DNA from: a virus
Lineage: Duplodnaviria > Caudoviricetes
IMG/VR virus record: IMGVR_UViG_2547132424_000002
DNA length: 64,000 bases
Direction: 5' to 3' (one strand)
In this document: one piece after another, positions 1-64,000 of the stretch
Position numbering within the stretch: the stretch's first letter is position 1
Layout of the letters: the number at the start of each line of letters is the position of its first letter
Notes under the pieces: model-generated
Database searches by the model: none
What the model was told of the DNA's origin: nothing
Seen by the model: only the letters and a program-made list of their open reading frames with translations
Translations under genes and position numbers: made by a program

Positions 1-126
1 ATCCACTGGACCGGATTCCGCGACGCCCGCATCACGCGCCTCGCTGAAATCCACTCCGGCACCGCCGATATCGCCAGCCTCGACACGGTCGCGGAGCATT
101 ATCTCGAGGAGAACGGTGATGCGTGA
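1..126 (+). CDS. 3' end of an upstream phage gene (partial)
   Basis: Open frame 1 (IHWTGFRDARITRLAEIH...EENGDA*) overlapping the next start. Confidence 0.5.
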   Translation: MHWTGFRDARITRLAEIHSGTADIASLDTVAEHYLEENGDA

Positions 127-760
127 TCAGACGATCGAGCAGTCACACCGCGTATTCCGGGCCGGGACCAGCGAGCACGTCCTGACGATCAAGCACGACG
201 ACGGCCTGTACCGGCACCTGCACTGCGCCAAACCCGGCACCGGGATCTACAGCTTCGACATCGTCACCTGGCCCGGCCATCTGTCGATCGGCGGCGACCT
301 CCAGGGGTACGTGTTCGCCCGCCAGCCAGACATGTTCGACTTCTTCGCCACCCACACTCACACCTTCGCCATCAACCCTGGTTATTGGAGTGAGAAAGTC
401 GTGTCCGGGTCGGAGCAGCATCCGGAACGCGACTTCTGCCCCGACGTGTTCAAGGCCACGGTCGTCGAAGAGTTCATGTCCCAGCGTGACCGGTTCTGGC
501 CGGACTCCGCGGACCTGTTCCGCCGCATCCGCCAGGACGTGATCGAGGCGGGCGGTGAGTACGCCGAGACCGCGCACGAAGCCTTGCGGACCTTCGAGTT
601 CCATTCCCAGGGGCGCACGTTCTACTTCTCCGATTGGTGGGAGCTGAACACGACGGACTGGTCGCCGCATTTCCTGCGCGCCTGCCACGCGATCGCCTGG
701 GGCATCACCGAATACCGCAAAGCTAAGGCCAACCCCGAGGCGGTGACCGTCAATGCCTGA
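116..760 (+). CDS. Conserved phage hypothetical protein
   Basis: 214 aa ORF with natural composition (VTWPGHLSIGGD, INPGYWSEKV), coupled to neighbours. Confidence 0.8.
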   Translation: MMRDQTIEQSHRVFRAGTSEHVLTIKHDDGLYRHLHCAKPGTGIYSFDIVTWPGHLSIGGDLQGYVFARQPDMFDFFATHTHTFAINPGYWSEKVVSGSEQHPERDFCPDVFKATVVEEFMSQRDRFWPDSADLFRRIRQDVIEAGGEYAETAHEALRTFEFHSQGRTFYFSDWWELNTTDWSPHFLRACHAIAWGITEYRKAKANPEAVTVNA

Positions 761-1157
761 CCAGACACGCTCCGAACACCTCACGGTGCCGACAGCAGCC
801 GAGCGCATAGCCGGGTTGGAAACGCTCGCCGAGCGGCGCCGGATCCGTATGGCCGCGGCCGAGTTGGACGTGACCGAGGCACGCGAACGCATCGCCGCAC
901 TCGAAGCGCAGCTGCGCGATGAGGGAAACAGGGTCGGCCGACTGGAGGATGCGCTCCGCGCCGCATGCGCTGAGGGTTCCGACGCCCGCGCCCGCCTCGA
1001 TGAACTGGAGACCGTCATGTTCCGCGACGTGTCGCGCATGCTCGCCGATCTCGGAATCACCAACCCGCCGCCGCGGCTTGCTGCACTGCTGCGTGCCGAG
1101 GCCGACCAGCGGATGAGCGCGCTGACGCGCGAGCCCGAGGGAGCAGACCGTGACTGA
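753..1157 (+). CDS. Coiled-coil phage hypothetical protein
   Basis: 8-bp start/stop overlap; heptad-rich ARERIAALE segment. Confidence 0.7.
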   Translation: MPDQTRSEHLTVPTAAERIAGLETLAERRRIRMAAAELDVTEARERIAALEAQLRDEGNRVGRLEDALRAACAEGSDARARLDELETVMFRDVSRMLADLGITNPPPRLAALLRAEADQRMSALTREPEGADRD

Positions 1158-1758
1158 CCAGATACCGGACGCGCGTAAGCCAGCCCCGTTCAGCGATGGT
1201 GATCTCAGAGAGTTCGCCACCGGCCTCACCACGGCGAGCAATTCCTATGCGGCAGTGCAAGACCTGTCGACCGAACTGCTCGATGCCCGCGGCCGACTCG
1301 ACGAAGTTTGCCGCCTCCACGCGAAAGCGGCCGACGGGCTGGCGCAGGCCCGCGGCTGGGCTGCCTGGTTCGCCGCCGAACGCGACCACATCTACCGGGC
1401 GCTCCACGCCATGGAAACGGACCGGAATCAGCTACGCGCCCGGGTCAGCGAACTGTCCGCGGGCCAGGGCGAGTTGATCCGGAAGCTGTCGAAAGCGTCG
1501 GCTCGGCTGTGCGAGCTGGACGACGCCGCAGCTGCCGCTGGCGCTGCGGCGCGTGGCGGACTGTTCGCGGTCCCTGCCCCGGAGCCCGCACCGTGCCCGA
1601 CCTGCAACGGCGCAGGGCGAGTAGCGAACACCGACGACCAAGAGCCGTGGTCGGCGTGGTCGAACCTGCCGCCCGGATCCGACGCCGCGGTCCGTCTCGG
1701 CCTGGTGCGACCGATCCCGTGCCCGACCTGCAACAGCGAGGAGAACGACCGTGGATAG
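1150..1758 (+). CDS. Coiled-coil protein with C-terminal CxxC zinc finger
   Basis: CPTCNGAG and CPTC motifs; coupled overlaps. Confidence 0.7.
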   Translation: MTDQIPDARKPAPFSDGDLREFATGLTTASNSYAAVQDLSTELLDARGRLDEVCRLHAKAADGLAQARGWAAWFAAERDHIYRALHAMETDRNQLRARVSELSAGQGELIRKLSKASARLCELDDAAAAAGAAARGGLFAVPAPEPAPCPTCNGAGRVANTDDQEPWSAWSNLPPGSDAAVRLGLVRPIPCPTCNSEENDRG

Positions 1759-2308
1759 TGCTCAGACCGTCTACTGCTACGACCTCGAATTCCTCGAGGA
1801 TGGACGCACCATCGAACTCATCTCCATCGGCCTCGTGTCCGAGACCGGCCGCGAGTACTACGCGGTCAACGCCGACATGCCGGTCGATCGGATCAAGAAC
1901 AACCGCTGGCTGATGAACAACGTGTGGCCGTCGCTGCCTCTGCGCGGGCGCAAGGTGAACACCGGCTATCCGAGCGGCGAGAGCGTCGGCGTACTCGACA
2001 CCGCCTCGACGTTGCTGCGCCCCCGCTGGGTGATTGCGAACGAGGTCCGCGAATTCCTCCTCGCCGAGGACGAACCCGTGCTGTGGGCGGATTTCGGGGC
2101 CTACGACCATGTGGCCCTCTGCCAGCTGTGGGGCCCGATGATCCGGAAGCCGGAAGGCATCCCGATGTTCACCCACGACCTCGAGCAGGCTATCGCGCTG
2201 GTCCCCGGGTTCGTGAAACCCGAACAGGCCGAAGGCCAGCACAACGCGCTCGAGGATGCCCGCCACAACATGCGCGTCCTGCGTGCACTGTGGGAGGCCG
2301 CTCGATGA
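1751..2308 (+). CDS. 3'-5' exoribonuclease, DEDDh family (Rv2179c-like)
   Basis: YDLEFLEDG (ExoI), LISIGLV, ADFGAYDHV (ExoII), HNALEDA (ExoIII). Confidence 0.88.
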   Translation: MDSAQTVYCYDLEFLEDGRTIELISIGLVSETGREYYAVNADMPVDRIKNNRWLMNNVWPSLPLRGRKVNTGYPSGESVGVLDTASTLLRPRWVIANEVREFLLAEDEPVLWADFGAYDHVALCQLWGPMIRKPEGIPMFTHDLEQAIALVPGFVKPEQAEGQHNALEDARHNMRVLRALWEAAR

Positions 2309-2787
2309 GCGACATCCGTGTAATCGTTACCGGCTCACGGGATTACCCCACCCCGGAGCATGTGCACGCTGCGCTGACCGCCGCACTGTTTACGTGTTGC
2401 GGCGGCCCGTCCGCCACTCTCACCGTCGTGCACGGCGCCTGCCCCACCGGCGCTGACGCCTTCGCGCACGAATGGTGCCAGCAGACCGACAACATCGTCG
2501 CGGGCGTGCTCGAGGAACCGCATCCGGCGGACTGGGACACCTGCACCCCGGCCTGCTACCACCGGCCGCGCACCAACCCCGACGGCAGCAACCGCTGCCC
2601 GGCCGCGGGACCGCGCCGGAACACCGAAATGGTCGAGCGCGGCGCCGATCTGGTCCTCGGATTCCCGCTCGACGGTCCGCGCAGCAAATCCCGCGGCACC
2701 TACGACTGCATGGACAAGGCCATCGGCGTGATCCCGGTCTGGTTCCGCACGCCCAGCGCACACGAATTGACGGAGGCCCGCCGATGA
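2305..2787 (+). CDS. SLOG-family protein (DUF2493/YspA-like)
   Basis: VIVTGSRDY, VVHGACPTGAD, AGPRRNTEM, SRGTYDC motifs; ATG at 2305 overlaps upstream stop. Confidence 0.85.
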   Translation: MSDIRVIVTGSRDYPTPEHVHAALTAALFTCCGGPSATLTVVHGACPTGADAFAHEWCQQTDNIVAGVLEEPHPADWDTCTPACYHRPRTNPDGSNRCPAAGPRRNTEMVERGADLVLGFPLDGPRSKSRGTYDCMDKAIGVIPVWFRTPSAHELTEARR

Positions 2788-3539
2788 CCAGCAACGAGGA
2801 ACAACGCCACGCCGAGATCATCGAAGTCGACGGCGGCCGAATGCTCATCCACGGCCGCGAGCCGCTGGACGAAGCGAGCCGCGCCGCGGTGCTCGAGGTC
2901 GCCCGGTCAGCGAAGGCGTTGGTGGATGCGGCCCGGCCGACCGACGAGCAGATGCGGAAGTGGTCCGACAAGCTCGCCGGTATGCCGACCAAGGGGTTGG
3001 GTGCGCAGTTCCTGGCCGGGCGGCTGCTCCGCGAGCTGGAAGCCGAGCGCGCCCGGCACGCCGAAACCGAGGCGAAGTACCAGGAGTGCGAGGCACACCT
3101 GACCACGGCACTGGACCACATCGACAAACAGGCTGTGCCGCAACCTGATACGACCCGGATCGAACAGGCTCTGGTCATCGCCTGGGATGACGGCAACGCC
3201 ACCGGACTCGACGGCTGGACCGGGCCCGGCCGCGGCGCCGGAGATGTCGACGACGAAGCGATCCGCCGCCGCAATCGCTCGCTCCGCAAGCTCCTGACCG
3301 AACTCGCCCAGCCAGCCAGCGTCCCACCACCGGTCACGGTCGGGTACCTGGTCGGCTGGCAGGACGACGACAGCCAGGTCCGCGTCGAGCTGGACGAAGA
3401 AGAAAACATCGTGTCCGGCGCGAGCACCAACGCGTACGCCTACATCGGCGACGCGCGGGAGTTCGTTGCCGAGCTCGGGCCCAGCGACCCCGACACCCAA
3501 TTCAAGGTCTACGGACTGCGGGAGATGCCCAATGCCTGA
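2784..3539 (+). CDS. Phage hypothetical protein
   Basis: MTSNEEQ start overlapping upstream TGA, with GGAGG RBS. Confidence 0.7.
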   Translation: MTSNEEQRHAEIIEVDGGRMLIHGREPLDEASRAAVLEVARSAKALVDAARPTDEQMRKWSDKLAGMPTKGLGAQFLAGRLLRELEAERARHAETEAKYQECEAHLTTALDHIDKQAVPQPDTTRIEQALVIAWDDGNATGLDGWTGPGRGAGDVDDEAIRRRNRSLRKLLTELAQPASVPPPVTVGYLVGWQDDDSQVRVELDEEENIVSGASTNAYAYIGDAREFVAELGPSDPDTQFKVYGLREMPNA

Positions 3540-4380
3540 CCAGACACCCGAACCGCCCATCGACATCGAGGATCTCACCCCCGCTGGCCCGATGTCCGGT
3601 AGCCCGAACTATGAAGACAACTGGCGACTTCAGTGGATGCGCGAGCAGGAGGAAGCGCGCGCACGCCAGACTGCCGACCCGGTCTCCCTGCCATCGGATG
3701 CCGCGCTGGCCGATCTGCGTGCCCGGCTCATCGAGGACGGCGTCATCCCGCCTTCGGACGACCCGGCGCCCGAGATCACACCTGCCGCACGCAGGTTCGC
3801 CGAGGACATGACCACGGCCAACCGGATGCCGTTCGCGGAACTGGTCGTGCGGTACGCCCGTGCCCTGTCCGCGCTCCGGACCGTGCAGGCATCCCGCTAT
3901 CAGTGGATGGGCATCGCCCAGCATTTGCAGTCCTACGGCCGGAATATGCAGCAGGTCGCGGCGACCAACGCGGACGCTCATGACCGTTTGCGCGATCGTG
4001 TCGCCGCGGAGGAACGTCGCACAGGCGAGGCGGCCCGTTTGCTGGCTGCCGAGAGCGCGCAGGTGGCCACCTTGAAGGCTGATCGCAACGTCATCACCGG
4101 GCAGCTTCGGGGGTCGCGGATGCTTGTGTCCGAACGTGATACCGAACTGGCCGTCGCCCGCGCCCGTATCGCCGAGTTGGAGCGTCTTGTCGACGTCGCC
4201 GAGGAGTCGCGCACGGATCTGATTGGGCAACTCGACAGAGCCAATGCTCGCGCCGCCGAGCTGGAGGAGCAGAGCGGGTTGCAGGCCGCATATGAAGCGT
4301 GGCTTCACGGTCAACACGGCATCGACGAGAGCTACTACAGCGACTTCTTGGAATGGCGGAAGGAGGCGACCGGTGCCTGA
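3532..4380 (+). CDS. Coiled-coil phage hypothetical protein
   Basis: MPDQTPEPP start, GGAG RBS, ARARIAELE coiled coil. Confidence 0.7.
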   Translation: MPDQTPEPPIDIEDLTPAGPMSGSPNYEDNWRLQWMREQEEARARQTADPVSLPSDAALADLRARLIEDGVIPPSDDPAPEITPAARRFAEDMTTANRMPFAELVVRYARALSALRTVQASRYQWMGIAQHLQSYGRNMQQVAATNADAHDRLRDRVAAEERRTGEAARLLAAESAQVATLKADRNVITGQLRGSRMLVSERDTELAVARARIAELERLVDVAEESRTDLIGQLDRANARAAELEEQSGLQAAYEAWLHGQHGIDESYYSDFLEWRKEATGA

Positions 4381-5011
4381 CCAGACACCTAAACCGCTCA
4401 CCGACGAGCAGTTGCGTCGGCTCACCGAGTACGTCCACCCCGACGAGGACACCGACTACGTGCGTGCGTGGCTGCATTCGATGGCCCGTGAACTCCTCGC
4501 CGCCCGTCACGAGCTGGACGAGCTGCGTGCCAGGCGTGCCGATTCCTGGGCCGCTATCGATGCCCTGGGCGACGACCTCGCCGCCGCCCGCGCCCGTATC
4601 GCCGAACTCGAAGCGGCACAGGCGAACCGTTCGGAAAATCCGAATAGCTCGCCCCCGGACGCCTACATCGCGGTGAAGCGTGACCACTCGGTGAACGCTG
4701 AAGATCCGGAGTGGTGCGGCGACGCCGCGGTAGTCCCCGCCGGCGATCTTTTCGCCCGGACGCGCGACTACCACAAGAAGAACGGTTATCAGCTGTTGCC
4801 GATCGTTGCTGACGGGGACGGGACACGGGCGGTCACGGCACAGGGTGAACCGGTCGGGTATGCGGTGCTGTCCCAGGCGGGTGCCGATCTCTGGGCTGTG
4901 CTGCCGTCTGCGGTGCTGCCGGAATCTGTGGCTGCCGAGCGGGCCGCGAACTACCGGGCGGAGTCCGGGAGACAGACGCTCGTGGTCGAGCTGCGGGAGG
5001 TGCAGTCATGA
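4373..5011 (+). CDS. Phage hypothetical protein (Ead/Ea22-like coiled-coil module)
   Basis: GTG start after AGGAGG; LTDEQLRRL and ARARIAELE motifs. Confidence 0.65.
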   Translation: MPDQTPKPLTDEQLRRLTEYVHPDEDTDYVRAWLHSMARELLAARHELDELRARRADSWAAIDALGDDLAAARARIAELEAAQANRSENPNSSPPDAYIAVKRDHSVNAEDPEWCGDAAVVPAGDLFARTRDYHKKNGYQLLPIVADGDGTRAVTAQGEPVGYAVLSQAGADLWAVLPSAVLPESVAAERAANYRAESGRQTLVVELREVQS

Positions 5012-5376
5012 GCTACGGCCACTACTCGACCGATTGTCACGAGCATCATCCGATCGTTTCTGATGTCGCCGCCGAAGTTGTCACGCTGTGTGGCTCCATG
5101 CGGTTCTTCGACCGGATGTTGTCTGTCGCAGCAGAACTCACAAGTCAAGGCGTGATCGTCATTGCGCCCTTCTGTGTTGTCCCGCCCGGCCATCAGGCCG
5201 GCGAAGCCAAGGCCGATCTCGATGCGCTGCACCGCGACAAGATCCGGCTGGCAACGCGACGGATCGTGGTCGTGAGCGATGAGACCGGTTACATCGGCGA
5301 CTCGACCCGGTCAGAGATGAAGTTCGCCGAATCGCTCGGCCTCACGATCGATCTGCGGGAGGTGCGCGGTGAATGA
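5008..5376 (+). CDS. Nucleoside 2-deoxyribosyltransferase-like (NDT/DUF4406-like fold) protein
   Basis: VTLCGSMRF, VIAPF, LHRDKI, GYIGDSTRSEMKFA motifs. Confidence 0.7.
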   Translation: MSYGHYSTDCHEHHPIVSDVAAEVVTLCGSMRFFDRMLSVAAELTSQGVIVIAPFCVVPPGHQAGEAKADLDALHRDKIRLATRRIVVVSDETGYIGDSTRSEMKFAESLGLTIDLREVRGE

Positions 5377-5719
5377 CCTGTCTGCCTGCCCGTTCTGTGA
5401 CCGCATCCAGCGCGGCGAATACGACGGACTGTCCGGCGCCGTCGCGCACTTCGAACCACTCAACCCGGTCACGCCCGGGCACAGGCTGTTCGTGCCCACC
5501 GTTCACGTCGAACATCCCAACTGGGGCGCTGTCGGCAATGCGATGAACCACGCCGAACTGCATGCGAGTGGGCAACCGTGGGACTTCAACCTCATCACCT
5601 CATCCGGCGCGGCGGCCACGCAATCCGTGCCTCACCTTCACATTCACTATGTGCCACGGCGGCCGGACGATGGCCTGCACCTGCCGTGGACCGGACAGAA
5701 ACGAGGCCACCATGCCTGA
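5369..5719 (+). CDS. HIT-family nucleotide hydrolase
   Basis: CPFC, PLNPVTPGHRLFVP, QSVPHLHIH histidine triad. Confidence 0.93.
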   Translation: MNDLSACPFCDRIQRGEYDGLSGAVAHFEPLNPVTPGHRLFVPTVHVEHPNWGAVGNAMNHAELHASGQPWDFNLITSSGAAATQSVPHLHIHYVPRRPDDGLHLPWTGQKRGHHA

Positions 5720-6104
5720 TCTGTCTGCCGCCGATATCGCCGAACTCCGCAGCGCGGACGCCGCACTGCCTCCTGGGCCGTGGTTCCCGCGCCTCAACGA
5801 CCTGATCGGCGGATGGTGCGTGATGGCGGTGGATTCCCCGCCGTCCGAGGCGCATCCGACTGGCATGATCGCCGATTTCACCAGCGATCATGCCGCCGCG
5901 CACATCGCACGGATGCGAAACCATCTGGCCGCCCTGCTGGATGCCGCCGAGAAGACTGGCGAGGCGGTGAAGATCCTCGAATACGCGCTGCATCTGCGCA
6001 TGTACGGCGAGCGCGCTCCGGGGGGCAACGAGACCTGGCAGGAGTTCGACCGCCGCTGCGAAACCTTCATCCGGAGCCTTCAGGAGGCCGACCCCGATGA
6101 GTGA
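5712..6104 (+). CDS. Phage hypothetical protein
   Basis: MPDLSAADIAELR start; coupled on both sides. Confidence 0.7.
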   Translation: MPDLSAADIAELRSADAALPPGPWFPRLNDLIGGWCVMAVDSPPSEAHPTGMIADFTSDHAAAHIARMRNHLAALLDAAEKTGEAVKILEYALHLRMYGERAPGGNETWQEFDRRCETFIRSLQEADPDE

Positions 6105-6552
6105 CCTTTCCCCCGCCGATATCGCCGACCAGTTCGGCATTCAGGGCCTCGCGGTCAAGGACGGTGTCACCACGTTGACGACCAAGCCCACCAGCGAGGA
6201 AGCCCGGGAACTCGTCCTCGCGATGAGTCTCGCGTGTGGCCGGATGCTCGACGACGACCAGGCGCCGAACTATGTCGAGTTCGAAGTCCAGCCAGCGGGC
6301 CATCCCGGCTACATCGTGCATGTGCGTCGCCAGCCCGGACGGTCCCCGCACAGTTTGCGGCTGGAAGCCGAGAAGCGGGCCGAACGGGCGGAAGCGATCG
6401 TCGAGCGTGTGCGGGAGTACGTGGACGAGTTGACATCCGTGCTTGTGGTGGGTGGCTCCAGTTCCGAACAGCACGTGTTCGATACCGAGCGGCGGATCGG
6501 ACTCATGTTGAACACCCTGATCCGCAAGGAGACCGATACCGATGTCCAGTAA
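6097..6552 (+). CDS. Phage hypothetical protein
   Basis: 151 aa coupled ORF. Confidence 0.7.
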   Translation: MSDLSPADIADQFGIQGLAVKDGVTTLTTKPTSEEARELVLAMSLACGRMLDDDQAPNYVEFEVQPAGHPGYIVHVRRQPGRSPHSLRLEAEKRAERAEAIVERVREYVDELTSVLVVGGSSSEQHVFDTERRIGLMLNTLIRKETDTDVQ

Positions 6553-6853
6553 CCAACCCCGTGACCAGCTCGCCGAACTGATCGCCTCGCACGAATGGTC
6601 GCGTTTTGGCGGCTCGCTCGGCGAGCAGTTGGCCGAGCGGATTTGCGCCGAGGGCTGGCGTCCTCCCGCCGAGACGATCTACGACTATGACGATCTCGAC
6701 GACCTTCCCGACCTGTCGGCGATCCTGCACAACGGTTTCGTCTACCAGCGGTTCGAGGGCTCGTGGTGGTGCGGGCGCGTCGAGCACCTGTCCGACTGGT
6801 TCGCCGGACAGCCCGTGACCGTGATTCACACACCTGGAGAAACCCATGTCTGA
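6542..6853 (+). CDS. Phage hypothetical protein
   Basis: 103 aa coupled ORF, similar in outline to the next gene (RDQLA...W.PP..I). Confidence 0.65.
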   Translation: MSSNQPRDQLAELIASHEWSRFGGSLGEQLAERICAEGWRPPAETIYDYDDLDDLPDLSAILHNGFVYQRFEGSWWCGRVEHLSDWFAGQPVTVIHTPGETHV

Positions 6854-7211
6854 CAACGACTCTCGCGACCAGCTCGCCAAGTACTGCATGGATTTCGCCG
6901 ACAATGTCGCGTGGGCGTCCACCGGCGAGGAGGCAGCCAAGCACATCGAAACCGTGCTGGGCTGGCAGCCTCCGCCCCGCCGCATCGAGACCGCCGAGGA
7001 ATTGGACGCATTGCAACCGAAAGCCGACATCGGCGTGGTTCCCGCTCTGATCCGATGCGATGACAATTTCGTATTCGAGCGGGCAACAGACTTGCTCACC
7101 GCCGCCGGTCGGACAGTGTGGTATCGGCCGGGCAGTTCGTTGCAGCGCTACAGCGACGAACTCGCTTATCCGGTGACCGTGCTGATCGAGCCCGGGCAGG
7201 TGAGCTTGTGA
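6846..7211 (+). CDS. Phage hypothetical protein
   Basis: 121 aa coupled ORF. Confidence 0.65.
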   Translation: MSDNDSRDQLAKYCMDFADNVAWASTGEEAAKHIETVLGWQPPPRRIETAEELDALQPKADIGVVPALIRCDDNFVFERATDLLTAAGRTVWYRPGSSLQRYSDELAYPVTVLIEPGQVSL

Positions 7212-7378
7212 GCGGCAAGTTCCAGTTCACGCCCGGCGCCGCTGTCTGGATCATGCCTGTCGGCTCTGAGGTGCTCGACGGCGATGGTCTGAACATGACG
7301 TGGTCCGACGGTGACGGTGTAACCACCTCGGCGCCACACGGGTTCGTCGCTCCCCCCACCACCGAGGAGGCGCGATGA
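7208..7378 (+). CDS. Small phage hypothetical protein
   Basis: GTGA/ATGA overlaps on both sides. Confidence 0.5.
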   Translation: MSGKFQFTPGAAVWIMPVGSEVLDGDGLNMTWSDGDGVTTSAPHGFVAPPTTEEAR

Positions 7379-7653
7379 GGTGGCGCAGACGCAAGACCAC
7401 ACCGGAACAAGCCAACGAGATCACCGTGCAGGAAACGCTGATGGCGGCCCGGATCATGAACGGCATCACCCGTGCCGAACTCGCGTCCAGGTGGGGCGTG
7501 ACTGTGGAACAGGTGATGGCGTTCGAACGCGGTGAAACCGATCCGCGACTGTCGGAGATCCGGCGGTACGCGCACGCTGCCCGCGCGCTGGCGTCCTGGA
7601 CTCTGACCGGCCTGACCATCGAACCCAATCATGAGGAAGGCGGTGCCCGGTGA
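7375..7653 (+). CDS. XRE-family helix-turn-helix protein
   Basis: ITRAELASRWGVTVEQVMAFERGETDPRLSEIRRYA. Confidence 0.85.
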   Translation: MRWRRRKTTPEQANEITVQETLMAARIMNGITRAELASRWGVTVEQVMAFERGETDPRLSEIRRYAHAARALASWTLTGLTIEPNHEEGGAR

Positions 7654-8030
7654 GCTGGGACGCAACCCTGTCCGACGACCGCGGCCACATCGACGGTGAC
7701 TGGAATTTCACCCATAACACGAACCAGATGGCGAACGCGATCGTCCACCCCGACGAGAACACCGGCATCGACACGATGCACGAGGTCCTGTTCCCGAAAG
7801 CTGATGGCCGCGAATGGAAATCGTGGTGGGAAATCCTGAACGGTATGGACGGCCCGACGAGCCGCACCTACCTGTCGAAGATCATCGACGGTCTCGAAGC
7901 CGACCCGCCCCGCTTCCAAGCTATGAACCCACCGAACGGTTGGGGCAGCTACGACACCTTCCTCGAGGTCCTGAAAGAGATGCGAGACCGGATCCCCGAA
8001 TGGCCGTGCACCTGGCGGGTGTCCGGATGA
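7650..8030 (+). CDS. Conserved phage hypothetical protein
   Basis: WNFTHNTNQM and FQAMNPPNGWGSYD motifs. Confidence 0.75.
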   Translation: MSWDATLSDDRGHIDGDWNFTHNTNQMANAIVHPDENTGIDTMHEVLFPKADGREWKSWWEILNGMDGPTSRTYLSKIIDGLEADPPRFQAMNPPNGWGSYDTFLEVLKEMRDRIPEWPCTWRVSG

Positions 8031-8223
8031 TGCAGTGGGTTCGCGACACCTACCGTGTGCCGGCGAAACGTGGCGGCCGTGTCCGCTACACCGGCGACCG
8101 CAGCTCGGGACGATCACCGGCATGGTCCACGGGTCGCTCCGCATCCGCCTGGACGGCGAAAAGCATTCGGCGCCTTACCACCCCACCTGGGAACTCGAAT
8201 ACCTGGAGGCCAACGGTGAGTGA
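8027..8223 (+). pseudogene. Frameshifted small phage gene (SH3-like beta protein)
   Basis: MMQWVRDTYRVPAKRGGRVRYTG in one frame continues as PQLGTITGMVHGSLRIRLDGEKHSAPYHPTWELEYL in another; break near 8095-8100. Confidence 0.7.
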
Positions 8224-8461
8224 AATTCGTACGACCATATGCCAAGGCTGCGGCCGGACGTTCCACGACGATCTGCCGGAGCGCGCACGCTGCGGCGAAT
8301 GCCCTCCGCGAAAGTGCGAGAAGTGTGGGCAGATGGACGCGCCCGGGGCATCGTGCTCTTGCTGGATCTCGCTGGAGGGTATGGCGCTGGCCGACGTCAA
8401 GGCCATGTTCGCTCGGGATGGCGGATTCGAGCTGGCTCACGACATTGAGGCTCGGCCGTGA
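8216..8461 (+). CDS. Cys-rich zinc-finger hypothetical protein
   Basis: CQGC, CGEC, CEKC, CSC motifs; GTG start at 8216. Confidence 0.6.
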   Translation: MSEIRTTICQGCGRTFHDDLPERARCGECPPRKCEKCGQMDAPGASCSCWISLEGMALADVKAMFARDGGFELAHDIEARP

Positions 8462-8874
8462 AGCGTGAGGAGCGTTTCGTCCTGTCGCACCGCCCTTACG
8501 CCGTTGACCTGTCCAGTCTGCGCGTAGAGGTCAGCGAGCCATGGGGTGCGATGACCGAAACCCACTACTGGGGCTACATCGACGCCGTCTGGTTCCGGCG
8601 CCGCAAGGGCGTCACGATCGCGTGCACCGGACAGCTGAGAGACCACCAGGACGTGCGCCCGGCGAACGGCCAGGAGTTCGTGGAGCACGCCACCGATGGC
8701 CGATACGGCGGCGACTGCGCGGGCCGCTGGGATGGCGAACGGTATTGGGGTGCACAGGAACCCGAAGTGATCGAACAGCACCTCGCCTTGCTCCGGCCGA
8801 TGCTCGGCAACTATCCGCAAATCCCGGACGGTTGGGACGGCTGGTGGACATTCCCGAAGGAGGCCGACCGGTGA
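8458..8874 (+). CDS. Conserved actinobacterial phage hypothetical protein
   Basis: YIDAVWFRRRKG and DGRYGGDCAGRWDG motifs; coupled. Confidence 0.75.
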   Translation: MKREERFVLSHRPYAVDLSSLRVEVSEPWGAMTETHYWGYIDAVWFRRRKGVTIACTGQLRDHQDVRPANGQEFVEHATDGRYGGDCAGRWDGERYWGAQEPEVIEQHLALLRPMLGNYPQIPDGWDGWWTFPKEADR

Positions 8875-9020
8875 TTGTGCGAATCGACGGTGTCGAGATC
8901 GTCGGCGGCGAAACCGTCGAGCAGTTCGGCAGCGGGTTCGTGGACGTGAAGGACGCCGACGGCAGGGTCCTGGTGACCTGCCACGGCGTGGAAAAGATCG
9001 AGGTGACCCATGACGAATGA
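8871..9020 (+). CDS. Small hypothetical protein
   Basis: GTGA overlap and AGGAGG RBS. Confidence 0.55.
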   Translation: MIVRIDGVEIVGGETVEQFGSGFVDVKDADGRVLVTCHGVEKIEVTHDE

Positions 9021-9237
9021 TCAACCCACACGCGAGAACACTGGTGTCAGCTTCTATATCGCCGCCGCCGATATCGCTGACGCCCGTGCACTGTTCGAGC
9101 TGTGTGTGCAGAAAGCGGAAACCGGAGAACGGTTCGAAGGCAACCTGGTTCGAGCCTCGGAAGACGGCGGCGCGGCGCAGGTGTACACGCGCCTGCGCCG
9201 AACCCGACGCCGTCGCGAGGTGACCGATGGCCAGTGA
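9010..9237 (+). CDS. Small hypothetical protein
   Basis: 75 aa coupled ORF. Confidence 0.55.
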   Translation: MTNDQPTRENTGVSFYIAAADIADARALFELCVQKAETGERFEGNLVRASEDGGAAQVYTRLRRTRRRREVTDGQ

Positions 9238-9391
9238 ACCAAACCCCAACGGCTGCCGCTTCTGCGGCATCGACGCCGATATCCACTGTCAGCGGTGGGC
9301 GCCGGGCGTGGGCTGGCATCGGTGGGCAATACCGACCGATGAGCAACGCAAGCAGCGGATCCTCGCGCGACGAGAGGCGGTAGTCCAGTGA
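9227..9391 (+). CDS. Small Cys-containing hypothetical protein
   Basis: MASEPNPNGCRFCGID...HCQRWAPGVGWHRW; below the ORF-track cutoff but coupled on both sides. Confidence 0.6.
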   Translation: MASEPNPNGCRFCGIDADIHCQRWAPGVGWHRWAIPTDEQRKQRILARREAVVQ

Positions 9392-9633
9392 GCGAGATCG
9401 AGCCCTCGGAGGTGATCCAGGCGGTGGAGTCCTATGTCGGGCGGGAGCTGCGCGACGCCGCGCAGTACAGCAACCGGGAGCCGTTCGACCAGTCCGGCAT
9501 CTGGTCCCTGCATCAGCTCGCCCGCGACATTTACGCGCGCGGTGTGGACGACGGGACACGGCAGGAGGCCGAGCGTCAGAGGCACCAGCAGAACCGAGAC
9601 CGGCAAGCAGCCAAGGATGCCCGCGATGTCTGA
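9388..9633 (+). CDS. Small hypothetical protein
   Basis: 81 aa coupled ORF. Confidence 0.6.
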   Translation: MSEIEPSEVIQAVESYVGRELRDAAQYSNREPFDQSGIWSLHQLARDIYARGVDDGTRQEAERQRHQQNRDRQAAKDARDV

Positions 9634-9772
9634 TCCGTCCACACGCGAGCGCTGCGGCGCCGAGTTCGATTTCTTCGAGCGCGTCGTGACGATCTGCGTC
9701 AGGCCGTCGGGCCATTCGGGCCCGCATCATCCGTGCCAACTGGCTGGAGACGAGGAGACCATCGATGCCTGA
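9626..9772 (+). CDS. Small hypothetical protein
   Basis: MSDPSTRERCGAEF...CVRPSGHSGPH; coupled. Confidence 0.5.
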   Translation: MSDPSTRERCGAEFDFFERVVTICVRPSGHSGPHHPCQLAGDEETIDA

Positions 9773-10040
9773 TCTGTCCACACGCGAGCAGATCCGCGCC
9801 GATGCGATCGAGCGGATCGCGCGCAAGATGTTCGAGATTGACCCCAGGGAACGCGAACCGTTCGATTCCGCATACCTGCCTCCCGAAGTGCGCGATCACT
9901 ACCGCAAGTACGCGGGCGTATTCGTCGATGCGCTCGGCGATCTCCTGCCCACCGCCATGGAGGGCCGCTTCATCGGTCGCGGCCTGGCCCGGCGTACCCG
10001 GTACGTGACCGACTGGCGAGAGCCGGAGGTGCCCGAGTGA
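9765..10040 (+). CDS. Hypothetical protein
   Basis: 91 aa coupled ORF. Confidence 0.6.
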   Translation: MPDLSTREQIRADAIERIARKMFEIDPREREPFDSAYLPPEVRDHYRKYAGVFVDALGDLLPTAMEGRFIGRGLARRTRYVTDWREPEVPE

Positions 10041-10591
10041 CCATCCAAGACCTCTGCGCTATCTGCCAGCACGGCGCCACGCACCACGCCAACGGCCTGC
10101 TCCTGTGCCCTGAGCACGTGAAGTCGCTGGGCGCCGACCAGCCCCGCGCGGTGCGCCGCGCGGCCGGCTATCACGGTGAACGCGCACGCCGGCTGCCTGA
10201 CCGGATGAAACTGTTCGTGGACGACGAACGCCCGGCACCGCCCGACTGGATGCTGGTCAAAACCCTCCCCGCGGCCCTCGCGGTGCTGAACGGGTTGCGC
10301 CTGTCCGGGTACGGGCTGCTGGCGATCTCGCTCGATCACGACCTGTCCACCCGGATCCAGGACTACCAGGAGGACCACACATCACGGCCGATCGTGCTGT
10401 GGATGTGCGAGAACGACTGGTGGCCCACCGAGGTGTACGTGCACACGTCGAACCCGGCTGGGGAGGAATGGCTGACCGGAATGGTCCGCCGCTACGCCCC
10501 GCCGGGCACGCTCTGCGGGTACGGCTCCAACTTCTGGGCCACCTGCCCTATCGACCCTGTCGAACGCAACGTCATACGGAAGTTCCGATGA
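10037..10591 (+). CDS. Cyclic-phosphate-processing receiver (REC-like) domain protein with short N-terminal Cys/His motif
   Basis: KLFVDDERPAP, ISLDHDL and VHTSNPAG motifs. Confidence 0.8.
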   Translation: MTIQDLCAICQHGATHHANGLLLCPEHVKSLGADQPRAVRRAAGYHGERARRLPDRMKLFVDDERPAPPDWMLVKTLPAALAVLNGLRLSGYGLLAISLDHDLSTRIQDYQEDHTSRPIVLWMCENDWWPTEVYVHTSNPAGEEWLTGMVRRYAPPGTLCGYGSNFWATCPIDPVERNVIRKFR

Positions 10592-11061
10592 GCCAAATCC
10601 ACTCCGCACACCGCCGCGCGCGGGTGCCCTCGATCGTGAACGCGCCGCGGCCACAACGTATTCAGCGCAGCCGCGCGAAAGGCGCACGCATGCCGGTCAG
10701 TGCGACCTACGTCGGCAGGCCGTCTAGGTGGGGAAACCCGTTCCGGATCTACCACAGGCACTCGGTGATCGGCCCGAAGTGGAGCGTCGTCCGCGCCACG
10801 TGGATGCACATCCCCGCCGATCAAGCCATCTACGGCTACATCACGACCAGCTCGCCTTTGCGCAGCGAAGCCGCGGTGGCTCCGTTCCGGGACCTGCTCG
10901 AGGTCCGGCGTCGCGACGAGCCGGACCGGCTGCGGGAATGGCTGGCGCCGCTCTGCGGCCGGGACCTCGCCTGCTGGTGCCCGCTCACCGACCTCAACGG
11001 TGACCGATTCTGCTGCCACGCCGACGTGCTGCTTGAGTTCGCCAACCCGGGGTGGTGCTGA
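10588..11061 (+). CDS. DUF4326 family protein
   Basis: YVGRPSRWGNPF, GRDLACWCP, CHADVL. Confidence 0.88.
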   Translation: MSQIHSAHRRARVPSIVNAPRPQRIQRSRAKGARMPVSATYVGRPSRWGNPFRIYHRHSVIGPKWSVVRATWMHIPADQAIYGYITTSSPLRSEAAVAPFRDLLEVRRRDEPDRLREWLAPLCGRDLACWCPLTDLNGDRFCCHADVLLEFANPGWC

Positions 11062-11216
11062 TGGCTGGCTGGATTACGTGCTGGGAATGCCAGGGCGACG
11101 AAGGCGAGATCGTGAACGGCGAATGGGTCGACTGCTCGTGCTGCCAGGGCGAGGGTGGGCGGCCGGTAGACGAGACCTGGCATTGCAGTTGCCAATCGCG
11201 AGAGGAGGCACGATGA
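11061..11216 (+). CDS. Small zinc-finger protein (DnaJ-type CxxCxG)
   Basis: MAGWITCWECQGDEG...CSCCQGEG; coupled on both sides. Confidence 0.6.
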   Translation: MAGWITCWECQGDEGEIVNGEWVDCSCCQGEGGRPVDETWHCSCQSREEAR

Positions 11217-11368
11217 CCGAGCGTGTCCGGCGGCTGTATATCGTTCCCGATCCGGCGCCTCCGCCTCTGTGGGTGCCTGCTCCGGAACCATCGGTGTGGC
11301 AGGCGGCCGTGGCGCAGCTGCGGGGGATATTCCTGGCCCTGATCGGCCGCCCGCCGCGTGACGGGTGA
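11213..11368 (+). CDS. Small hypothetical protein
   Basis: MTERVRRLYIV start with AGAGGAGG RBS. Confidence 0.5.
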   Translation: MTERVRRLYIVPDPAPPPLWVPAPEPSVWQAAVAQLRGIFLALIGRPPRDG

Positions 11369-11748
11369 TTGGACTCATGTTGAAGGCGGCGAGTTACTCG
11401 CTGACGGCCATGGTGTGCGACATGGTTGACGGGATGCTCGGTGGCGCCGTGGATTTGAGCGGCTGGCGCGACGAGCTCGGCACTCTCCGCGCACACGTCG
11501 CCGGACTGGAGAACCGAATGCCCTCAGGACCGCGCCGATTCGAGGCGTACACGGACTGCCCAGCATGCGGGCGGATGGATCATCACTGGCTGCGCGAGCC
11601 GCGGCCGAAACCGACACCTGGCCCGGTGCGCGTTCTGCCGGATGGCAGCGAGATCCACCGGTTCGACGGCATGTCCGGGCCGGACGAATCCATGCACGCG
11701 GTGATCCGGATCTGCCGGGACTGCGGACACGAATGGGGCGAGCGATGA
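11365..11748 (+). CDS. Zinc-ribbon hypothetical protein
   Basis: CPACG...CRDCGHEW. Confidence 0.65.
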   Translation: MIGLMLKAASYSLTAMVCDMVDGMLGGAVDLSGWRDELGTLRAHVAGLENRMPSGPRRFEAYTDCPACGRMDHHWLREPRPKPTPGPVRVLPDGSEIHRFDGMSGPDESMHAVIRICRDCGHEWGER

Positions 11749-12224
11749 ACACGAGTCTGCTGATCCCTGCGGCGGTAATCTGTGCTGCCCTCGCTGGCAT
11801 CCTGATCAGCTGGCTTGGCGAGCGATCGGGTGACAAGGAAGTCCAGCGGCTCGCCACCGCCTCGGAGCCCGACGGCGTGTACGGGCATCCGTTCGATCCG
11901 GTCGTCGAGCTGAAGAAGGAACTGCCGTCCCCGCCGCCGGGATTCATGTGGGAGCTCACCGTGGAGCGATCCGCCGAATACTGCAACGTCCTGACCCTCG
12001 GCCTGCTCCACACCGCGACCGGAAAAGTGGTGGCGTCCAAGACCGCGAACCTGACGAAGAACGGCAACCAGGAATGGCGCGCGTTGTACGGCAGCCGCCA
12101 CCGGCCTGATGTCGCCGCATGGGCGCGAGGCGTCATCGTCGACCACACGGTCGAATGGGCGCAGCGGCAGAAGAACATCCACACCCCGCCCGACGGGCCA
12201 TCACACTACGAGGTGATCGCATGA
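11745..12224 (+). CDS. Membrane-anchored hypothetical protein
   Basis: N-terminal hydrophobic helix LLIPAAVICAALAGILISWL. Confidence 0.65.
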   Translation: MNTSLLIPAAVICAALAGILISWLGERSGDKEVQRLATASEPDGVYGHPFDPVVELKKELPSPPPGFMWELTVERSAEYCNVLTLGLLHTATGKVVASKTANLTKNGNQEWRALYGSRHRPDVAAWARGVIVDHTVEWAQRQKNIHTPPDGPSHYEVIA

Positions 12225-12275
12225 GCATCGACAGACGGATCTGATGGCGACCGAGTATCCCGACTACCGACAGGA

Positions 12276-12614
12276 GTGGACAGCGTGATCGACGTCGAGG
12301 CCGTGATGGCCCTGCATTTCGAACGCCTCAAGGTGCCAGCGGACGCCCTGAACGGCGACAACACCTATCACGTGCAGATTCATTGGCTGCGCGACATCAC
12401 GCGCCGCCTCGGAATCATCCTCGAAGACGAGAGCATTCCGGACGAGGTCGCCGAACGCATTGTTCGCGGTGTGCTCTACGGCGCGCCCACCGACGAAGCG
12501 GCCCGGCTCCGTATGCGACAGCAGGACGATCGGATGCGCTGGCTTCGCGAGCACACAACCCTGGGCGCCCCCGTCGTCGATGACCTGCTCGGGAGAAAGA
12601 GCGGGCGAGAGTGA
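12276..12614 (+). CDS. Hypothetical protein
   Basis: AGGAG RBS and GTG start. Confidence 0.65.
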   Translation: MDSVIDVEAVMALHFERLKVPADALNGDNTYHVQIHWLRDITRRLGIILEDESIPDEVAERIVRGVLYGAPTDEAARLRMRQQDDRMRWLREHTTLGAPVVDDLLGRKSGRE

Positions 12615-12976
12615 GTTCAGCAATCACCGACGCGTTCCTCGCCGAGTACGCGCGCGTCTCACCGGAAGGTCGGCTCGATGTGATCGGCGGCCACACCACC
12701 GGCTGGCACACCAATGCCGGGCCCGGCTTACGGCTGGCGGCGGTCTTGTTCCTCACGCCCGACGCGGTCGCTCGGTGGCGCAAGCGCAGTGTCCAGCTGC
12801 GGACGGTAGTGACCTGCCCGGACGGAACCACCCTCGACCACGCCGATCGGATTGACCGCGGTCACCGGTTCATCGTGGCCCCGTTCGATCTGAGCCCCGC
12901 CCAGCACGGCACGTATATCGTGCGCGTCCAGCTCGCCGACGACACCGTCGATCTGCCGTTGGAGGTCAAGCCGTGA
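12611..12976 (+). CDS. Hypothetical beta-sandwich protein
   Basis: AFLAEYARVSPEGRLDVIGG; coupled. Confidence 0.65.
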   Translation: MSSAITDAFLAEYARVSPEGRLDVIGGHTTGWHTNAGPGLRLAAVLFLTPDAVARWRKRSVQLRTVVTCPDGTTLDHADRIDRGHRFIVAPFDLSPAQHGTYIVRVQLADDTVDLPLEVKP

Positions 12977-13081
12977 GCGTGGCCCCCGGACTGTTTGTCG
13001 CGGCCGGAGTCCGGCTGCTCGGCCAGGCCGTGAAACGCCGGTGTGAAATCAGTTCGGGGGCAGCGTCGATGATCCGCTACA

Positions 13082-13140
13082 GTGTCGGCACTTCCGGTGC
13101 GGAGATCCGAGGTTCCTTCACTTTTGGTTGAAACCGACAC
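13082..13140 (+). ncRNA. Candidate small structured RNA in the Y RNA cluster
   Basis: GTGTCGG/CCGACAC closing stem; inner TTCA/TGAA hairpin; TTGGTTGAAA shared with the element at 13364. Confidence 0.4.
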
Positions 13141-13182
13141 CTCGGGCACTTATTTCTCGGGAGCACAACTTCAGAGTGTGGT

Positions 13183-13319
13183 GATCGCCCGGTGTGTTGG
13201 AACTGGGGTTACTTCTTGCAGAGAAACGCGGGTTCGAATCCCGTCGGCGGCGACTGGTGTCGTCGTCGTGGCTGAGCGGCCTAAGGCACTTCCTCGGACC
13301 GTTTTTTCTCGGGCGATTC
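13183..13319 (+). ncRNA. yrlA: YrlA-type Y RNA (circularly permuted tRNA mimic)
   Basis: Closing stem GATCGCCCG/CGGGCGATT; T arm GCGGG-TTCGAAT-CCCGT (13228-13244); 10-bp acceptor-like stem closed by a TGGT loop (13245-13268); D arm TGGCTGAGCGGCCTAAGGCA (13269-13288); directly upstream of Ro60. Confidence 0.85.
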
Positions 13320-13339
13320 AGCACCTCGTGTGAGGGCCT

Positions 13340-13412
13340 GGTGCGTGGGCGGTGGATACTTCCTTGGTTGAAATCCCTTCGGGGACTGCGGGTTCGAGCC
13401 CCGCGTGTGCCA
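13340..13412 (+). ncRNA. Degenerate tRNA-like RNA (UGG anticodon-like loop)
   Basis: GU-rich 7-bp acceptor stem, weak D arm, TTC-CTTGGTT-GAA loop, TCCC-TTCG-GGGA variable arm, perfect T arm GCGGG-TTCGAGC-CCCGC. Confidence 0.6.
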
Positions 13413-13480
13413 TCGCCGATCTTTCTCAGGCTCTTCACACCACACTCTGGACACGTGCACCCCCTGACCAAGGGGACAGC

Positions 13481-15043
13481 ATGTCCAAGTTCAATACCGG
13501 CACCACCCGTCCCGTCGCGCACGGGCCGATCCGGACCGACACCACCGCCACCGGCACCACCTTCGAAGGTGCGCCCGGCTACGCGCGTGACGCGCAGTCT
13601 GAACTTTTCCTTCTCGCGGTGACGAACATGGTCGGCGAGGACACCTTCTACGAGCAGGCCAGCGACCGCGACAACCGGTTCGCTACCCTCGTCCGCCAGG
13701 TCGCGCTCACCGACTTCGACTGGCTCACCCGGTTCGCGCATTGGCTGCGCACCGAGGCCAACATGCGGTCCGCGCCGATCGTGCTCGCCGCCGAGGCCGC
13801 GAAGGCGCGTCTCGATGCAGGGGAATCCGGCGGCCGCGACATCATCAAGACGGTGCTGCAGCGCGCCGACGAGCCCGGCGAGATGCTGTCCTACTGGCAC
13901 ACCCACTACGGGCGGAAGTTGCCGAAGCCGGTCAAGCGTGGCATCGCCGACGCAGCCCGGCGCCTATACCGCGAGCGCAGCTACCTCAAGTGGGACAGCG
14001 ACACCCGCGCCATCCGGTTCGCTGACGTCATCCAGCTGACCCACCCCGATCCGGACGGCGCGCAGGCCATCGACGACCTGTACCACTATGTCATCGGCCG
14101 CCGGATCGGTGTCGAGCATCTCTCCATCCCGGACACCCTGGCGACCCTGCGCGCCAACGCCGAGTTCAAGCGCCGCACGGGTGAAGACATCGACCGGATG
14201 GCCGCCGACGGCAGCCTGGAGCAGGTGCTCGCCGACGCAGGCATGACGTGGGAGGCACTGTCGGCGTTCGGTGCCTGGACCGCGGCGCGGTGGGAGGCGA
14301 TGATCCCGTCCATGGGGTACATGGCTCTCCTGCGAAACTTGCGGAACTTCGACCAGGCAGGTGTGTCCGATGTGGTCGCGGCGACGGTCGCGGCGCGCCT
14401 GTCCGACCCGGACGAGGTGGCGCGGTCGCGGCAGTTGCCGATGCGGTTCCTGTCCGCTTACCGGGCAGCGCCGTCCCTGCGGTGGTCCTATCCGCTGGAG
14501 CAGGCGCTCGACGCATCGCTGGCGAATGTGCCGGAGCTGCAGGGCCGCACGCTGATCATGATCGACACCTCGGGTTCGATGCGCTCGGCGTTCAGCAAGG
14601 ACGGAACGCTGATGCGGTGGGATGCCGCGGTGGTGTTCGGGCTGGCTCTCGCCCGCCGCTGCCAGACCGCCGATGTGGTGTCGTACTCGAACGACGGGAT
14701 CCGGTTCCAGCTCGAGCCGGGCGAATCGTTGCTACGTTCGATCGAACGGTGGAAGACCGGCGGCTACTTCATCGGCGGGGGAACCAACACCGCCGGTGTC
14801 ACGCAGGCCGCGTACGACCGCCACGACCGCGTCGTCATCCTCACCGACGAGCAGGCGTCTGGGCGCGATCCGGGCGCGGTCATCCCGAAGACGGTTCCGC
14901 TGTACACCTGGAACCTCGCCGGACATCGGCTGGGACACACCGGTGGCGCACCGAACCGGCACGCCTTCGGCGGACTGTCAGATGCCGCGTTCAAGATGAT
15001 CCCCCTCCTCGAGCGGGGCCGTGATGCGGAGTGGCCGTTCTGA
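13481..15043 (+). CDS. rsr: Ro60/Rsr RNA-binding protein (TROVE + vWA)
   Basis: ELFLLAVTNMVGEDTFYE, MRSAP, MGYMALLRNLRN, vWA MIDTSGSM, GGGTN, VILTDEQ; ATG after AAGGGG RBS. Confidence 0.95.
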   Translation: MSKFNTGTTRPVAHGPIRTDTTATGTTFEGAPGYARDAQSELFLLAVTNMVGEDTFYEQASDRDNRFATLVRQVALTDFDWLTRFAHWLRTEANMRSAPIVLAAEAAKARLDAGESGGRDIIKTVLQRADEPGEMLSYWHTHYGRKLPKPVKRGIADAARRLYRERSYLKWDSDTRAIRFADVIQLTHPDPDGAQAIDDLYHYVIGRRIGVEHLSIPDTLATLRANAEFKRRTGEDIDRMAADGSLEQVLADAGMTWEALSAFGAWTAARWEAMIPSMGYMALLRNLRNFDQAGVSDVVAATVAARLSDPDEVARSRQLPMRFLSAYRAAPSLRWSYPLEQALDASLANVPELQGRTLIMIDTSGSMRSAFSKDGTLMRWDAAVVFGLALARRCQTADVVSYSNDGIRFQLEPGESLLRSIERWKTGGYFIGGGTNTAGVTQAAYDRHDRVVILTDEQASGRDPGAVIPKTVPLYTWNLAGHRLGHTGGAPNRHAFGGLSDAAFKMIPLLERGRDAEWPF

Positions 15044-16221
15044 TGCCGGTGACACAGTACGGCGAGAAGTTGCTGTCGTGGGCGGTCGAGTTCGACGGCG
15101 CCACGATCGAGCAGGCACGCCAGACCGCGAGTATGCCGTTCGTGGCCCCGCACGTCGCGCTCATGCCCGACGCGCACAGCGGGCGCGGCGCCGCGGTGGG
15201 AACCGTCATCCCCACCGTCGGCGCCGTGATCCCTGCGGCGGTCGGTGTCGATGTCGGCTGCGGGATGGCCGGGGTCGAGACCCGCTACACCGCAGCCGAT
15301 ATCGCCGGGAAGGACCTCGCGCTGCTGCGGGAGGCAATTGAGAAGGCCATCCCGCTCAGTCCCGGCAACTACAACGACCGGATCGGCCGTGACCATACCG
15401 CGGAGCGGATCACCGAGTTGGAGGAGCTCGCGGCCCGCAACGGTGTCGAGCTGACGCATTCGCCGAAGTGGCGCGAGCAGCTCGGATCACTCGGGGGCGG
15501 CAATCATTTCATCGAGTTGTGCCTCGACGAACGCGATCACGTCTGGCTGTTCCTGCACTCGGGGTCCCGCGGTGTCGGGAACAAGATCGCCCAACGGCAT
15601 ATCAAGATCGCGCAGAAGCTGTGCAAGCAGTGGTGGATCGATCTGCCCAGCCCAGACCTCGCGTACCTCGTCGAGGGCACACCTGAGTTCACCAGCTACA
15701 TCAAGGAACTCGCGTGGGCCCAGAAGTTCGCCGCCCTCAACCGGGCGGACATGCTCGACCGGTTCGCGACCGAGTTCGCGCGCTGGCTCGGCACCGACGA
15801 TCACGGCGAGGTCGACCGCATAATTTCGCACCACAATTACACGCGTCGTGAGCGACACATGGGCCGGGACGTGTGGCTCACCCGCAAGGGCGCCGTCGAC
15901 GCGCACGCCGGTGTCCGGTCGATGATCCCGGGCAGCATGGGCACCTCCTCGTTCGTCGTCGAGGGCAAGGGCTGTGTGCCCGCGCTGTGCTCGGCGCCGC
16001 ACGGCGCCGGTCGTCGCATGTCGCGCACCGAGGCGAAGAAGCGGTTCACCGCCGAGGACCTCGCGGCGCGGATGCAGGGCATCGAGTACCGGCATGGTGA
16101 GGAATGGGTCGATGAAATCCCCGACGCCTACAAACCGATCACCGAGGTGATGGCCGCTGCGGAGCCGCTGGTTTCGGTACTGCACCAGCTACGCCAATTG
16201 CTAAATGTGAAGGGTACATAG
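15043..16221 (+). CDS. rtcB: RtcB RNA ligase
   Basis: MPDAHSG, VGVDVGCG, GSLGGGNHFIE, HSGSRG, HHNY, RKGA, PGSMG, HGAGR, DEIPDAYK. Confidence 0.97.
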   Translation: MPVTQYGEKLLSWAVEFDGATIEQARQTASMPFVAPHVALMPDAHSGRGAAVGTVIPTVGAVIPAAVGVDVGCGMAGVETRYTAADIAGKDLALLREAIEKAIPLSPGNYNDRIGRDHTAERITELEELAARNGVELTHSPKWREQLGSLGGGNHFIELCLDERDHVWLFLHSGSRGVGNKIAQRHIKIAQKLCKQWWIDLPSPDLAYLVEGTPEFTSYIKELAWAQKFAALNRADMLDRFATEFARWLGTDDHGEVDRIISHHNYTRRERHMGRDVWLTRKGAVDAHAGVRSMIPGSMGTSSFVVEGKGCVPALCSAPHGAGRRMSRTEAKKRFTAEDLAARMQGIEYRHGEEWVDEIPDAYKPITEVMAAAEPLVSVLHQLRQLLNVKGT

Positions 16222-16225
16222 GCGA

Positions 16226-16912
16226 ATGGACACCTTGCTCCTTGAGGGCGTGGTCGGGTCGACCGCCTACGGACTCGACCACGCGGACAGCGACACCGAC
16301 TACGCCGGTATCTACCTCGAGCCCACCGAGCGGCTACTCGGTCTGCATCCGCCGAGCCGGGAGCGCGCGACCCGTAAGGGCCGTGGCGGGGCGGACGCGA
16401 CCTATCACGAGCTCGGCAAGTCGATGTCGCTGATGCTGTCGTGCAACCCGACCGCGACGGAGATCTTGTGGCTCGACAATTACACCCTCACAACCGAATT
16501 CGGTGAGGAACTGATCGGGCTGCGGCAGGGTTTCCTGTCCGCGAAACGAGTCCGTGACGCGTTCTTCGGGTACGCGACCAGCCAGTTCCACCGGTTGATC
16601 GACCGCGGCCGTTTCCAGGGGTCGCTGGAGACCCGCAGAGAGAAGCACGCCCGGCACACGATGCGGCTGTTGTGGCAGGGCTACGAGCTGTACACCACCG
16701 GTGTGCTGCCGATCCGGGTGCCGGATCCGGGACCGTATTTCGAGTTCGGCCAACGCATCGTGGGCGATCCCGAGGCGAAGGCCGCGCAGGAGCTGATCAC
16801 CCACTACCAGCTGAAGTTCGACGCTGCCCGCACCGTGCTGCCCGATGAGCCGGACGAGGCTCCGCTCGAGGATTTCCTGCAGCGGGTCCGGAAAGCGAAC
16901 ATGGCCGCATGA
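16226..16912 (+). CDS. rlaP: Pol-beta superfamily nucleotidyltransferase, RlaP (RNA ligase-associated) family
   Basis: VGSTAYGLDHADSDTDYAGIY (GS..DxD), HELGK, CNPTATEILW, KHARHTMRLL. Confidence 0.88.
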   Translation: MDTLLLEGVVGSTAYGLDHADSDTDYAGIYLEPTERLLGLHPPSRERATRKGRGGADATYHELGKSMSLMLSCNPTATEILWLDNYTLTTEFGEELIGLRQGFLSAKRVRDAFFGYATSQFHRLIDRGRFQGSLETRREKHARHTMRLLWQGYELYTTGVLPIRVPDPGPYFEFGQRIVGDPEAKAAQELITHYQLKFDAARTVLPDEPDEAPLEDFLQRVRKANMAA

Positions 16913-17511
16913 CGAACGTCTGGTTCACCTCGGACCTGCACATCGGTCATCGCATGGTCGCCGAACTCCGCGGCTTCACCGACCCGGCCGACCACGATGA
17001 CGCTCTGGCCGCGAACTGGGACCGGGTCGTGCGGCCGGATCATCAGGTGTGGGTGCTCGGCGATATCTCGGTGGGCGGAAAGGCCAACGAGATCCGTGCA
17101 CTGGAATGGATCGCGGCCCGGCCCGGGACGAAACACCTCGTGGCCGGCAACCACGACTCGTGTCACCCGTACCGCAGCCAGGCGCACAAATGGCAGCGCA
17201 TCTACCTCGATGCGGCGTTCGCGTCGGTGCAGCAGTCCGCGGTCCGGAAGATCGCCGGGCAGCGGGTGTTACTGTCGCACTTCCCGTTCCAGGGCAGCGA
17301 GGACGGCGACCACACCGCAGAGAATCGGTTCGAGGAATGGCGGCTCCCCCGCATCGGCGAGAACACGTCACGGTGGCTCCTGCACGGGCACACGCACTCC
17401 CGAGACCCGGGCCACGGCCCGCAGCTGCATGTCGGTCTCGACGCGCATGCTCTCGCACCGGTGCCGCTGGATTGGGTCGAGTACATGATCGAGAGCGACC
17501 CGCCGTTCTGA
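16909..17511 (+). CDS. Calcineurin-like metallophosphoesterase
   Basis: FTSDLHIGH, VLGD, AGNHD, LSHFP, LHGHTH. Confidence 0.93.
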   Translation: MTNVWFTSDLHIGHRMVAELRGFTDPADHDDALAANWDRVVRPDHQVWVLGDISVGGKANEIRALEWIAARPGTKHLVAGNHDSCHPYRSQAHKWQRIYLDAAFASVQQSAVRKIAGQRVLLSHFPFQGSEDGDHTAENRFEEWRLPRIGENTSRWLLHGHTHSRDPGHGPQLHVGLDAHALAPVPLDWVEYMIESDPPF

Positions 17512-17515
17512 CCGG

Positions 17516-17555
17516 CTACAGATCACCACAGACGAATACAGATCACTACAGATCC
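17516..17555 (+). repeat. Four tandem imperfect 10-bp repeats
   Basis: CTACAGATCA CCACAGACGA ATACAGATCA CTACAGATCC. Confidence 0.75.
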
Positions 17556-17575
17556 CTGGAGAGGGCGAACAGACC

Positions 17576-17722
17576 GTGAGTTCAGCACCAGAACGAGATC
17601 CGATCGCGGACCTGTTCCGTCGTGGCTTCGAGGCGTACGGCGAGCGTCTCGCCGAGGAGTGCCCAGGCGACCCGGATGCCGGTTGGGAGCGACTCAGAAA
17701 GGACATCGAGGGCGGAGTCTGA
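17576..17722 (+). CDS. Small hypothetical ORF or gene remnant
   Basis: GGAGAGG RBS, GTG start, 48 aa. Confidence 0.35.
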   Translation: MSSAPERDPIADLFRRGFEAYGERLAEECPGDPDAGWERLRKDIEGGV

Positions 17723-17990
17723 TCCGGAGCGCGGTGGGCTCGAGATCCTGTCCCGGATCCCGTAGGGTTTCTTCTCGGCTGGGTTGCACCCTTTTTCGAG
17801 GGAGGGATGAGTGCCGCAACTCGCGTGACCCGGTCGCTGCGCCGCAGTTTCTGCGGTTGCCCTAGGGCCGCTGCTCCATTCCCCCGGAGCGCGGCCCTAG
17901 TCGCGTCCCGGGGCCGACCGGCTGGACTAGGGGTAGAAACCGACCGGAACCATTCAACATATGGGCTGGCCTCGGGTTATCGTGGGCGAC

Positions 17991-19136
17991 ATGGGCGAGC
18001 AATACAGCGAGAACGAGGCTTCACCCATGCCTGCCTCGCGCGAGTTCGGGGCGTTCAAATTCGCTGGCGGCCGATACGACACCGTAGGCCTGCCGGTTCA
18101 CGCGATGTCTGAGCTGCAGCGTTACGCCAAGCTCGTCGGCATGGTGGCCCACGCTCTGTATCTGGAGCAGAACACCGACCGGCGCCGCGTGCCTCAGGGG
18201 TTCTCCGAGGCGCTGGATCTTCGCCTGACGGCTATCCACCCGGGCAGCGTGCAAACGGTGCTGGAATGGACCGGCTTCGACACTGCCGACCAACCGATCG
18301 TCGACGCGCATGAAGACGCCCGCGCACTCGTCGACCGAACTTTCGAGGAACTCGCCCATTCCGGCCAGCTCCCGAAGGAGTTCCCGCCCAAGGCGCTTGG
18401 TGTACTCGGTCAGTTCGGCCGCAGCCTGCGCGATGACGAACGCATCGAGCTCGGCACCTACCGGGATCAGCGTGCGGTCGTGAACACTCACATCCGTGAG
18501 CGGCTGGCGGCGGTAGCGAACTTCGAGACCATCGACGTCGAACGGGTGCTGATCGGCCGTATCACGGGGATCGAGTCATTGCCTCGACACTCGTTCACCC
18601 TGGTACTTGCTGGGCCGGACGCCAAACGCTTGGATTGCGGATTCGCCGACCCGGAGACATTCACGGCGATCGAAGAATTCGTCGGCTATGCCCGCGATGC
18701 GCCGTTGTGTGCGCTCACCGTGCTCGCTGAGCAGCGCACCAGCGGCGAACTCACGGTCACCGATGTCCTCGCGGTCGAGACCGCACTTCCGCCCGACTGG
18801 GTCGCGCGTGTAGCTGCCCTGTCGGAAATCAGAGATGGCTGGCTCAACCCCGAGACTCCACGCCCGACCGTCGAGTCGATCGATGTTCTCGAGCTGCTAC
18901 TCGCTCGATGCGTGGAGCACAACATTCCTCGCCCGCTGATGTACCCGTCGGCCGAGGGCGGTGTCCAGCTCGAATGGCGGCGTGAAGCGAGTGGCCTGGA
19001 GATCGAGATCTACAACGCTCGCACTGTCGACGCTTCCTGGTTCGCGCTCGACAGCGAACGCAGCGAAGACGCATCGTTCATGTTCACCGATATCGATCAG
19101 ATCGTCGAATTCATCGTGGGGAATCTGCATGACTGA
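17991..19136 (+). CDS. Uncharacterised ~370-380 aa protein (cassette gene 1); start uncertain (17961, 17991 or 18027)
   Basis: Long ORF with globular composition; C-terminal MYPSAEGGVQLEW segment. Confidence 0.8.
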   Translation: MGEQYSENEASPMPASREFGAFKFAGGRYDTVGLPVHAMSELQRYAKLVGMVAHALYLEQNTDRRRVPQGFSEALDLRLTAIHPGSVQTVLEWTGFDTADQPIVDAHEDARALVDRTFEELAHSGQLPKEFPPKALGVLGQFGRSLRDDERIELGTYRDQRAVVNTHIRERLAAVANFETIDVERVLIGRITGIESLPRHSFTLVLAGPDAKRLDCGFADPETFTAIEEFVGYARDAPLCALTVLAEQRTSGELTVTDVLAVETALPPDWVARVAALSEIRDGWLNPETPRPTVESIDVLELLLARCVEHNIPRPLMYPSAEGGVQLEWRREASGLEIEIYNARTVDASWFALDSERSEDASFMFTDIDQIVEFIVGNLHD

Positions 19137-19572
19137 GAAGGCAGAGGCCGGTGGCGTCGAAGTAGAACTCGACGACGCCAACGAACTGGTCTGGCGCAAC
19201 GTGAATCCGGGTTTCCTGGACAATGGTGTTCTCTCGTCGCAGGCTTTCCGGCCGACGCCGAAGGACAAGTCGAAGTTGTCGGGCGCCCGGCAGGCGAAGG
19301 TGTCGGCGGAGAAGCACTTTCACGAGTTCACCACCGAGCTCAATCTGTCCTCGGCAGGTGTGTGGGCGGTATCGGTGGCTGAAGCCAATGCGCAAGACGT
19401 GCGCTGCGTGTACGACGCCGAAGCGGCCACCCGGCCGCCGGACCCGTGCCCCGCTGGCCATACATATTTCGACTTCCAGCCCCACGGCACCGGTGCCCGC
19501 AAGCGCATCAGCCGCGTCCTGAGCGACAAGGCCGCCGCGCGCGGCTGTCAGCACTCTCGGCCCGAGGAATAG
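19129..19572 (+). CDS. Uncharacterised 147 aa protein (cassette gene 2), possible ART-like fold
   Basis: Coupled to gene 1; LVWRNV...SSQAFRPTPKD.SKLS...GH pattern. Confidence 0.7.
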   Translation: MTEKAEAGGVEVELDDANELVWRNVNPGFLDNGVLSSQAFRPTPKDKSKLSGARQAKVSAEKHFHEFTTELNLSSAGVWAVSVAEANAQDVRCVYDAEAATRPPDPCPAGHTYFDFQPHGTGARKRISRVLSDKAAARGCQHSRPEE

Positions 19573-19636
19573 ACCTGCGCCGCGAACGGCCCGGTGGTAC
19601 TCGAGATCGTGTGAAATTGGCCCTAGCCTGTTATCT

Positions 19637-20296
19637 ATGGGCAACTCGATCCGGCCGTGCACGTACCCCGATTGCGCTGACCGCAACGGCGACCCTGAGC
19701 TGACTTCCGAGGGGATGTGTCCGCGGTGCCAGAAACGGTTCGCGAAGCTCCTTGGCTGGCTCGTCATGGACTGGGTACACCTGGCCGTCGAATTGCCGAT
19801 GCCGGCTGCCCGCGGTGCTGGGGAACGCCGGACAACGCAGAAGGTGTACGGGCATCCGGCGGAATGGGCATCCGATACCGCGGCGGAAATCGTCGCCGTG
19901 CTGAACGAAACCCACGATGCGCTCGCTGACCACCTTGGTGCTTCGTCGGCGCCGCATCCGGGGATCACGGAGCGGGCCCGGGTCCGGGCGGCTTGGAATT
20001 TCCTCGAGTGCCGTATCCCCCAGCTCGCCGCCTACGGCGGCGGCCGCGACGCGGCGATCGATTTCCGTGACCTGCATGGCATGGTCCGCTCCCGCCTCGG
20101 TCTCACCCGCCCCCGCCAGCTGCTACCGACGCCATGCCCGTCGTGCGAGTTGAGGACATTGTTCCGGTCGATCGATGCGTACAACGACAGTATCGAGTGC
20201 GGGAACTGCGGGCACACGATCCGGGAGGCTCATTACCCGTTCTATACGCGGGTGGTGCTCGACACGCTGATCAACGGTGAGAGCGCCGCGGCATGA
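19637..20296 (+). CDS. Zinc-finger phage protein, putative late transcription regulator
   Basis: CTYPDC/CPRC N-terminus and CPSC/CGNC C-terminus; located before the late region. Confidence 0.7.
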   Translation: MGNSIRPCTYPDCADRNGDPELTSEGMCPRCQKRFAKLLGWLVMDWVHLAVELPMPAARGAGERRTTQKVYGHPAEWASDTAAEIVAVLNETHDALADHLGASSAPHPGITERARVRAAWNFLECRIPQLAAYGGGRDAAIDFRDLHGMVRSRLGLTRPRQLLPTPCPSCELRTLFRSIDAYNDSIECGNCGHTIREAHYPFYTRVVLDTLINGESAAA

Positions 20297-20352
20297 CTTC
20301 CCAGCAATCTTCCGGTAGATTTCACACCTGAGCGGTAATTTTGTCGTGCCCA

Positions 20353-20396
20353 AATCCCCTTCGCAGGTGTTTCAGCGGAGGGGATTTTGCTGTTTT
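20353..20396 (+). terminator. Hairpin with T-rich tail; possible terminator/attenuator
   Basis: AAATCCCCTTCGC...GCGGAGGGGATTT followed by TGCTGTTTT. Confidence 0.5.
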
Positions 20397-20412
20397 GCAG
20401 GGAGGTGCCGGG

Positions 20413-20619
20413 ATGCTCGTCACCGACGGCCTGGATTCGCAAATGACCGCCGTGGAAGCATCCAGCGTATTCGGCGTCTCGGCTGACCTCATCCGCAAAT
20501 GGGCTTCCCTCGGCAAAATCACAGCGGTCGGTATCGACCCGCGTGGCCGAAAGCTGTACAAGCTCATAGACATCGCCCGCTACGAGCAGCAAACCCGCCG
20601 CGCCGCGGGCCGCTCGTAG
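20413..20619 (+). CDS. MerR/excisionase-like HTH DNA-binding protein
   Basis: MTAVEASSVFGVSADLIRKWASLGKI...GRKLYKLIDI; GGGAGG RBS. Confidence 0.85.
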   Translation: MLVTDGLDSQMTAVEASSVFGVSADLIRKWASLGKITAVGIDPRGRKLYKLIDIARYEQQTRRAAGRS

Positions 20620-20805
20620 ACCGGCGAACCGATCGTTGCAGCGCGTCAAACCGGCCCCACGATGCAACCCCGGCAAGCGCCCCTAGACCCTGGCCTCGTA
20701 ATCCTTTGGGGGTGAGCGAGGTCAGGAGAGGTCACCGCTGCGCGCTGCAACAACTCCGGATGGATGTTCCGGGTACACCTACCCGAATCCTCTAGGGAGA
20801 CATCC

Positions 20806-21051
20806 GTGCACAACATCACCATCGGCCGCTACAACGGCGCGGAAGGCACAGCGACCCGTGTCCGCTGCGACGAACGTGGGAACGAGCTGTCGCGCGAGAG
20901 CTTCAAGGCTCACGCCGGATGGATCGAGGGTGTCCGCGACGACGGGTCGACGTGGATCATGTACCTCGACGGTAGCGGCAGCCCGGAATGCTTTTGGCCG
21001 CGCCGCGAGTCGGACGGTGCTGTGATCGGTGATCCGGTCCGGCTGGATTGA
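20806..21051 (+). CDS. Hypothetical protein
   Basis: AGGGAG RBS, GTG start; HAGWIEG and WIMYLD motifs. Confidence 0.7.
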   Translation: MHNITIGRYNGAEGTATRVRCDERGNELSRESFKAHAGWIEGVRDDGSTWIMYLDGSGSPECFWPRRESDGAVIGDPVRLD

Positions 21052-21277
21052 CCACCGCCGCAGCGGTGTCTGGTGGTCGGGGAGCTGCGGTAATCCCCGG
21101 CCGCCCGAAAATCTCGCGGGCCGGTTGGTCTGCGGGCTGGACAGTAAGACCCGGTGGTCTCCGGGCGGGGGAACAGGCGCGAAGAATTGGGCACGAGCCG
21201 CCCCCGGTGGCCGCGAGACGAATCACGAGCCCGACGGGCGATGCCGATACCCGTCCAGCACGCAGACGAACCGGTCC
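21048..21277 (+). ncRNA. Candidate structured non-coding RNA
   Basis: 25-nt long-range stem (21118-21142 with 21253-21277) plus several internal hairpins in an intergenic gap. Confidence 0.5.
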
Positions 21278-21302
21278 ACACCTCCGATCAACCGAGCTGA
21301 CG

Positions 21303-21596
21303 ATGTCCAAGACAGACAAGACCGCACCGTTCCTGGTGAAGCTCCGCTGCGGCGATCTCGACACGGTCGAGTACCACGATCACCGCGACGGCACGTGCGA
21401 CCTGGCGGCCGATCCGGACCGCTTCGGGTTCGCTGTACGCGGCTGTTACAAGGCGTTCCACTACACGGGCACGGTGGTGTGCAGCTGCCCGATGTGCCAC
21501 GGCCTCGACCCGCGCCGGACCGCGCCTCAGCGGCGGCGCAGGGAGCGGCGTACGGCGAAACAGGCCCTGCGCGCGGCCGATCCGGCGCAGTGGTGA
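21303..21596 (+). CDS. Small basic Cys/His-rich (zinc-binding) protein
   Basis: MSKTDKTAP, HDHRDGTCDL, CSCPMCHG and Arg-rich tail. Confidence 0.7.
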   Translation: MSKTDKTAPFLVKLRCGDLDTVEYHDHRDGTCDLAADPDRFGFAVRGCYKAFHYTGTVVCSCPMCHGLDPRRTAPQRRRRERRTAKQALRAADPAQW

Positions 21597-21719
21597 GCGC
21601 GGTTCAAGTTCCGCGCCGAGGACTTGAGCCGGACGGCCCGCGTTCAAGCCCGCTTGAGAGCCTCAACTCCTAACCATCCCCAAATTTGGCCCAAGTTTGG
21701 GGTTCGCCGAGGAGGCGTC

Positions 21720-21983
21720 ATGGCGGGGATGATGCGCTCCCGGTCGACGGGCTGCACCTGCTGCGGTGATTGGGGCCCGGATCGCGCAGCCGAGAAACGC
21801 GACTGGCAGCGCCGGGAATGGGCGCAGGCCGACCGACGCCGCACCTGGCAGGGCGACGCCCGGCGACCTGACTACTGGCCCGACGTTTTCGGCATGCTCG
21901 CCGAGGACTACCTGACCCACGGGTATTGGGCGGTGGAGTCCGCAGACGACTACTGGATGTATCCGACCGGAACGGAGTCCTGA
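21720..21983 (+). CDS. Small Cys/Arg-rich hypothetical protein
   Basis: GAGGAGG RBS; GCTCCGDW...AAEKRDWQRRE. Confidence 0.6.
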   Translation: MAGMMRSRSTGCTCCGDWGPDRAAEKRDWQRREWAQADRRRTWQGDARRPDYWPDVFGMLAEDYLTHGYWAVESADDYWMYPTGTES

Positions 21984-22486
21984 TGGCGATCGGCAGTTAC
22001 ATGCTTGAGTTCGACAGCCGTCCGGATCAAGGGCCGATGTGGATCGGCCCGTTCGGCTCATCGGAGGCTGCGGACCGCGAAGCTCGTCGTATCACCGGCG
22101 GCGTCGGCGAGTGGTCTTGGTCGGTCGTTCCGCTCACTGCTCCGGAGGAATCCATCAAGTACCGCAAGAAGCCTGTCGAGGTCGAGGCTGAGCACTTCTC
22201 GAGCCTCAACGGCGAGCGAATCGTCGAGTGGATCAACACCAACGGCGGCACGGCCCGCCTGCACATCATCGACAAGATGTACGACCGCGACACCGACTCC
22301 TTCAAGCCCATCGATGACTATCCGCCATCGATCACGATCGAAACGCTCGAGGGCACCATGTGCGCCAATGTGGGCGACTGGATGATTCAGGACGCGCTGG
22401 GTAACCCGGACCCGGCCGAAGCTCGGCTGGCGATCGACGAGTGGAAGCGGCGGCTGTACGCGAAGGCAGGGGGCTGTGGTGAGTGA
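21983..22486 (+). CDS. Mosaic phage protein with truncated KYRKKPV...TLEG...GDW domain
   Basis: KYRKKPVEVEA and IETLEGTMCANVGDWMI, with unrelated N- and C-terminal flanks. Confidence 0.65.
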   Translation: MAIGSYMLEFDSRPDQGPMWIGPFGSSEAADREARRITGGVGEWSWSVVPLTAPEESIKYRKKPVEVEAEHFSSLNGERIVEWINTNGGTARLHIIDKMYDRDTDSFKPIDDYPPSITIETLEGTMCANVGDWMIQDALGNPDPAEARLAIDEWKRRLYAKAGGCGE

Positions 22487-22667
22487 TCAGCGCATCGCTC
22501 GGGCGCGCGCTCGGTTCCGGATCGGTGCCTACTTGTTCGAGTACGACCGGCGGTGGCGGCGCTGGCGCAGCTGGTCTTGTGAGAGCCATGCGCGCGGTTG
22601 CGCGTTCCGGCCGACGCCGGTCCACGCATGGCTCGCGCAACGCCGATTCGAACGCGAATTGCGCTGA
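22479..22667 (+). CDS. Small hypothetical protein
   Basis: Coupled 62 aa ORF. Confidence 0.45.
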   Translation: MSDQRIARARARFRIGAYLFEYDRRWRRWRSWSCESHARGCAFRPTPVHAWLAQRRFERELR

Positions 22668-22981
22668 GCGAGGTCTGCCGGGTGCTCTCGTGATGGCCAG
22701 CGCCGCTTGGGAACTGGACCGGTTGCCCGGGGTGTGTGGTGGTTGACCGTTTCGAGCGCGGCTATGTCGCGCTGCTGCAGCTGCTGCTCCGCCGTCTCGG
22801 CGTGATGCGCCGCTGAAAGCTCCCCCGCGGCGTGGCGTCCGCGGGTAGTCGTCGCGTGTACGTCCTTCTGCCAGGTCGTGACTGCACGCGGCGCACCTAC
22901 TTCGCCGCCGAAAGTGCGGCAAAACAGCTGGTCGCACTCGACCAGCCCCGCGAATCCGTCCGAACGCACCAGGAGAACAAC

Positions 22982-23098
22982 ATGCTCGGCACCGTGCTGT
23001 CCGCTCTGTGGACCATCATCAGCGCAGGCGACTTCGCTATCCCCCGCTGGGCGTTCCACGAGCTCGGCGAGCTGGCCGCCTACACCGGATCGGCGTAG
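22982..23098 (+). CDS. Small hydrophobic peptide
   Basis: AGGAG RBS; MLGTVLSALWTIISAG. Confidence 0.5.
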   Translation: MLGTVLSALWTIISAGDFAIPRWAFHELGELAAYTGSA

Positions 23099-23106
23099 GC
23101 GTGCCG

Positions 23107-23409
23107 ATGCTGGTGCGGGTTTGGGATGCGTCGATGAAGTTGGCGCACACGGTCGGTCCTGACCAGGTGAGCACTCCTCGGCCTGGCCGACGGGTCGTCG
23201 CGACGCCCGCAAAGAGCCCGCTCGCGATGTTCGTCCAGAAGCAGGATGCGCAGGGCGGCCCGGTCGCGTACATCACGATCGACGGGCCCGGCCCGGACGA
23301 TCGCTGGCTCGGCCGCCTCAGCGACTACGAGATCACCCGCGGCGCGAAGCACGAGTGCGCGCACTGCCAGCACGGCCACGAGACGCTCGTGCAGATCGGC
23401 TGGGAATGA
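23107..23409 (+). CDS. Hypothetical protein
   Basis: MLVRVWDASM...CAHC; coupled to the next gene. Confidence 0.55.
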   Translation: MLVRVWDASMKLAHTVGPDQVSTPRPGRRVVATPAKSPLAMFVQKQDAQGGPVAYITIDGPGPDDRWLGRLSDYEITRGAKHECAHCQHGHETLVQIGWE

Positions 23410-23636
23410 ATCCGGATGTGTGGGGCGTGGAGGACGTGCGCAGTCGCGAGTTCCACTACGTCATCACCCTGCAGTATCACGACGAGTCCGGACGGGCGTG
23501 GCTGCGCACACAGGAGGGCATCTACCGCGCCGCCCCGGGTTGTACCCGACAGAAGGCGTACAACGTTATCCGAGACAGTCTCGGCCATCCCGACTCGAAC
23601 ACCACGTTCTTCAGCCTCGAGCCGAACGAGCTGTGA
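23406..23636 (+). CDS. Small hypothetical protein
   Basis: FHYVITLQY...NTTFFSLEPNEL. Confidence 0.6.
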   Translation: MNPDVWGVEDVRSREFHYVITLQYHDESGRAWLRTQEGIYRAAPGCTRQKAYNVIRDSLGHPDSNTTFFSLEPNEL

Positions 23637-23638
23637 TC

Positions 23639-23812
23639 ATGCATGTCCACACCGACCAGTGCCCGATCCCGCTGGCGCTGCACCGGCATCCGATGTCGCC
23701 GATCCCGATCGCTCCGTTCGCGCGACGAGCATGCGACCCCGACGGGGCTGTCGTAGTCCAGAACCGCAATGGGAAGGCTTGGGTCGGGCGGATGGCACAG
23801 GCAGCCAAGTGA
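23639..23812 (+). CDS. Small hypothetical protein
   Basis: Fills the gap and is coupled to the next gene. Confidence 0.35.
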   Translation: MHVHTDQCPIPLALHRHPMSPIPIAPFARRACDPDGAVVVQNRNGKAWVGRMAQAAK

Positions 23813-24042
23813 CCGGAGCGGTGTTGACCGACCGGCGCGATGTGAAGGCGCTGCCCGCTGGATCGATCATCTCGTGGCTCACGTATCCGGACGATCCTGA
23901 ATCGGAGGTCGTCGCGATCGTCGGGCACGGCGAGGACGGTGATGTGCGTCTGGCTCATACCGGGTCGGCGTACTGGCTCAGTGATGTCAATTACCTCGTC
24001 CAGCTGCCGTGCACGGTGATCCGGTACGGGCGCACCTCGTGA
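23809..24042 (+). CDS. Small hypothetical protein
   Basis: VKALPAGSII motif; GTGA overlap. Confidence 0.55.
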   Translation: MTGAVLTDRRDVKALPAGSIISWLTYPDDPESEVVAIVGHGEDGDVRLAHTGSAYWLSDVNYLVQLPCTVIRYGRTS

Positions 24043-24043
24043 A

Positions 24044-24988
24044 GTGGAGATCGTCGAATTGAGAATCGCGTTTCTCGGCAACTTCCAGGTCGACTATTGC
24101 TCCGAGGTGCACCACGCGAAGTCGCTGGAGTCCCTTGGGCACACGGTGGTCCGGCTGCAGGAGACTGTCGCCTCGTCGGACGAGGTCCTCGCCGCAGGAT
24201 GCGCCGCCGATCTGTTCGTGTGGGTGCATACGCACGGCTGGAACACCCCGGGCGATATCGGGGCCGCGATCCGCGCGCTCCGCACCGCCGGTGTCCCGAC
24301 GCTGTCCTATCACCTGGACCGGTGGCTCGGCCTCCGCCGCCAGGCCGACATGCGCGCTACGGAGCCGTATTGGTCGCTGGATCACTTCTTCACCTGTGAT
24401 GCGGCACAAGCAGATTGGCTGAACGCGCACACCAACATGCGCGGCCACTACCTACCGGCCGCCGTGTTCGGTCCGGAGTGCTACATGGCCGCCCCGCGCA
24501 CCCGTTTCGATGTCGCGTTCGTCGGCAGCAAGGGCTATCACCCGGAGTATCCGTACCGGCCGAAGCTGATCGACTGGCTGGCCTCCACGTACGGTGACCG
24601 GTTCCGGCACTACGGCGGCGGTGGCCTGCCGACCGTGCGCGGCGCCGACCTCAACGGCGTGTACGCCGACGCCCGCGTGGTGGTCGGTGACAGCCTGTGC
24701 CTGGACCCGGACTATCCGGGCATGTACTGGTCCGACCGGATCTACGAAACCCTCGGCCGCGCAGGTTTTCTCATCCATCCGCGGCTCAAGGGCCTGGAGA
24801 ACCACTTCGGCCCGGAGCATGTCGTGCTGTATGAGCACGGCGACCTCGAGCAGTTGCGCGAACTGATCGACTACTACCTCGCCAACCCCAGCGAGCGGGA
24901 GACGATCCGGCGCGCCGGGCACGAGCATGTGAAGGCCAACCACACCTACGCGCACCGGTGGCAGACCATCCTGGAGACGATCGCGTGA
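24044..24988 (+). CDS. Glycosyltransferase (GT-B, CgeB/Glyco_trans_1_2-like)
   Basis: FDVAFVGS, YWSDRIYETLGRAGFLIHP, HTYAHRW. Confidence 0.9.
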   Translation: MEIVELRIAFLGNFQVDYCSEVHHAKSLESLGHTVVRLQETVASSDEVLAAGCAADLFVWVHTHGWNTPGDIGAAIRALRTAGVPTLSYHLDRWLGLRRQADMRATEPYWSLDHFFTCDAAQADWLNAHTNMRGHYLPAAVFGPECYMAAPRTRFDVAFVGSKGYHPEYPYRPKLIDWLASTYGDRFRHYGGGGLPTVRGADLNGVYADARVVVGDSLCLDPDYPGMYWSDRIYETLGRAGFLIHPRLKGLENHFGPEHVVLYEHGDLEQLRELIDYYLANPSERETIRRAGHEHVKANHTYAHRWQTILETIA

Positions 24989-25572
24989 CCGCGGCCGAGC
25001 GCGAGCACTGGCTGTCGATCACCGACGACCCGGACTGGCGCCGCAACTACATCCACGACCCCGCGATCAGCGTCGACGAGACGGTCGCCGTGATCACCGC
25101 GGCCGCCCCGCCGCAGCCGGGCCGGATCCTGGAACTCGGTTGCGGGTACGGGCGCCTCACCCGCGAGATCGGCCGCGTGTACCCGGAAGCTGTGATCATC
25201 GGCCTGGACATCAACCCGGACGTCCTCGACGTCGCCCGCGGCTACGACCCGCGCACCACGTTCCTGTACGACGAGCGGCTCAGCCACCTCAGCACCACGC
25301 TGGACCTCATCTACTCGGTGGCCGTGTTCCAGCATCTCCCCGACGGGGAGAAGCAGGCGTACATCGCGCAGGCATCCACCGTGCTGGACGCGGGCGGTGT
25401 GCTGCGTGTCCAGTTCATCGCCGGGGACCGCGACGACCACCTCGATCACTGGGTGCCCGCCGACCGCATGATCCGATGGGCACGGGCCGCTGGATTCGCT
25501 GATGTCTCGGTCGATGAAGGCTTGGCGCATCCGCAGTGGGCGTGGCTGACCGCGGTCAAGGCGGCGCGATGA
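24985..25572 (+). CDS. Class I SAM-dependent methyltransferase
   Basis: ILELGCGYGR, GLDIN, DLIYSVAVFQHL. Confidence 0.9.
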   Translation: MTAAEREHWLSITDDPDWRRNYIHDPAISVDETVAVITAAAPPQPGRILELGCGYGRLTREIGRVYPEAVIIGLDINPDVLDVARGYDPRTTFLYDERLSHLSTTLDLIYSVAVFQHLPDGEKQAYIAQASTVLDAGGVLRVQFIAGDRDDHLDHWVPADRMIRWARAAGFADVSVDEGLAHPQWAWLTAVKAAR

Positions 25573-26381
25573 GCTTCCGCGGTCACACGACGCTCACCGC
25601 TCGTCTGGCACCGGCATACGCCGAGTTGCCCGACGTTGCGGGGTTCGCGGCTCAATTCCGCAGGGACTTCGATCTCGATGTGTTCGCTCCGGACTCCGCG
25701 GCCAAACCCGGTTACGGCGAATACGACCCGGGTCGCGACGCTGTCACCGAATCCTTGCTCGCGCAAACGGTCTGGGAGGCTCAGGAATCCACGCTGGCCG
25801 CGGATATCCTCGCTCAGACCGCTGGTGTGGTTCTGGATTTCGGGGCGCACATCGGCTGGTACACGGTGCTGGCTGCCCTGTTCGGCGCGCACCCGGTGAT
25901 CGCGTTCGAAGAACACGAAGCCACCCGGGAAGTCCTGGAAGCCAACATCCGCCGTCATTCGGTGGCTGCGGACCTCCGGCCGGGCGTCACCGCATCGACC
26001 ACGCCGTTCGCGCACGACAGTATCGGCGAAGTCGCGTTGATGAAATGCGACATCGAAGGCGCCGAGGACCTCGCGGTCGACGCGTGCGCTGAACTGTTCG
26101 CAGACCACCGCATCCGCTACGCGCTGATCGAGATCTCCCCGATCTTCACCGCCGACGGACGCTCGAACTGCGACTACGTCGCGATGACCGGGCAGCTGCT
26201 CGATTGGGGATATCACCTGTTCCGGATACCGCCCAAGGGGTGGGAGCACAACGACGAATACCGGGAGCAGCCGGTTGCAACGTTGATCCGCCGCTGCGCG
26301 GTCGGCGCCGACTGGCCTGCCGTGATCGCGGGCTGCCGACAGGACAATTTCGTGTTCATCCGGAGCGAGGACGCAGCGTGA
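25569..26381 (+). CDS. FkbM-family methyltransferase
   Basis: VLDFGAHIGWYT, AFE, LMKCDIEGAE. Confidence 0.88.
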   Translation: MSFRGHTTLTARLAPAYAELPDVAGFAAQFRRDFDLDVFAPDSAAKPGYGEYDPGRDAVTESLLAQTVWEAQESTLAADILAQTAGVVLDFGAHIGWYTVLAALFGAHPVIAFEEHEATREVLEANIRRHSVAADLRPGVTASTTPFAHDSIGEVALMKCDIEGAEDLAVDACAELFADHRIRYALIEISPIFTADGRSNCDYVAMTGQLLDWGYHLFRIPPKGWEHNDEYREQPVATLIRRCAVGADWPAVIAGCRQDNFVFIRSEDAA

Positions 26382-27979
26382 TCCCGGTCGTGCGTCTGGT
26401 GCCCGGTGATCAGTGGGATCAGAACATGCTCGATCTGCTTCTGGCCGATGCGCTGTATCCGCACGGTCTGCAGTTCGAGGCGGCTGAGGTGTGGCCGGAC
26501 GCGCGGGGCATCGTGCTCGTGGTCCCGGGCCGTTACTGGGCGGACCGCACCGATGAACTCACCGCGGCGCTCGCCCGCTACGAATGGGTGCTCGCGATCC
26601 GCACGTCGGACGAGGAAGCCCTGTTCGAGATCGCGAAGGTCGAGCACCCGAACATCCGCTGGTGGGTACAGACGCCGCGTGACCGCCGCGACTACGCCGC
26701 GACCCGCTACTTGCCGCTCGGCTTCCCGAGCCACTTCAACAAGCTACCGCCCGGCAAGCCCAAGCAGGTCGACGTGTTCCTGTCCGGGCAGAACACCCAC
26801 GACCGGCGAGCCCAGTGCTTCGCCGCGCTCGACCGCGTCGATCGCGACAAGATCGTCAACGAGACCGCCGGTTTCACGCAGGGCATGCCGCGCTACGACT
26901 ATGCCGGTCGGATGATCGCGGCCCGGGTCGCGCCGTGCCCGTCCGGTGCGGTCAGCCCCGAATCGTTCCGCGTGTACGAGGCTCTCGAGGCGCACACGAT
27001 GCCGATCGCCGACGACGTCTCCCCCGTGTACTCGTCGCACGGCTACTGGACCGCGCTGTTCCCCGATGTGCCGTTCCCGACGATCACCAACTACGCGAGC
27101 CTGCCGGGCTACATCGACGACGTGCTCGCCGACTATCCGCGCATCGCGAACCGGATCACTGCCTGGTGGATCGGTCAGAAACGCCGCCTCGGTGAGTGGC
27201 TGATCCGCGATCTCGAAGCCCTCGGCGCCGCGCCCGAACCGCACCGGTCTCCGATCACCGTGCTGGTGTCGTCGAGTCCGATCCCGTCGCACCCGTCGAC
27301 CGAGCTGATCGAGGAAACGATCGAGTCGATCCGGGAACGGCTGCCGGACAGCGAGATCATCCTCATGCTCGACGGCATCCGCCCCGAGCAGGACCACCGG
27401 CGCGCGGCCTACGAGGCGTATATCCAGGCCGTGCTCGAGCTGGCCGATCACCAGTGGCGCAACGTGCTCCCGCTGATCAGCGACGAGCACCAGCACCAAG
27501 GCGGCTGCACCGCCCGCGCCCTCGAGCACGTCCGGACACCGCTGATCCTGTACGTGGAGCACGACACCCCACTCACCGGCGGAATCCCGTTCGATGACCT
27601 CGCCGACGTGGTCCTGGCCGGCGACGCGAACGTGATCCGGTTCCACCACGAAACCCGGATCCTGGACGAACACCGCTACCTGATGCTCGACCAGGAAACG
27701 CAGCTGGTGCGCGGTGTGCCGATGCAGCGCACGATCCAGTGGTCCCAGCGCCCGCACCTCGCCTCCCTGGCCTGGTACCGCGGCTTCCTCGCCCGCTGCT
27801 TCCCGGCCGGTGAGCGCGACTTCATCGAAGACCGCGCGTACGGGCTGCTCGTCAACGACCACGGCCGCGACGGCGACATGGGCTGGCGCGGCTGGCGCAC
27901 CTGGATCTACACGCCCGAGGGCAACGTTCAGCGCAGCTACCACACCGACGGACGAGACGGAGAGCGAAAGTATGGCTGA
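26378..27979 (+). CDS. Two-domain glycosyltransferase (exostosin-like GT-B plus GT-A-like)
   Basis: VFLSGQ, PCPSGAVSPESFRVYEALE, then ILMLDG and LYVEHD. Confidence 0.8.
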   Translation: MIPVVRLVPGDQWDQNMLDLLLADALYPHGLQFEAAEVWPDARGIVLVVPGRYWADRTDELTAALARYEWVLAIRTSDEEALFEIAKVEHPNIRWWVQTPRDRRDYAATRYLPLGFPSHFNKLPPGKPKQVDVFLSGQNTHDRRAQCFAALDRVDRDKIVNETAGFTQGMPRYDYAGRMIAARVAPCPSGAVSPESFRVYEALEAHTMPIADDVSPVYSSHGYWTALFPDVPFPTITNYASLPGYIDDVLADYPRIANRITAWWIGQKRRLGEWLIRDLEALGAAPEPHRSPITVLVSSSPIPSHPSTELIEETIESIRERLPDSEIILMLDGIRPEQDHRRAAYEAYIQAVLELADHQWRNVLPLISDEHQHQGGCTARALEHVRTPLILYVEHDTPLTGGIPFDDLADVVLAGDANVIRFHHETRILDEHRYLMLDQETQLVRGVPMQRTIQWSQRPHLASLAWYRGFLARCFPAGERDFIEDRAYGLLVNDHGRDGDMGWRGWRTWIYTPEGNVQRSYHTDGRDGERKYG

Positions 27980-28220
27980 CCGGCCCATTCCCACGATCGG
28001 GCGCAACGTCCACTTCCAGACCTACGGCACCCCCGGCGGGGAATTCCCGTCGCAGACGTGTGCCGCGATCATCACCCACGTCTACCCCGATGACGAACCC
28101 GATAAGGGCGACATGGTCGATCTGAAGGTGATATACCGCAACGGCGACTCGTACAAGACGTTCGTCAATCGTGCTGACGAGCCCACGCCCGGGTGCTGGA
28201 ACTGGCCGCCCCGCGTCTGA
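27972..28220 (+). CDS. Conserved small phage protein
   Basis: PTIGRNVHF, AAIITHV, WNWPPRV. Confidence 0.75.
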   Translation: MADRPIPTIGRNVHFQTYGTPGGEFPSQTCAAIITHVYPDDEPDKGDMVDLKVIYRNGDSYKTFVNRADEPTPGCWNWPPRV

Positions 28221-28338
28221 TGCTCGCTGGATACGCAAAACCCGGCTCACCAACCGTCCGGATGGCTGCCGGGTCCACTTCCAGGACGCTACGGCGTCCG
28301 GCGCACGCGACCGTAGCACTCGAACCGGAAGGACCTCG

Positions 28339-29373
28339 GTGAGGATCGGTCTGATCGCCCGCGCGGACAACACGGGCCTCGGTGTCCAGACCTACGAATT
28401 CGCGCAGCACATGCGGCCCGCGCGGGTGCTGGTCGTCGACATCAGCCACATGAAACGCAACACCCTGTTCCCGAACCGGTACCCGGGCGCGGACATCGTG
28501 CGCGGCTTCCCCACCGAGCGGCAGTTCGCGCGCTTTCTCGACGATGTCGATGTGGTGTTCACCGCGGAGACACCGTACGGGCCGTGGCTGTACCCGATGG
28601 CCGAGCAGCGGGGCATCCCGACGGTCCAGCAGTACAACTACGAGTTCCTCGATCTCAGCACCGGATCGCCGACTGTGCTGGCCGCCCCCACCTTGTGGCG
28701 CTTCGAGGACGTCGAGCATCCGAACCATCAGCATCTGCCGGTGCCGATCGCCACCGAGCGATTCCCGCGACTGGGCCACATGCCCACCGCGACCCGCTTC
28801 CTTCACGTCGCCGGCCGCCCCGCGGTCCACGACCGCAACGGCACCGCCGATCTACTCGACGCGCTGCGCATGGTCCGCTCCCCGATCGAGGTGACGATCA
28901 CCTGCCAGGACCGCCAGTACGTCGGCGGCCTGCTGTCCTCGCGAGCGATGCCAGCGAACGTGCACCTCACGGTCAAGACGATCGACGTGCAGAACTACTG
29001 GGACCTCTACACCGGCCACGACGTGCTGATCATGCCGCGCCGCTTCGGCGGCCTGTGCCTGCCGGTCAACGAAGCACTCGGCGCCGGAATGCCGGTGATC
29101 ATGCCCGACGTCAGCCCGAACCACACCATGGTGCCCAGCGAATGGCTGGTACCCGCGACCAGCGGCGGCGAGTTCAAGGTCAGGCAGATGGTCGATCTGC
29201 ACACCGTCGACCACCATGCCCTCGCGGACAAGATCGACCAGTTCGCCAGCGACCACGCCTTCTTCCAGCAGTCAGCCGCGACCGCGCTGGCGCTGGCCGA
29301 CGTATACAGCTGGCGCGCCCTGAAGCCCCGCTACGAGCAGCTCCTGAACGCCCTGGTGCCCGCCCCGGCATGA
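28339..29373 (+). CDS. Glycosyltransferase (GT-B, GT4-like)
   Basis: RIGLIARADNTGLG; PRRFGGLCLPVNEALGAGMPVI. Confidence 0.9.
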   Translation: MRIGLIARADNTGLGVQTYEFAQHMRPARVLVVDISHMKRNTLFPNRYPGADIVRGFPTERQFARFLDDVDVVFTAETPYGPWLYPMAEQRGIPTVQQYNYEFLDLSTGSPTVLAAPTLWRFEDVEHPNHQHLPVPIATERFPRLGHMPTATRFLHVAGRPAVHDRNGTADLLDALRMVRSPIEVTITCQDRQYVGGLLSSRAMPANVHLTVKTIDVQNYWDLYTGHDVLIMPRRFGGLCLPVNEALGAGMPVIMPDVSPNHTMVPSEWLVPATSGGEFKVRQMVDLHTVDHHALADKIDQFASDHAFFQQSAATALALADVYSWRALKPRYEQLLNALVPAPA

Positions 29374-30005
29374 CCAGCCTGTCGTGCGCCGTCGTCGCAC
29401 ACACTGACCGCCTCGGCGCCGCCACCGACCTCGCCGCACTCGCTGACGCCCAGATCAGCATTGACGATGGCACGCTCGGCGCCGAAACCAATCACCTACG
29501 TGCATGGGCGATGACCCGCAACCATCCGTCTGATTGGGCGCTGGTCCTCGAGGACGACGCCCGACCGGTACCTGGCTTCACCGAGCAGGTCCACGCCGCG
29601 CTGCGGAAAGCGCCGGCGGCGATCGTGTCGTTGTACCTCGGCCGCACCCGGCCGCGCACATGGCAGCACCGCATCGCCCAAGCCCTCGACCAAGCCGACA
29701 TGCTCGACGCCCACTGGATCACCACCCACCATCTGCTCCACGGCGTCGCGGTCGCCATGCGCACCGAATTGCGCGACGACTGGATTCAGTGGGCCGCAAG
29801 CAGTGAGCTCCCGATCGATGAGCGGTTCGGCGCATGGGCCCGTGAACGCGGCCACCCGATCGCCTACGCTGTCCCGTCGCTGGTCGAGCACGCGGATTGG
29901 CCGACACTTATCCGCCACCGTGACGGCCAACCGCGGGACCAAGGCCGGATCGCGTGGCGCACTGGCACCCGAGACATCTGGACCAGCAGATCCGTATTCA
30001 TTTGA
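29370..30005 (+). CDS. Glycosyltransferase (GT-A, GT25-like, mycobacteriophage type)
   Basis: LVLEDDA, SLYLG, LPIDE, PSLVEHAD. Confidence 0.82.
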   Translation: MTSLSCAVVAHTDRLGAATDLAALADAQISIDDGTLGAETNHLRAWAMTRNHPSDWALVLEDDARPVPGFTEQVHAALRKAPAAIVSLYLGRTRPRTWQHRIAQALDQADMLDAHWITTHHLLHGVAVAMRTELRDDWIQWAASSELPIDERFGAWARERGHPIAYAVPSLVEHADWPTLIRHRDGQPRDQGRIAWRTGTRDIWTSRSVFI

Positions 30006-30042
30006 CGAATCCTCAGCGATCCCGGGAGGAGGTGGACGCCTG

Positions 30043-30318
30043 ATGGTCGCAGGGCAGGAAGCATCGCCCGGTGACGCTCGCAGCACCGAGCGCCTCATGA
30101 AGTACTGGGCCGAGGGCGCGGGGGCGGTCAAGATCCAGTGGGGCACGCCGGGCGACTGGTATCGCTGCGTTGCCGAACTTGGCAAGTACGTGCCCGACAG
30201 TCAGGTCAAGGGCCTGTGCGAGAACCTGCACGAGCGGGCGACCGGGATGACGACCGCCGAGCATACGAAGCTGATCAACGCCAAGGCGCACAAGCATGGG
30301 AGCCACGGCGATGCATAG
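30043..30318 (+). CDS. Small conserved actinophage protein
   Basis: YWAEGAGAVKIQWGTPGDWYRC...CENLH. Confidence 0.75.
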   Translation: MVAGQEASPGDARSTERLMKYWAEGAGAVKIQWGTPGDWYRCVAELGKYVPDSQVKGLCENLHERATGMTTAEHTKLINAKAHKHGSHGDA

Positions 30319-30538
30319 CCCGATCGCACGGTGGACGGCCAGGCGCCGCTTCCGCCGGCACTGCCCGCACTCTCGGCTCGTGGCGATCATCGGTGACGAG
30401 ATCCTGCGGACGCGCGCGTGCTGGCGGCTGCGCTGCCGGGACTGCGGTCAGTTCGTTGACGGGCCGCCCGCGCTGGCCGATACGCGCGGCCGCGCCGAGG
30501 GCGCGCTGATGACTGCGGCTCGGCGGCTCGGCCGTTGA
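30311..30538 (+). CDS. Small zinc-binding hypothetical protein
   Basis: CPH...CRDCG; coupled. Confidence 0.55.
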   Translation: MHSPIARWTARRRFRRHCPHSRLVAIIGDEILRTRACWRLRCRDCGQFVDGPPALADTRGRAEGALMTAARRLGR

Positions 30539-30696
30539 GCGCGGGGAAGAACCGCGGCCTGGTGTTCGAAGCGCTGCTGGACTGCGTCGACGAGGACGTG
30601 CCGGTGAGCGACGAGACGATCCGCGACTGGAGTCGCTACGTCGTCGAGTACCTGGATCGCAGGGGCCACGCGATCCGACCGAAGCCGGACCGCTGA
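30535..30696 (+). CDS. Small hypothetical protein
   Basis: TTG start; overlaps on both sides. Confidence 0.45.
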   Translation: MSAGKNRGLVFEALLDCVDEDVPVSDETIRDWSRYVVEYLDRRGHAIRPKPDR

Positions 30697-31109
30697 TGCC
30701 GCGCGCGCCGCGCAAGTGCCCGGCTGAGGGCTGCGAGACGCGCATCACCGGCCGTGCCTACTGCCCGGAGCACACCGAGGTGTGGGCGGGCAGTACCCGC
30801 GGGGCGGACGACGCGGAGTGGAGGCGCGTGCGGCTGCGCGTGCTCGACCGCGACGACGGCCGCTGCTGGATGTGCCGCGGCGACGGAGCCGACACCGTCG
30901 ACCACCTGACTCCGAAAGCCGCAGGTGGGAGCGACGGCCTGGACAACCTCGCCGCGATCCACGATCGCGCCTGGCCGCACTGCCACCGCGCCAAAACCGC
31001 CCTGGACCGCCTCGCGATGGCCCGCCGATGGCCCCCGGACCGGTACCGGTCCGCCATCGGAAAACTGTGCTCTGACCTGCGGAAACGCCGCGAAATCGGT
31101 CCTCGCTGA
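30696..31109 (+). CDS. HNH endonuclease (packaging-associated)
   Basis: VLDRDDGRCWMC, VDHLTP, NLAAIH...CHRAKT. Confidence 0.92.
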   Translation: MPRAPRKCPAEGCETRITGRAYCPEHTEVWAGSTRGADDAEWRRVRLRVLDRDDGRCWMCRGDGADTVDHLTPKAAGGSDGLDNLAAIHDRAWPHCHRAKTALDRLAMARRWPPDRYRSAIGKLCSDLRKRREIGPR

Positions 31110-31260
31110 CGGGTGGGGGGACCCCCTGCCCCGGCCGTCAGCCGCCGGAGACAGGTGCTGCAGATGAGGAGCCGTACGGTTCCCCCAATTTCAGATCGTT
31201 GCAGGTCAGAGGCTTGCGGCGGGGTGCGGGCGCGGCGGACGCCGCGCGCCCCCTCGGACT
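31110..31260. other. Putative cos/packaging-initiation region
   Basis: Intergenic region between HNH and terminase genes with a GGGGGG-ACCCCC tract; positional inference only. Confidence 0.35.
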
Positions 31261-31320
31261 GTCGAAGCAAATGTGCTGGTAGGCGAGAAGTAACGTCACA
31301 CTTCCGGTAGAGTCGGTGGT

Positions 31321-31890
31321 GTGAGTCGAGTGGACACCGAGTGCCAGCAGTGTGGCGAGAAGCTGGATATCCAGCGCTCGTGCCGCCCTGCGCGGTACTG
31401 CTCGGGCCGCTGCCGCACCGCCGCCTACCGGGCGCGCAAAGTGCGCGTCCCGAAGGAACTCCGCACCCAGAAGCGCTGGGTGCGCTGGACCCGTGGCAAG
31501 CGCCCGATCCAGCCCGACGGCAGCCCCGCCTCGACCGGCGTCCCCGGCACCTGGACCTCCTACGCCCGGGTGCGTGAGCACACCCAGATCGGCTATGTGC
31601 TCGGCGACGGGGTCGGCTGCATCGACCTCGACCACTGCCTGACCAGCGACGGAAAGCTCACTGCCGCAGCGGAGCGGTTCCTCGAGCAGATGCCGTCGAC
31701 GTGGATCGAAGTCTCGCCGTCCGGCGATGGCCTGCACATCTGGGGTCGCCTGCCCGAATCCGTGGGCAGGCGAATCGTCCAGGACGACGGCCTGCACGTG
31801 GAGACCTACTCCCGCGGCCGCTACATCACGGTCACCGGCAAGCGCTTCCGCAACGCGCCGTGCCGCCTGGCCGCTCTCCCGGTTCCCTGA
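31321..31890 (+). CDS. AEP-type primase/polymerase-like protein with N-terminal zinc finger
   Basis: CQQC/CSGRC; CIDLDHC, EVSPSGDGLHIW, ETYSRGRYITVTG. Confidence 0.85.
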   Translation: MSRVDTECQQCGEKLDIQRSCRPARYCSGRCRTAAYRARKVRVPKELRTQKRWVRWTRGKRPIQPDGSPASTGVPGTWTSYARVREHTQIGYVLGDGVGCIDLDHCLTSDGKLTAAAERFLEQMPSTWIEVSPSGDGLHIWGRLPESVGRRIVQDDGLHVETYSRGRYITVTGKRFRNAPCRLAALPVP

Positions 31891-31974
31891 CCCTGCTGGT
31901 CGGCCGCGAAGGGCGTGCCGACCATCCCCCGAAACGGGTGGGTGGCTCTCCATCTCCCGAAACGGGGTCCCGCC

Positions 31975-32421
31975 ATGCCGCAACGCAAAAAGCACCCGGG
32001 CACTCGCGCCCGCAGAAACACCGCCTCCACCGCAGCAGTCCTCGCCGGCGACGGTCCGGACGCTGTGATCCGGCCCGACCTGCCCGACCGCGACGGGGGC
32101 TGGCACGCCCAGACCGTGGCCTGGTGGGACGACATGTGGGCATCGCCGATGGCCGGCGAGTACATCGACGCGGACAAGCACGCGCTCTACATGCTCGCGG
32201 TGCTGATCGACGATTTCTGGCTCGAGCCCAGCCAGAAGCTCGCCGCGGAGATCCGGCTACAGCGCGCCGCGTTCGGCCTCACCCCGTACGACCGGCGGCG
32301 CCTCGAGTGGACGATCGAAACCACCGAGGAGGCCAAGGAACGCGGCGATCGTCGACGGCAGAACGCGGGCGTGCAACAGCCACCCGAAGCCGCCGACCCG
32401 CGCCTAGCCCTCGTGAAGTAG
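31975..32421 (+). CDS. terS: Terminase small subunit
   Basis: WHAQTVAWWDDMWASPMA, AEIRLQRAAFGLTPYDRRRLEW; directly upstream of TerL. Confidence 0.88.
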   Translation: MPQRKKHPGTRARRNTASTAAVLAGDGPDAVIRPDLPDRDGGWHAQTVAWWDDMWASPMAGEYIDADKHALYMLAVLIDDFWLEPSQKLAAEIRLQRAAFGLTPYDRRRLEWTIETTEEAKERGDRRRQNAGVQQPPEAADPRLALVK

Positions 32422-32428
32422 ACCGCCG

Positions 32429-34075
32429 GTGGCGGTCCTCATCGTTCCGCCTCTCGATCTGACCTACCCGACACTCGGGCCCGACCTCGCCGATTTCATC
32501 GAGGAACGGATGGTGTTCGGTCCTGGGTCGCTGGCGGGCGAACCGGCGGTCCTCGACGCCGAGAAGCGCGCCGCGCTGTACCGGCTGTATGAGATCTATC
32601 CGCAGGGCCATCCGCTGCAGGGGCGGCGCCGCTTCAACCAGGGCGCGATCGAGTGGCGCAAGGGCATGGCCAAGACGGAGTTCGCGGCGTGGGTGTGCGG
32701 GCTGGAGCTCCACCCCGAAGCGCCGGTCCGCTGCGACGGCTTCAACGCCGCCGGCGAACCGGTCGGGCGCCCGGTGAAATTCCCGTACATCCCGATGATG
32801 GCGGTCACCGAGGAACAGGTGAGCGAGCTCGCCTACGGCGTGCTCTGCTACGTCCTCGAGCACAGCCCCGACGCGGACCTGTTCGACATCGGCGCCGACC
32901 GGATCATCCGTCTCGGCCGCAACGGCGCCCCGGAGGGCCGCGCGGTGCCGGTGTCGAACGCGCCGGGTAGCCGAGACGGTGCGCTCACGACCTTCCAGCA
33001 CTTCGACGAGCCGCACCGGCTGTACCTGCCGTCGCAGGTCGGCGCGCACGAAACGATGATGCAGAACCTGTCGAAGCGGGCGCTGGAAGATCCGTGGAGC
33101 TTCTACACCTCCACCGCGGGCAAGCCCGGACAGAAGAGCATCCAGGAGAGCCTGCGCACGGGCGCCGAACGCATCGAGCGCGGCGAGGTCGAGAAGCCGA
33201 AGATGTTCTTCTTCGGCCGCTGGGCCGGACCAGAGCACGACGATCTCAGCACCGTCGAGAAACGCGTCGCGGCAATTGCGGAGGCAACCGGCCCGGCCGG
33301 TGAATACGGCCCCGGGCAGTTCCAGTCGATCGCCGAGGACTACGACCGCGAAGGCTGTGACCGGGCCTACTGGGAGCGGGTCTACCTCAACCGCTGGCGT
33401 GCCGGCGGAAACCAGGCCTTCAACCTCCCCAAGATCCGCGCCAACCTCGTCCGGGCCGCCGGAACTGTCATCCCGCCGGGCGCCTTCGTCGTCGGCGGGT
33501 TCGACGGCGCGCGGATGCGGGACTCGACCGGCCTGGTGCTCACCGACATCCAGACCGGTCTGCAGCAGTGCGTGGCCCACTGGCAGCGCCCCGAGGGCGT
33601 CGAGGAATGGGAGGTCGACGAGGCCGAGGTGACCGCAGCGTTCGAGGACGTCATGGACCGCTACGAGGTCTGGAAGGTCTACGCCGATCCGCCGCATTGG
33701 ACCGCGACGCTCGGCGACTTCTCGGTGCGCTGGCCGGAACGGATCGAAGAGTGGTGGACCCACCGGCAGAAGCCCATGGCCTACGCGCTGCGCGAGTACA
33801 TCGAGGGCCAGGACGCCGGTCTCGTCTCCTACGGCGGCACCCCGAAGCAGATCGACGTCATGATCGACCACCTCGGCAACGCCGAACGCAAGGAACTCCG
33901 GCTCTACGACGACCAGGGATTTCCGCTGTACATCCTGCAGAAACCCGAAGGCCGCCAGGACTGCAAGATCGACCTCTCCGTCTGCGGCGTCCTGTCCTGG
34001 AAAGCCTGCCTCGACGCCCGCAAAGCGGGTGCGAAACCCCGCCCGAAAGCCCGCGCCCCGAGGCGCCTGTATTGA
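32429..34075 (+). CDS. terL: Terminase large subunit
   Basis: Walker A-like RKGMAKTE, Walker B FQHFDE, nuclease GFDG and KID. Confidence 0.95.
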   Translation: MAVLIVPPLDLTYPTLGPDLADFIEERMVFGPGSLAGEPAVLDAEKRAALYRLYEIYPQGHPLQGRRRFNQGAIEWRKGMAKTEFAAWVCGLELHPEAPVRCDGFNAAGEPVGRPVKFPYIPMMAVTEEQVSELAYGVLCYVLEHSPDADLFDIGADRIIRLGRNGAPEGRAVPVSNAPGSRDGALTTFQHFDEPHRLYLPSQVGAHETMMQNLSKRALEDPWSFYTSTAGKPGQKSIQESLRTGAERIERGEVEKPKMFFFGRWAGPEHDDLSTVEKRVAAIAEATGPAGEYGPGQFQSIAEDYDREGCDRAYWERVYLNRWRAGGNQAFNLPKIRANLVRAAGTVIPPGAFVVGGFDGARMRDSTGLVLTDIQTGLQQCVAHWQRPEGVEEWEVDEAEVTAAFEDVMDRYEVWKVYADPPHWTATLGDFSVRWPERIEEWWTHRQKPMAYALREYIEGQDAGLVSYGGTPKQIDVMIDHLGNAERKELRLYDDQGFPLYILQKPEGRQDCKIDLSVCGVLSWKACLDARKAGAKPRPKARAPRRLY

Positions 34076-34093
34076 GCGTGAGGAGGGAGCTCG

Positions 34094-35515
34094 ATGCTCA
34101 ACAGCCCCGACCGGACACCGGCCGAATGGCTCCCGATCCTGACCCGTCGCCTCGATCTCGATATGTCGCGGATGCGGCTGCTCGAGCGGTACCTCGAAGG
34201 TGATGCACCACTCCCGGAGGCCGCGCGTAGCCAGCGCGCCTCCTGGCAGAAGTTCCAGGCCGAAGCGCGGACCAACTGGGCAGAGCTGATCGTCGAATCG
34301 AGTGGCGACCGCATCGTCCCGAACGGCATCGAGGTTGCGGGCAGCACCGACAGTCCGGAAGCGAAACGGGCACAACGGATCTGGCTGAACAACCGGATGG
34401 ATCTCGTGTTCGGGTCCGCGGTCCGCGACATGCTCGCCTACGGCGAGGGCATCCTCACCGGCTGGTTCGACCCGGACGGTCGTAAGGCGGTCATCACTGC
34501 GGCGAGCCCGCTGACGACGGTCGCCGCGACCGATCCGCAGCAGCCGTGGCGAGTGCGCGCGGCGTTCAAGTGGTGGCGCGATCTCGACCTGGCGCAGGAC
34601 GGGGCGATCGTCTGGATTCACGGCGGCTACCAGCTGTTCTCACGCCCTTGCTACACCGACCAGCAGACCAAGCGCCGCAGGCTCTACACCACGGCCTCCG
34701 GTGGCTGGCGTGAGAACGGTGACGCGGTGATCACGGGCAAGGAACCGCCCGTGGTGTTGCTCCAGAATCCTCGCGGATTCGGCGAGTACGAAACCCATTT
34801 GGACCTGATCAACCGAATCAATCGGGGCATCCTGCACCGGCTGCATATCTCAGCGATGCAGGCATACAAGCAGCGAGCGCTCAAGACGGCCGAGGGCAGC
34901 GAGGGCCTGCCGGACAAGGACGATAAGGGCAACGACATCGACTACGCGAAGCTTTTCGAGCCCGCGCCGGGTGCGCTGTGGGATCTGCCTCCGGGGATCG
35001 ACATCTGGGAGTCCGCGGCGACCGATATCCGGCCGCTGCTCGAAGGATCCATGCAGGACATCCGGCAGCTGGCCGGTGTCACCCGCACTCCGGTGTCGGT
35101 GCTGATCCCGGATTCGGCGAACCAGGCGGCCGCGGGCGCGGCGCTGACCAAAGAGGGCCTGATCACCAAGTGCGGCAAGCTCGTCACCGTCTCCGCGACG
35201 GCAGCGGCCGCGATTCTGGTGAAGGCCCTCGATATCGAAGGTGTCGCCCTGGGCGACGAGCAGCCGCTGACTGTGCTGTTCAAACCGCCGGACCAGGTAT
35301 CGCTCACCGAGAAGTACGCGGCCGCGCTGCAGGCCCGCAATGCAGGAGAGTCGTGGGCGTCGATCGCGCGCAACATCCTCGGCTACTCGCCGGAGCAGAT
35401 CGCGCAGGATGCCTTGGACCGTGCGCAGGAACAGCTCGCGCAGGCGCTGTACGCGCCCGCGCCGCCGCCCAACCCGCAGCCGATCGCGGCCGGAAATGGC
35501 GTCCCCGCAGTCTGA
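34094..35515 (+). CDS. Portal protein (SPP1 gp6-like)
   Basis: RTNWAELIV, DRIVPNG, DLINRINR; follows TerL. Confidence 0.93.
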   Translation: MLNSPDRTPAEWLPILTRRLDLDMSRMRLLERYLEGDAPLPEAARSQRASWQKFQAEARTNWAELIVESSGDRIVPNGIEVAGSTDSPEAKRAQRIWLNNRMDLVFGSAVRDMLAYGEGILTGWFDPDGRKAVITAASPLTTVAATDPQQPWRVRAAFKWWRDLDLAQDGAIVWIHGGYQLFSRPCYTDQQTKRRRLYTTASGGWRENGDAVITGKEPPVVLLQNPRGFGEYETHLDLINRINRGILHRLHISAMQAYKQRALKTAEGSEGLPDKDDKGNDIDYAKLFEPAPGALWDLPPGIDIWESAATDIRPLLEGSMQDIRQLAGVTRTPVSVLIPDSANQAAAGAALTKEGLITKCGKLVTVSATAAAAILVKALDIEGVALGDEQPLTVLFKPPDQVSLTEKYAAALQARNAGESWASIARNILGYSPEQIAQDALDRAQEQLAQALYAPAPPPNPQPIAAGNGVPAV

Positions 35516-36446
35516 TCCGGCCACGGCCTACAGCGACACCACGACACGCACCCGGGCGCAGCTACTCGCCTACGCGGTTGCGGCGTGGGCGGCGATGCCC
35601 GACTACCGCGACACCAACATGGCTGCGTTCATCTCGGCGCTGGTGCCGCGGGTGCGCGCCGGGCAGCTCGCGGTTGCGAACCTGACCTCGGTGCGGATGG
35701 CGCAACTCGCGTCCGGGCCCGCGCACGCACGGCAGCTCTCGCCCGCCCACCAGGTTTCGATCGTGCCGGCGCCTGTGTCGGGGAGCGAGCCCACTGCCGG
35801 GCAGCCGGGCCAGTTCATGGCGGCGCCGGGGCAGTCCGCGACGCCGCGGCTGGTGCACTCGGTGCCGCGGCTGGTGCGCCCGGCCGGGCAGGTGCATCCG
35901 GTGCTGGTGGATCCGACGCTCGTCCAGGGCGGTCGGGGGGTGCCCGCTGAGCAGGTCTATCGGCGTCCGGCGGTGGAGGTGTACACCGCGCTGTCGAAAG
36001 ACGTCGCGCTCGAGGAGGCGGTGCAGCGGGGGCAGACCCGGCTGGAATCGCTGATCGCGACGGATCTGCAAATGGCCAAGGTGCGCCAGGCCGACGCCAG
36101 CCTGAAAGCGTCCGGAAAGAAATACTTCCGGCGCGTGCTCAAGGGCGAGCACAACTGCGCGCTGTGCATCATCGCGTCCACCCAGCGGTACCGCGTCGGC
36201 GAACTCATGCCTATCCATCCCGGCTGTGACTGCGAAGTCGAACCCTTGGACGACCCGCACACGCCCCTGATCCTTGACCGGGAATTGCTCGAAGCCACAC
36301 ACCAGATGGTCAAGGAATTCGGCGCTGACAGCAATCGGTCCGCTAAGGGATATCGGGATCTGATCGTCACCCACGAGCACGGCGAAATAGGGCCGGTTAT
36401 GGCGTGGCGGAAACAGAAATTCGCTGGACCGGCCAGCGTCCACTGA
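35496..36446 (+). CDS. Head morphogenesis / capsid maturation protein (MuF-like)
   Basis: RRVLKGEHNCALCIIAST...PIHPGCDC; between portal and scaffold. Confidence 0.85.
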   Translation: MASPQSDPATAYSDTTTRTRAQLLAYAVAAWAAMPDYRDTNMAAFISALVPRVRAGQLAVANLTSVRMAQLASGPAHARQLSPAHQVSIVPAPVSGSEPTAGQPGQFMAAPGQSATPRLVHSVPRLVRPAGQVHPVLVDPTLVQGGRGVPAEQVYRRPAVEVYTALSKDVALEEAVQRGQTRLESLIATDLQMAKVRQADASLKASGKKYFRRVLKGEHNCALCIIASTQRYRVGELMPIHPGCDCEVEPLDDPHTPLILDRELLEATHQMVKEFGADSNRSAKGYRDLIVTHEHGEIGPVMAWRKQKFAGPASVH

Positions 36447-36519
36447 CTTTCCGGCCCATTCGGGACGGAATTCGCGCGGAACGCGCAACCACTCTCACGA
36501 AACGTAGGAGTTATTTCGC

Positions 36520-37188
36520 ATGACTAATCCTGCCAACCCCCCCGCGCAGACCGAAACCGCCACCACTGCCGAGCCGGTGCCCCCGACCGAACCGGCTCAG
36601 GTGACGGAACCGGTGAAAGAGCCCGCGGCGCCGGTCGAGCCGGCAACGGGCGAACCTGCCGACCCGGGCGCTGCGGCGACGGGGACCGATCCGCTGGCCG
36701 AGATCCAGCGATTGCAGGCCGAAGCCAACAAGTGGCAGGCCCTGAGCAGGAAGAACGAGGCCCGCGCGAAGGAGAACGCGGACAAGGCCCAGAAGTACAC
36801 CGAGATCGAGGAAGCCAACAAGACCGAGGTACAGCGCCTCACCGACCGCGTGCAGAAGGCCGAAACGGAGCTGCAGCAAGCGCGGACTCTGGCGCTGCGG
36901 GCGGAGAAATCCGCTTCCACCGGTGTGCCGATGGCTCTGATCCCGTCGGGGACGGAAGACGAAATGGATTCCGCCATCGCCGCATATCAGGGTGCTCTTT
37001 CCGCCGCTCTGAATTCTCGTAACGCTCAAACCCCACCAGCCGCTCCCGCGAATCTCGTGACCGCTCCCGAAGGGTCCACGAAAGTCAAGCAGCTGACCCG
37101 GGCAGATCTTCAATCCATGTCCCCCCAGGAAATCGTCCAGGCGAAGAACGACGGGCGCTTGAACGAGCTATTGGGGAAATCCACTTAA
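36520..37188 (+). CDS. Capsid scaffolding protein
   Basis: KWQALSRKNEARAKEN coiled coil; precedes the capsid gene. Confidence 0.9.
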   Translation: MTNPANPPAQTETATTAEPVPPTEPAQVTEPVKEPAAPVEPATGEPADPGAAATGTDPLAEIQRLQAEANKWQALSRKNEARAKENADKAQKYTEIEEANKTEVQRLTDRVQKAETELQQARTLALRAEKSASTGVPMALIPSGTEDEMDSAIAAYQGALSAALNSRNAQTPPAAPANLVTAPEGSTKVKQLTRADLQSMSPQEIVQAKNDGRLNELLGKST

Positions 37189-37199
37189 AGGAGTGATAA

Positions 37200-38021
37200 A
37201 TGGCTATCACGCATTTCATCCCCGAACTGTGGGCCGCTCAGATGCTCGACCGGTGGACTGCCATGACCATTTTCGCGAATCTCGTGAATCGCGAATATGA
37301 GGGCATCGCCGCGAAGGGCAACACCGTGCACATCACCGGTGTTGTGGCCCCCGCAGTGAAGGACTACAAGGGCAACAACCGGACCACGTCAGCTGACGCG
37401 ATCAGCGACACCGGAATCGACCTGCTCATCGACCAGGAAAAGAATTTCGATTTCTATGTCGATGACATCGACCGCGTGCAGGCGGCCGGTTCGCTGGACC
37501 CCTACACCGACGCCGCCGGCGACGGCCTGGCTCAGGACACCGACCAGTTCCTGGCCAACGTGCTGGTCGACCACGGCACCGCGCTGCCGGGCACCGCGCC
37601 GAGTGACGGCGACGACGCTTTCGATCTGGTGCGCGATGCGCGCAAGGCACTGAACAAGGCCAACGCGCCCGCCGACGGTCGTGTGCTCGTGGTCAACGCC
37701 GAATTCGAGGGTTTGCTGCTCGGTGCCAACAGCAAGCTGACCGCGTTCGACACCTCCGGTGATGGCGCCGGTCTGCGGCAGGGCACCGTGGGCTCGCTGC
37801 TCGGTTTCCGGGTGGTGACCTCGAACAACCTGCCCGACACCGACAGCCCGCAGTTCATCGCGTTCTACCCGAGGGCCGCGGCGTACGTGTCGCAGATCGA
37901 CACCGTGGAGGGCATGCGGGCCGACAACAAGTTCGCCGACCGAGTGCGTGGCTTGCACGTCTACGGCGGCAAGGTCGTCAAGCCCGAAGGCGTGCACGTC
38001 TTCAACCCGGCGGGTAGCTGA
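37200..38021 (+). CDS. Major capsid protein (HK97 fold, P22-coat-like)
   Basis: FIPELWAAQML, NREYEG, KGNTVHI, RGLHVYGGKV. Confidence 0.95.
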   Translation: MAITHFIPELWAAQMLDRWTAMTIFANLVNREYEGIAAKGNTVHITGVVAPAVKDYKGNNRTTSADAISDTGIDLLIDQEKNFDFYVDDIDRVQAAGSLDPYTDAAGDGLAQDTDQFLANVLVDHGTALPGTAPSDGDDAFDLVRDARKALNKANAPADGRVLVVNAEFEGLLLGANSKLTAFDTSGDGAGLRQGTVGSLLGFRVVTSNNLPDTDSPQFIAFYPRAAAYVSQIDTVEGMRADNKFADRVRGLHVYGGKVVKPEGVHVFNPAGS

Positions 38022-38022
38022 C

Positions 38023-38601
38023 TTGGATCCGCTGGCCACGGCGCAGGATGTCGAGACACAGCTCGGGCGAGACCTGACCGAAACGGAACAGGCCCGCGTG
38101 GAGGGCATCCTCGCCAAGGCCTCGGATCTGTTCCGGCGCAAGGCCCGTCAGGACTTCACCCTCGGAGAATCGACGGTGCGGCTGAAATCGAACGGTGGTG
38201 AGATCCGGCTCGAGCAGGAGCCGGTCACCGCGGTGACGACGGTGGTCGACGACTGCGGTGCCGCGGTCGATCACCGATGGGCAGGGCAGCTGCTGTGGGT
38301 GACCCGAAACGGGTGCCCGCTCGGCTCCCACGAATTTGTCACCGTCACCTACTCGCATGGCGGTGAGGTGCCGGATCTGGTGCGTCAGACCATCGCCGAG
38401 GTCGTCGCCCGGGTGCTCAACGTCGACTCGCGCGCGCTGTCGGGCGTGGTCACCGCCACCGAAACCACCGGGCCGTTCAGCGAAACGCTGACGTATGCCG
38501 GGTGGGCGGTGGGTGGCCAGACGATGCTGTCGCCCGCGGATGAAGCGATCGCGTTGTCGTACCGGTATCCGGGCGGCCAGACGATTGTCCTCCGACCATG
38601 A
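38023..38601 (+). CDS. Head-to-tail adaptor
   Basis: LATAQDVETQLGRDL...TETTGPFS; follows capsid; start approximate. Confidence 0.8.
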   Translation: MDPLATAQDVETQLGRDLTETEQARVEGILAKASDLFRRKARQDFTLGESTVRLKSNGGEIRLEQEPVTAVTTVVDDCGAAVDHRWAGQLLWVTRNGCPLGSHEFVTVTYSHGGEVPDLVRQTIAEVVARVLNVDSRALSGVVTATETTGPFSETLTYAGWAVGGQTMLSPADEAIALSYRYPGGQTIVLRP

Positions 38602-38939
38602 GTCATGGGATGAATTTCTCGTACGGTGAGACCGTAACGGTCTACAGGCCTGCAAAGGGCGACCGCACAGGAGATCCCACCGGCTCACCGGCTCCCCACG
38701 ATATCGAGAACTGCGCGATCGGGTGGGGCAACACCACCGAGAACCACGACGGCCGGGAAACCGTGCTGGCGTGGGTCGAAATGTATTGCCCGCCAGGCTC
38801 CGACATCAAGAACTCCGATCGCGTGAAGGTGCTGTCCAACGGCCGCACCTACACCGTCGACGGCGATCCGGTCACCTGGCGCAGCCCCTACACCGGCAAA
38901 CAACCCGGCATGGTCGTACGGCTGAAGGGGGTGTTCTGA
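38598..38939 (+). CDS. Head-to-tail stopper
   Basis: GETVTVYR, TYTVDGDP, PGMVVRLK. Confidence 0.8.
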   Translation: MSHGMNFSYGETVTVYRPAKGDRTGDPTGSPAPHDIENCAIGWGNTTENHDGRETVLAWVEMYCPPGSDIKNSDRVKVLSNGRTYTVDGDPVTWRSPYTGKQPGMVVRLKGVF

Positions 38940-38940
38940 G

Positions 38941-39249
38941 ATGGACGACATCTACATCGAGAACAGCTTCTTCCAGCTCTACGAGAAGGGCCCGGAGTGC
39001 CGGGCCGTGATCTGGCTGTCACTCGAGCTGTACGAGGCGATCTACCGGGAGATCGTGGCGAAACGCACCGGTCGCCTGGCCGCCTCCACACGCATCTGGA
39101 CCGAACTCGAAAACGGCCGCTGGATGGGCGTCCTGTCCGCCAACGCCCCGTATACCGCCTCACACGAATTCGGCTACGACGACGATTCGGAGATCATCGC
39201 CGGTCATCACGAGCTCAACCGTGCCCTCGACATCATGGCGCGCGTATGA
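38941..39249 (+). CDS. Neck protein (HK97 gp10-like)
   Basis: KRTGRLAAS, APYTASHEFG. Confidence 0.75.
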   Translation: MDDIYIENSFFQLYEKGPECRAVIWLSLELYEAIYREIVAKRTGRLAASTRIWTELENGRWMGVLSANAPYTASHEFGYDDDSEIIAGHHELNRALDIMARV

Positions 39250-39800
39250 GCAGCCTCCGGTTCCCCGACTGGTGGCGGGGAGGTTTCCCCGACCGCGAGC
39301 TGGTGGTCATGGATGCCCTGCAGCCGGTGCTGAACGTCATCGACGTCCTCGATGACGACGGAAACCAGGTGTACGACAACGGCGTCGCACGACGGCCGCT
39401 GGCCTGCACGTGGCTGCCGGCCAACTACCGGGACGTCCTGCCGGTGATCCGCGTCTACCGCGGCGGCGGCGCCGCGGACACCGGAGCGCTCGCCGACCCG
39501 GCCTCGGTGCAGGTCGCCGCGATCGCCGCCACCCGCGCGGCATCGTGGGAGCTGATGGAGTACTGCCGCCAATGGCTGCTGTCGTATCAGTCCGGCGGCA
39601 CCGTCTACCGCGCAGACGGGACCAGCACTCTGATCGATTCGGTAGCGGAAATGGTTGGCCCGCAGCAGATCCCGGAACTCAATCCCGATGACCGGATGGT
39701 GCCGCTCACCTTCCGAGTGGTGTGCCGTCGCCCGCGCGGTCTGCCCGATTACCAGAAGGTTCGCGAGGGCCTGCAGAAACTGTGGGCGCTCGCAAGCTGA
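39246..39800 (+). CDS. Tail terminator
   Basis: LPVIRVYRGGG, VQVAAIAATRAASWEL; precedes the tail tube gene. Confidence 0.8.
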   Translation: MSSLRFPDWWRGGFPDRELVVMDALQPVLNVIDVLDDDGNQVYDNGVARRPLACTWLPANYRDVLPVIRVYRGGGAADTGALADPASVQVAAIAATRAASWELMEYCRQWLLSYQSGGTVYRADGTSTLIDSVAEMVGPQQIPELNPDDRMVPLTFRVVCRRPRGLPDYQKVREGLQKLWALAS

Positions 39801-39804
39801 CCGG

Positions 39805-40278
39805 TTATTGGACCAGGTTGAGCATGGAGTGGCCGGTCGCGTAGTCGGCGTCCAGGGCGACCGGCGAGTGCTGGCCGATGCGGACCTGCGCACCGCTGAC
39901 ACCGACCGGTGCCTTCGGGATCTCGAACGACAACTGGCAGGTGTAGCGGGTGTCGGGGCCGGTGCTCGTGTTGGTCTCGGTGACTTTGCCGGTGGCGATG
40001 ACCTTGTCCGAGCCGTCCAGCATCGACACGACGGCTCCCTTGGCCACATCGGCGAATGGGCCGATGCCGGTGCAGCCGAAGCTGAACGGGTTCGCATCCG
40101 TCGCGAGTTCGGCGGGCCGGATCAGGCTGCCGTTGTCCTCTTGAAACGCGAATCCGGACGACAGCACGAAGGCCCCCGTCGTCGTCGCGGTCGGAGTCGA
40201 TGAATCACCGCACGCCGCGATCACCGTGCACGACATCGCGGCGATCAGTGCAGAAGTCAAGCGGCACGAGGTGCCCAT
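39805..40278 (-). CDS. Putative lipoprotein (antisense moron)
   Basis: Signal peptide with lipobox VIAAC followed by an S/T-rich linker. Confidence 0.75.
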   Translation of the reverse strand: MGTSCRLTSALIAAMSCTVIAACGDSSTPTATTTGAFVLSSGFAFQEDNGSLIRPAELATDANPFSFGCTGIGPFADVAKGAVVSMLDGSDKVIATGKVTETNTSTGPDTRYTCQLSFEIPKAPVGVSGAQVRIGQHSPVALDADYATGHSMLNLVQ

Positions 40279-40414
40279 AGCGGTGCCCCCAGGAGCTGAG
40301 ACGGGTCGGCCCAGGGGCCGAAAAGTCCGCTCAGTTTAGCCACCCAGTTCCCTCCCCGCACCGCAATCCCGGTGTGGGGATTCACGCCCCCATGTCGCGG
40401 GGCGGAAGGAGAGC

Positions 40415-41083
40415 ATGATCATGAGTGATTTCGCCAGCGAAGTCCGGCAGGGCAATCCGGATCTCGAACTCGCCGTACTCGATTGGGCGATCTACCTTGC
40501 GCCCAAGAACACGGCGATTCCGGCCGCGTTCACCGATTCGGCCGGCGTGATTCTGCCGCTGCCCGACCTGTATATCCCGGTCGGCAACCTCGACAAAAAG
40601 GCCGGCGCGAAGATCGCCACGGCGATCAACAGCACCCCGGTCGAGACCTACGGCGAGCAGGGCCCGACTCGCATCATCCGCAAGTCCAGGGATACCACCG
40701 TCGATTTCACGATGCAGGAAACTTCCGCGGTCAGCCTGGGCGCGTTCTGGGGCCAGGACTTCACGGATGCGAAGTCCAATCCGTCCTCAGGTGAGGTGAA
40801 CCTCACCATCAGCGAGTCCGCATTCAATCTCGAGTATTCGCTGATCATGATCGGTTTCGACGGTGAAGTGGACGCCGAAATCTACACGATTCTCGATTCC
40901 GGTCGCGCCACGCTGCAGAAGAGCGGTGACATCACCACCAACGACGACGGGATCCAGATGTACCCCGTCACGCTGCAGCTGCTCAAGCACAAGACCCTCG
41001 GCTACGCGACCCGCATCTCCTACGCGGGCAAGGGCTGGAAGCCGCTCGCGCCCGCCGCGGGCTTCGCCGCGGACGCGAGCTGA
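40415..41083 (+). CDS. Major tail (tube) protein
   Basis: AAGGAG RBS; position before chaperones and TMP. Confidence 0.9.
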   Translation: MIMSDFASEVRQGNPDLELAVLDWAIYLAPKNTAIPAAFTDSAGVILPLPDLYIPVGNLDKKAGAKIATAINSTPVETYGEQGPTRIIRKSRDTTVDFTMQETSAVSLGAFWGQDFTDAKSNPSSGEVNLTISESAFNLEYSLIMIGFDGEVDAEIYTILDSGRATLQKSGDITTNDDGIQMYPVTLQLLKHKTLGYATRISYAGKGWKPLAPAAGFAADAS

Positions 41084-41168
41084 CAGACGCCGTCTGCACC
41101 CCGATCCCCGGCAGGGGTGCAGACGGCTCTGATCAGCCGGGGAAATCTATTGCCGGGGAGGCAAACCC

Positions 41169-41516
41169 ATGTCTACGACACCGCGTGCACGCACCAGCGC
41201 GCCGAAGGAAGCCAGCGCACCGAAGGTCGGCCGCTACTACGAGCTGAAGGAAGAAGTCGCGCCGATCCCGGACTACGTGCTCACCGAGAAAATCCGGATC
41301 AAGGAACCGACCCGCGAGCAGATGCAGGCCTTCTGGAAGGCGCCTGCCGGCGAGGAATCCGACCGGGTGCTGCTCGGCGACGCTGCCGACGCCGTCTTCG
41401 CGCTCTACGCCAAGCTGCCGCAGCGGCAGTACAACGCGATGACCCGCGATATTTGGAATCACTTCTTCCCGGGCACCGGCGGCGACGAGGGAAAATCCGA
41501 AGAGTCTTCGAACTAG
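41169..41516 (+). CDS. Tail assembly chaperone (G)
   Basis: Position; ends just after the slippery site. Confidence 0.85.
   Translation: MSTTPRARTSAPKEASAPKVGRYYELKEEVAPIPDYVLTEKIRIKEPTREQMQAFWKAPAGEESDRVLLGDAADAVFALYAKLPQRQYNAMTRDIWNHFFPGTGGDEGKSEESSN
41489..41495 (+). promoter_or_regulatory. Programmed -1 ribosomal frameshift site GGGAAAA
   Basis: G GGA AAA in the correct phase, linking to the -1 frame ORF ending at 41941. Confidence 0.9.
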
Positions 41517-41941
41517 TCGAAGACTATTGGGACGCAATAGAAATCGACCTCGGCAACGGTCCGCACTGGGATGCCCTGGACTGGATCGCCGGAAAACGCA
41601 GCTGGCCGCAGCTGCTCCGGTGGGCCGATCACTTCGCGCAGGTCCCCGGTAGCGCGTTCAATTCCGCGTTGCTGCTGAATCCGGACTTGGTCGCCGAGCG
41701 CAAGAAGGCGCCGAAGGCGAAGAATCCGCCGCTGCTCGGCTGGACGTCGCAGATGAGTCTGCTCGCCGATATCGCCGATCTGATCTACAAGCAGCTCACC
41801 CGCGACGGCGCCGCGCGTCTTGCGCGGCCTCTCACCGCCGTCGACTTCGTCGATCTGGCGAAACGCCAGGCGGCCATGAATCGCGTTGTCGCGCAGTTCA
41901 GTCCGCGCCACGTCCACCTCACACCGCAACTGGATCCGTGA
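41489..41941 (+). CDS. Tail assembly chaperone frameshift extension (G-T)
   Basis: -1 frame KIRRVFELVEDYWDAIEIDL...SWPQLLRW. Confidence 0.85.
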   Translation, partial: GKIRRVFELVEDYWDAIEIDLGNGPHWDALDWIAGKRSWPQLLRWADHFAQVPGSAFNSALLLNPDLVAERKKAPKAKNPPLLGWTSQMSLLADIADLIYKQLTRDGAARLARPLTAVDFVDLAKRQAAMNRVVAQFSPRHVHLTPQLDP

Positions 41942-41956
41942 CGGAAGGAGGGTCGA

Positions 41957-44900
41957 ATGCCCACATATGACGCCGGTACCGCCGCGATCCGGGTTCGGCC
42001 CTCCTTCAAGGATTTCGTCAACCAGGCAAAGGCCGAGCTCAAGGCCATGGGGCTCGAGGCATCCGTACGCCTCGACGCCGACACCGCCGCCGCGCAACTC
42101 GAAGTCCAAGGGTTCCGTGCCGAGGCCGAACGGCAGGTCAACGTCACTGTCGACGCAGACGTGGCCGCGGCCGAAACAGCGGTCGACGGGTTCAAGGCCG
42201 AGGCCGGACGCACTGTCGAGGTCAAGGTGGACGCCGATGTCGCCTCGGCGGAGGCAGCAGTCGACGAGTTCAAGGCCGAGGCCGAACGCACCGTGGACGT
42301 CAAGGTGGACGCCGACACCGCAGCGGCGGAGACCGAGACCGAGGCGTTCCGGCAGACACAGCAGAAGCGGCCGGTCAAGGTGCCGGTGAAGGGAGACCTG
42401 GATGCGTTTCAACGTGATCTGATTCGGCAGCTCGATCAGATCACAACCAATGCCCAGCTGAAGGTTCCGCTCAGCGCCGACGGAGAGAAACTGCGCCGCG
42501 ATATCCAGCGGACCGCTGACGAGATCCGGCAGGCCCTCTCCAAACCGATCCCGGACGACGCGGGTATCGCGGCAAACCTGCGGCGCTCACTGCAACAGTC
42601 GGTCGTCGATTTCCGGACCGGGATCGAAAACGATCTCCGAGGCCTCGGATCATCTCTGGTGGCCATCGAGCCGAAAGCCGACACCACCAAGCTGAAGTCC
42701 GATCTGTCGTCGCTGAAGAGCAATCTCGGCGAGGCTGCCAGCCTCACGCTGAAGGTGACCGGCGTGATCGGCGCGGCCGGCGCGATCGCCGATCTGCTGG
42801 CCATCGCGGACGCCGCAGGCGTCGCCTCGCGCGCGGTCGGCCTCATCCCGGCGATCGGATTCGCGGGCCTGGCCGGAATCGGTTCAGCCGCAGTCGGTTT
42901 CAAGGGCATCCCGGACGTTTTCAAGGCACTCAAGCAGCAATCCGATGGTGCGAGTGCGTCGGCGAAAAAGCAGCGCGACAGCACCTTCGACGTATCCGAA
43001 GCTCAGTATCGGCTCAAGCAGTCTCAGGACGCCGCCGCCGATTCGGCCCGGAATTCGCTGCGTAGTCAGCAGGACCTGAACGAGGCCTACCGCGATGGGT
43101 CGCGCTCGCTGCGCGACATGAATGACCAGCTCGAAGACCAGAAATTGGCGACCCAGGACGCGTCGCTCGGGGTCGAGGAAGCCGCGAAGCGGCTCCAGGA
43201 GATCCAGAACGATCCGTCCGCGGACTCCATCACCCGCCGCCGCGCCCTGCTGACTTACCAGCAGAACGTGCAGCGGCTCAAGGAAGAGCGGAACCACACC
43301 CAGGACCTGGCGCAGGACACCGCCGAGGCCAACGCCGCGGGCGTGGAGGGCAGCAAGCAGGTCGTCGACGGCAAGGACAAGGTCACCGCCTCCGCGAAGG
43401 CGCAGGCCGCGGCGGAGCACGAAGTGGTGGCGGCCGCGGAGCAGTTGCGTCGCGCCCAGGAAGAAGCCACCTCGGCCAGCGGCGGTGGTAACAAGCTCAA
43501 CGACGCGCTCGCGAAGCTGTCGCCGAACGCGAAAGACCTGGTCGCGGACATTCGTTCGATCGGTCCGGCGTGGACCGATGTGAGGAAGTCGGGCCAGGAT
43601 GCGATCACCGGGCACCTCGGCCCGGACATCCAGTATCTGGCCGATCAGCAGCTGCCCAACGCCAAGGCCGGGATCGTCGGGATCAATACCGCCATCAACT
43701 CTGGGCTGCGTGGGGTTCTGGCGTCGCTGTCGTCGGAGACCAACAAGCTCGATTTCCGCAAGACGCTGGACAACACCACGGAGGGGTTCGCGAACGCCGC
43801 CCGCGGTGCCAAGCCTTTCACGGACGGCCTGACCAAGCTGGTCACCGTCGGTTCGGACTTCCTGCCGCAGATGGGCCTGTCCGTCGAGCAGATGTCGATC
43901 AAATTCGACAACCTCATCCAGCGCACCGCCGCGGACGGCTCGCTGAAGCGGTGGATCCAGTCCGGCATCGACTCCGGGCGCGAACTGCTGAGGATCACCG
44001 AGCACATCGGCTCGTCCATCGCTTCCATCTTCCGTGCCGCCGGTGGTGACGGGGAGACGCTGCGGTCGATCGACGAGATGACCGGGCACCTGGCGGCATT
44101 CCTGAAATCCGCTGAGGGCCAATCGGATATGCGTCGTCTGTTCGAGGGGATGCGCGCCGAGGCGGCCAAGCTCGAGCCGATCCTGCGGGACGTCCCGGAA
44201 CTGTTGGGCGCCGTGTCCTCGGGATTCAGGACCTGGGGCGATATCGCGCTGCCGATCCTGCACGGAATTGCTGACCTGCTGGCCGCGCACCCGGGCCTGG
44301 TCCAGGCCGCGATCCTCGCCTACGTCGGGTTCAAAACCATCAAGCCGATCATCGACGGCGCATCGACCGCTGTCGATGCGCTCGCGAGGTCGGCCGGCGA
44401 CGCGGCGGGTGAAGCCAAGGGCGTCGGCAAGTTGAAGATCGCCGCCAGCGGTCTGGTCGGTTTGCTCGGCAGCCCGTGGACGATCGCCTTCACCGCCGCG
44501 GGCGCGGTGTTCGCTGGGTTCGTCTCCGAGACCGGCAAGGGCAACGATGCCCTCGCCAGGTTCAAGAGCCAGGCCGAAGGCGCACTGGCCGCGGACCGTG
44601 ACCTGCAGAAGGCTCTCGGTGCCTCGCACGGAGCGACCGACGAAGGTGTGCTGACGGCGGAGACGAACAGCGTCAAGCAGCTGCGCGACGCCTGGGCCGC
44701 CAACGCCCGGGACATACCGACCTGGCGAGACAAACTGAAGCTCGCCCCCGCGGTCTATGCCGCCCCGTTCGTCGGCACCGGCGTCTTCGACACCGAGAAC
44801 ACCCGAGAGGACACCGACCGCGCCAGCCAGGCGGCGCAGCGCGCCCTCGACTCGGTCGGTCTCGCCAATGATCAACTCGCACAGAAGATCACGGGATCGA

Positions 44901-47554
44901 AGCCCGACTTCGATGCTCTGATCGACCGGCTCAGCGGCATGGGCGACGGCGGCCGCGAGGCCGCCCACCAGCTGACTGTCCTGCGCGACGAATGGTCACT
45001 GGACGCCAGCGCGGTCTCGCCGGTGACCAAGGCGATCGCCGACCTCGGCGACAAGAACAAGGACGCCGCGGGCAGCATCGACGCGGCGACCCAGGCATTG
45101 GAACGGCAGCGCAAGAGCGGCCTGACGCTCGAGGACGCCCAGGTCAAGGTCAACGAGGCACTGGCCGGTTTCGCGGCCAACTCCGACGCCGCCAGCGGCG
45201 CCGTGATCCGCGCCGACGGCAGCATCGACTCCACCACCGCCAAGGGCCGCGAACTCTACGCACTGCTGAACAACCAGCTCGGCCCGGCGTGGGAGCAAGT
45301 CACCACCGCGGCCTACCGGGACGCGATCCAGCACGGGAAGACCGCCGACGAAGCGAAGGCCGCCGCGCAGCAGATGTCCACCGACATCCGCGACTCGGCG
45401 CTCAAGCAGATCGAATCCATGGGCTACACCCAGCAGCAAGCCGAAACGCTTCTGCAGCACTACATCCCGCTGTCGGGGAACTTCAACGCCGTCTTCACCG
45501 CGGATACCAGCCAGGCCACCACAGCGATCGGGCAGTACGAGACCTTCCTGAAGGGGGTCATCGACAAGCAGGGCCAGCTGCCGGTATGGATGCAGCTGCA
45601 GACCCTCGGCATCACCGGCACCCAGCACACCCCCGGACTGTCGGTTCAGGGCAATCCGAACGCCGCACCGCCACCGTCCTGGTACCAGTACCTCGAGACC
45701 GGGCCCGGCCACGCTGCGGGCGGCCGGCTGCCCAGTCGGGGACCCGGGACCGAACGCCGTGACGGCATCCTCGCGGTCGACGCCGCCGGCATGCCGCGCG
45801 CGCGGGTCGACGGCGGCGAGTGGGTCGTCAATTCCGACAGCTCGACGAAATACGACCGGGAACTGCGGCATATCAATGCGGGCACCTTCCCCAAGCTGCC
45901 CGGCTACACCGATGGCGGTGTCATCGGCCAAGATCCAGCGCAGCAGCAGCCTGCCCAGCAGCAGCCCGACAAGAGTGCCGCCGCGGCCGCCCTGGACCAG
46001 TTCGCGCAGTCCCGGGCCGGACAGCCCTACGGCGGTTTCGAGGACTGCTCCGGCTACATCAGCGAGCTGGCGAACATCGCGATCGGCCTGCCGCCCGGCG
46101 CCGGGCGCATGGGCACCTCGACCGAAGGACCGTGGCTCGGTGCGCACGGATTCCAGTCCGGTGCAGGCGGTTACGGCGACTTCCGGGTCGGGTGGATCAA
46201 CGATCCGTCGATGCCCGAAGGCGGCCACACCGCGGGCACCCTGCCGTCCGGAGTCAACGTGGAGTCGGGCGGGGCCACCAACACGGTGATGTACGGCGGG
46301 GCCGCGATCGGCGCGAACTCGCCGATGTTCACCGACCACATGTACCTGCCGATGATCTCCGGCGGCGCGCAAACCAGCGGCGTCGGCGGCCTGGCCACCG
46401 GCACAGACGCGAACACCCAGCAGGTGCTGTATCCGCAAGCGCCCCTGCCGAACCGGGTGCCGTCCAAGCAGCTGCAGAAGCAGCAGAACCAGGCCGCGGT
46501 CGACGCTGCCAACAGCGAGCGCAACCGCGTCTACGCCGACCCGAAGTCAACCCCGCAGGACAAACAGGCCGCGGACTACAAATACCTCCAGGCGCAGAAC
46601 ACGCTGTCGGAGGGCAACCAGGGCGACGACCAGGATCTGCTGTCGCTGCAGGGAATCTTCACGCGCGCGGCGCCGATCCTCGCGACCGGTCTGCTGTCGG
46701 CGTTCGGGCTCGAAAACTCTGTCCTGTCGTCGAACAATCCGTACAACCGGGCCCTGAACGGCGTCGTCAACTACTACGGCATCCCGGGCCTCGACGGCAC
46801 CGGCGCAGGCGGCGGGTACGCGTATGCGCCGAAGAACCTCCCCAGCCTGGTCACCACGTTCACCCCGCAGGTCCCGGCCGGCCAGACCGGGGCGGATGCC
46901 CAGCCCGGATCCAGCGCAGCGACCGGTGTCGCCGGTGGCGTGGTCGACACCGTGAAACAGGTTGTACGCGACCAGGGTTGGGATACCGGCCCGGAGTGGA
47001 ACGCGCTCGACCAGCTGGTGTCGCACGAGTCATCGTGGAATCCGAATGCCCAGAACCCCGCCTCGACCGCGTACGGGCTGTTCCAGTTCCTGGACCAGAC
47101 CTGGGCGACCGTCGGCGGCAGCAAAACCTCGGACCCGGCACTACAGGCCACCTACGGCGAACGCTACATCCAGCAGCGTTACGGCGACCCGGCCTCGGCA
47201 TGGGCGTTCTGGCAGAACCAGAGCCCGCATTGGTACGACGACGGCGGCATCGCCAACGGGGTCGGATTCCTCGCGAAAAATGTCCTGCAGCCGGAGCGGG
47301 TGCTCAGCCCGCGCCAGACCGCGACCTTCGATTCGGCCCTGCCGCTGCTGGAGTCGATCAACGCGGCTGCTTGGTCGACAGACCGCATCCAACCGCACGC
47401 ATTCGGGCAAGCCTCAGCTGGCGCGCCTAGCGGCGGTTACACGTTTTCGCCGGTCGTGAACGCGCGGGTCGCCGATGTAGGTGACCTGGTGGACCGGGTC
47501 GCGCGCGAGGGCGACAAGCACGCGATCGGGCGGATGGCGGCGTTGCCGGTATGA
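41957..47554 (+). CDS. Tape measure protein with C-terminal NlpC/P60-like peptidase and lytic transglycosylase domains
   Basis: 1865 aa, Ala-rich; FEDCSGY...GHTAG; ESSWNPNAQNPASTAYGLFQFL. Confidence 0.95.
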   Translation: MPTYDAGTAAIRVRPSFKDFVNQAKAELKAMGLEASVRLDADTAAAQLEVQGFRAEAERQVNVTVDADVAAAETAVDGFKAEAGRTVEVKVDADVASAEAAVDEFKAEAERTVDVKVDADTAAAETETEAFRQTQQKRPVKVPVKGDLDAFQRDLIRQLDQITTNAQLKVPLSADGEKLRRDIQRTADEIRQALSKPIPDDAGIAANLRRSLQQSVVDFRTGIENDLRGLGSSLVAIEPKADTTKLKSDLSSLKSNLGEAASLTLKVTGVIGAAGAIADLLAIADAAGVASRAVGLIPAIGFAGLAGIGSAAVGFKGIPDVFKALKQQSDGASASAKKQRDSTFDVSEAQYRLKQSQDAAADSARNSLRSQQDLNEAYRDGSRSLRDMNDQLEDQKLATQDASLGVEEAAKRLQEIQNDPSADSITRRRALLTYQQNVQRLKEERNHTQDLAQDTAEANAAGVEGSKQVVDGKDKVTASAKAQAAAEHEVVAAAEQLRRAQEEATSASGGGNKLNDALAKLSPNAKDLVADIRSIGPAWTDVRKSGQDAITGHLGPDIQYLADQQLPNAKAGIVGINTAINSGLRGVLASLSSETNKLDFRKTLDNTTEGFANAARGAKPFTDGLTKLVTVGSDFLPQMGLSVEQMSIKFDNLIQRTAADGSLKRWIQSGIDSGRELLRITEHIGSSIASIFRAAGGDGETLRSIDEMTGHLAAFLKSAEGQSDMRRLFEGMRAEAAKLEPILRDVPELLGAVSSGFRTWGDIALPILHGIADLLAAHPGLVQAAILAYVGFKTIKPIIDGASTAVDALARSAGDAAGEAKGVGKLKIAASGLVGLLGSPWTIAFTAAGAVFAGFVSETGKGNDALARFKSQAEGALAADRDLQKALGASHGATDEGVLTAETNSVKQLRDAWAANARDIPTWRDKLKLAPAVYAAPFVGTGVFDTENTREDTDRASQAAQRALDSVGLANDQLAQKITGSKPDFDALIDRLSGMGDGGREAAHQLTVLRDEWSLDASAVSPVTKAIADLGDKNKDAAGSIDAATQALERQRKSGLTLEDAQVKVNEALAGFAANSDAASGAVIRADGSIDSTTAKGRELYALLNNQLGPAWEQVTTAAYRDAIQHGKTADEAKAAAQQMSTDIRDSALKQIESMGYTQQQAETLLQHYIPLSGNFNAVFTADTSQATTAIGQYETFLKGVIDKQGQLPVWMQLQTLGITGTQHTPGLSVQGNPNAAPPPSWYQYLETGPGHAAGGRLPSRGPGTERRDGILAVDAAGMPRARVDGGEWVVNSDSSTKYDRELRHINAGTFPKLPGYTDGGVIGQDPAQQQPAQQQPDKSAAAAALDQFAQSRAGQPYGGFEDCSGYISELANIAIGLPPGAGRMGTSTEGPWLGAHGFQSGAGGYGDFRVGWINDPSMPEGGHTAGTLPSGVNVESGGATNTVMYGGAAIGANSPMFTDHMYLPMISGGAQTSGVGGLATGTDANTQQVLYPQAPLPNRVPSKQLQKQQNQAAVDAANSERNRVYADPKSTPQDKQAADYKYLQAQNTLSEGNQGDDQDLLSLQGIFTRAAPILATGLLSAFGLENSVLSSNNPYNRALNGVVNYYGIPGLDGTGAGGGYAYAPKNLPSLVTTFTPQVPAGQTGADAQPGSSAATGVAGGVVDTVKQVVRDQGWDTGPEWNALDQLVSHESSWNPNAQNPASTAYGLFQFLDQTWATVGGSKTSDPALQATYGERYIQQRYGDPASAWAFWQNQSPHWYDDGGIANGVGFLAKNVLQPERVLSPRQTATFDSALPLLESINAAAWSTDRIQPHAFGQASAGAPSGGYTFSPVVNARVADVGDLVDRVAREGDKHAIGRMAALPV

Positions 47555-48474
47555 GAGGCGTTGACTTCATGCAACTGACCCTGATCGGGTGCACCGGCCG
47601 CCGGTGGACGATCTCCGGGCCCGGTCAGGGCATGGGTGGTGTCGAGCTCATGCCCAAGCCGAAAGCCTTCTACGACTCCCCAGCGGTCACCTACTGGATC
47701 AAATCGGGTGGCGCGAAGCAGAAGTACCAGGGGTACTCGTTCAAGCGGCGCGATCCGCTGTTCGGGCTGGTCATCTCCGGCGACGACCCGGAAGATGATC
47801 TGTACATCGCCGACCAGGTCCGGACCGACCTGGGCATGTACGACGAGACGTTCTGGCTCGAGGCCAAGACCCGCTACGGCGTGCGCCGTCTCGAGATGCG
47901 TCTGCTGGAGGACCCGAAGGCGTTCGAGTCCGGGGACTGGGAGGGGAAGACCCCGGGAATGATGCAGGCCAACACCATCATGGTGTCGGCCGCGTGCGAG
48001 CAACCCCACTGGGCCGCCGACCCGGTCACCTCCGACTGGGAGGTCACCGCCGGCGGGAACGCGACCAACCCGGAGTTCGAGCACCCCGGCAATCCCGGTG
48101 ATGTCGCGATCTTCCCGCGCTGGACGCTCAACGCTCCAGCCGATGAGTGGGAGATCCCGGATCCGTCGTTCGGGCAGGAGCTCGACTTCCAGCGCCAGCC
48201 CGGCGAGGACGCGAACCTCACCTACAAGGTCGTGCAGCTGCTGGCCGGTGAGGACGTCGAGCTCAACACCAACCCGGACGAGCCGTTCATGCTCACCGTC
48301 TCGGGCGGGTTCGGGCCCTGGATGCGTTCGAGCGGAAGGGAACTCATCTACCCGGTGAAGGCCCGCACCGAACCGTTCGAGACCACGGTGTCGGTGACCG
48401 GCGCGGTCGCCGGGGCCACGGCCACGCTCGAGCTGGACCGCTGGTACTCGCGGCCGTTCGGGGCGACGCTGTGA
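47551..48474 (+). CDS. Distal tail (Dit-like) minor tail protein
   Basis: Follows TMP; IFPRWTL motif. Confidence 0.82.
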   Translation: MRGVDFMQLTLIGCTGRRWTISGPGQGMGGVELMPKPKAFYDSPAVTYWIKSGGAKQKYQGYSFKRRDPLFGLVISGDDPEDDLYIADQVRTDLGMYDETFWLEAKTRYGVRRLEMRLLEDPKAFESGDWEGKTPGMMQANTIMVSAACEQPHWAADPVTSDWEVTAGGNATNPEFEHPGNPGDVAIFPRWTLNAPADEWEIPDPSFGQELDFQRQPGEDANLTYKVVQLLAGEDVELNTNPDEPFMLTVSGGFGPWMRSSGRELIYPVKARTEPFETTVSVTGAVAGATATLELDRWYSRPFGATL

Positions 48475-50183
48475 CCACCGCGACGCTGCCGTCCCACGCC
48501 GATATCGCCGCGGGCGCGCAATTGCGGCGCGACGCGCTGAATGCGATGCGTCGCGCACGACCTCTCCCCCGGCTCTGGACCAACAAAAAGGACGGCTCAC
48601 CAGGACTCGAATTGATGGGTTCGGCAGAGGATTCCATCACCGGCGCGTTCCCGTTCAAACGGAACCAGTTCGGCACCTCCGGAACCCTCACGATCCGACT
48701 GGATCACTATCTCGCCAAATGGCTCATCTCCATCCCGGATGATCCCGAAGCGAAAAAAAACGTCGTCATCACCGTCGACCACTACGGCGGAAAAGTACGC
48801 TGGTCAGGGCTACTGAAGTACTTCAAGGCGGTCAAGAAGAACGGCCTGTGGTATTTGGAAGTCACGTTTATTGACGACCTGCAGTACCTGCAGTTCCTGT
48901 TGGGTGCACCCAATCCTGTTCTCCCAATTTCAATCTTCCAATTTCCGCGCGTACTACCCATTTTCGGGCCCGCGAAATGGGCAATTTCCATGATGATCCT
49001 GCTGAATCTCATCAGGATCGAGGGAAATCTCTGGAATTTGCCAGATGATCCATTTGCGGTGGGGTCGTGGAATGGATTATTCGATTGGTCGTCGTGGCAG
49101 GTTCTGATCAAGGCCAAGGCGATCGACCTCGACGACTCCAGCGTGTGGACGCTGCTCGCGACCCGCATGAACCGCATGGACCAGGTCATCCAGAACGCCT
49201 TGGACGACGCGCAGCTGACCATGCGGTACCGGCGCATCCTCACCGTCGACGGCGAGGTCTCCGATGTGCCCGGCGTACCCGAGGTCGCCAACGGCGCGTT
49301 GGTCCTCGAGGTGGTCGACACCAGCGGCTACTACTCACCGGATGGTGTCGCGACCGGCGGCGGGATCGTCGGCGGATTCGCCCGCACCGTACAAGGTTTC
49401 GCGTCCGGCTTCGTCGAGGACGTGCAGACGATCGCCGGTGACGTCGAGTCCTGGCCTGCCAGCTACTACGACGACGGCTACATCGGGCCCGGCGATCCGA
49501 CACGAACGTGGATCGTCCTACGGGACAGCAAGTATTCGAACATCGAAACATCGGAGTGGACGTGGGGTCCGGCCACCGCGGCGCGCGCGATAGCCGGCGG
49601 CGACAACCCGCTCATCGACAACCTCGCCCACCTCACGATCGAGTCGATCGGCGCGCTGATCGGATACTTCTGCCTCGGCGGATTCTCCGGCCTTGGCAGC
49701 ATCGTCGCGGACGTGGTCATGCCGTTCCTCGTCGGGACCATTTTCGCGTGGGTCGAGTGGCAAAACCACACGCGCGCACACAATTTGGGCTGGGCACACC
49801 TGTGGGAAGTCCTCGCCCAGGGCGCGGAGAACAACGCCTGGTCCCTCGGCACCATCGTCGCGTTGCGCGGCGCGTTCCTGTCCACCGCCAGCCAGGCATC
49901 CCACGTCATGGAAATGGGCTCCGGCGGCAGGTTCCTGCCCGGCCTGATGTTCATGCCCGGCGACCGCGTCGGCTCCACATTCGAGCAGGCCACGGCCACG
50001 ATCCGCGTGGACCTGTGCGAAGAGATCGACCTGTCGTGGGACTACGAGTCCGACCGGCCGCACGAGTACCGCGCGAAGATCGGCCTGGCGCAGGCCACCA
50101 TGTCGCTCGCCGAGCGGCAAGCCCGCCAGATCTCCTTCGCACTATCGGTCATCGCGAACATCGGCGTCCACCTCCTGTCCTGA
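48471..50183 (+). CDS. Baseplate hub / minor tail protein
   Basis: RWSGLL, LGAPNPVLP, GDRVG motifs typical of actinophage hub proteins. Confidence 0.85.
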   Translation: MTTATLPSHADIAAGAQLRRDALNAMRRARPLPRLWTNKKDGSPGLELMGSAEDSITGAFPFKRNQFGTSGTLTIRLDHYLAKWLISIPDDPEAKKNVVITVDHYGGKVRWSGLLKYFKAVKKNGLWYLEVTFIDDLQYLQFLLGAPNPVLPISIFQFPRVLPIFGPAKWAISMMILLNLIRIEGNLWNLPDDPFAVGSWNGLFDWSSWQVLIKAKAIDLDDSSVWTLLATRMNRMDQVIQNALDDAQLTMRYRRILTVDGEVSDVPGVPEVANGALVLEVVDTSGYYSPDGVATGGGIVGGFARTVQGFASGFVEDVQTIAGDVESWPASYYDDGYIGPGDPTRTWIVLRDSKYSNIETSEWTWGPATAARAIAGGDNPLIDNLAHLTIESIGALIGYFCLGGFSGLGSIVADVVMPFLVGTIFAWVEWQNHTRAHNLGWAHLWEVLAQGAENNAWSLGTIVALRGAFLSTASQASHVMEMGSGGRFLPGLMFMPGDRVGSTFEQATATIRVDLCEEIDLSWDYESDRPHEYRAKIGLAQATMSLAERQARQISFALSVIANIGVHLLS

Positions 50184-50235
50184 TCCGCACCCCGGCCGCG
50201 ATCCCGGGTGCTTCAACGAAAAGGCGGTCACCCCA

Positions 50236-50763
50236 ATGGATTCCAACGGTCTACTGCGTGCCGCACCGATCACGCAGGAGAACGCCGACCAGACCGACCC
50301 ACGCCAGAAACACGCATGGGCACTGCGCGCGATGCCAGCGCCGAACAAACAGATGGGCGACGTGCCGCTGTATCCGTCGGTCAGCGGCGACTTCTCCGAG
50401 CGGCTCGAAGCGTTCGGGTACGTCCACGACCCGACCCGGCAGACGCTGTTCGTCATCGAGGGCGACCATCCCGAAGCGGGCTACCTGAACGTCCCGAAGC
50501 TGGTGGACCGCAAGGAATACGACGAATACCTCGCGGCCCGCGCCGATACGGACGCCGCCGCCGATACATGGCGGGCGACCGCGGAGGCCGCGCTGGAGAA
50601 GCTCGACCCGAAGCTGCTGAACCGCATCAACGCGATGACCGACGAGCAGAAGGCCGCCGAGCGGGAGCGGCAGAAGCAGCAACTCCCGGCCGCGTTCCAG
50701 CGGCTCGAGGAAATCGCCGGGAACGCCCAGAAAAAGACCAGCGAGGAGACCGACGGTGACTGA
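50236..50763 (+). CDS. DUF2744-like minor tail-associated protein
   Basis: PRQKHAWAL, SERLEAFGYVHDP. Confidence 0.7.
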   Translation: MDSNGLLRAAPITQENADQTDPRQKHAWALRAMPAPNKQMGDVPLYPSVSGDFSERLEAFGYVHDPTRQTLFVIEGDHPEAGYLNVPKLVDRKEYDEYLAARADTDAAADTWRATAEAALEKLDPKLLNRINAMTDEQKAAERERQKQQLPAAFQRLEEIAGNAQKKTSEETDGD

Positions 50764-51349
50764 ACATCTCCTCCCCTACGACCGGTCCATCGTGCCGCAG
50801 GAAACCGGCTGGTGGTGCGGCCCGGCATCCACTCAGGTGGTGCTGTCCGGGCGCGGAATCGTCGCGGCCGAGCCGGATCTGGCTCGGCTGATCGGCACCA
50901 CCTACGACGGCACCAGCGACATCAACCTGATCGTGCCGATCCTCAACCGGTACCTCGGCGACGGCCTGTATGCCTCCCGGCGCATGCCGGCCGACCCGCC
51001 CACCGGCGACCAGGTCACGCAGCTCTGGCGCGACATCACCACCTCGATCGACGCCGGATACGGCATGGTCGCCAACATCGTCGCCCCGCCGAGCAACTAC
51101 CCGCGCGGCGTGAAGAACAGCGTCTCGCCCGCCTACTCCGGCGGCACGGTCTACCACTACATCGCGCTCATGGGCTACGACGATGGCCCCGCCCGGGCGG
51201 TGTGGGTCGCCGATTCAGGGTTCCGCCCGTTCGGCTACTGGATCTCGTTCGACCAGCTGGCTTCGCTGATTCCACCGAAAGGATATGCGGCCATACAGCA
51301 TTCGCTGTGGGCCGACATCCTCACCCAGTTCATCGGACCGAGGAGATAG
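50756..51349 (+). CDS. Lysin A peptidase module (C39-like)
   Basis: QETGWWCGPAS, YHYIALMGY, ADSGF, PPKGY. Confidence 0.88.
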   Translation: MTEHLLPYDRSIVPQETGWWCGPASTQVVLSGRGIVAAEPDLARLIGTTYDGTSDINLIVPILNRYLGDGLYASRRMPADPPTGDQVTQLWRDITTSIDAGYGMVANIVAPPSNYPRGVKNSVSPAYSGGTVYHYIALMGYDDGPARAVWVADSGFRPFGYWISFDQLASLIPPKGYAAIQHSLWADILTQFIGPRR

Positions 51350-51351
51350 CG

Positions 51352-52371
51352 ATGGGCAGCGGACCGATCCCCGTCCGGCTCGACACACCGATCCTGTTCG
51401 ACACCGGCGCCGTGGTCGGCGCGGTCGCCGACCCTGCCGCCGCGCTCGACGGCACGAAATACTGCGGCCGGATCTTCTACCTGCGGCGGGCGGACTGGGC
51501 GCGCACCGGATACCCGGACACGATCAGCCGCAGCGAGGCCGACTCCTACAAACGCCACGGCCGCGCGATCGTCCTCAACTTCGAGGACTCCGCGGCGAAC
51601 TGGTGCCTCGGCGGGTACGCGGTCGGCCGGGACCGCGGTGAAGTCGCCGCGCAGCAGCTGGCCGCGATCGGCTGCGACACCGCCCCGGTCTACATGTCCG
51701 CGGACTTCCGGCCCGCCAACTCCGGCGAGATGAACGCGGTCATGGAGTGCCTGCGCGGTTTCCAGGAATCCTCGCTCGGCCCTCGCGGCCGCGCGATCTA
51801 CGGGTTCGCGCCGACGATGCGAGAAGCCAAGGCGCGCAACCTCGCTGACTTCTATTGGATGTGTGGCGACGGCCGCGAACTCTTCGACGGCGACTGGCGC
51901 TCCGGCGTCCGGACGCCGGATCTCGCGCACGTGAACCTGTGGCAGCAGAACAACGAGCAGCCCTACCTGGCTGGCGCGCAGGTCGACGACAACTACGTGC
52001 TCACCCCCACCAATTACGGCCAATGGCAGGAGAAACCGATGGCAGATGAAGCACAGCAAGTCGCGACCCAACTCCTGGGCCCCGACGGCAAGGGCTGGAA
52101 CATCCTCGGCATCGCGGCCGAGACCGCCCCCAACCGCAACCGGTACCTCGTCGAGGCATTCGCTGTGGCGCTCACCCAGCTGTGCGGCGACGCCAACTTC
52201 GGCGGCTGGCTGCAGCTCGGCGACGGCCCGGACGCCGACGCCGCACGCGCCGACCGCGCCGATGCCGCAAAGCGGACCCTCGTCGACGGCATCGCCCAGG
52301 TAATGGCGCAGAACGCACAAATCCTCGCCCAGAACGAACAGATCCTCGCCGCACTGAAGGAGCAGAAGTGA
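51352..52371 (+). CDS. Lysin A glycoside hydrolase module (DUF1906-like TIM barrel)
   Basis: IVLNFE, PVYMSADF, IYG, VNLWQ, VDDN; separate RBS and ATG. Confidence 0.82.
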   Translation: MGSGPIPVRLDTPILFDTGAVVGAVADPAAALDGTKYCGRIFYLRRADWARTGYPDTISRSEADSYKRHGRAIVLNFEDSAANWCLGGYAVGRDRGEVAAQQLAAIGCDTAPVYMSADFRPANSGEMNAVMECLRGFQESSLGPRGRAIYGFAPTMREAKARNLADFYWMCGDGRELFDGDWRSGVRTPDLAHVNLWQQNNEQPYLAGAQVDDNYVLTPTNYGQWQEKPMADEAQQVATQLLGPDGKGWNILGIAAETAPNRNRYLVEAFAVALTQLCGDANFGGWLQLGDGPDADAARADRADAAKRTLVDGIAQVMAQNAQILAQNEQILAALKEQK

Positions 52372-52604
52372 CCGCCTCCCTGAATCCCTTCGCCTACAAG
52401 CCCGCCCAGATCGCCAAGGCACTGGTCGCGACGGTCACCGCGGTGATCGCCCTCGCCGGACTCCTCGCGAACGCACTCACCACCGGCGGCCTGGCCTCGG
52501 CTGGCGGCTGGGTCGGTGGCGTCGCCATCGTGCTGGGCCCGGTGCTGGTGTTCCTCCAGAGAATGGAGAAGGTGGCCGAGGACATCGACCCGGGGGCCGA
52601 GTGA
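52368..52604 (+). CDS. Holin
   Basis: Two TM helices (IAKALVATVTAVIAL...), follows lysin. Confidence 0.75.
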   Translation: MTASLNPFAYKPAQIAKALVATVTAVIALAGLLANALTTGGLASAGGWVGGVAIVLGPVLVFLQRMEKVAEDIDPGAE

Positions 52605-53029
52605 ATCGGGTGCCGGCCATGGAACCCGCGGTCGCCCGCTCGTTCACACGGTTGACCGCGCTGCTGATGCTCGTGTTCGCGGGCGTCTACGGTCTGATCA
52701 CCATCGTCGGCGGCGCCGCACGGTGGGGAGCGCCCGCCTACGAAGTGGCACTGCAGGTGCCCGGGTCACCGCAATCGTGGGGCGCGGTGCTGTTCGGAGC
52801 GTCGGTGGTCGGGCTGCTGGGCTTCGCGACCGGCGCACTACCGGTGATCATGGTCGGGTTCGCGCTATGTGCGGGGTGGGCCACCTGCTTCGCATTGTGT
52901 ATCGGAGTTGTCGCTGCGCGGAATGAGTCGGTCGGGTGGGGCGGTGTGGTGACATGGGCGTTCCTCGCTCTCCTGTACGCCGCGTGCACCGCCGCCGGCG
53001 GGAGCCGCTTCCATGCGCCCGCTGTTTGA
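52601..53029 (+). CDS. Four-TM membrane protein (lysis cassette)
   Basis: Four hydrophobic segments. Confidence 0.75.
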   Translation: MNRVPAMEPAVARSFTRLTALLMLVFAGVYGLITIVGGAARWGAPAYEVALQVPGSPQSWGAVLFGASVVGLLGFATGALPVIMVGFALCAGWATCFALCIGVVAARNESVGWGGVVTWAFLALLYAACTAAGGSRFHAPAV

Positions 53030-53468
53030 GTGGCTCGGTCGCGCGCTCGATATCGAGTCGGTACGTCACTACCAGGTCGTCGTTTACGCGGCCGTATTCG
53101 GTGCTGGCGTACAGGGTTTGGTTCTGAGGGAAACACCGAACGCAGTCGGCCAGCAGATCGGCCCCTGCTTCCAGTTCTTCTGGCTGGGGCTGCTGGTGCT
53201 GTGTCCGGTGCTGACGTTTCTGGGGATGTGGGTGGAGCGACGCCACATCGCGGGGTTGTGGCTGCAGGTGGCCGGTGACGCGGGGGTGTCTTTCGCCCTG
53301 CTCGCCTATACGGCCGCCATCGGGCACGCCACCTTCGCGGGACGCGCCACGTTCGCGATGTGGATCGCACTCGCATTGAGTGTGTGCGCCTTCGCGCTCG
53401 TGATCCGAGGCGTCCGGAAATTACGGACGGTGTCGCGAATTGTGAGAAAGCTGGAGGTCGATGAGTGA
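53013..53468 (+). CDS. Four-TM membrane protein (lysis cassette)
   Basis: Four hydrophobic segments. Confidence 0.75.
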   Translation: MRPLFEWLGRALDIESVRHYQVVVYAAVFGAGVQGLVLRETPNAVGQQIGPCFQFFWLGLLVLCPVLTFLGMWVERRHIAGLWLQVAGDAGVSFALLAYTAAIGHATFAGRATFAMWIALALSVCAFALVIRGVRKLRTVSRIVRKLEVDE

Positions 53469-53793
53469 AGCACTCAACCTGGGGAATCTTTTAGTCGGCT
53501 CCGGCGTATCCGCCGTTGTTGTCGCACTGATCGGCGCGATATTTCAGCGCCGCATGAACCAGGCGAATTATGCCGACGCGCTGGTCAAGACCAGCAATGA
53601 ATTCACGAAACGTGTCGACGAAGCAAACGAGAAGCTCTCGAAAAAGGTCGACGGTCTCGAAAAGAAGGTCGAGACCCTGAACGACAACATCGATGAGCTG
53701 TGCGACCTGCTACGCGAGGCCATCCCCACATTGCAAGCCAGCGGCCACGATGCGCTCGCCGAGCGCATGCGCGCCGCCATCCTGCGCAACTGA
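53461..53793 (+). CDS. Single-TM coiled-coil protein (lysis cassette)
   Basis: N-terminal TM helix then heptads (KLSKKVDGLEKKVETL). Confidence 0.75.
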   Translation: MSEALNLGNLLVGSGVSAVVVALIGAIFQRRMNQANYADALVKTSNEFTKRVDEANEKLSKKVDGLEKKVETLNDNIDELCDLLREAIPTLQASGHDALAERMRAAILRN

Positions 53794-53816
53794 TCTGTTG
53801 CGGAACGGAGAAATCT

Positions 53817-54599
53817 GTGACCGTTAAATACGGGAAGACGCCTGCCCGGATCAACTCGGTACAGCTGAATCTGTCGGACTATTTCGACCACACTGCTGTG
53901 CTGCCGAAAATACCGGCAGAATTCGGGCACGAACGCCTGGTGACCGCGTGGGAAATGCTCGCGAACAATCAGGTCGGCGATTGCGTGTGGGCTGGCGCGG
54001 CGCACGAAACAATGCTGTGGGGCCGCGAAGCCGGACGTGACGTGAAATTCACCGACGAATGCGTGCTGGCGGACTACACCGCGGTCACCGGATTCGACCC
54101 ATCGCAAGCCGACCCGTACACCGGGGAGAACCCGACCGATCAGGGCACCGACATGCAGGCCGCGGCGTCCTACCGGCGCCGAATCGGGATCGTCGACACC
54201 CTCGGCAACCGGCACCAGGTCGCCGCCTACGTCGCACTCACACCCGGTGACCCGGACCAGCTCGCTGCCGCGGCCTACGTCTTCGGCGCCGTCGGTATCG
54301 GGCTGCGGGTCCCGGCCTACGCCGAGGACGAGTTCTCGGCCAAGAAGCCGTGGGACGTCCGGCACGGCAACGCCACCATCGTCGGCGGCCACTACGTGCC
54401 CGTGATCTCCCGCCGCGACGGCAACTTCGACGTCGTCACATGGGGCGCGATCCAGCAGATGACCCCCATGTTCTACCGCCGCTACTGCGACGAGGCCATC
54501 GTCTACTTCTCGCGTGAATTCCTCACCGCCGACATCAGCCCCGAAGGCTTCGACCTCGCGCAGTTGCAGGCCGACCTGAAGGTGTTCGCCCGGCGATGA
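53817..54599 (+). CDS. Papain-like cysteine peptidase
   Basis: NNQVGDCVWA (Gln/Cys), GGHYV (His), VTWG. Confidence 0.72.
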   Translation: MTVKYGKTPARINSVQLNLSDYFDHTAVLPKIPAEFGHERLVTAWEMLANNQVGDCVWAGAAHETMLWGREAGRDVKFTDECVLADYTAVTGFDPSQADPYTGENPTDQGTDMQAAASYRRRIGIVDTLGNRHQVAAYVALTPGDPDQLAAAAYVFGAVGIGLRVPAYAEDEFSAKKPWDVRHGNATIVGGHYVPVISRRDGNFDVVTWGAIQQMTPMFYRRYCDEAIVYFSREFLTADISPEGFDLAQLQADLKVFARR

Positions 54600-55750
54600 C
54601 GAATCCGGGCGGATCCAACGGACTCCAGCCCGGACAGTGGGGAGTCACGGGCACCGACGGCTCAATCCCCTCGAAATCCACCCAAACGCAAGACTCCGTC
54701 ACCACGACCCTGCAGAACCAGTTCTCCTCGAACCAGTTCTCCGGCCTGGGCGGCGGCCTGATCGCGATGATCCTGTCGTTCGTCGGCGCCGGAATCGCCT
54801 CCGTCCTGGGCGGATTCACCAACATCATCGAAGCGATCTTCGGCACCGTCAACAACCAGTACGTCTCCCAACTGCCGACGATCACCGACCACTCTCACAG
54901 CATCGAGACCCTGCAGCAGCAGTTCGATCAGCTGATCCTGCAGGGGCTCGCGCAGGTGTTCACCTCGAACAACACCTACTATCCGACGCCCGACATCAAG
55001 AGCATCGACGTGATCATCATCGGCGCGGGCGCTGGTGGCGCGGCAGCGATCTGGAATGTGATCGCGGCCAGTCGATTCAGCGGCGGCGGTGGCGGTGGCG
55101 GCGGCGAAGTGCACACCAACATCTCCGCCGCCCTTCTCCCCACGGACGGCAGCGGCAACTTCTCACCGATCACGATCACCATCGGCGCGGGCGGCGCGGG
55201 CGGAGTCTCCGACGGCGCGGCCGGCGGCGGTGGCGGAAACACCATCTTCGCCACCACCATCGGATCGTTGACCGCGGGCGGCGGCAACGGCGGCGCCTGC
55301 GGCGGCGGATCGGACGGTGCCGGCATCGGCGGCGCGGGCGGCGCCGGAATGATCGTCGGCGGCGCGGGCGGCAACGGCGGCGGCGAAACCGTCAGCACCG
55401 GCGCGAACGCGTCCCCCGGCGGAAACAGCGTGTCCGCCTACGACCTTCACGGCGGCGGCGGTGGCGGCGGTGGCGGCGCGGGGATGACCAGCGGCGCGCA
55501 GGGCGGCAACGGCGGAATCTCACCCGGCGGCAACACCGGAAATCCGGGCGCTGTCGGCACAGCGCCCTCCTCGATCGTGGCGACCGGCGGTGGCGGTGGC
55601 GGTGGCGGCATCGACCAGACCAGCGCTGGCGGCAACGGGGCGTTCCCTGCCGGAGGCGGCGGCGGCTGCGGCGGCGGCATTTCCGCTCGCGGATCGAAAG
55701 GCGGCAACGGCGGCAACGGGATCATTTTCATCATCGAACGGTCCGCGTAG
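54596..55750 (+). CDS. Glycine-rich minor tail protein
   Basis: VIIIGAGAGG, GGGGGGGG tracts, GNGIIFIIE ending. Confidence 0.85.
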   Translation: MTNPGGSNGLQPGQWGVTGTDGSIPSKSTQTQDSVTTTLQNQFSSNQFSGLGGGLIAMILSFVGAGIASVLGGFTNIIEAIFGTVNNQYVSQLPTITDHSHSIETLQQQFDQLILQGLAQVFTSNNTYYPTPDIKSIDVIIIGAGAGGAAAIWNVIAASRFSGGGGGGGGEVHTNISAALLPTDGSGNFSPITITIGAGGAGGVSDGAAGGGGGNTIFATTIGSLTAGGGNGGACGGGSDGAGIGGAGGAGMIVGGAGGNGGGETVSTGANASPGGNSVSAYDLHGGGGGGGGGAGMTSGAQGGNGGISPGGNTGNPGAVGTAPSSIVATGGGGGGGGIDQTSAGGNGAFPAGGGGGCGGGISARGSKGGNGGNGIIFIIERSA

Positions 55751-56350
55751 TTGTACACGCTGCTCACCGCCTATACGAGCAACGCCACCTGGATCAAGGA
55801 CTCCAGCCTCTATCGCGTCGACGTCTTCATCCGATCAGGCGCGGGGGGCGGCTCATCGACGATCGGCGGTGGCGGCGGTGGCGTCGTTCTGAAGCGTTCC
55901 ATCGCCGCGTGGGACCTGCCCGCATCGCTGGCCATCGTGGTCGGCTCCGGGGGCAGCTCGGGCGGCGATGGTGGGGCCTCGTCGTTCGGCGACATCCTGA
56001 CCTGTCCGGGAGGTATGGGCGGCAGCAACGGCGGCGCGGGCGGCGGGAACCTTTTGCAGACGTTCCTGCTCGGAGGCAACGGCGGGACCAGTGGACATCC
56101 GGGCGCCAGCGCGAACGCGGCGCCGATCGAACTGCTCTCCGGCGGCGGCGGGGGCGCCGGGTCGGGTTCGACAGGGGGCAAGTCGGGGCTTGTCCCAGCG
56201 GGGACTTCGAGCCCGGCGTTCTGGCAGACCTGCCAGTCCGGCGGCGGAGGCAACTCGGGCAGCGCCGGAGGGTTCCCGGCCGGAGGCGGCGGCGCGGGCG
56301 CGAACGGCGCGGCGGGCTGCGTGACTGTCATCGAATACAGGTTCTCCTGA
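55751..56350 (+). CDS. Second glycine-rich minor tail protein
   Basis: GGGGGGV..., GCVTVIEY ending. Confidence 0.75.
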   Translation: MYTLLTAYTSNATWIKDSSLYRVDVFIRSGAGGGSSTIGGGGGGVVLKRSIAAWDLPASLAIVVGSGGSSGGDGGASSFGDILTCPGGMGGSNGGAGGGNLLQTFLLGGNGGTSGHPGASANAAPIELLSGGGGGAGSGSTGGKSGLVPAGTSSPAFWQTCQSGGGGNSGSAGGFPAGGGGAGANGAAGCVTVIEYRFS

Positions 56351-56358
56351 GGAGTGAA

Positions 56359-56670
56359 ATGGCAACTGCCACAGTGCATATCGACGATGTGCAAGGTTTT
56401 CCCGGCCCGGCGCGCTGCTTCAAGGTAGATCCGCCGTACCACGGGGCGGACTTCGTGGTCGTGTGGGCGCAGCCCTCGTTCGGCCGGCATCAGGAACCCG
56501 AGGCCGGGCTGGTGCCAGCGACCGAAACCGGCGCGTGCGCGGAGCGTTCGGTGAAGAAGCGCGGCGGATCGTATGTGCTGCACGACGAGCCCGACACGCA
56601 GGAGCGGATCGACGGCGCGCACTGGCTCGCACTCATCATGGCCGGTTACACGCTGACCGAGGCGTCCTGA
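56359..56670 (+). CDS. Conserved actinophage tail-region protein
   Basis: AGGAG RBS; GFPGPARCFKVDPP. Confidence 0.7.
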   Translation: MATATVHIDDVQGFPGPARCFKVDPPYHGADFVVVWAQPSFGRHQEPEAGLVPATETGACAERSVKKRGGSYVLHDEPDTQERIDGAHWLALIMAGYTLTEAS

Positions 56671-56984
56671 TGTCATCGCCCGAAGCGCCCAAGGTCAAAG
56701 ACCCCGCTGCGGTATTGGACTACCGATTCCAGTGGGGGCGAGGACCATTCGCGACTGCGCCGCCGTGGCTCGAGGACACCGAGACCATCACCAGCAAGCA
56801 GATCACCGTCCAGCCCGCCGGGCTGACGGTCGAGGAATCCGAGATCACCCCCGACGGCAAGGACGTCGTCGTCTGGCTGTCCGGCGGCACCGTCTCGGCC
56901 ACCTACGAAGTGGCCTGCCAAATCACAACCACCCTGTCCCGCACCGACGTTCGGCGCATGTCCATCTACGTCCTTGAGAGGTAA
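56670..56984 (+). CDS. Tail fibre adaptor-like protein
   Basis: KDPAAVLDY...WLSGGT...Y.V.C.ITT. Confidence 0.75.
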   Translation: MSSPEAPKVKDPAAVLDYRFQWGRGPFATAPPWLEDTETITSKQITVQPAGLTVEESEITPDGKDVVVWLSGGTVSATYEVACQITTTLSRTDVRRMSIYVLER

Positions 56985-57083
56985 CGCCCTGTGACCGCCG
57001 CATTCGAAGCCTCATTCCACGCCTCGGCCGTCGTGACCCACGCCGACGGCACCACCGACGAAGACATTCAGGAGGACTGAGCC

Positions 57084-57473
57084 ATGACTGTTGGTTTGCA
57101 CACCGCGAATCTCGCGAACAAGATCCTCGACCATCTGCGCGGCGGCACCGCCTGGTCCCAACCGTCCGGCCTGTATGTCAAGCTGCACACCGGCGATCCC
57201 GGCTCCGCGGGCACCTCATCGCCTTCCGCGGTAACCACCCGCGCGGCGGCCACTTTCGCGGCAGCGGCATCCGGCGCGATCGCGCTCACGGGCACCAACC
57301 CACAGTTCTCAATGAGCGCGACCGAGTCGATCACGCACGTGACCGTGTGGGATGCGGCTACGAGCGGCAATTTCCTATGGTCGGCGCAGCTGTCCGCGTC
57401 CAAGAGCGTGGTCAACGGCGACACCCTCACCCTGACGAGCCTCGCGTTCTCGCTGACGCCGCTGGCCGCCTGA
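57084..57473 (+). CDS. Tail fibre-associated structural protein
   Basis: ANKILDH, LYVKLHTGDPG, WDAATSGNFL. Confidence 0.8.
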   Translation: MTVGLHTANLANKILDHLRGGTAWSQPSGLYVKLHTGDPGSAGTSSPSAVTTRAAATFAAAASGAIALTGTNPQFSMSATESITHVTVWDAATSGNFLWSAQLSASKSVVNGDTLTLTSLAFSLTPLAA

Positions 57474-57490
57474 TCCTGAGGGCGTGACGC

Positions 57491-59101
57491 ATGGCCGTCC
57501 CGACCTATATCGCGTCCAGTTCGGCGGCGAATCTGTCCTCGGCGTCGGCCAACCTCACCGTCACCTACCCCAGCGGGTCGGCCAGCGGGGACCTCCTGGT
57601 CCTATCGGTCACCTACCGGCGGGCCGCCTCCGGCACGTTCACGGTCACTACGCCGTCCGGGTGGACGCTGCTGTCGACCCAGGACGCGAACGTGTCCGCG
57701 GCCTGGAACCTGACCGTCATCTACTACCGGTTCCGGTCCACCGAAACATCCGTCACCGTGACGGCGTCGACCGGCACCAGCACCTACGCAGTGGGCCAAT
57801 GCCACGCGTTCAGCGGCGCCACCGTGCATCCGACCGCGCCGATCAACAACTTCGCCGTCGGGTACGACACCACGGCCGGGACCGCGTGCGGCACACCGGC
57901 AGTGGTGACATCGGTCGGCAACTGCGCGCTGATCCTGATGTCGTCCAGCTACAACAACTCCGGCGCATCGACCTACAGCCACACATGGACGGCACCGCCG
58001 GTAGAGAAATTGGACACGGCGGCATCGTGGTCGTCCGGCGGAACCTACGTCGGTCAGACCGCTGCACTCGACAGCCAGGTGGCGCCGGGAACATATCCGG
58101 CATCCACCTGCACATCGTCGGCCACGACCAGCTCGCACTACACGTCCGCGATCGCCATTGCGCCGCCGGTCATCTCGGCGGCCGCGTCGGCCACCACGGT
58201 CACCGCAGGCCTGACCGCGGTCGGATCGGTCGGACACCCGGCGGCAGCGCCCACCACGGTGACCGCAGGGCTCACCGCCGCGGCGGTCCGTGGTGCGCTC
58301 GGCGCCGCGCCGCTTGCGGTCACTGCCGGGCTGACCGCCGAGGCGGCCCGCACCGCCAACGCCCAGGCGACCACCGCGGTCACGGCGGGCCTGTCCGCAG
58401 AGGCGACGGTCGACGCGTTCGTCGACGCTGAAACGGTCGTCACCGCGGGGCTCACCGCCGAAGCGTTCGTCGGTCCAGTCATCCAGGGCGGCCTGACGGT
58501 CACCGCAGGGCTCGACGCGGCCGCGCACCGGACCGCGAATGTCGATGCCGACACCGAGGTGACCGCCGATCTCACCGCGGACATCCACCGCGACACCTTC
58601 GACACCGCTGACACCACGATCACTGCGGGGCTGACCGCCGAGGCCGTGGTCACGAAGTACGCGCAGGCCAGCCTCCAAGTGGTAGCGCGCCTGTCCGCCC
58701 GGTTCGGGATCCCTGCATCCCCGAACTCCACCGCCGCGATCGCAGGACTCACCGCCTCCGCGGTCGTCACCCCCGCCGGGGTCACCCCCGCCGATGCCGC
58801 GCTCACCATCTCCACGGCCACCACCGCGGCGGCCAGCCGCGAAACCCACGCGGACGCGGACACCGCCGTCACCGTCGGCCTGCCCGCGGTCATGGCCGCG
58901 GAGATGTCGATCACCGCCAACCGCGCGGTGACCGCGCACCTGTCGGCATCGGCCTGGATCGTCGGCCAACCGGTGCCCCACACCCCGCTGGAACGAGTCG
59001 TCCAGATCGGCGCGGACGACCGCACATGCGCCGTCGGCCCCGACGACCGTGCCCTGGTCGTCAGCGCCGACGACCGAACTGCCGCCGCCTCGCGCGGCTG
59101 A
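57491..59101 (+). CDS. Tail fibre / large repeat-containing structural protein
   Basis: N-terminal beta domain (SGDLLVL...TPSGWTLL) and many TVTAGLTA repeats. Confidence 0.78.
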   Translation: MAVPTYIASSSAANLSSASANLTVTYPSGSASGDLLVLSVTYRRAASGTFTVTTPSGWTLLSTQDANVSAAWNLTVIYYRFRSTETSVTVTASTGTSTYAVGQCHAFSGATVHPTAPINNFAVGYDTTAGTACGTPAVVTSVGNCALILMSSSYNNSGASTYSHTWTAPPVEKLDTAASWSSGGTYVGQTAALDSQVAPGTYPASTCTSSATTSSHYTSAIAIAPPVISAAASATTVTAGLTAVGSVGHPAAAPTTVTAGLTAAAVRGALGAAPLAVTAGLTAEAARTANAQATTAVTAGLSAEATVDAFVDAETVVTAGLTAEAFVGPVIQGGLTVTAGLDAAAHRTANVDADTEVTADLTADIHRDTFDTADTTITAGLTAEAVVTKYAQASLQVVARLSARFGIPASPNSTAAIAGLTASAVVTPAGVTPADAALTISTATTAAASRETHADADTAVTVGLPAVMAAEMSITANRAVTAHLSASAWIVGQPVPHTPLERVVQIGADDRTCAVGPDDRALVVSADDRTAAASRG

Positions 59102-59128
59102 CCCCCCTCTATCGATCGAAAGGCTGCC

Positions 59129-60208
59129 ATGCCACTGGTAACACCGACCGGTCCGTATTCTGTCGGCTCACGCCGACTGTTCCTGACCAACCCGGCCGCC
59201 GACCCCATCACCGGATCCGCGACCCGCTGGATCACGGTCAACGCGTTCTTCCCGACCGCCAACACCGGGACCGCCGCGAAGTATCTGTCGGACAACGCAA
59301 CCCGCGACACCAGCATGGCGCAGCTCCTCGCGCAGGGCTGGGACGGCACGTTCAACTACTACTTCACCCCGAACAGCACCCAATACCCGAGAATCCGGGC
59401 CCTGACGATCCCCGCCGTGACGAACGCGTCACCGCGCACCGACCTCGGCCCCCTTCCCGTGGTGATCGTGTCACCAGGCTTCGGCGTCAGCGGCGCCTAC
59501 CACACCAGTACCGCCCTTGAGCTGGCCTCACGCGGCTACCTGGTGCTCGTGCTCTCGGTGACCTGGGAGTCGATCGCGACCGAACTCGTCTCCGGTGTCG
59601 CACCCCAGCAGGCCAGCATCGCCAACCAGTGGCAGCTGCTGCTCACCGCGAGATTGGCGGACACCACCTACGTGCTCGACCAGCTCGCATCCCTGCCGAA
59701 CGGGATCGGCGGCGCCGCGGACACCGCCCGCGTCGCGATGGTCGGCCACTCCTACGGCGGCTACACGGCCATGGAGAAGGCATACACCGACTCCCGCGTG
59801 AAGGCCGTGATGTGCCTGGACGCGCCCTGCGGCTGGCCGAACACCACATCCAGCGCGCAGAACGGCGGCCTCCCCCTCGGCCAGCCGGTGTTCCTGCTGT
59901 CGTCACCGTCCGGCGTCAACGGTGACGGGCACGCCAGCTGGCAGGGATTCCAATCCCACCCGCACGGACCGTACTGGGTCGCCGAGGTCGCGGGCACCGT
60001 CCACACCGCGTTCACCGACCTCGCCGTCATGGACCCCAACACGGCCACCTTCTGCGGCACGATCGCACCGGCCCGCGCGCAGATGGTCACCAACGCCTAC
60101 GTCCGCGCGTTCGCGGACTACGCCCTGCGTGGCGTCCCGGACCCGCTGCTGACCGGCAACAGTACCGACTACCCTGAGGTGACCTACAAGATCACCGACG
60201 CGAGCTGA
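59129..60208 (+). CDS. Alpha/beta hydrolase (PAF-acetylhydrolase-like)
   Basis: PVVIVSPGFG, LASRGY, GHSYGG, LDAP, HTAFTD (Ser-Asp-His triad). Confidence 0.88.
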   Translation: MPLVTPTGPYSVGSRRLFLTNPAADPITGSATRWITVNAFFPTANTGTAAKYLSDNATRDTSMAQLLAQGWDGTFNYYFTPNSTQYPRIRALTIPAVTNASPRTDLGPLPVVIVSPGFGVSGAYHTSTALELASRGYLVLVLSVTWESIATELVSGVAPQQASIANQWQLLLTARLADTTYVLDQLASLPNGIGGAADTARVAMVGHSYGGYTAMEKAYTDSRVKAVMCLDAPCGWPNTTSSAQNGGLPLGQPVFLLSSPSGVNGDGHASWQGFQSHPHGPYWVAEVAGTVHTAFTDLAVMDPNTATFCGTIAPARAQMVTNAYVRAFADYALRGVPDPLLTGNSTDYPEVTYKITDAS

Positions 60209-60222
60209 CACCCGCGCACACG

Positions 60223-60266
60223 AATGCGCCCCCATTCACCGGGATTCCGGTGAATGGGGGCGCATT
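60223..60266. terminator. Bidirectional intrinsic terminator
   Basis: Perfect 20-bp stem AATGCGCCCCCATTCACCGG-GATT-CCGGTGAATGGGGGCGCATT between convergent genes. Confidence 0.88.
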
Positions 60267-60284
60267 TCGTCGTTTACAGACCGG

Positions 60285-60545
60285 TCAGAAGTCGACTGTT
60301 CCGTCGAGGATGCCGAGGACCGAGGCAGCGAGAACGACACGGCGCCCGAGCGTTTCCGGACCGGCTGGCAGAGCGCTCTCGGCAGATGCGCGAAGGCGGT
60401 CGAGGCGGTAGCGGGCGGCGCCGTAGCTGAAATCTCGCGTCGGTAGCAGCTCGGCGGCGAGCTGAGCGATCAACGGGTCCGCGCCCGCGGCGAGTTCCCG
60501 CAGCCGGTCGGTGGTCAACGGTTCGGATGCCTGGTCACTGCTCAT
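60285..60545 (-). CDS. Hypothetical protein
   Basis: MSSDQASEPLTTDRLRELA. Confidence 0.6.
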   Translation of the reverse strand: MSSDQASEPLTTDRLRELAAGADPLIAQLAAELLPTRDFSYGAARYRLDRLRASAESALPAGPETLGRRVVLAASVLGILDGTVDF

Positions 60546-60562
60546 GGTGTCGACGATCCTCT

Positions 60563-60976
60563 CTACCTGTCCGCCCACCGGGTGGCGCCCGGCGCCGCGG
60601 TGAGCGTGGACACGAGGTCGGCACCGGCGACCGCGAGCGTGGGGCCGCCGACCGCGATCGTGCCGATCACCGCGCCGACCGCGGCACCGCTGGCGGCACC
60701 GGCCAGGCAGGCGGGGATCACGAGCGGGCCACCGACAACGGCGGGAGTTCCGGCGATGAGGCAGCCGACACCGGCACCGATGACGGTGCCGCCGAACCCG
60801 CCTACGGAGGTCGCGATCCCGAACTCGGTCAAGAAGGCACGCTCGGCGGCCTGGTTCTCCTGGACGCTCGCCACCGGGGTGGCGACCGGTTCGGGTGCGG
60901 TGGCGCTGGCGGTGGCCGTGCCGATAGAGACGCTGGCGACGGCGAGCAGGCCAGCGGCGGCAATGGTGCGAATCAT
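60563..60976 (-). CDS. Secreted glycine-zipper protein (Nocardia-like)
   Basis: Signal peptide; GTVIGAGVGC...GAAVGAVIGTIAVGGPTL. Confidence 0.8.
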   Translation of the reverse strand: MIRTIAAAGLLAVASVSIGTATASATAPEPVATPVASVQENQAAERAFLTEFGIATSVGGFGGTVIGAGVGCLIAGTPAVVGGPLVIPACLAGAASGAAVGAVIGTIAVGGPTLAVAGADLVSTLTAAPGATRWADR

Positions 60977-61042
60977 GGAAATCTCCTGGTGTGTGAGGGT
61001 TTTCGCGTGCCGTGGCGGCGCGCGATAGGTGAGTCGGGGGTG

Positions 61043-61561
61043 CTACTCGGTGACGAAGACGGCGTTATCGGGCAGGATGTGCCGCATCTGCGCCGGGATC
61101 TCGCCTTGGGTGAAAACGTCGTCCGACCAGTGCACCGTCTGCGTCGGGTCGTCGAGCCAACGCCATCGGTAGGTGACTCCGCCGAACCCGCGCACCGGAG
61201 CGGGCGAGTGCGCGTCGATTACGCGGGGCACGTAGTGCCATCCGTCGATGCGCAGGACATCGCGGCGCGGTGCGCGCCGCATTCCGTTCGCCCGCGTCTC
61301 GCCGGTGCTGTCACCGTCTCGCATCCACTGGTATTTCTCCCACCAGAAACGATCCTGTCGGCACGTGCAGTCCCAAAAGTCTTGGCGGGCTTCGGCTTCG
61401 GTGGCGTATGCGATGGACCGGGATTGAAACCCGTTGTCGAACTGGAAGGCGCACCATTTCCCGGCCCACCCGTTCTCGGCGGCGGGGAGGGCCTGGTACA
61501 CGCCGGGACCTTCGATGACGTGGCCGAAGGTGCTGAGTTGGAATTCCTTATCGCGGTTCAC
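61043..61561 (-). CDS. Hypothetical protein
   Basis: GTG start after AGGAG; CTCRQDRFWW and RGFGG motifs. Confidence 0.7.
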   Translation of the reverse strand: MNRDKEFQLSTFGHVIEGPGVYQALPAAENGWAGKWCAFQFDNGFQSRSIAYATEAEARQDFWDCTCRQDRFWWEKYQWMRDGDSTGETRANGMRRAPRRDVLRIDGWHYVPRVIDAHSPAPVRGFGGVTYRWRWLDDPTQTVHWSDDVFTQGEIPAQMRHILPDNAVFVTE

Positions 61562-62583
61562 ATCTGCTCCTGATGCGTGTCGAGCCACGAGCCGATCAGC
61601 GCGCGGCTACTCGAGGTGGCCTGCGCGGCAGGCACCGTGCCGCACAGATCGGTGCCGCCGCCGAGAACGCACAGGTCCGTCGCCGAGTAGTGGCCGGCAC
61701 CCCAGATCTGCGAGACATCCGCGCCGGGCTGATGCGGCCACTCGGCAGGCCACGGGTCCGACAGGCGCAGCTCGAGCACCGGTGCCGCGAGCTGATGGGC
61801 GTCGGCGGCACCGGGCCATCCGGCGGGCGCGTCGATCATCACCACCGCGCGGACGCGGGGATCGGCGGCGGCCAGCTGCACGGCGGTCGTGCCGCCGAGC
61901 GAGTGACCGCCGACAGCGATCCGCTCGAGGTCGGCCAGCGGCCCGACGACGGGCAGGGTAGGGAGCTGATCGAGGATCAGGCGCATATCGTCCTCACGGG
62001 CGGCCAGCCGTTCGCGCATGTAGTCCGGATCGACCGATGTGGGGGCGCCGGTGATGATCTCGCCGTCGGGCAGCTGCACGGCTGGGCTCTCGCCGATGTG
62101 GTCGATGACGATCACGATCCGGCCGGCCGACGCGAGATCGTCGGCGAGGCCGGACAGGATCCACCGCGGTGTCCCGAGTCCGGGCGAGAGGACCACGACG
62201 GGCATCCGGTCGAGCGTGGTGTCGGCTGGTGCGTCCTGGGTGGCGCTGACCATGGCAAACGCCATCGTCGGCGCGGTGGCGGGGGCGTGCATCCAGATCG
62301 CGGACGTCCGGGCGATCCGGGCGGTGGCCGCCAGGCCGTGCGCCGGAATCAGCGACGCCGCGCCGACGCTCGCGGTCGGGTACCAGGCCGACACCATGAT
62401 CCGGCGGCCCTGCTGCGAGTCGACGAGTTCGGTGTCGACTCGCCCGACGTGATGGCTGCCGTCAGCCTGGGCGATCGTCGAGCTGCCGAGCGGGGCGGCG
62501 TGGGCGTCGGTGGCCAGCCATCCGGATCCGGTGCCGACCACGACGGCGGCAGCCAGCGCGGCCGCGATCGCTCGCCGGTTCAC
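61558..62583 (-). CDS. Secreted alpha/beta hydrolase (PAF-acetylhydrolase-like)
   Basis: Signal peptide NRRAIAAALAAAVVV...AHA; PVVVLSPGLG, GHSLGG, IDAP, HYSATD. Confidence 0.85.
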   Translation of the reverse strand: MNRRAIAAALAAAVVVGTGSGWLATDAHAAPLGSSTIAQADGSHHVGRVDTELVDSQQGRRIMVSAWYPTASVGAASLIPAHGLAATARIARTSAIWMHAPATAPTMAFAMVSATQDAPADTTLDRMPVVVLSPGLGTPRWILSGLADDLASAGRIVIVIDHIGESPAVQLPDGEIITGAPTSVDPDYMRERLAAREDDMRLILDQLPTLPVVGPLADLERIAVGGHSLGGTTAVQLAAADPRVRAVVMIDAPAGWPGAADAHQLAAPVLELRLSDPWPAEWPHQPGADVSQIWGAGHYSATDLCVLGGGTDLCGTVPAAQATSSSRALIGSWLDTHQEQM

Positions 62584-63386
62584 TGCTTGCGCTCCTCGCG
62601 GAGCGCGCGGACCTCGGCCCACGCGGAGTCGAGGTCGCGGCGCATGCCTTCGCGGATCTTCGCGAACTCCGCGCGCTGCGCCGTGGTCTCGTCCTGCAGT
62701 TGCTGGCGTGTCGCGTCCCGCTCGGTGATCGCGTCCGATACCGCGGCTTTCGCGGTGTCGAGTGCCTTGCGGAGTGCGGTCATCTCCGCCCGGGTGTCGC
62801 GCAGTTCGCGCGCGGCCTGCTGCTCGATGAGCTCGGCCTTCTCTTCGGCTGCGGTGCGGGCCGCGATCGCCTCGTCGGCGGCCTCGGAAGCATCGGCCGC
62901 CAGTGCCTTGGCCTGGTCGCGTTCGATCGCGAGGGCGTCGGCACGGTTCTCGGCGGCGGCCTGTGCGGACTGGGCGGTGGCGATCTGCACGTCGGCGTCC
63001 CGGCGCACCGCGGCAATCTCACGATCCACCGACGTCTGCGCGGTGGCCGCGGCGGTCAGCTCGCGAGCATCCTCGAGGATGGCGCCAGTCTCGCCGATGG
63101 CCCGCTGAAGTTCGGCGACTACATCGGCGAGCCGCGAGGTGGACGCGGTGACCGGTCGTTCAGCAGCGTGCGGATCGTGGGCCGCCTTCGCTTCGTCCTC
63201 GCGCAGCCACTTCTGCGTGCGCCGGTATTTCGCCGCCGCGGTGTGCTCGGGGTTGGCGCAGTAGCAGCCCCTCTGTCCCGGTTTGCCGGTCTGGACGGCG
63301 GGGTCGGGGCAGGTCTTGTCCCGGGTGAGGGGGAAGATGCACAGCGGGGCGGGGTCGTCGTCTACGACGGTGAGGGCGCGGCTCAT
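62580..63386 (-). CDS. Long coiled-coil protein with N-terminal Cys/His motif
   Basis: C..C..CYCANPEH then extended Ala/Glu/Arg heptads. Confidence 0.75.
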   Translation of the reverse strand: MSRALTVVDDDPAPLCIFPLTRDKTCPDPAVQTGKPGQRGCYCANPEHTAAAKYRRTQKWLREDEAKAAHDPHAAERPVTASTSRLADVVAELQRAIGETGAILEDARELTAAATAQTSVDREIAAVRRDADVQIATAQSAQAAAENRADALAIERDQAKALAADASEAADEAIAARTAAEEKAELIEQQAARELRDTRAEMTALRKALDTAKAAVSDAITERDATRQQLQDETTAQRAEFAKIREGMRRDLDSAWAEVRALREERKQ

Positions 63387-64000
63387 GCGTCACGCTCCGA
63401 TGCATGCGTCACCGCGTCATGCATCACCGGGGGATGCTTTGGGCCGGTGACCGTGACCTTCCAGCCCTCGTGCATGCCGACCCAGTACCGGTAATCCGCG
63501 ATACGCGCGCCACGGTCCATGTCCTCGCGCAGACGCAAATGGGCGGCGATGGTGTCGACATCTCGTTCGGCCGCGGTGCCCAGCGCGACGCCGAGAAGAC
63601 CGCCGGCACTCTGGACCCATGTCAAGGCGGGAGCGACCTGCCGAAGGACCGCCAGCATCTCCTCGCCCGCGCGGCCGTAGGGCCGCAGCTCGAGGATCAG
63701 GTTGTCAATTTTGCCGCGCAGAAGCTCGAGTTCGATCGAGTCGGCCAGGTTCCTGTCCGCGAACTCACCGGTGCGATACGGGGCTGCGGTGTCGCGCGCG
63801 GTTCCGAGCGCGCGCCGCAGTCGCGCGAGCAGATAGTCCGTGTCGTCGTGCCACTCGCTGAAGAGCGCAGGCAGCCAACCGCTGCGACGGGCGTCGATCT
63901 CCCACTGAGCCGGGGCCAGGTTGCGCTCCGCCGCAGGAGCTGAATCGGCGCTGGTCAGAGAGGTTTCCGCCGGAATCCTGTTGGCCACAGTTTTGGCCAC
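63383..64000 (-). CDS. Hypothetical protein (5' end probably outside the window)
   Basis: Open frame to the window edge; ATGA-coupled to the next gene. Confidence 0.6.
   Translation of the reverse strand: MAKTVANRIPAETSLTSADSAPAAERNLAPAQWEIDARRSGWLPALFSEWHDDTDYLLARLRRALGTARDTAAPYRTGEFADRNLADSIELELLRGKIDNLILELRPYGRAGEEMLAVLRQVAPALTWVQSAGGLLGVALGTAAERDVDTIAAHLRLREDMDRGARIADYRYWVGMHEGWKVTVTGPKHPPVMHDAVTHASERDA

Follow-up and report, generated by a model that had tools for sequence, protein, structure and literature searches.

Three predicted tandem Y RNAs in the leader of a prophage operon encoding Ro60 and RtcB

A previous survey counted 355 YrlA-like RNAs across 276 genomes, described as many as five RNAs linked to Rsr in D. 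radiodurans and already reported multiple YrlA-like sequences per locus (Chen et al. 2014, PMC4201824). In M. smegmatis, YrlA and the T-arm-bearing YrlB are found upstream of rsr, are both bound by Rsr and are cut from one precursor; in this species, RNase P cleaves YrlA, and CCA is added to it (PMC4201824). The crystal structure of YrlA has also been described (bioRxiv 10.1101/312249). Moreover, Ro60 of a Thermus phage was shown experimentally to bind two upstream Y-like RNAs as well as PNPase (PMC12135203). Finally, RtcB repairs cleaved tRNAs (PMC7790460).

The window of this study is a 64-kb stretch of DNA within an 8.35-Mb actinomycete chromosome. It is a prophage that encodes a large terminase, a portal protein, a major head protein, a 1865-aa tape measure protein and minor tail proteins. 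The leader of its RNA-repair operon, a non-coding stretch of 504 nt directly before rsr (12977-13480), carries three head-to-tail RNA units, referred to here as U1, U2 and U3. Our results make it highly probable that these units are three tandem paralogous Y RNAs, which are probably made on one precursor with or ahead of rsr. This reading is based on membership by sequence and structure, on covariation and on genomic linkage, whereas transcription, processing, Ro60 binding and the choice of partners are inferred.

Similar to described YrlA RNAs, U2 shares the strand of rsr, which starts 163 nt downstream of it, and its parts follow the YrlA order, which is 5' strand of the Ro module, YUAC, variable loop, T arm, closed acceptor-like hairpin, D arm and 3' strand. 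Different from YrlA, however, the loop of the Ro module of U2 is GUGUGUU instead of a GNCGAA-like sequence, its acceptor-like hairpin has 10 bp and its D arm resembles those of class II tRNAs (UGGCUGAGCGGCCUAAGGCAC). U2 also differs from typical YrlA in that it is phage-encoded and that rtcB adjoins, which is rare in the clade (1 of 80 loci). By description rather than by sequence, U3 resembles YrlB of M. smegmatis, as both have a T arm (a possible one in YrlB), and U1 resembles YrlB of S. Typhimurium and Yrn2 of D. radiodurans, which have long hairpins and small loops. Common to these RNAs and the units of the window is that extra Rsr-type RNAs are found beside YrlA, upstream of rsr and on one precursor, the last of which is presumed for the window. 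Different from these RNAs, the hairpin unit is first and the T-arm unit is last in the window.

The Thermus phage phiLo also encodes Ro60 with Y-like RNAs, Yrl1 and Yrl2, directly upstream (PMC12135203). It differs from the window in having two units instead of three, no reported tRNA-like module, a host of another phylum and no rtcB-RlaP-phosphoesterase operon. The rsr-yrlBA-rtcBA operon of Salmonella likewise unites genes for Ro60, Y RNAs and RtcB and is linked to damage of tRNAs (PMC7790460). In Salmonella, however, the Y RNAs are downstream of rsr, RtcA is encoded and control is by RtcR and sigma-54, whereas the operon of the window starts with the Y RNAs and encodes RlaP and a metallophosphoesterase in place of RtcA.

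The prophage operon and its leader

Directly 3' of the leader, the genes for Ro60, RtcB, an RlaP-type nucleotidyltransferase and a metallophosphoesterase are tightly coupled (Table 1). Ro60 of the window has 285 relatives in actinomycete genomes, of which the closest, from Nocardia, are 71% identical. Among 80 actinomycete loci encoding Ro60 relatives, which served as the comparison set of this study, rtcB was found near rsr in only one (L072), where it is on the opposite strand. When the related actinomycete loci (L006-L085) were compared with the window (15031-17511), RlaP was found in none of them. The operon that combines Ro60 and RtcB with RlaP and the phosphoesterase is specific to this prophage, and the direct fusion with rtcB-RlaP-phosphoesterase is the uncommon part of the locus. 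Further upstream in the prophage are genes for an Rv2179c-like 3'-5' exoribonuclease and a cyclic-phosphate-processing receiver (cREC_REC) protein (1751-2308 and 10037-10591), which may be further RNA-repair accessories. In addition, a tRNA-Gly(tcc) gene was identified with ARAGORN on the minus strand 63 nt beyond the right end of the window (G000:C1:6577546-6577619) and is a candidate attachment site of the prophage.

Table 1. Positions in the window of the predicted RNA units, candidate expression signals and operon genes.
Feature	Position	Strand	Basis
Candidate -10 element TACAGT for the Y-RNA/rsr transcript	13078..13083	+	Position matches TANNNT in relatives
U1, putative short hairpin-type Y RNA, no T arm	13084..13166	+	Covariance model R1
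U2, putative YrlA-type Y RNA	13174..13318	+	Covariance model R3
U3, putative T-arm-only Y RNA	13323..13435	+	Covariance model R2
Predicted hairpin burying the rsr RBS (AAGGGGA) and the ATG at 13481	13444..13490	+	MFE -20.5 kcal/mol, z -2.64
rsr (Ro60 orthologue; TROVE and vWA domains)	13481..15043	+	Pfam TROVE E 2e-16, VWA_2 E 4e-4
rtcB, RNA ligase	15031..16221	+	Pfam RtcB E 3.6e-111
RlaP-type Pol-beta nucleotidyltransferase of RNA-repair operons	16226..16912	+	Pfam RlaP E 1.5e-23
Calcineurin-like metallophosphoesterase	16909..17511	+	Pfam Metallophos_2 E 1.9e-6

In most of 29 related loci, a TANNNT hexamer was found 10-17 nt 5' of the closing stem of the leading unit, which is of the H type. 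As TACAGT precedes U1 where most related arrays have this hexamer, one transcript with a start near 13090 is suggested. A scan of the region for E. coli-type promoters identified none. A terminator scan returned two terminator-like sites, a number within chance, of which one falls inside the Ro module of U2.

The hairpin at 13444-13490 was equalled by 3 of 200 shuffled sequences, and hairpins of a G-run with a C-run were also found just 5' of rsr in related loci L006, L013, L019 and L029. As modelled, this hairpin may provide translational control of Ro60. Such a hairpin occluding the RBS and the start codon, the lack of a terminator between U3 and rsr and the spacing of 4-7 nt between units on one strand would also fit a structured 5' leader that acts in cis to control the expression of rsr-rtcB without giving rise to stable trans-acting RNAs. 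We regard this alternative as unlikely. In related loci the unit types vary in copy number and order and are found up to about 900 nt from rsr, one YrlA of phage Atuin is downstream of Ro, and the homologous arrangement of M. smegmatis yields discrete Rsr-bound RNAs (PMC4201824). Moreover, cis and trans roles are not mutually exclusive.

Three units before rsr

The whole window was searched on both strands with three covariance models, R1, R2 and R3, which were built from other genomes with the window left out. Each model was matched over its full length on the + strand, and no comparable match was found elsewhere in the 64 kb. U1 scored 55.8 bits against R1 (28 other loci; E 1.1e-10; model positions 1-80), U2 scored 59.8 bits against R3 (34 YrlA units from other loci; E 2.6e-13; model positions 1-149) and U3 scored 61.6 bits against R2 (13 units from other loci; E 1.1e-12; model positions 1-113), all E-values being rough because of a short calibration. 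The units together span 13084-13435, within 4 kb of rsr and on its strand, with gaps of 7 nt between U1 and U2 and 4 nt between U2 and U3. Thus, the three structured units that the first-pass annotation had noticed before Ro60 are present, but the borders it gave for the outer two (13082-13140 and 13340-13412) are replaced by those in Table 1. Its description of the middle unit as YrlA-type agrees with the full-length match to R3, and its views that more than one Ro60-type RNA is encoded and that the element is phage-borne are also supported.

U1 has a closing stem at 13091-13097/13157-13163, an internal loop of UGCGGAG and a second stem at 13106-13112/13140-13146, above which its apical part consists of UUCCUUC and UUGGUUGAAA. 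The two stems were also found in the single-sequence MFE structure. Similar to short hairpin Y RNAs, U1 combines a Ro module with a short apical element, has no tRNA-like arms and is found beside a YrlA.

U2 begins with a AACUUCAGA-like 5' leader, which is followed by a closing stem (13185-13191/13310-13316), the GUGUGUU loop and a second stem (13205-13208/13292-13295 plus 13199-13200/13299-13300). UUACUUC at 13209-13215 leads into a variable hairpin at 13213-13225, in which the previously noted TTC-TTGCAGA-GAA is present ahead of the T arm. The T arm at 13228-13244, GCGGG-UUCGAAU-CCCGU, has a 5-bp stem and a UUCRANY loop. The closed acceptor-like hairpin of 10 bp (13245-13254/13259-13268) is found between the T arm and the D arm, as in YrlA, and the D arm, GCUG-AGCGGCCUA-AGGC, was located at about 13270-13288 in a constrained fold. 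The score of U2 is low for the family, of which typical members reach 100-149 bits, and the phage units are thus divergent.

U3 has a closing stem at 13332-13340/13427-13435, a loop of GUGCGUG and a second stem at 13348-13355/13410-13417, followed by AUACUUC. Its distal part contains UGG inside CUUGGUU at 13363-13369, a UUCG hairpin (CCC-UUCG-GGG) at 13374-13385 and a T arm at 13388-13404, GCGGG-UUCGAGC-CCCGC, of which the loop again conforms to UUCRANY. Neither an acceptor hairpin nor a D arm was found in U3. As both of these parts are missing from U1 and U3, neither of them is a YrlA proper.

Common to all three units of the window are the closing stem, the second stem, an internal loop of GGUGYG and a YUAC/UUC motif. 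The conserved YUAY with which the variable loop begins is UUAC in U2, AUAC in U3 and the variant UUCC in U1, and this motif was invariant or nearly so in the alignments of the three classes described below. The five copies of ACTTC and the repeated TTGGTTGAAA that had been listed earlier were confirmed from the sequence. TTGGTTGAAA was found twice in the 64 kb, at 13124 and 13364, compared with 0.03 expected by chance. The ACTTC at 13090 is the 5' strand of the closing stem of U1, that at 13168 belongs to the conserved AACUUCA leader before YrlA units, those at 13211 and 13358 are the invariant UACUUC and that at 13288 starts the 3' strand of the second stem of U2. In the window (13153-13176, 13304-13328 and 13420-13436) as well as in related loci, the units end in UUUCUCGGG or UUUCUCAGG, and a conserved AACUUCAGA spacer is found before YrlA units; these sequences together could be a processing signal.

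Unit classes and covariation in relatives

A DNA search in 60 relatives returned only 3 weak matches, and the comparison was therefore moved to Ro60-anchored loci. A blastn search of the leader against 50,697 phage records returned no match. T-arm motifs occurred one to four times within 700 nt 5' of rsr in nearly all of the 80 loci. The units of these relatives share a plan, in which a closing stem with the consensus CUCCCGG / UCGGGAG is formed from the unit's own ends and is followed by an internal loop with a 5' strand of UGCG(A/C)AG, a second stem of GGCNNCGG / CCGNNGCC, an almost invariant (G)GYUACUUC and then a distal module. The distal modules divide the units into three classes, for which members were picked by eye from regex matches. 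Class H has only a small apical element and class T has a hairpin and a T arm. Class TD has a variable hairpin, a T arm, a closed acceptor-like hairpin and a D arm, as in the layout published for YrlA (PMC4201824). The shared 5' module could not be captured with a pattern of fixed spacing, as its spacing varies among units.

The Y-RNA stems of all three classes were supported by strong covariation. For H units, both stems were recovered by RNAalifold, with compensatory changes in 9 of the 11 consensus pairs. For TD units, the closing, second, T, acceptor and D helices were all recovered by RNAalifold, and 23 of 30 pairs were compensatory. For the 14 sequences of class T, the closing stem was 92% paired and the second stem 90% paired in the Y-RNA structure, 13 pairs had changed on both sides and 0 of 500 shuffles reached the observed pairing. 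As the relatives share ancestry, all of these counts overstate independence. Low pairing of T arms in the MAFFT alignments was an artefact, as MAFFT mis-registers T arms with GCGG or GCGGG stems; the covariance-model alignments placed them correctly. The literal published Ro motif, GNCGAAN0-1G / CGAA, was absent from U1 (UGCGGAG), U2 (UGUGUUG) and U3 (UGCGUGG). The Ro loop of the units aligns to the actinomycete consensus GGUGCG(A/C)AGG, and the stems around it are present in U1-U3 and covary in relatives. The single-sequence folding energies of the units were no better than those of shuffled sequences (z -0.3 to -1.6); the same was true for the MFE of the whole region (z -1.34), in which the tRNA-like fold was not recovered.

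The first-pass annotation had described U3 as a full cloverleaf with a GU-rich acceptor stem. The CTTGGTT, the hairpin and the T arm of that description are present, but the cloverleaf is not. The 5' strand of the proposed acceptor helix, GGUGCGU/GUGUGCC, is the invariant GGUGCG of the Ro module. Among the 14 homologues the cloverleaf reading was rejected, as 0 pairs of this acceptor helix and none of the 3-bp anticodon stem had compensatory changes and 139 of 500 shuffles paired as well. The covariation check proposed earlier thus favored the Y-RNA stems over the cloverleaf stems. [quoted passage not shown] Such a gene is very improbable. ARAGORN, one of the tools named for this check, found 0 tRNA genes in the window, the Rfam tRNA score on U2 is well below the gathering score of 29 and no tRNA was found by Rfam on U3. 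Moreover, the acceptor-like helix of U2 is a closed hairpin of 10 bp.

No family of Rfam 15 was matched at the gathering score in the window or on six related loci with canonical YrlA, and membership of the units therefore rests on the models built in this study. At E<=10, the Rfam matches over 12900-13600 were at chance level, with the tRNA match and a Vault match (14.3 bits) among them.

Model R3 had 190 matches at E<=1e-5, a threshold subject to the rough calibration, from 85 sources. Every match was on the strand of rsr, and nearly every one was at most 1 kb upstream of it. Arrays of 2-6 units before rsr were found in most of the 80 actinomycete loci and also in lytic actinophages. The nearest relative by DNA search, L003, has an H-TD-TD array, and five or six tandem units of mixed classes precede rsr in two Micromonospora loci (L023 1575-2458 and L046 1524-2404). 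Among lytic phages, GiJojo and Neville each have four units before Ro, and Atuin has several, of which one YrlA follows Ro as mentioned above. The host has a second rsr (L087, G000:C1:7062210-7066814) that is 61% identical and has its own three units at 974-1124, 1273-1395 and 1401-1455. Thus, an array of three units is not unusual, and this kind of Y RNA is already known in bacteria and phages. The earlier statement that the array goes beyond a model with one or two Y RNAs was overstated, as 2-6 units are the norm here and up to five are known in D. radiodurans.

Several annotations overlap these units. In the first unit of the host's second locus, a false tRNA-Lys(ctt) was called by ARAGORN. 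In Streptomyces phage GiJojo (L088), an annotated tRNA-Arg(cct) at 2269-2343 is inside a YrlA match at 2253-2412 (68 bits), and in Gordonia phage Neville the small hypothetical CDSs gp88-gp90 overlie the Y-RNA units (L089 1995-2480). Both the tRNA-Arg(cct) and gp88-gp90 look like annotation errors. In addition, partial covariance-model matches were found inside both rsr coding sequences (that of the window at 14756-14799 and that of the second rsr locus of the host, L087, at 2809-2871; CGGCUACUUC...ACACCG), where the in-frame codons read T-G-G-Y-F-I-G-G-G-T-N-T-A-G. Although common to both copies, these matches are probably a coding coincidence.

Similar to gp88-gp90 of Neville, the leader of the window could be read as ORFs of 83 and 142 aa, in which case it would encode small proteins. 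This interpretation was rejected and we give it practically no credence, as a third-position GC filter kept no ORF here and conservation tracks base-paired helices with compensatory changes rather than codons.

Anticodon-like loops and possible roles of the units

The units had been proposed to be a panel of non-chargeable anticodon mimics, with a Cys-like GCA loop in U2 and a Pro-like UGG loop in U3, that decoy or sense host anticodon nucleases. U2 and U3 do allow loops of 7 nt to be drawn, RtcB of the operon is a repair enzyme for cleaved tRNAs (PMC7790460), and in some relatives the same region forms anticodon-like loops and YrlAs are called by ARAGORN as tRNAs with assorted anticodons. These calls fit the proposed descent of YrlA from a tRNA dimer (bioRxiv 10.1101/312249), but anticodon-like loops are not general in the family. 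The loops are located within what Chen et al. termed the variable arm, where hairpin loops ranged from 3 to 11 nt across 137 T-arm-bearing units and only 18 of 112 (16%) had 7 nt. Among these 18 loops, position 2 was U in 16 and position 6 was a purine in 17. Thus, loops of this kind do not serve to distinguish the units.

Further features of the units also argue against anticodon mimicry. The stems of the drawn loops have only 3 bp, and U1 has no such loop. In U2, the 7-nt GCA loop is in competition with the best local fold, a stem of 5 bp with a GCA triloop, which is more stable. The host tRNA-Cys loop matched the U2 loop at 5 of 7 positions and the host tRNA-Pro(UGG) loop matched the U3 loop at 4 of 7, while the 3-bp stems were unrelated. 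In U3, the would-be position 37 is U. It had also been suggested that loop identity be compared across related phages; in the relatives, UGG was nearly invariant in class T instead of varied. It was found 0-3 nt after ACUUC in 13 of 14 T-class units, compared with 2 of 29 H units and 1 of 35 TD units (3 of 64 in the other classes), although these counts are not independent, as 8 of the 14 T-class units are from Micromonospora. Given the variable-region loops, the triloop fold of U2, the class-conserved UGG of U3 and the poor match to host loops, the panel of anticodon mimics was rejected; nothing found here favors a decoy or sensor of this kind, and we consider it quite unlikely.

We read the UGG of U3 as a class-specific structural or recognition element and not as a variable "Pro" anticodon. 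No earlier description of the conserved UGG of the T-arm-only class was found. It is conceivable, though rather doubtful at present, that the T-arm-only Y RNAs are a distinct conserved class in which UGG replaces G18-G19 of the D loop and docks on the T loop, forming an elbow without a D arm. If so, a phage with hairpin, full-elbow and minimal-elbow Y RNAs could direct Ro60 to different partners or substrates, and these Y RNAs might also serve as a decoy elbow or a sensor for enzymes of the host that target tRNAs, with RtcB repairing the damage at the same time.

For the three units as Y RNAs, a mechanism can be proposed by analogy with the characterized systems. Each unit has the same putative Ro60-docking module, in which a closing stem of the unit's own ends is followed by an internal loop with the 5' strand GGUG(C/U)G, the second stem and (Y/R)UAC-UUC (UUCC-UUC in U1), and differs in its distal "effector" module. 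The effector is a small apical element only in U1 and a T arm with a UUCG hairpin but no D arm in U3, while that of U2 is a circularly permuted tRNA elbow made of the T arm, the closed acceptor-like hairpin and the class-II-like D arm. The units may be cut from one precursor, and each may bind to the outer surface of the ring of the phage Ro60 via its closing stem, internal loop and second stem. The bound Y RNA would gate the Ro60 cavity and tether the ring to a partner, for example PNPase or an enzyme that binds tRNA elbows. Meanwhile, RtcB, RlaP and the phosphoesterase would heal and seal broken RNAs. The substrates might be damaged structured RNAs, plausibly tRNAs cut in phage-host conflict.

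Reading the units as Y RNAs corrects a tempting misreading, as it replaces a cloverleaf tRNA or a panel of anticodon mimics with an experimentally grounded RNA family. It also flags annotation errors, namely false tRNA calls by ARAGORN within YrlAs and, in phage genomes, small CDSs that overlie Y RNAs. The three structural classes form a natural series, with no elbow, a T arm only and a full elbow, respectively, and such arrays are the rule upstream of rsr in the loci and actinophages examined. This series could help to test the role of the tRNA-like module of Y RNAs. Moreover, the prophage Ro60 with three divergent Y RNAs and RtcB-RlaP-phosphoesterase, on the one hand, and the second rsr of the host with its three Y RNAs, on the other, are a tractable pair with which to ask if the Ro60 and Y-RNA sets of phage and host are kept separate.

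Follow-up and report, generated by a model that had tools for sequence, protein, structure and literature searches.

A candidate RNA repair and surveillance cassette of Y RNAs, Ro60, RtcB, RlaP and a metallophosphoesterase in a Nocardia-type prophage

Do Y RNAs, a Ro60 orthologue, the RNA ligase RtcB, the nucleotidyltransferase RlaP and a metallophosphoesterase that lie side by side in a phage genome act as one RNA repair pathway and, if so, for whose benefit? The locus in question is found in a stretch of 64,000 nucleotides (hereafter the window) of the Caudoviricetes record IMGVR_UViG_2547132424_000002, for which an original prediction, made from the sequence alone, had proposed a complete repair operon directed against ribotoxin-based abortive infection and possibly an undescribed system. 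Ro60 with YrlA was reported in 22 phages in 2014 (PMC4201824), phage RtcB, RlaP, TROVE proteins and phosphoesterases have been reviewed as RNA-repair counter-defence (PMC7824862), and RlaP, which adds 1-2 NMP to RNA 3'-OH ends, is known within rtcB operons (bioRxiv 10.64898/2025.12.29.696909). The joint action of RtcB, RlaP, Ro60/Y RNA and phosphoesterases has also already been predicted in the literature. Since phage RNA-repair genes of each of these kinds are already known, what is unusual is the compact assembly alone, and the claim of novelty can be retained to that extent and no further. The reading favored here, with a probability of roughly 0.6, is that of a prophage cassette for RNA repair and surveillance, built from four independently mobile actinophage modules and working by the mechanism proposed below.

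Four intact genes follow one another head to tail on the + strand in the order rsr, rtcB, rlaP and metallophosphoesterase (Table 1), and Pfam and PHROGs support the identity that had been predicted for each. Their tight coupling, also part of the original prediction, can be read directly at the junctions. The final A of the rsr stop codon (TGA, 15041-15043) is the first base of the rtcB ATG (15043-15045), giving TGATG, and rlaP and the phosphoesterase gene overlap by ATGA (16909-16912); between them, rtcB ends at 16221 and a gap of 4 nt precedes the rlaP ATG at 16226. The rsr start is the ATG at 13481, preceded by the ribosome-binding site AAGGGGA. The longest Ro60 frame runs from GTG 13352, which is not the start; positions 13352-13480 are Y RNA.

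Table 1. Positions of the RNA units, genes and candidate promoter element of the cassette in the window
Feature	Position	Strand	Description
Candidate -10 hexamer TACAGT (TANNNT type)	13078..13083	+	Read from sequence
Short Y-type RNA (putative)	13090..13164	+	R2 40 bits, E 6.5e-07
Full YrlA-type Y RNA (putative)	13185..13316	+	R1 67.5 bits, E 7.2e-13, full length
Second YrlA-derived RNA (putative)	13334..13433	+	R1 42.1 bits, E 2.3e-07; R2 39.5 bits
rsr (Ro60 orthologue)	13481..15043	+	520 aa; TROVE ring and vWA domain with MIDAS DxSxS
rtcB (3'-phosphate/5'-OH RNA ligase)	15043..16221	+	392 aa; Pfam RtcB, phrog_1075
rlaP (PF10127 Pol-beta nucleotidyltransferase)	16226..16912	+	228 aa; Pfam RlaP, phrog_388
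Calcineurin-like metallophosphoesterase, aq_1665 type	16909..17511	+	200 aa; Metallophos_2, phrog_547

By its domain architecture the rsr product is a Ro60, and it is predicted to bind Y RNA. Pfam TROVE is matched at 2.3e-16, with VWA_2 and vWA_Ro60 matches under the cut-off, while phrog_850 (PHROGs, 5.5e-56) spans residues 19-513; the TROVE proteins 9l5y and 9kop in the PDB are matched at 8e-30, and the MIDAS residues D362, S364 and S366 are invariant among 45 relatives. RtcB is matched over its full length by Pfam (3.6e-111) and by phrog_1075 (8e-150), and its metal- and GMP-binding motifs DxGCG, NHF, HSGSRG, HHN and PHGAGR can be aligned with RtcB proteins of solved structure and are invariant among 31 relatives. 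Regarding RlaP, PF10127 is matched at 1.5e-23 (84 bits vs. a cut-off of 23) and phrog_388 at 1.4e-34. Both the family profile and the test pattern hG[GS]-x9-13-DxD are found, the nucleotidyltransferase signature being GS-x9-DSDTD (GSTAYGLDHADSDTD); no solved structure homologous to this RlaP emerged from sequence search.

The phosphoesterase (Pfam Metallophos_2, 1.9e-06; phrog_547, 6e-50) carries the DxH, GD, GNH[DE], H and GHxH metal-binding motifs, and the corresponding D9, H11, G51-D52, G80-N81-H82-D83, H124 and H159-G160-H161-H163 do not vary across 31 sequences. Its AlphaFold model (pLDDT 94.6) is best matched among solved structures by 1xm7 (aq_1665, function unassigned; TM 0.72-0.77), and lambda phosphatase, YfcE, LpxH and Mre11 match at the level of the superfamily fold only. 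No characterized close relative was found by sequence and fold searches, NCBIfam giving a sub-threshold PdeM match, nor was homology to an RNA 3'-end healing enzyme (e.g., the Pnkp phosphatase domain) detected, aq_1665 being the only close structure. Because no close relative has been characterized, an activity of this protein on RNA ends is a guess.

RtcA (PF01137) and RtcR (PF06956) are absent from the whole genome, which extends what had been noted for the operon itself. The accompanying suggestion that RlaP and the phosphoesterase replace them finds no support, since RtcR has a regulatory role and neither RlaP nor the phosphoesterase is a cyclase. No sigma-54 site (TGGCAC-N5-TTGC) can be found near the operon, the matches far away being at chance level, and the locus, having neither RtcA, RtcR nor a sigma-54 promoter, is not a member of the Rtc system (RtcR-RtcA-RtcB). 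A sigma-70 consensus scan returned no promoter at the locus, and terminators were found at chance level only. The candidate -10 hexamer ends 6-7 nt before the first Y RNA, and transcription of a single precursor spanning the Y RNA array and the operon may begin there. No RNA ligase other than RtcB was found; PF09414 (ATP-dependent RNA ligase) is absent from the genome, and the prophage has no AAA_33 kinase. As ARAGORN detected no tRNA or tmRNA genes in the window, RtcB is not there for splicing phage tRNAs, and this candidate role was rejected.

The locus sits in an 87.6-kb prophage of a Nocardia-type genome. The 3' end of tRNA-Gly (TCC) is repeated perfectly over 48 bp at both att sites, 87.6 kb apart (window positions -23509 and 64063); an integrase (L005:723-2066), a repressor and the virion genes for terminase, portal, capsid, tape-measure and minor tail proteins are present, and the empty integration site, with its flanks adjacent, can be found in five related genomes. 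On these grounds, the locus can be assigned to an integrated phage, as had been supposed, and a host island is rejected. Elsewhere in its genome the host has a separate RtcB, and a Ro60 of its own accompanied by two YrlA units. The phage and host paralogues are 45% (rtcB) and 58% (rsr) identical and the closest relatives of the phage genes are viral contigs, so that a recent copying of host genes was also rejected.

Genes carried by a prophage could just as well benefit the lysogen, and this counts against an anti-defence reading. Expressed while the prophage is resident, or upon SOS induction, the cassette would then aid the host in surviving RNA damage caused by stress, antibiotics or the toxins of competitors, and not phage replication. 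The integrated state of the element is consistent with such a role, as is the candidate promoter immediately ahead of the Y RNAs, which would be the cassette's own. In Salmonella, the equivalent rsr-yrlBA-rtcBA operon is reported to be a host stress response switched on by damaged tRNAs, with prophage genes influencing its expression (PMC7790460, PMC9879122). However, the host is already equipped with Ro60, YrlA units and RtcB, the cassette has the orientation of the phage early and late genes and is placed between early recombination and late structural genes with no divergent regulator beside it, and the same genes are also found in strictly lytic actinophages. A benefit for the lysogen thus appears unlikely to be what the cassette is kept for.

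Across the loci examined, linkage of the four genes recurs in several orders, but each gene usually stands alone. In relatives the genes are found singly, paired or in other orders, and the full set was found only once more, in permuted order (RlaP-phosphoesterase, a 2-kb gap, then Y-Ro60-RtcB), in IMG/VR record IMGVR_UViG_3300037418_003165. This record has two YrlA units, and its RtcB, RlaP, phosphoesterase and Ro60 are 88, 71, 67, and 61% identical to those of the window. In Logan contig SRR19330272_8211, the Y RNAs, Ro60, RlaP and phosphoesterase are collinear with the window at 72-75% DNA identity, with a 76-nt spacer in place of rtcB, which represents a precise gene-sized indel between rsr and rlaP. 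A second, unrelated indel of 2.1 kb directly follows the phosphoesterase gene in the same comparison. Other partial linkages comprise RlaP-phosphoesterase...RtcB and RtcB-RlaP-phosphoesterase (one locus each) and Y-Ro60-RtcB (two loci). The phosphoesterase gene comes directly after rlaP in eight independent loci out of approximately 32 with RlaP. RtcB was found downstream of Ro60 in none of the 151 Ro60-anchored loci, and no partner gene accompanied RlaP in the 11 sampled RlaP-only loci or the phosphoesterase in the six sampled phosphoesterase-only loci.

The solitariness of the genes in most loci counts against a joint mechanism and, since rtcB is a simple indel relative to the Logan contig, its adjacency could be mosaic chance. 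Independent accessory genes would then have gathered in a recombination-prone region, the Ro60-Y RNA, RtcB and the RlaP-phosphoesterase pair each acting alone with no joint pathway; both indels fit this view, as does the strong prevalence of loci with one of the genes alone over loci that combine them. Nevertheless, the same four families reunite in at least six orders and with divergent alleles. A TROVE gene adjoins four of the five closest RtcB relatives (at least 80% identical), despite these TROVE proteins being only 28-61% identical to that of the window. In addition, start/stop overlaps occur at three kinds of junction, namely Ro60/RtcB, RlaP/phosphoesterase and phosphoesterase/RtcB, the last in Gordonia phage OneUp, where one base is common to the genes for the metallophosphatase (gp62) and RtcB (gp63). 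Such recurrence makes a purely accidental assembly quite improbable.

Three tandem Y-type RNAs are predicted ahead of rsr on the + strand, 48-391 nt upstream. The YrlA-type RNA that had been placed ahead of the genes is thus real, corresponding to the full unit, but is one of three, and the short unit lies upstream of position 13183, at which the operon had been taken to begin. Since Rfam yielded no Y RNA family at the locus, either at the gathering threshold or with E up to 10 (only weak, chance-level tRNA and Vault matches were returned), covariance models were built from relatives with the window excluded, R1 from 35 YrlA units and R2 from 30 short units. The family structure in R1 has 31 pairs, with compensatory changes in 21, and neither model has a match other than those immediately ahead of rsr, on the strand of that gene. 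At least one YrlA unit lies within 1 kb upstream in 125 of 146 Ro60-anchored loci; RlaP-only and phosphoesterase-only loci have none upstream, save one weak partial match. Single-sequence folding of the three RNAs is weakly better than that of shuffles (z -1.3 to -2.2), and the support for them is comparative.

The full unit is predicted to comprise P1, P2, a UUACUUC motif, a V region, a T arm (GGUUCGAAUCC), a 10-bp acceptor-like hairpin and a class-II-like D arm, the YUAY motif appearing as UUAC. All elements of a tRNA-like module (V, T arm, acceptor-like hairpin, D arm, long terminal stem) can be recognized in it. The second unit displays this module in part, retaining P1, P2, UACUUC and the T arm without the acceptor-like hairpin and D arm, both of which are found in the matching unit of three close relatives. 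The short unit would consist of a closing stem P1, a UGCG internal loop, P2 and an apical loop, with no tRNA-like domain. A 5' GNCGAAN0-1G motif has been proposed as the Ro60 contact of YrlA (PMC4201824). The exact GNCGAA is absent at the 5' end of the units in the window; the invariant 5' block of the actinobacterial YrlA family is CCCGGUGCG, a GYCGA block being found on the 3' strand instead. It is highly improbable that the Ro60-Y RNA redirects PNPase or tRNA-binding enzymes, or that the Y RNAs soak up tRNA nucleases while RtcB and RlaP maintain the Y RNAs and not host tRNAs: Y RNA does tether Ro60 to PNPase in Deinococcus and Salmonella and tRNA enzymes accept YrlA modules as substrates, RNase P and CCA addition in M. 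smegmatis among them (PMC4201824), and the window has three Y RNAs of differing architecture without tRNA genes of its own, but one to three Y RNA units in a row are usual at Ro60 loci without RtcB and RlaP, so that such an array does not set this operon apart.

Among known systems, the rsr-yrlBA-rtcBA locus of Salmonella Typhimurium likewise holds Ro60, Y RNA and RtcB in one co-directional operon (PMC4201824, PMC7790460). Of its two Y RNAs, one has a tRNA-like module, and a role in the response to RNA damage is proposed for it, as here. The Salmonella operon is chromosomal and has RtcA, the activator RtcR and a sigma-54 promoter, whereas the window has none of these, is carried by a prophage, places three Y RNAs ahead of rsr and adds RlaP and the phosphoesterase. 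In yrlA-yrlB-rsr from M. smegmatis (PMC4201824), the Y RNAs precede rsr on its own strand, one being a full T-AS-D tRNA mimic and one a T-arm-only Y RNA, and RtcR control is absent, all similar to the window. However, RtcB, RlaP and phosphoesterase are not attached to rsr in M. smegmatis or mycobacteriophages, and in the actinophages VanLee and Neville Ro60 lies apart from the ligase and the nucleotidyltransferase. Xanthomonas phage MET23-P3 was rejected as a published equivalent, Ro60 being alone there. As in the window, RlaP is directly downstream of RtcB in the Pseudomonas operon rtcB-rlaP-rtcA, which is under RtcR (bioRxiv 10.64898/2025.12.29.696909); this operon has RtcA and RtcR but no Ro60, Y RNA or RlaP-coupled phosphoesterase, the reverse of what is found here. 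Gordonia phage DatBoi combines RlaP, an RNA ligase and a polynucleotide kinase and so, like the window, end healing, nucleotide addition and sealing, but its ATP-dependent 5'-phosphate ligase and kinase fit the chemistry of RlaP where the window has RtcB instead. In OneUp, the base shared by phosphatase and RtcB genes resembles the junctions of the window, yet no match to the window RlaP or Ro60 lies within 6 kb of rtcB. T4 Pnk/Rnl1 is the paradigm of phage end healing and sealing. None of DatBoi, OneUp and T4 unites all four genes with Y RNAs.

In the preferred reading of a prophage cassette for RNA repair and surveillance, the three-Y-RNA array, probably derived from one precursor as in M. 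smegmatis, would load Ro60. The resulting particle would bind RNA ends that are damaged or misfolded, with the tRNA-like module possibly bringing in host enzymes. Breaks with a 2',3'-cyclic phosphate or 3'-phosphate and a 5'-OH, e.g., those left by metal-independent ribotoxins, would be sealed directly by RtcB. Where nucleotides have been lost, the phosphoesterase would strip the 3' or cyclic phosphate and RlaP would add 1-2 nucleotides to the 3'-OH. The phage would thereby keep tRNA and rRNA working in lytic growth when infected hosts cut RNA. The gene identities, the intact catalytic motifs, the membership of the RNAs in the Y RNA family, the prophage setting and the recurrent, though variable, linkage of the four genes are established. 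For this mechanism, we infer which substrate the phosphoesterase acts on, in what order the steps take place and when the genes are expressed, as well as any physical complex and the benefit against host defence. The chemistry of the 3' end counts against it: RlaP leaves a 3'-OH, which RtcB, needing a 3'-phosphate, cannot join, a conflict that the Pseudomonas operon shares and that the authors of the RlaP study flagged as an open problem (bioRxiv 10.64898/2025.12.29.696909). It can be hypothesized, with little confidence, that the aq_1665-type phosphoesterase is the missing end-converting partner of RlaP and RtcB, either preparing the 3' end for RlaP or restoring a ligatable end afterwards; with Ro60-Y RNA presenting broken RNA, the operon would then be a full 'trim, refill, seal' pathway. 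In Nocardia prophages, translation of this phosphoesterase is coupled to that of RlaP, and in Gordonia phage OneUp to that of RtcB. If true, such a pathway would let the phage reverse nucleotide-excising ribotoxins (RloC-like), the step left open by the RlaP biochemistry (bioRxiv 10.64898/2025.12.29.696909).

All candidate players, namely three Y RNAs, Ro60, a ligase, RlaP and a phosphoesterase that recurs beside RlaP and RtcB, lie within 4.4 kb. For this reason, and as no confounding ligase, kinase or cyclase was found, nature offers in this locus a handy construct for reconstitution work and for gene deletions in Nocardia or Mycobacterium hosts. To our knowledge, no phage Ro60/Y RNA system has been functionally tested so far. 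Should the phosphoesterase have no activity on RNA ends, the locus would be an ordinary, compact example of phage RNA-repair accessory genes; should it prove to be an RNA-end enzyme, this would provide a function for a family that matches more than 600 phage records and is annotated only generically.

At 13.4-17.5 kb of the window, four genes run in the same direction, with a strong GC signal at the third codon position. The window corresponds to G000:C1:6513484-6577483 of a single-contig, GC-rich actinomycete genome of 8.35 Mb, and the nearest related loci are from Nocardia species. The close junctions noted in the original prediction agree with the sequence: the rsr stop and rtcB start form TGATG, with base 15043 common to both genes, and ATGA at 16909-16912 constitutes the overlap between rlaP and the phosphoesterase gene, while rlaP starts 4 nt downstream of the end of rtcB (16221). 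A Ro60 start at GTG 13352, opening the longest frame, was rejected in favor of ATG 13481, which is preceded by an AAGGGGA ribosome-binding site; the stretch upstream of this ATG within the longest frame is RNA rather than protein. The metal- and GMP-binding motifs of RtcB, the GS-x9-DSDTD signature of RlaP, all five phosphoesterase motifs and the MIDAS DxSxS motif of Ro60 are intact. Two structures titled 'TROVE domain-containing protein' (PDB 9l5y and 9kop) match the window Ro60 at E 8e-30; the sole close structure for the phosphoesterase is Aquifex aq_1665, a protein without assigned function.

Features of the RNA-repair operon and further genes of the window
Feature	Position	Strand	Support
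Short Y-type RNA	13090-13164	+	R2 40 bits, E 6.5e-07
Full-length YrlA	13185-13316	+	R1 67.5 bits, E 7e-13
Second YrlA-derived RNA	13334-13433	+	R1 42 bits, E 2e-07
Ro60/Rsr	13481-15043	+	Pfam TROVE 2.3e-16; phrog_850 5.5e-56
RtcB	15043-16221	+	Pfam RtcB 3.6e-111
RlaP	16226-16912	+	PF10127 1.5e-23
Calcineurin-like metallophosphoesterase	16909-17511	+	Metallophos_2 1.9e-06; phrog_547 6e-50
Rv2179c-like 3'-5' exoribonuclease domain protein	1751-2308		Pfam 5.7e-11
Glycosyltransferase	24044-24988
Match to phage 'tRNA methyltransferase' family	24958-25572		phrog_4752, 8e-10
Glycosyltransferase	28171-29373

Neither Rfam nor ARAGORN gave a match in the 505-nt non-coding stretch 12977-13480, and the upstream regions of 151 loci anchored on Ro60 relatives served as comparison set. 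In close relatives, rsr is preceded by tandem units of ~130 nt, each with UUACUUC motif, T arm, variable hairpin and D arm between an invariant CCCGGUGCG 5' block and a UCUCGGG 3' block. These units show the order V, T, acceptor-like stem, D by which YrlA is defined (PMC4201824). The consensus structure of 35 aligned YrlA units, window excluded, has 31 pairs, 21 of them with compensatory changes. Searched against the whole 64-kb window, the covariance model from this alignment (R1) gives two significant matches, both on the + strand directly upstream of rsr, and elsewhere a chance-level match only (46133-46190, 9 bits, E 3.3). Compared with the matching unit in the loci L010, L011 and L082, the second RNA retains its two stems and its T arm and has lost the acceptor-like hairpin and D arm. 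Short units with the stems and UUACUUC loop, without the tRNA-like module, are common at Ro60-anchored loci; 30 such units, window left out, yielded a second model (R2), which matches a further RNA. From the R1 and R2 matches, it follows that three Y-type RNAs head the operon; the single YrlA-type RNA originally predicted is confirmed as the full-length unit, but the number was too low.

A similar array precedes rsr in M. smegmatis, where one precursor is processed into YrlA and a T-arm-only YrlB (PMC4201824). A TACAGT hexamer (13078-13083) is well placed as candidate -10 element of a Y RNA precursor. Such arrays are usual in the family: up to three units or more, and at least one, are found within 1 kb upstream at 125 of 146 Ro60-anchored loci; loci with RlaP only, phosphoesterase only or RtcB-RlaP-phosphoesterase have no Y units save a weak partial match in one (L264). 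In the phage lineage comprising L010, L011, L082 and the window, the D arm of the first YrlA unit is class-II-tRNA-like (GGCYGAGYGGCCUAAGG) and that of the second is canonical (AGCUCAG..GGUAGAGC); a ~40-nt deletion removed the canonical D arm from the window's second unit.

The operon is carried by a prophage. The 3' end of tRNA-Gly(TCC) forms a perfect direct repeat of 48 bp at window positions -23509..-23462 and 64063..64110, spanning 87.6 kb. The left repeat is adjoined by the gene for a tyrosine integrase of 447 aa, followed by an oppositely oriented HTH repressor gene and early genes; the genes at 32-50 kb include those for terminase, portal, major capsid and minor tail proteins and for a tape-measure protein of 1865 aa. 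Since five same-genus genomes have the two flanks no more than 1 kb apart, the 87.6-kb element is an insertion. On the grounds of att repeat, integrase, virion genes and five empty sites, a host island, the alternative considered in the original prediction, is rejected. A tRNA-Pro lies just beyond the left end of the prophage, and in the right-hand 7 kb (57-64 kb) both strands encode alpha/beta-hydrolases, possibly as cargo or for a LysB-like role in lysis. Further RNA-related genes of this prophage are those for the Rv2179c-like exoribonuclease domain protein and the phrog_4752 match listed above.

At the fetched loci, each of the four genes is usually found without the other three. Among 72 viral loci anchored on RtcB, which include many mycobacteriophage genomes, RtcB mostly stands alone, the closest RlaP genes are mostly solitary, and RtcB is downstream of Ro60 in none of the 151 Ro60-anchored loci. 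Over all fetched loci, the phosphoesterase directly follows RlaP in 8 independent cases of ~32, and RtcB directly follows Ro60 in 2 of ~156. A 90.5-kb viral contig (L163, IMGVR_UViG_3300037418_003165) has RlaP-phosphoesterase, a 2-kb gap, two YrlA, Ro60 and RtcB; an 89.5-kb contig collinear with the window (L275, Logan SRR19330272_8211) has Y RNAs-Ro60-RlaP-phosphoesterase. Other arrangements are RlaP/phosphoesterase overlapping by ATGA with RtcB four small genes downstream (L279), RtcB-RlaP-phosphoesterase (L271), Y-Ro60-RtcB (L272, L273) and the RlaP-phosphoesterase pair (L251-L253, L276). This pair recurs in the same genome at G000:C1:4444663-4445915 (58% and 70% protein identity to the window's), probably on another integrated element; a PF00589 integrase-like match at 4442837 adjoins it. 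In the published Gordonia phage OneUp (L285, KU998245.1, 2234-4197), the annotated metallophosphatase gp62 and RtcB-like ligase gp63 have one base in common, the same phosphoesterase family thus being coupled to RtcB without RlaP; a homing endonuclease follows gp63. Across the fetched loci, the families come together repeatedly and in several orders, although each gene is usually alone.

The window's rtcB (15049-16220) stands exactly where L275 has a 76-nt rsr-rlaP spacer, and this exact replacement shows a likely route of operon assembly, namely insertion of a single gene cassette, rtcB. TROVE genes adjoin rtcB in four of the five nearest RtcB relatives, yet their proteins are only 28-61% identical to the window Ro60, which argues for selection on linkage rather than shared descent. 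A second indel relative to L275, of 2.1 kb (17517-19654), begins directly after the phosphoesterase stop. Besides a hairpin and a short ORF, it contains a 391-aa ORF of unknown function (phrog_30544; 17961-19136) and an overlapping ~150-aa ORF. Three to four copies of a ACAGATCAC-like repeat at its start (17517-17560), together with its indel status, support a separate inserted accessory block ('moron').

Prophage Ro60 and RtcB group in viral clades. The host Ro60 (58% identical; locus G000:C1:7063196-7065314) has two YrlA units ahead of it (91 and 32 bits). It is unlinked to the host RtcB (45% identical; G000:C1:6425069-6426286), and both are distant from the prophage copies. The predicted absence of RtcA and RtcR extends to the whole genome, which also has no PF09414 RNA ligase, so RtcB is the sole ligase open to the cassette; no AAA_33-type kinase is found within the prophage.

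Mechanistically, RtcB can seal 2',3'-cyclic-phosphate/5'-OH breaks directly. RlaP adds one or two nucleotides to RNA 3'-OH ends, preferring damaged RNA, and has been proposed as an antidote to nucleotide-excising ribotoxins; its product is not joinable by RtcB, a problem whose solution the authors left open (bioRxiv 10.64898/2025.12.29.696909). Translational coupling of the phosphoesterase, with RlaP here and with RtcB in OneUp, makes this protein the obvious candidate for end conversion; in the simplest reading, its putative activity would strip a 3' or cyclic phosphate, enabling RlaP. Nucleotidyltransferase and phosphohydrolase are also paired in bacterial CCA-adding enzymes. Judging from studied systems, the Y RNAs and Ro60 may bind damaged RNA and bring in host factors (PMC4201824). 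An anti-defence benefit is the existing interpretation of such phage RNA-repair genes (PMC7824862), and such a role would fit the position of the cassette among lytic-cycle genes.

The closest studied system, Salmonella rsr-yrlBA-rtcBA, differs in having RtcA, RtcR and sigma-54 control, all missing from the window locus. Phage Ro60/YrlA have been known since 2014 (PMC4201824), and matches to RtcB, the phosphoesterase and RlaP occur in 710, 626 and 287 phage records, respectively. Among isolated phages checked, the actinophages VanLee and Neville have these genes scattered, and Gordonia phage DatBoi pairs RlaP with an ATP-dependent ligase and a kinase. What had been called a candidate undescribed system is thus an unusually compact arrangement of RNA-repair genes already known in phages, not a new system. 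It offers a clean natural construct for the question of end compatibility between RlaP and RtcB and for the function of phage Ro60.
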